DNA from: Planctomycetota bacterium
GTDB taxonomy: Bacteria; Planctomycetota; SZUA-567; H5-PLA8
Direction: 5' to 3'
NCBI GenBank assembly: GCA_045863855.1
Contig: BTVV01000167.1
Coordinates: forward strand, 1-11,388
Length of the DNA: 11,388 nt
The position numbers and the translations under genes are program-made. Shown one piece after another: positions 1 through 11,388 of this stretch. The number at the start of each line of letters is the position of its first letter. The stretch's first letter is position 1. The notes below the pieces were generated by a model that did not search any database, was not told the origin of the DNA, and worked only from the letters and a program-made list of their open reading frames with translations.

Positions 1-2
1 CA

Positions 3-194
3 TCCCGCGCCAAGCGGCTTCTTAAGGTTGGCTGGATCACCTATGGTGGGCGCATGCTATCGTTTGCTATGAAGTGCGTCTCGCTACCCGAAGAGGAACG
101 TGAGGTACGAGTAGACAAGAACGCCGGTAACTCCGCAAATGAAGCAGAATTCGATGAAATTCGCGGTGCTCAGGTCTTCGATTTTGAAATGTAG
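3..194 (+). CDS. Possible 3' end of a CDS entering from the left edge (hypothetical)
   Basis: The frame starting at position 3 is open to TAG at 192-194 (...EEEREVRVDKNAGNSANEAEFDEIRGAQVFDFEM*). No family recognised. Confidence 0.35.
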   Translation, partial: SRAKRLLKVGWITYGGRMLSFAMKCVSLPEEEREVRVDKNAGNSANEAEFDEIRGAQVFDFEM

Positions 195-385
195 ATCAGG
201 ATTATGAAACTGTTCGTCGTCCTGAAACATGGTAAGTCCTCCACTTTTGGGAAAAGCGAAATTACGGAAGCGCAGGCACGACTTCCTAGTCTATGCGATC
301 CTTCCCATGAGCATTCTTTCGCTGCTCAACCGACGCCCAACTTCCTAAAGATGCTCCCATTAAAAGCCTTTCTAGTGGGCGATGA

Positions 386-450
386 CGGGTGAGAACAAAA
401 CTTCGAAACGCCTAAACGCCCGGACGGTCCAGAGCAGTGTTTGGTTCGGC
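386..450 (-). other. Degenerate or partial integron attC-like site overlapping the GTPase 3' end
   Basis: The minus strand reads GCCGAAC-CAAAC-ACTGCTCT-GGACCG...GCGTTTAGGCGTTTCGAAGTTTTGTTCTCACCCG, i.e. an R''-like box, a 5-nt spacer and an L''-like box. The protein tail AEPNTALDRPGV resembles the AEPxxAxDR tails produced when cassette ORFs read into attC. No well-matched L'/R' half is present. Confidence 0.4.
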
Positions 451-1578
451 GTTCTGACTGATTAGGAACTCGCTCACTTCGCGCGCCGCCTTCTCGCAGT
501 CGTCTATTAGCTGCCCTCCAAAGTATCTGGTGAGTTGCCAACCAAGGTACGCGGCGACCGCTTGGCCAACGATGGGAATCCACTTGGAAACCGCTTTGGC
601 CGCGACCCTTGTCCCAAACCGTTTGAACAAGGCAATGATGGCCTCCTTGGCCAAGTATTCGACAACGGGCTTCGCAATCTTATGAACAATTTGCACTGCA
701 CCAGCAGTTGGGATGTGACGAGTCCTATATTCTAATTGATCGTCTCGTAGCCCATAAGCGGAAGTAACGAAGCGCGCCATTATCGCCAGCGTGCCGACAT
801 CGACACTAATGTCGAGTCCCGGTATGGGGTTCAAGCCATTGGCCGCTGACACGAGCGCGCATCGATCAACGATCTTCTCGACTGCTTCGCGCTTTTTTTT
901 GAGGAGATCCTCCGTCAAGGCGGCGACTACCATCACCGCCTTATCATGCTTCCATCCGGACAGCGAATTGGTGATGTCCTCGACCAGCTTGCCCAAGTCG
1001 TATCTGCACGGACCCTTCAGGGCCACTATGTAAGGATACAGGTCTTGGTCGACCTTCAGCTGCTTGCGGATGTCCTTCTCGATTAACTTACGGGCCTCAG
1101 CCTCGGAAGTCTCGTCGACCACCTGGTCAAAGTGCGTCCGCACGACGAAGACAGGACGGCCATTCTCCTTCCACAGTCTCCGGTACAGCTCTTCGTCCCC
1201 TTCCCGAATCCGTTTGTCGGAGATCAGGACGAAAACATCATATTTATCTTTGTCCAGCAGCCCCTGCTTCTCGATGTAGCACTCTCGTGGGTGATTCGGC
1301 GTCCCACAGCCAGGCAGATCCCAGAACACCAGCCCGGTGTCCCTGTACGGCACTCTCAGCGCCTGCTGAGTGATTTCCCCTGTGCCGCCCGTTTCCGCAA
1401 CTTTAGACCCGACGATGGCGTTCATAAGGCTGGACTTGCCTACACCCGTTTCACCGATGAGGGCGATGTGGACCTCGGCCTTACTGAACCCTTTCAGCTC
1501 CGCTTGCGCCTTTTCGCTCCGAGAGCTGAGTTCACGCTTCAGGTGTTCGTCGGGCGATGACATTTCGGGGCTCTCCAT
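412..1578 (-). CDS. Immunity-related GTPase (IRG/IIGP)-like P-loop GTPase with DUF697-like helical C-terminus
   Basis: G1 IALIGETGVGKSSLMNAI; G3 FWDLPGCGT; YDVFVLISDKR segment; G4-like FVVRTHFD; C-terminal KKKREAVEKIV...NPIPGLDISVD and KWIPIVGQAVAA hydrophobic helices. 388 aa. Confidence 0.85.
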   Translation of the reverse strand: MESPEMSSPDEHLKRELSSRSEKAQAELKGFSKAEVHIALIGETGVGKSSLMNAIVGSKVAETGGTGEITQQALRVPYRDTGLVFWDLPGCGTPNHPRECYIEKQGLLDKDKYDVFVLISDKRIREGDEELYRRLWKENGRPVFVVRTHFDQVVDETSEAEARKLIEKDIRKQLKVDQDLYPYIVALKGPCRYDLGKLVEDITNSLSGWKHDKAVMVVAALTEDLLKKKREAVEKIVDRCALVSAANGLNPIPGLDISVDVGTLAIMARFVTSAYGLRDDQLEYRTRHIPTAGAVQIVHKIAKPVVEYLAKEAIIALFKRFGTRVAAKAVSKWIPIVGQAVAAYLGWQLTRYFGGQLIDDCEKAAREVSEFLISQNAEPNTALDRPGV

Positions 1579-1691
1579 GACGTTGAGTAGACGGCTTACT
1601 CACACATCCTACAGCCCGATTGCGGCGGGCTATGCATGCCCGGCGAACTATCCATTACCCAATGGCATGAGCGGCAAGCTGCCTCCTTACT

Positions 1692-2138
1692 TCAATATTC
1701 CGTTACTTGTTTCGTGTTTCGCAGCCGTTCGATTTCGTTGCGCATGCGCTCCATCTCCGCCTGTTGCTGTTCCAGCAACTTCAGCATGCGCTCTTGTTGT
1801 TGCGCCGTCGCCGCTGACTGCTCGACCTGTATCTGGCCGAGCCCGCTGTTTGTCGGCGGCGAGGTATAGACAAGCCCCGGACTCGCTACCGCGCCGGGTA
1901 CGCCACGTGCCGCCCGTTCTTCGTTCGCCCAGAAGTATCCGACGGAACCGGGCTCGTAGTTCTCGCTTTCGAACGTGCGGTAAAACCCGCCTTCCCCGTC
2001 CGCCTGAGACGTGTGGCTGTAGCCGCCAGTACGAAAATACAGGAAGCCTACGATGATCACGACAAGCCAGAACCAACCCCAGCCTCCGCCTTCTTTCTCT
2101 TCGTCTTCTTCGTTTCTTCCTCCATTGCGCTGCCGCAT
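1692..2138 (-). CDS. Hypothetical single-pass membrane protein with C-terminal coiled coil
   Basis: ATG at 2138 is preceded by GGAG (TGGAGAATAACCATG). Charged N-terminus, TM segment WGWFWLVVIIVGFLYF, and a Q/E/R-rich heptad C-terminus (QQQERMLKLLEQQQAEMERMRNEIERLRN). 148 aa. Confidence 0.7.
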   Translation of the reverse strand: MRQRNGGRNEEDEEKEGGGWGWFWLVVIIVGFLYFRTGGYSHTSQADGEGGFYRTFESENYEPGSVGYFWANEERAARGVPGAVASPGLVYTSPPTNSGLGQIQVEQSAATAQQQERMLKLLEQQQAEMERMRNEIERLRNTKQVTEY

Positions 2139-2222
2139 GGTTATTCTCCATCGCCAAGGACGAAGCACGTCATAAGGCGCATTCCCACGCACATTGAGGG
2201 GTATACCATCGGCTTCGATAAT

Positions 2223-2249
2223 TACAATCGTGTAGTTTGACTACTTGTA
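2223..2249. promoter_or_regulatory. Candidate operator in the divergent promoter region
   Basis: AT-rich nested inverted repeat GTAGT-TTG-ACTAC (2232-2244) flanked by TACAA/TTGTA, lying between the divergent membrane-protein and XRE genes. Confidence 0.3.
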
Positions 2250-2303
2250 TCGTGTGTGTGCACCTGTTCCTGCCCGGATCGATTCCGTGCGAGGAGGGGT
2301 GTC

Positions 2304-2702
2304 ATGCCGAGACAGGCGAAGGCCCGGAGGAAGAAGTCCTCCCTGCAGCGTGCAGCAGTCGTGAAGCACTTCGGGCGGCGGGTCCGGGAACTGCGAGTTG
2401 GTCAGGGCATGAAACAAGCGGACCTGGCGCGCCGGGCCGCGTTCAGCATTAGCTACATGACGCGGTTGGAGAACGGGGATACAGAGCCGGGACTGGAATT
2501 GGTCTTGCGGATCGCCGAAGCGCTGGGCGTCGCCGCTCACGAACTCATTCAGGAAACGTCCGGCGATGCGTGGCCACAGATGGAAGCTCAAGCGCGACTG
2601 CGTTTGGAGGCCATCCTAAAACGACGTGATCGCGACGCGCTCGCAGCCGTCTTGCCGGTTCTCGCGCTTGCCGAGGAAGCCTCCGCGCGCCGAATGAAGT
2701 GA
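2304..2702 (+). CDS. XRE-family helix-turn-helix transcriptional regulator
   Basis: SD GAGGAGG precedes ATG 2304. The sequence FGRRVRELRVGQGMKQADLARRAAFSISYMTRLENGDTEPGLELVLRIAEALGV is a classic HTH_3/XRE pattern. 132 aa. Confidence 0.9.
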   Translation: MPRQAKARRKKSSLQRAAVVKHFGRRVRELRVGQGMKQADLARRAAFSISYMTRLENGDTEPGLELVLRIAEALGVAAHELIQETSGDAWPQMEAQARLRLEAILKRRDRDALAAVLPVLALAEEASARRMK

Positions 2703-2977
2703 TTCACCAGGGCGGCCTTCTCTGAAGGTGGCGACCCGCATGGGCTTAAACGCCTCCCGTCGAGAGCACTCTGGCTGATCCAAGAAAGTCTTCACTGCCA
2801 CATTTCACTACCGGCGAAATGCGAGGGTAAACCGCGACATGCAGCGACCACGGCTATGGGCGGGCCATTTTTTGCCTCCCAAAGGGGTATCGTTGGAGCA
2901 CGAGAATCCGGGCGCTGTGTACGAAGTTCAAGCATGACTAAAATCAGAGCCATTTTAGGGGGTAGGTTAGGCTACGC

Positions 2978-4096
2978 TATTACCCCGGCCGGTAAATGTC
3001 AGACAGGTTAGCCTGCGGCGTAACGAACGGATTTGTGCCGAAAGTATCTTTTTACCAGCTTCGGTTGTTTCTGCCGCCGGTGCAAGTATCCGCGAACTTG
3101 GCCGATCATCTGGTCCAGGTTTTCCGGGCGCTTCTTTCTCACCGCGTTGGTCTTCACGTCCTGGTTGAGCATTTCGTCGGGATTCAATTCCGGGCTTTAC
3201 GTCGGCAGAAAGAACAATTTCAGGCGGCCCCCTTGGCGGGCTACAAAGGCCTCCACCGCCTTGCTCCGATGCACCGCATGGCTGTCCACGATCAGAAAGA
3301 TCGGACGCTTCACCTGCTTGAGCAAACGGACCAAAAACTCCAAGAACACGTCCCGAGTGAACGCGCCCTTGAACACGCTGAAGTACAGGCGGCCCCGGTT
3401 GCTCAGCGCCGAGATCAGGTTGCACTTGAAGCGGTTTCCCGCCACCTCCACGACCGGCGTATGCCCGCGCAAGCCATACGTTCGGCCCAGTTGGTCATCC
3501 GAACGCAGGCCCATCTCGTCTTCCCAGAGGATGGCCGTGCCCCGGCGCGCCGCCTCGGCCCGTATCGCCGGATATCGTTCTTCCATCCAATGCCACACGG
3601 CCAGCGGATTCTGTTCGCGTGCCCGGCGCGCCGGCTTTTGCGGCGTGAAGTTAAGCTGCCTGAGCAGCCGGCCCACGCTCGAAAGCGCCAGCGTCACGTG
3701 GAAGCGCCGCTGGATCAGCGTGCGGACCGCTTCGCGCGTCCAAAGATAAAACGGCAGCTTCAACTGATCGGGATGACGGTCCAGAATGGCGCGCGCCACT
3801 TGCTGGCGCTGGCGGGGCTTGAGACGTCCGCTCCCCTTGGGTCGTCCGCGATGGGCGTAGGTGAGTGAGGCCGCGCCTGCGAGGCGGTACTGGGCCATCC
3901 AGAGATTCACCGTCTGCCGGGTAACCCCAAAGACCCGCGCCGCTTCGGTCTGGGTGGTCCCAGACAGCAAGGCGGCGACCACACGTTTGCGCAAATCGGA
4001 GAGGCTGGCCAGGCAGAGCCTTTTGGCGTTGGTGGGTTTCATGACCTCAAGTAGGCTGAACGGCCACTAGTCGGACATATTATGGCCTGATTAATA
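2978..4096 (-). mobile_element. IS630-family insertion sequence (~1.1 kb) with TA ends
   Basis: Imperfect terminal inverted repeats: left TATTACCCCGGCCGGTAAATGTCAGAC (from 2978) versus the reverse complement of the right end TATTAATCAGGCCATAATATGTCCGAC (ending 4096), 19/27 identical. Flanking TA dinucleotides (2978-2979, 4095-4096) fit IS630 target duplication. Encloses an IS630 transposase. Confidence 0.88.
3008..4042 (-). pseudogene. IS630-family transposase with an in-frame nonsense codon
   Basis: N-terminal HTH (QTEAARVFGVTRQTVNLW), winged HTH (LWTREAVRTLIQRRFHV...FTPQKP), DDE residues WEDE and IVDS. TAA at 3197-3199 replaces the Tyr of LPxYSPELNP. The frame continues SPELNPDEMLNQDVKTNAV...YFRHKSVRYAAG* to 3008. 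Confidence 0.9.
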
Positions 4097-4217
4097 ATTC
4101 AGTCTTTGGAACGATGCCGGCGGAAGGGGGAAATTGCAAGATGCGTGCGCACTTCAATAGAGCGCGCAATTATCCAGAAATCCTGCGAGAGCCCCTCCGT
4201 GTGTGCCCGGACGGCGC

Positions 4218-4739
4218 CTACCACAGGCACATGCCGGTTTTCCTACCTGATCGAGGGGGCGCCTGAAGTGAGAGTTCGTTGACGAATTGAATGGCTGCCC
4301 ACGTGCCCTTGGCAGCCGCAGCGTCGAATTCCCGCATGACTTTTCGAATGTAATCGCGTCCGCCTCCGCTCACTAAGCCAAGCAACAATTTCTTTTTGGC
4401 TTGAGCTAATTCCTGTTGGCGCTTGTTCTTAGCCTCCGAGACGCGACGCTGCTCCGCCAAGGCCAAGCGCGCTTTACGCTCGTCTTTCCAGCGCCGTAAT
4501 AAGGCGGCGACCGCACCAGCCACGTAGGGATCCCGGCCGATCCAGAGCGATCGATGCACCCGAAATCCGGACGCCGAATCCAGCTCTCGGTATCGGAGTC
4601 TGTAATGGTCGCCGCGCCGCTGAACGATCCCGTTTTGCTCTAAAACAGCACGCAGATCAATGAGGTACGCCTTCAGCATGCGTTCCGACTGGGGCTGAAA
4701 CGGGTCGGGCGGGCCGATCTTGTCTCGATTTACAGGCAT
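4218..4739 (-). CDS. Hypothetical basic protein, possibly nucleic-acid binding
   Basis: Strong SD GGAGGT before ATG 4739. Segment HYRLRYRE...RVHRSLWIG resembles small beta-sheet DNA-binding modules of mobile elements, followed by a basic helix. 173 aa. Confidence 0.6.
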   Translation of the reverse strand: MPVNRDKIGPPDPFQPQSERMLKAYLIDLRAVLEQNGIVQRRGDHYRLRYRELDSASGFRVHRSLWIGRDPYVAGAVAALLRRWKDERKARLALAEQRRVSEAKNKRQQELAQAKKKLLLGLVSGGGRDYIRKVMREFDAAAAKGTWAAIQFVNELSLQAPPRSGRKTGMCLW

Positions 4740-5343
4740 TCGACACCTCCGGGGCACAGATCGTCGTTGGCTGAGGGGACTGGGGAGCGCGGGTTTCCGG
4801 CACAGGCGGTTTGTACGGCGCGGAGGGCACCGGATTCTGCGGCTGAAGCAGTGGCTTAAAGCCGGCGAGTTTCTGCACGTGCATAATTCGCGCGTATCGC
4901 TCACAGAGATCAACTAGGCGCATTTCCATGCGCAAAAGTTTGCCCAATTCCTCGATCACCGCAGGCGACGGACGGAGCGTTACGTCTTCCTGCCCATTGT
5001 ACTGCGCCATCTGCTCGGCGATCAGCAACTGCCGAGTGAGCAGGAGCCGCGCGTCGTACTCGATCATGCAGCGAAATACAGCATCAATGAGTATGGGTAA
5101 ACCTTTGTCGGCGTTGGACTTGATTACCTCTTCCAGCAGGCGTTTTTTCTCGTTCGCCGTCTCGACGCAGGACATCCATCTACTCGACAAAGCATCGACG
5201 AGCGCACCGACCTGGCCGCCGCGCGCGAGCGCCTTGAGCCATTCGTTTGTGGGCATTTGGCTGGGGCACGGGCGGCGCGGACGGCGATGCTCGCGCGCTT
5301 CTTCCTGATACTCCGCGTAACCGTCGGGCACGTCATCGTCCAT
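4657..5343 (-). CDS. Hypothetical alpha-helical protein with Pro-rich tail
   Basis: SD GAGGT before ATG 5343 (GAGGTGTCACATG). Long protein-like ORF of 228 aa that overlaps the downstream gene by 83 nt. Confidence 0.65.
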   Translation of the reverse strand: MDDDVPDGYAEYQEEAREHRRPRRPCPSQMPTNEWLKALARGGQVGALVDALSSRWMSCVETANEKKRLLEEVIKSNADKGLPILIDAVFRCMIEYDARLLLTRQLLIAEQMAQYNGQEDVTLRPSPAVIEELGKLLRMEMRLVDLCERYARIMHVQKLAGFKPLLQPQNPVPSAPYKPPVPETRAPQSPQPTTICAPEVSNACKSRQDRPARPVSAPVGTHAEGVPH

Positions 5344-5977
5344 GTGACACCTCGTTTCCATCGCTCGAATTATAGCGTCCATAATCCCCAAAAAATAGCC
5401 TCCAGGGCGACGATTTCGCGCGAATCCGGACCCTGCCGGAAGCTGCCGTCGCGTCCTGGGCGGGTGTCAGTGAACCGCCGCATTCTTCGTACGAGACGGA
5501 CCAGTTGAGCGGGCTTTCGGGAGGACTTCCGGAGCGAAATCCGTGTCGATGCGCTCGGCTCATTCGGCCTAAACGCTCCGGGCGTGCATGGTCACTCAGC
5601 TAGCCGAACGTAAGACGCCTTTTGAATTCCAGGTGGGTGCGGTGGGTATATGGGACTAAGCCCCGGATACAAACCAGCGCGTGTTAACGCTCCAAGCCGA
5701 AAGATCGACGCGCGGCTCGGAGCGCATCCCGCTCCAGGCGGAGGACGGCACGGCTCAATAATACGGCTCGCGTGCCCAGGGACTCCGCTCCCGCGCAAAT
5801 GCATAGGCGCGGCGCTGCGGATCTGGCACGCCCTGCTCGAAGCGCTTGTATTCAGGGTCCGAAATTTACCCACTGAGCGTCGTAGGCGCACTAGCGAATG
5901 CGCCCTCCTGGAGTTGTAGTTGAATAGATTGTCCACAGACCATGGGATTATGACGCAAATGTGAAGCGAATATAGAG

Positions 5978-6589
5978 GTGAAGAACAACCTTAATCTGAG
6001 TACTATGGGATCGCACTTCGGGGTGACTGGAATGGAATATGAATCCTTAGTGCTTCCTTGCAACGGCGCAGAGTTGATTGTTCTCGCGAACACGATTCTG
6101 GCTGAGCATGCACCGAATTCGGGTGTTGAAGATGTGAAAGATGTTGGTGACGCCGCGGTTGTTTACACGCTCGCAAAATACGGTTTTAGAGGCAAGAAGC
6201 TGAATTGGAAGCCTTACAGGGATGGATGGCACTATGCGCCGCCCGGAGCTCCAGGAAAATCCTCTTCCTACCATGGCCAACTCGAACCGGCTCCCGCGCT
6301 GTTCCTAGCTCATGTAGACCATGAGAATGTGGCAACTGTCCACTGGAATCCGATACTGACCATGAAGGAGCTGCGCCAGGTCTTGCAATATCACAAAATC
6401 CTCCCCCTACAAAGATGTGCAGAGACGGATGGAGGCGGGAAAGCAAGGAGGCGGCCAGCAACCGAAAGGACTCTTTCAAAACGACTCCGCAACCTTGATG
6501 CTAGTCTTGTTGACAAGGGCAGCCAAGGTAGAGGCATTGCTGGCAGCATACGTTTAAGGGAAGCGTTTCGGGTCCTCAATCTCCCTTGA
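5978..6589 (+). CDS. Hypothetical protein
   Basis: 203-aa ORF in a more AT-rich segment with globular-looking composition. Start is uncertain (GTG 5978, ATG 6005 or ATG 6032). No motif recognised. Confidence 0.55.
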   Translation: MKNNLNLSTMGSHFGVTGMEYESLVLPCNGAELIVLANTILAEHAPNSGVEDVKDVGDAAVVYTLAKYGFRGKKLNWKPYRDGWHYAPPGAPGKSSSYHGQLEPAPALFLAHVDHENVATVHWNPILTMKELRQVLQYHKILPLQRCAETDGGGKARRRPATERTLSKRLRNLDASLVDKGSQGRGIAGSIRLREAFRVLNLP

Positions 6590-6751
6590 TCTGCTTTTCG
6601 GCCTGCCAGCACCTCCACTCTTAATAATGTGCTTAAGCATAATTGTGGTCTTGCAACCTATTATCGCTGTGTTGGTTATGGCGCTGATCGCTCGTCTTTA
6701 ATAATCCCACATCCGTGACAACCTGATTTCTTTCCCTGAAACTGCAAAAGC

Positions 6752-6860
6752 AGGGGTGATCGGGATCAGCCCGATAGTTGTGCTCCGCAGTCGCGCTCGC
6801 CTACCCGGTCACCCCCGTTTAAAGCGGCGCGATTGCGGAGCCATCCTAAGGGGTGATCAA
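6752..6860 (+). promoter_or_regulatory. Structured 5' leader (candidate cis-regulatory RNA) of the HTH-RT operon
   Basis: 15-bp stem GCTCCGCAGTCGCGC (6782-6796)/GCGCGATTGCGGAGC (6827-6841) with one G-U pair. Loop segment GGTCACCCC (6807-6815) is complementary to the GGGGTGATC core of AGGGGTGATC, found at 6752-6761 and at 6849-6858 (the SD region). Confidence 0.5.
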
Positions 6861-7103
6861 ATGCAACAGACCAACAGTGTAATTGCTGTCCCTCCTAGAC
6901 CCGTCCGCCGCTCGGTCCACGCGGATCTGCTGATATCGTACAATCTACCTCCCAACATTCGAGTTGCCGCCCAGGCATGCGGGATCCCGTACTCGACCTT
7001 GGTGACGCGCATCGCGCGAGGCAAAGATCTACTGGCACCGGTCCGGAAATATGGTCGGAGCCCGGAGATCTTCCCAAATGTGCAACGGTTCGGTGGCGCG
7101 TAA
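6861..7103 (+). CDS. Small HTH DNA-binding protein
   Basis: SD-like AAGGGGTGA before ATG 6861. NIRVAAQACGIPYSTLVTRIARG fits an HTH pattern. 80 aa. Confidence 0.65.
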   Translation: MQQTNSVIAVPPRPVRRSVHADLLISYNLPPNIRVAAQACGIPYSTLVTRIARGKDLLAPVRKYGRSPEIFPNVQRFGGA

Positions 7104-7158
7104 TTCCAACGTCTGTTCTGTGCAATGAACAATAGGCGATCGATTGAGAGGAACAGTC

Positions 7159-7824
7159 ATGGATCTCAAACAAGAATCACGCCGTCGGAAAACGCTGTCG
7201 GTCACCCGAGCCTGGAAGATTGGCGGTCTCGCCAAGAAGGAGCAGAAGAAGGCCGGCTGGGGCAGCTCGGTTTTGGAGCAACTCGCAGCGCGGAGTTTTA
7301 AAGGAATCGATTGCGCCGCCATCCTGCTGCAGTTGGTGCGCCTGCACGATCGGTGGTCGATCAAGCAGGCCCAGTTGGCGGATCGGATCGGCGTCAAAGT
7401 TCGCGACCTGCCGAACTTGCTGGCATTCGACGCGAGCCCGGCTGAGCGGCGCGAGATGGAGACGAATCCCGCGATCCGCCGGCGCGTGGGGAAACGGCTC
7501 AAACTCCAGCGCCAGATTTTCGCGGAGATCGAGGCAGGTGAGTTGACCGGATTTCGCGTACGTGAGCGAATCTCCACCCTCCGGAAACAACACGCGAACC
7601 TGTGGCCAGTCGGCTCACAGAAAGTGCTCCGTCTACGGGGCCATCGAGCCGCCTGCGAGCAGATCGAGGCGTTCCGCAGCGCGATGAAGGCGTCAAAGTC
7701 CGCATTGTTGCGCGACGCCAGCAAGGTCAGCAAGGACGTGAAGAATGCGATTGGGGAGTTGATGTTCGAAATCGAGGGCAAACTGGAAGCATTGGTAGCA
7801 AAGGTGAAACTGCTGGACCAGTAG
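7159..7824 (+). CDS. DUF1016_N/YhcG N-terminal-like domain protein with C-terminal coiled coil, no nuclease domain
   Basis: SD GAGAGGA before ATG 7159. AWKIGGLAKKEQKKAGWGSSVLEQLAARSFKG resembles the YhcG-N pattern YWxIGxxI...WGxxVIxxLAxDL...KGFS. Helical C-terminus. 221 aa. Confidence 0.65.
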   Translation: MDLKQESRRRKTLSVTRAWKIGGLAKKEQKKAGWGSSVLEQLAARSFKGIDCAAILLQLVRLHDRWSIKQAQLADRIGVKVRDLPNLLAFDASPAERREMETNPAIRRRVGKRLKLQRQIFAEIEAGELTGFRVRERISTLRKQHANLWPVGSQKVLRLRGHRAACEQIEAFRSAMKASKSALLRDASKVSKDVKNAIGELMFEIEGKLEALVAKVKLLDQ

Positions 7825-7833
7825 TCGAAGTCA

Positions 7834-9381
7834 ATGGCCATTTCAATAACAAAGTCCGATCAAGGAACTGTTCAGATGTCTGATTTACCCGAAACTATCG
7901 GCGACACGAACGCCCTCCTGCGGCGTGAGATGATCGACCGGATCGTCGGGAGCCTCCAGATTGTCGCGGACACCGAGGTCCGGTGCACAGCTACGGACCT
8001 AAGTCCGCAGACGGAGCAACGTATCCTGCGAGTTGGTCCCGAAGTGTTTGCGACGGAGTTGGTCGAGCGGCTCTTTCGGCCCGGCTGGAAGCCGGAGCCA
8101 TGCGGGTTGGCAACGATCCCAAAATCCAAGGGCGGCCATAGGATCCTCACTCCGCCGTGGGATCAGGATCGCCTCTGGCAGTGGGCGCTGTACAACTTCA
8201 TCTACCCCAAGATCGAGCCGTTCCTGCATGCGTGTTGCTACGGGTTTGTCCGGGGTCGTTCGAATAATGATGCCGTCCGGGCGCTGGAGGATGCGATCCG
8301 TGAGCAGCCTTACGGCGTACTGATGCTGGCGGATGTGCGCCGTTGTTTCGCCAGCTTGCCCGTGGACGGCCTGCTGCGCTGCCTCTGGCCGGTCGTCAAT
8401 GACCCGATGGCGATGCTCTGGATCGAAGCCGCATTCCGGTCCAGGCCGCGCCATCCCCGGATCCGTGAGGTTCGTCGCGGGTTGGTCCTATCCGGCCAAG
8501 CTACGCCGGCAGACCTGGCGTACCTTGAAGCACTGCACCAAACTCGGCGCGGGATCCCGGAGGGCTCGGCGCTGTCGGCTGTCGCCTGCGTTCTGTACCT
8601 TCGGCCCCTGGTAGACTCGCTCGTCGCAGCGCTACCCGGGGCCACCGTCGTTCATTACGGCGACAACCTCGCCCTCTGGCTCCGGCCGGGCCAGGAGCGA
8701 ATCGCCGAATCCGTACTGCAGTCCGAATCGAAATCGTTAACCGTTAGAGTCGAGATCGAAACCGTGCTCGTCCCACCGTGTCACAGATCCGCACAATTCT
8801 TGGGAATCGAATTCGTTTGGTCGCAACACGAAATCCGTCTAATCGCGCCCGACAAAGTCATCGCCTGGATAATCGAAACCGTTAAGAGTCGAAAGTCGAA
8901 GCCGGAGTGGAACGTGGTCAAATGGTTCGTTAAATGGGTCTGGCCGAAACTCTACTACTATCGGGATACCGACCTAGGGCTGATCCGACGTACTCTGTGG
9001 GACGCCACGGAGGATTGGGCAACCATAGATAGGTACGCCGTGCGCGGACATTTCGCCACGCGATGGCTCGACACGGATGCGCGGTGGGACCGATACCTCA
9101 GTAGAGAGGTGCTAGAGGCTGACAAATTCGATTGGATTCGTCACTCACCCATCGGTCCTGAATCGTGGCACGAGACCGTAGCAGATAATCGAATCCGTAA
9201 GAGAGTCGAGTTCGAACAGATGATGGACAGGTTGTACGTGCACAGCATGTTCTGTATTGCACAGGGATCGCTCGCACAGAGCGACTCTGGTCTGGGGGGT
9301 AGCGATAGAGGTGGACTGGACGCGCTGCTGGGGCAGGCGCCTAGCTCGCTCCCGCTCGCTACGCCTGCCCCCAGCGCGTAA
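7834..9381 (+). CDS. Group II-like reverse transcriptase with non-canonical catalytic motifs (YGDN)
   Basis: RT1 IPKSKGGHRIL; RT2 DRLWQ; RT2a CYGFVRGRS; RT3 ADVRRCFASL; RT4 GIPEGSALS...LYL; RT5 HYGDN (YGDN codons at 8656-8667); RT7 FLGIEF; thumb-like region ending ...KLYYYR. Alternative start ATG 7876 with SD AAGGA. Confidence 0.88.
   Translation: MAISITKSDQGTVQMSDLPETIGDTNALLRREMIDRIVGSLQIVADTEVRCTATDLSPQTEQRILRVGPEVFATELVERLFRPGWKPEPCGLATIPKSKGGHRILTPPWDQDRLWQWALYNFIYPKIEPFLHACCYGFVRGRSNNDAVRALEDAIREQPYGVLMLADVRRCFASLPVDGLLRCLWPVVNDPMAMLWIEAAFRSRPRHPRIREVRRGLVLSGQATPADLAYLEALHQTRRGIPEGSALSAVACVLYLRPLVDSLVAALPGATVVHYGDNLALWLRPGQERIAESVLQSESKSLTVRVEIETVLVPPCHRSAQFLGIEFVWSQHEIRLIAPDKVIAWIIETVKSRKSKPEWNVVKWFVKWVWPKLYYYRDTDLGLIRRTLWDATEDWATIDRYAVRGHFATRWLDTDARWDRYLSREVLEADKFDWIRHSPIGPESWHETVADNRIRKRVEFEQMMDRLYVHSMFCIAQGSLAQSDSGLGGSDRGGLDALLGQAPSSLPLATPAPSA
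8704..9209 (+). repeat. Dispersed 11-bp direct repeats ATCGAAWYCGT within the RT 3' half
   Basis: Copies at 8727 (ATCGAAATCGT), 8755 (ATCGAAACCGT), 8806 (ATCGAATTCGT), 8872 (ATCGAAACCGT) and 9188 (ATCGAATCCGT), plus a partial copy at 8704. They fall in all three codon phases. Confidence 0.6.
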
Positions 9382-9421
9382 CCGTGGGGACGGGCCGGCC
9401 AGTACGGCGGCCCGTCCCACG
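9320..9421. other. Tandem GC-rich hairpins at the RT/helicase junction
   Basis: Hairpin 1: ACGCGCTG/CAGCGCGT plus GGGGCAGGCG/CGCCTGCCCC (9320-9379). Hairpin 2: CGTGGGGACGGGCCG/CGGCCCGTCCCACG (9383-9421), 14 bp with one bulge. Confidence 0.7.
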
Positions 9422-9453
9422 CTATTTCACTCATGCTAGGAGGGAGAGTTGCC

Positions 9454-10959
9454 ATGATCCCTGTGCGCCTAATTCACTCCGCTGTCCAGGACCGCCGGTT
9501 GACCTATGCGCTTATAAAGGGACGCGATTGGCCGTCGGTCGTCATAGGCAACGACCTAAACCGGGTCAATTACCTCGCTTCGGTGCTCAACGCCAGAGAT
9601 GCCATCCATCAGGATTGGCGTGCAATCAGCCTACGAGATGTGCCGAAACTCAAAGACACCGGAAAGGTCATAGGCCGCGAGGACTATTCCAGCCTGATTT
9701 CACTAAATCGAAAGACCCTGGTATGGAACTTGAAGCGCGCTGGCGCAACGGTAGGCCATGTTCCCAAGGCTGCGGCCTTCGTCGAAGTGCGACTATTAGG
9801 TGGCCGCGATTCCCACGAAAACAGAACCTCGATGGAGTGGGTCCACTGGAAGACAGAACAGACTCTTCAAGAACTGGGGATCCAATTCGTTGACGATCCC
9901 GACTACCTGTTTAACTCGCAAAACCTGCCGAGTCTAAAATCCAACACTGGAAATTATCAGTTGGTCGGGGTCGTATCATCCCCGCTGTCACGAGGCGAGG
10001 CCGCCACGCTCGCCGCGTACCTGGGTCATGAGGACTATACGGCGCCGCAGCGCGAGGTAACCGTGGTCGTGGAAGACCACTCGGCATGGCGCGAATTCGT
10101 GGACCTGTACGGCAAGAGTTTCCAAATTAGCGAGGAGGATCTGGCCAGCCACGGCAACGAGTGGCCGCGAACCACCGAACGGGTCCGGTTGGGCCGTGTC
10201 TCCTGGGAGCAGGGGCGCTGGATCAAGCACATGCGGCGGATCAAGAACCTGCTGATCCAGACGATCCGGGATGGCGGAAAGGCTGGAGATCTTCGCATCG
10301 TGACCGATACGGTCGATCGTGCCTATTATTTACGAACTGAACTCCATGCCATGGGTCTGCCGATCCAATGCTCCATGAGCGAACTGCTGCCGGCGAACCC
10401 GATTGCGCTAGACCTGATGTCCTTAGTGACCTTAGTCCGTAATCGGGAGCATATTCAATCGATCTGCCGCCTGGCGCTCCATTTGCCCAGCGAACCCGGG
10501 CTAGATGCATTGCGCGACTATTTTCGATCCAGCCCGTACGATAACGCCTTAAATCCCTATCAAGCGAATAAGCGCGCATTCGCCGCCCTGGAAGCCTGGC
10601 GCGAGATGGCAATGCAACCGGCTAGATCCCCTACTCAGATCCTGCAGCAGGCCGGGGAATGCTTGGCAGTGTGGCCAACACAGACACTCCAGGTCAGCGC
10701 TGAAATTCAACAGGCCCTCATGCATTGGTCACGCCAGTTCGAATCAACGGATGACATGATCAATGCATTTTGGCGACTTCGGGTGCTCATCAGCCCGTGG
10801 TCTGGCTACAAGCCCGAATCCGGCATCCGAGTCACAACCACGGTTCCGCCCGCTTGTCGCGACATCGTGGTTATGCTGAGCGCATTCACGCCCGAGAGGC
10901 ACCCTATTCAATTTGCAGGAGAGACTCCGGACGTTTATCACGCCATCGTTCAGGAGTAG
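9454..10959 (+). CDS. Degenerate, probably ATPase-dead UvrD/PcrA-like SF1 helicase-fold protein
   Basis: SD GGAGGGAG before ATG 9454. The segment IRDGGKAGDLRIVTDTVDRAYYLRTELHAMGLPIQ...NPIALDLMSLVTLVRN...RLALHLPSEPGL resembles the UvrD 2A/2B junction. No GxGKT Walker A. QFVDDPD, QLVGVV and SGIRVTT sit where motifs II, III and V are expected. Confidence 0.65.
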   Translation: MIPVRLIHSAVQDRRLTYALIKGRDWPSVVIGNDLNRVNYLASVLNARDAIHQDWRAISLRDVPKLKDTGKVIGREDYSSLISLNRKTLVWNLKRAGATVGHVPKAAAFVEVRLLGGRDSHENRTSMEWVHWKTEQTLQELGIQFVDDPDYLFNSQNLPSLKSNTGNYQLVGVVSSPLSRGEAATLAAYLGHEDYTAPQREVTVVVEDHSAWREFVDLYGKSFQISEEDLASHGNEWPRTTERVRLGRVSWEQGRWIKHMRRIKNLLIQTIRDGGKAGDLRIVTDTVDRAYYLRTELHAMGLPIQCSMSELLPANPIALDLMSLVTLVRNREHIQSICRLALHLPSEPGLDALRDYFRSSPYDNALNPYQANKRAFAALEAWREMAMQPARSPTQILQQAGECLAVWPTQTLQVSAEIQQALMHWSRQFESTDDMINAFWRLRVLISPWSGYKPESGIRVTTTVPPACRDIVVMLSAFTPERHPIQFAGETPDVYHAIVQE

Positions 10960-11105
10960 GCGGATCATATCGGCTTCAGTACCTACGGCACGTCGTGACG
11001 GTGGAATTTCTACGCTTATCCCTCTCGTGGACTTGGGTTGTCCCCTAAGCATCATTCATTTCGATAAGCCGGCTTGATAAGGTAGTCAGTTCAGGAGAAG
11101 GCGCT

Positions 11106-11387
11106 TCAGTCTGCCCCCGAATGCACCGGGATTTCCTCGACGATCTTTCCCGGCCGCTTACCCCCTTCCCTGGCGACGATCTCCACCTCGCACCCCAGGT
11201 CGGCGACGAAGCGCATGAGCCGGTAGACCGAAAAGCCCCTGAAGCGGCCCCTGAGCAGAGCGGAGACCTTGGGCTGGTCAATGCCCAGCGCCTTAGCGGC
11301 TTCCCCTTGGTTGAGTTTCCGCCGGGCGATTATTTTGGCGATCCGGTTGGCCAGCTTCGCCTTGGTCTGGTGCTCCTCCGCGTCGGC
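11106..11387 (-). CDS. XRE-family (HTH_37, HigA-like) antitoxin or regulator, 5'-partial
   Basis: Absent from the ORF track because the start lies outside the window. The minus frame reads ADAEEHQTKAKLANRIAKIIARRKLNQGEAAKALGIDQPKVSALLRGRFRGFSVYRLMRFVADLGCEVEIV...HSGAD*. Confidence 0.88.
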   Translation of the reverse strand, partial: ADAEEHQTKAKLANRIAKIIARRKLNQGEAAKALGIDQPKVSALLRGRFRGFSVYRLMRFVADLGCEVEIVAREGGKRPGKIVEEIPVHSGAD

Positions 11388-11388
11388 G

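Follow-up and report, generated by a model that had tools for sequence, protein, structure and literature searches.

An apparently undescribed Planctomycetota operon linking a Y-x-D-N group II-type reverse transcriptase to a UvrD-fold protein without ATPase motifs

The G2L4 reverse transcriptase (RT) of Pseudomonas aeruginosa is a free-standing group II-like RT that carries a Y-I-D-D motif and is reported to act in double-strand break repair (10.1101/2022.03.14.484287), and the G2L lineage is regarded, among the intermediates that lead from mobile introns to host functions, as the one least understood (PMC8632793). A further point of comparison is UG35, an RT gene for which a genetic association with a UvrD-like protein has been reported (Mestre et al. 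2022, PMC9226505). Here we analyze a contig of a Planctomycetota bacterium (BTVV01000167.1, assembly GCA_045863855.1, positions 1 to 11,388 of the forward strand; hereafter the window), which holds at 6752..10959 an operon that an initial annotation had proposed as an undescribed RT system. Literature searches found no description of this gene set, and we conclude that the locus is a real RT module that has apparently not been described previously.

The ORF listing of the window shows that the operon is made up of four intact ORFs, all on the forward strand. Likely starts were picked from RBS-like sequence and from the N-termini of homologues, giving the following features:

6764..6858, forward strand: leader hairpin, long and imperfect, whose end lies immediately ahead of the g1 start and which pairs with the RBS-like AAGGGG
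6861..7103, forward strand: g1, a putative HTH protein of 80 aa (69 aa in relatives)
7159..7824, forward strand: g2, an all-helical protein of 221 aa with a C-terminal helical hairpin
7834..9381 (start more likely 7876), forward strand: RT, a reverse transcriptase resembling those of group II introns
9384..9422, forward strand: RT-g4 hairpin, GC-rich, between the RT stop and the g4 start
9454..10959, forward strand: g4, 501 aa, with a UvrD/Rep/PcrA fold lacking ATPase motifs

The four genes are co-oriented and tightly spaced as annotated, with gaps of 55, 9, and 72 nt that match starts at 7159, 7834, and 9454. All six close homologues of the RT begin at the position corresponding to 7876, which would make the second gap, between g2 and the RT, 51 nt rather than 9. 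A longer g1 ORF (GTG, from 6756) received no support from orthologue N-termini. A tRNA scan of the window was empty, and promoter and terminator scans stayed at chance level.

The RT matches Pfam RVT_1 (E 3.1e-11), which bears out the YGDN reverse transcriptase of the initial annotation, and Y-G-D-N is invariant in all seven homologues. It also matches the group-II/CRISPR-type PADLOC model PDLC01136 (E 9.8e-25, 85.5 bits) and the structure of the GsI-IIC RT (6ar1; E 1e-10), and its nearest annotated relatives are intron RT/maturases at 26–29% identity. The C-terminal third (approximately residues 340–501) has no match, and none of 326 plasmid matches spans 80% of the protein. Given that the closest models and structures are those of group II RTs and that intron RNA is absent, we provisionally place the protein with the G2L RTs on these features.

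Several described classes of RT system were considered and set aside. A mobile group II intron is not indicated, as a scan of the whole window with Rfam 15 under permissive filters (E up to 1) came back without a family and the RT is flanked at 9–72 nt by conserved protein genes; likewise, the match to the intron maturase model TIGR04416 reaches 89.3 bits against a cut-off of 300, and RVT_1 is the only Pfam match, with no GIIM at E up to 0.01. The RT-Cas1 model PDLC02063 matches the RT part (8.1e-18), but no window ORF has a Cas1 domain and there is no tandem repeat array. Retron RT models are marginal (NF038233, E 0.062; RT_III-A, E 0.0054), and Rfam gave no retron RNA, an unmodelled ncRNA being possible. 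For diversity-generating retroelements (DGRs), direct repeats reach at most 25 nt (76% identity) and no Avd-like match was found; the internal DNA repeats noted earlier proved to be merely short two-copy matches of 14–25 nt at 76–93% identity. Among UG/Abi RTs (DRT1-9, AbiA/K/P2, UG35), the best model was UG17 (E 2.1e-6), at 24.9 bits compared to 85.5 for the group-II/CRISPR-type model, and the Drt2 model gave E 0.0031. PADLOC-DB 2.0.0, dated 2023, returned no system match for the locus. Taken together, these feature tests place the locus outside group II introns, CRISPR RTs, DGRs, retrons, and the DRT/Abi systems modelled by PADLOC, in line with the initial annotation, which recognized no described system in this gene set.

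The gene set is a conserved unit, as had been supposed: g1, g2, RT, and g4, including g1 orthologues, occur in identical order in two other Planctomycetota genomes (loci L003 and L004). Amino acid identity to the window is 86%, 72%, 91%, and 95% for g1, g2, RT, and g4 in L003, and 50–63% across the four genes in L004. Purifying selection acts on each of the four genes: dN/dS is 0.14–0.27 for g1, 0.27–0.32 for g2, 0.25–0.33 for the RT, and 0.20–0.22 for g4, well below 1 over protein divergence of up to ~40%. In four further assemblies, contigs of matching length (10376, 5208, 14063, and 6147 bases) tie the RT to g4 or g2. A metagenome search using the g4-family alignment A7 recovered four loci, compared to none when the window g4 alone was the query. 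A distant metagenomic lineage has a g4 homologue directly after the RT C-terminus at locus L018, and at L021 an RT 99% identical to that of L018 is followed by an rve IS and then by g4; these RTs are 31% identical to the window RT and carry the motif HYADN. We conclude that the conserved core is the RT followed by g4. The module is present in 3 of 401 genomes of the phylum, all of one family, and in 2 of the 7 other genomes of that family; 8 representative matches were found among 1.84 billion proteins. Viral contigs in IMG/VR contained no relative of g4 or of the RT, and g4 was without a match in PLSDB plasmids and GenBank phages. Metatranscriptomic contigs (library X20) fall on the RT, the RT-g4 junction, and g4, a weak hint of expression with DNA carry-over possible; at the level of contigs, many operon parts are uncovered in X20 and in the probable-DNA run X19.

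The assignment of g4 as a dead UvrD-like helicase was upheld by structure. The protein has no match in Pfam (including the UvrD models), NCBIfam, PHROG, or PADLOC, and a PDB sequence-profile search gave no meaningful match. Its predicted model (pLDDT 78.8, pTM 0.79) was matched by Foldseek to UvrD (2is2_A; E 1.5e-11, probability 1.00, TM 0.46–0.50 to UvrD) and by VIA-align to UvrD/PcrA/Rep folds at Z 12–14 (12.4–14.1). Model residues 10–454 superpose onto UvrD 23–542 (Z 12.6, rmsd 5.0, 341 residues), and the fold is predicted to comprise two RecA-like domains with 1B/2B insertions. Language-model neighbours of g4 are UvrD-like as well. An hhalign comparison of the g4 family to Escherichia coli UvrD was weak (E 0.0054, probability 6.7%) and co-linear with the structural alignment only over g4 residues 250–452. 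Walker A (G-x4-G-K-[ST]) is found in none of 11 g4-family members, and the motif II strand, which reads VVSS, VISD, VVSG, VLSR, and similar, has no conserved D-E (Walker B); g4 is an ATPase-dead UvrD-fold protein. Among its Foldseek matches at E 5e-11 to 4e-5 are chain B of AddAB structures and chains from RecBCD entries, which we take to be AddB and RecC, naturally ATPase-dead proteins. One relative of g4, P0014, carries a C-terminal RVT_3/RNase H domain (E 2.1e-22), suggesting that RNA:DNA hybrids are still handled. A complex prediction for the RT (residues 15–470) with g4 (residues 8–508), each with its own alignment, gave a score of 0.00 (mark 0.32), a value that speaks neither for nor against their binding.

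The two upstream genes are less clearly placed. The HTH proposed for g1 is reflected in weak and consistent HTH_psq matches in all three orthologues (E 0.0045–0.015); these are all below the cut-off, and g1 is likely the regulator of the operon. The g2 protein has seven homologues at 59–72% identity, and its predicted model (pLDDT 78.4) has no significant Foldseek match (best E 1.2; a Noc/ParB-like entry has probability 0.57). In a wide VIA-align search the highest Z was 10, less than is trusted for helical proteins, with the match confined to a generic C-terminal helical hairpin at residues 150–221, and a PDB sequence-profile search gave no meaningful match. The description of g2 as YhcG-N-like did not hold, as Pfam DUF1016_N (PF17761) scored 13.6 bits against a cut-off of 32.8 (E 0.071, 30 residues, 3 of 7 members) and hhalign of the family to E. 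coli YhcG gave E 0.18 with probability 0.3%. A language-model neighbour cluster labelled DUF1016/ParB HTH (score 0.92), of whose members 23% carry PF17761, is no more than a lead; most language-model neighbours of g2 are viral clusters, and the protein shows weak HTH_ParB hints.

Of the junction hairpins reported initially, that between RT and g4 withstood comparison, and the g1/g2 and g2/RT junctions fold like shuffled sequence (z 0.00 and -0.14). The RT-g4 hairpin is retained in L003 and also in L004, where one pair has undergone a compensatory change from C:G to A:U; its z-scores are modest in the window (-1.93) and in L003 (-1.20), and -4.96 in L004. At L018 the corresponding position holds a 16-bp hairpin of unrelated sequence (z -3.24), so that all four loci examined have a stable hairpin in the RT-g4 gap, with one compensatory pair in all. 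The structured leader is likewise genuine in the window, where z is -4.4 and -5.2 and none of 200 shuffles folds equally well; its sequence is not conserved, and neither L003 (z +0.74) nor L004 (z -1.38) shows significant structure, which suggests that it probably serves local regulation and is not a core part. Besides the RT-g4 hairpin, no conserved non-coding RNA was found.

The explanation that we tentatively favor is a self-contained accessory operon, built on a core of a domesticated Y-x-D-N group-II-type RT and an ATPase-dead UvrD-fold protein, that plays a defence-type role. In such an operon g1 would act as a small HTH regulator, and the RT would bind a template and probably make, or at least hold, a short RNA:DNA product derived from RNA transcribed at the locus, with the conserved RT-g4 hairpin as a candidate cis element. 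Without translocation, g4 may serve as a passive scaffold that binds single strands or hybrids, in the manner of the dead-helicase subunits of RecBCD and AddAB, and g2 could be a helical DNA-binding or oligomerizing adaptor. The biological role would most probably lie in conflict with phages or other mobile DNA, given the rarity of the module, its patchiness among close relatives, and its location in variable, IS-rich DNA. Against this defence reading counts that no effector-like domain (nuclease, TIR, membrane protein, or the like) is recognizable in the four genes. A further-reaching version, possible although we consider it rather doubtful, is a new class of RT system in which the cDNA or hybrid made by a Y-x-D-N RT would be captured and read by a RecC-like dead UvrD scaffold, fused to RNase H in one lineage, the whole forming a nucleoprotein sensor or effector that differs from retrons, DRTs, DGRs, and CRISPR RTs.

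HYGDN in the RT aligns with YADD of the GsI-IIC RT, and D167 (motif A), D277 (the first Asp of motif C), and N278 are identical in all 7 sequences, as are the motifs IPK..GG.R, GF.RGRS, and FLG. The change of the second motif C Asp to Asn is the sole change among the catalytic carboxylates, two of the three being kept; the earlier statement that both genes had lost their catalytic motifs is thus correct for g4 and overstated for the RT. In addition, the 'neeKs' stretch of the GsI-IIC RT aligns with 'eieTv', placing Thr at a Lys that is presumably the motif D general acid. Together, these two replacements suggest that the RT may be inactive or very slow, although a catalytically dead RT is unproven. 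That the RT is an inactive, purely RNA-binding scaffold, and forms with the dead helicase a non-enzymatic ribonucleoprotein sensor, is conceivable if on the doubtful side, and could be combined with either biological role, defence or element maintenance. MatK and Prp8 offer precedents as maturase-only descendants of intron RTs; the D-to-N change, invariant across the alignment, extends to the 31%-identical lineage, the Lys of the 'neeKs' stretch aligns with Thr, and the partner g4 has also lost its enzymatic motifs. However, the two remaining carboxylates and the nucleotide-binding motifs are invariant, G-D-N is a working motif C in some viral RNA polymerases, second-Asp mutants of other polymerases stay active with altered metal use, and it is difficult to account for the RNase H domain of a g4 relative unless an RNA:DNA hybrid is involved.

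The genomic surroundings bear on the biological role. The flanking regions are mosaics of repeated and IS DNA: the window contains an IS630 transposase, L003 has a resolvase and a DDE transposase as neighbours, AAA_25 and a tyrosine integrase adjoin g4 in L020, and L004 has DUF932, an ATP-dependent ligase-like gene, a PD-(D/E)XK nuclease (PDDEXK_1), and an MCM-like gene. Such neighbours fit element maintenance equally well as defence, and the operon could be a module with which an integrated mobile element secures its replication, maintenance, or transfer; the RT and dead helicase would then serve the DNA metabolism of the element (priming, end protection, or copy control), and g2 would be a ParB-like DNA-binding partner. 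The mobile-element genes in all contexts (window, L003, L004, and L020), the weak HTH_ParB hints and mostly viral neighbours of g2, and a window gene at 4218-4913 (minus strand), of which L003 and L004 have homologues 7–8 kb upstream of the operon, are consistent with this idea. We nevertheless regard it as unlikely, since the flanks of the three loci otherwise share nothing, which suggests that the four genes move as a cassette and not with one element backbone; moreover, there is no match in IMG/VR, PLSDB plasmids, or GenBank phages, and element ends were not definable, as L003 with 20 kb on each side scatters over the same-genus genome G313 at 65–84% identity without synteny. With regard to the defence-type role preferred here, 2 of 33 scanned flanking ORFs of related loci matched PADLOC models, both generic (WGR and Cas4-like domains), and known defence genes were not enriched among these ORFs.

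A host DNA-repair factor, resembling the G2L4 RT in microhomology-mediated end joining and working with a DNA-end-binding dead helicase, appears improbable. The reported role of G2L4, with its altered Y-I-D-D, in double-strand break repair provides a precedent (10.1101/2022.03.14.484287), g4 resembles subunits of end-processing helicase-nucleases, and the ligase-like and PD-(D/E)XK nuclease genes of L004 lie upstream of the operon; yet these two neighbours occur at that one locus only, the context is mobile, the patchy distribution in 3 of 401 phylum genomes and 2 of 7 other family genomes speaks against a host factor, and G2L4 acts alone. Lastly, a decaying group II intron or pseudogene set, which the kinship of the RT with intron RT/maturases might suggest, is for practical purposes refuted by the absence of intron RNA and GIIM, the low TIGR04416 score (89 vs 300), the four intact frames, and the purifying selection on all four genes (dN/dS 0.14–0.33), in agreement with the initial annotation.

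Domesticated bacterial RTs such as those of retrons, DRT2, DRT9, and G2L4 have repeatedly revealed unexpected mechanisms and yielded useful tools. The operon described here offers a compact and conserved case in which an intron-type RT has an Asp-to-Asn change fixed in its catalytic triad, its dedicated partner is a helicase fold stripped of its motor, and a naturally occurring fusion to RNase H gives a hint of the substrate. An active RT would make Y-x-D-N a working RT motif; an inactive one would make the operon a bacterial case of an RT fold put to new use solely as a scaffold.

Compared to described systems, the window RT resembles the G2L RTs in being of the group II lineage without intron RNA, in its altered Y-x-D-D, and in appearing domesticated rather than mobile, as far as these RTs are characterized in the sources cited (PMC8632793; 10.1101/2022.03.14.484287). 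It differs from G2L4 in changing the catalytic Asp (Y-G-D-N/Y-A-D-N) where G2L4 changes the x position, in belonging to a conserved four-gene operon with a dead UvrD-fold partner, and in its unmatched C-terminal third. With UG35 it shares the pairing of an RT gene with a UvrD-like protein; UG35, however, is reported as a UG/Abi-type RT with an N-terminal methyltransferase (PMC9226505), whereas the window RT scores far lower with its best UG model than with the group-II/CRISPR-type model and has no methyltransferase domain, and g4, unlike the UG35 neighbour, matches no PADLOC model and has lost its ATPase motifs. The similarity of g4 to GajB, the UvrD-like protein of the Gabija defence system, is limited to weaker Foldseek matches (8sm3_B, E 8.3e-5; 8iud, E 2.2e-4) with low TM-scores (0.18–0.19) and no PADLOC GajB match; GajB itself has retained a nucleotide-binding site and has the GajA nuclease as its partner. 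A further likeness is to RecC and AddB, SF1 helicase folds that serve as scaffolds for reading DNA and are presumed here to share with g4 a UvrD-like fold without a working ATP site; in contrast to RecBCD and AddAB, g4 has neither a nuclease domain nor a RecB/AddA-type motor partner, and its partner is instead a reverse transcriptase.

Four open reading frames lie in one orientation on the forward strand between positions 6,750 and 10,960 of the window, as the initial annotation had proposed, and we chose their starts from sequences resembling ribosome-binding sites (RBS) together with the N-termini of homologues:

6861-7103, + strand, g1 (80 aa)
7159-7824, + strand, g2 (221 aa)
7876-9381, + strand, reverse transcriptase (RT); start backed by homologues, an upstream ATG at 7834 also being open
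9454-10959, + strand, g4 (501 aa)

The intergenic gaps of 55, 9, and 72 nt reported earlier fit starts at 7159, 7834, and 9454, but if the RT begins where its homologues do, the middle gap becomes 51 nt. The window is one complete contig (C167, 11,388 bases) from a Planctomycetota genome bin of 6.9 Mb. The operon is present once in that genome, and two other Planctomycetota bins (loci L003 and L004) carry all four genes with order and orientation unchanged, at amino acid identities to g1, g2, RT, and g4 of 86, 72, 91, and 95% in L003 and 50, 63, 61, and 58% in L004. Nei-Gojobori dN/dS values (g1 0.14-0.27; g2 0.27-0.32; RT 0.25-0.33; g4 0.20-0.22) range over 0.14-0.33 for the four genes, so the operon is both conserved and under selection. 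RT homologues could be tied to homologues of g4 or g2 in four more assemblies by matching contig sizes. Scanning JGI metagenomes with a degenerate pattern built from distant g4 relatives recovered four further loci: in L018 a g4 homologue directly follows the RT C-terminus; in L021 this RT recurs at 99% identity over 171 aa and is followed by an rve-type insertion sequence and then the start of g4; L020 has g4 fragments beside an AAA_25 gene and a tyrosine integrase; and L019 begins too near g4 to display upstream sequence. The insertion sequence of L021 (1433-2956, - strand, opposite to the genes) is absent from the near-identical L018. The RT-g4 pair is therefore older than the divergence of lineages whose proteins today share 24-33% identity.

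The RT is of the intron type. It matched RVT_1 in Pfam (E 3.1e-11), and all of its stronger matches were of group II intron or CRISPR type, including the PADLOC CRISPR/group-II-type RT model (E 9.8e-25) and, as a solved structure, the GsI-IIC group II intron RT (6ar1, E 1e-10). Also among these stronger matches was NCBIfam's model for group II intron RT/maturases, at 89 bits, with its cut-off of 300 lying far above. Scores were marginal for Drt2, for retron RTs, and for the UG groups, of which UG17 was the best (24.9 bits). A tblastn search of plasmids returned 326 records, every one below 60% identity and none reaching 80% coverage of the RT; the best annotated records are intron RT/maturases with 26-29% identity over RT residues ~60-335. 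Since these matches end near residue 335 and none covers 80%, the final third of the protein is left without any match.

The YGDN motif recognized in the initial annotation aligns with the YADD of the GsI-IIC RT, and the motif A Asp is retained, ADV being aligned with MDL. Residues D167, H274, G276, D277, and N278 are invariant between the window RT and six homologues of 57-91% identity, as are the IPK..GG.R, GF.RGRS, and FLG motifs, and the metagenomic RT that is 31% identical has HYADN at the motif C position. The Asp-to-Asn change is therefore an old, fixed feature of the family rather than a sign of decay. In favour of activity, two of the three catalytic carboxylates are kept, and G-D-N is a functional motif C in some viral RNA polymerases; against it, the Lys of the GsI-IIC 'neeKs' stretch, which we take to be the motif D general acid, lies opposite a Thr. 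That the RT acts as a non-polymerising scaffold, whatever the role of the operon, appears possible and somewhat doubtful.

For g4, both fold and motifs confirm the earlier description of a dead UvrD-like helicase. The protein had no match in Pfam, NCBIfam, PHROGs, or PADLOC, and HMMER, run over the full set of 1.84 billion representative proteins, yielded only eight relatives at E up to 0.001. An AlphaFold2 model built from an 11-row alignment (mean pLDDT 78.8, pTM 0.79) had UvrD as its top Foldseek match (2is2_A, E 1.5e-11, TM 0.46; highest TM 0.50, to 2is6_B), followed by PcrA, Rep, AdnAB, and chains of AddAB and RecBCD entries. VIA-align gave Z scores of 12.4-14.1, with 341 residues superposed on 2is1_A (rmsd 5.0; model 10-454 onto UvrD 23-542), and the language-model neighbours of g4 are UvrD-family clusters. 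None of the 11 family members contains G-x4-G-K-[ST], the candidate P-loop site in the model is a strand-to-helix turn of just a few residues, and the equivalent of the motif II strand reads VVSS, VISD, VVSG, and the like in place of D-E. Together with the structural matches, these losses establish an ATPase-dead UvrD fold. One relative (P0014, 648 aa, encoded on a 2723-base NCBI contig) is fused to a C-terminal RVT_3/RNase H domain (residues 517-642, E 2.1e-22).

The two small genes are less readily classified. The g1 orthologues share a core of ~69 aa and match HTH_psq weakly but consistently in all three sequences (E 0.0045-0.015); although every match is below the cut-off, it is plausible from this pattern that g1 carries the helix-turn-helix (HTH) first ascribed to it. 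Among PADLOC models g1 had no match. The label 'YhcG-N-like' for g2 we do not accept: DUF1016_N (E 0.071) and HTH_ParB (E 0.096) are sub-threshold, and an hhalign comparison with E. coli YhcG fell short of significance (E 0.18). Its language-model neighbours include one cluster labelled DUF1016/ParB HTH (score 0.92), and PADLOC returned only weak PDC-S02 matches (E ~1e-3). The g2 model is all-helical, ending in a long C-terminal helical hairpin (pLDDT 78.4), with no significant structural neighbour by Foldseek or VIA-align, and only seven homologues were found.

Of the cis elements described previously, one junction hairpin stands. Between RT and g4 lies a GC-rich hairpin (9384-9422) that is kept in L003 and also in L004 (z -4.96), where one C:G pair has become A:U by compensatory change, and L018 has a 16-bp stem built from unrelated sequence at the matching position (z -3.24). 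The hairpin is hence conserved by position, although 101-nt segments gave z scores of only -1.93 (window) and -1.20 (L003). Four loci were compared, and the hairpin could either fix the ratio of RT to g4, as an attenuator or stabiliser, or serve the RT as an RNA element. The other junctions, like the claimed internal repeats, are at chance level. The leader 5′ of g1 does form, in the window, a long hairpin that occludes the RBS (z -5.17), but L003 lacks this structure (z +0.74), in L004 it does not reach significance (z -1.38), and the three leader sequences do not align with one another. Directly 5′ of the leader, on the operon strand, is a 203-aa ORF (5978-6589, +) of lower G+C (0.50-0.53 vs 0.57-0.63 in the operon), which matched no family and has no equivalent in either L003 or L004.

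The operon is sparsely distributed. A g4 profile found it in 3 of 401 genomes sampled over the phylum, all in one family; within that family, two of the seven other genomes have it, and an 88% complete genome of the same genus had no match to this profile. Two other studies, one of sediment and one of an aquaculture sample, have runs whose contigs include near-identical DNA, and a metatranscriptomic library has short contigs on the RT, the RT-g4 junction, and g4 (90-99% identity), a weak hint of transcription given that DNA carry-over is possible.

Flanking genes differ between loci save one hypothetical gene (window 4218-4913, -; L003 1530-2171, -; L004 481-1014, -), which at 33-44% identity is the sole non-operon gene common to all three. 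It has no Pfam match, lies upstream by 1.8 kb in the window and 7-8 kb in L003 and L004, and may either belong to the operon as a linked fifth gene or mark a common element. The window also encodes a 388-aa IIGP/dynamin-kind GTPase (412-1578, -; PF05049 E 1.3e-29) with weak PADLOC matches to LeoA (1.8e-10) and LeoBC (4.8e-8). An IS630-family transposase with DDE_3 and HTH domains (3197-4042, -) stops within the DDE domain, covering profile positions 2-114 of 146; its region shows 4-5 times the depth of its flanks in two DNA runs, and a variant skips 3195-3726. The IS is therefore multi-copy, and the copy in the window may be broken or a variant. An island of 119 bp (5790-5908), with no tRNA or Rfam match, is 93% identical to L003 7420-7538 in otherwise unrelated upstream regions, and the adjacent L003 ~7295-7405 matches another contig of the window's genome and a same-genus genome. 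Just 3′ of g4 is an XRE-type HTH_37 gene (11106-11387, -; 97% identical to L003 13246-13707), which is not found downstream of g4 in L004; its sequence runs on into another contig of the same genome (C271) and has copies at 83-84% identity in two other places of a same-genus genome. In L004, the region 5′ of the operon (2207-7691) encodes DUF932, a WGR and ATP-dependent-ligase-like gene that also matches PADLOC WGR_XIII and HEAT-ARM_XIII, and a PDDEXK_1/Cas4-like nuclease, with an MCM-like AAA gene farther downstream.

The initial annotation was thus largely right in its observations and the locus is real, while its function and mechanism we infer. In the working we propose, g1 would regulate the operon, the RT would retain nucleotide and template binding and make or hold an RNA:DNA intermediate, g4 would bind single strands or hybrids in place without translocating, and g2 may be the adaptor or oligomeriser of the complex. 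Dead-helicase subunits of RecBCD and AddAB, the analogy for g4, bind in this way. We tentatively favour a role in conflict with phages or other mobile DNA; against it, known defence genes were not enriched near related loci, where PADLOC matched 2 of 33 flanking ORFs, both through generic domains. Service to a mobile element is less likely in our estimate. The flanks are rich in mobile-type genes (in the window the IS630; in L003 a DDE transposase and a resolvase; in L004 the DUF932, ligase-like, PD-(D/E)XK nuclease, and MCM-like genes) and in sequence repeated over many contigs of the genome. DNA repair in the manner of G2L4 seems improbable, and what probability remains falls to some other role.

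Comparison with known RT systems upheld the view that the locus is no intron, CRISPR, or diversity-generating element: in the window there was no Rfam family, group II intron included, at E up to 1, no tRNA, no tandem array, and no direct repeat longer than 25 nt, and Pfam detected no Cas1, Avd, or methyltransferase domain in its ORFs. The operon belongs to no described system among those compared, no PADLOC system tested being matched, and full-text literature searches, with subscription-only papers and preprint supplements outside their scope, returned no description of an RT/dead-UvrD operon, in agreement with the initial annotation, which knew of no described system with these genes. G2L RTs are intron-like RTs without intron RNA, for which one review mentions a single multi-gene association, with queuosine genes, and none with a helicase (PMC8632793). 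The nearest published case that we found in which an RT is associated with a UvrD-like gene is UG35, a methyltransferase-RT fusion of the UG/Abi family, which differs from this locus in RT lineage and architecture (PMC9226505). The locus fits best within the domesticated group-II-like RT systems, as a new variant.
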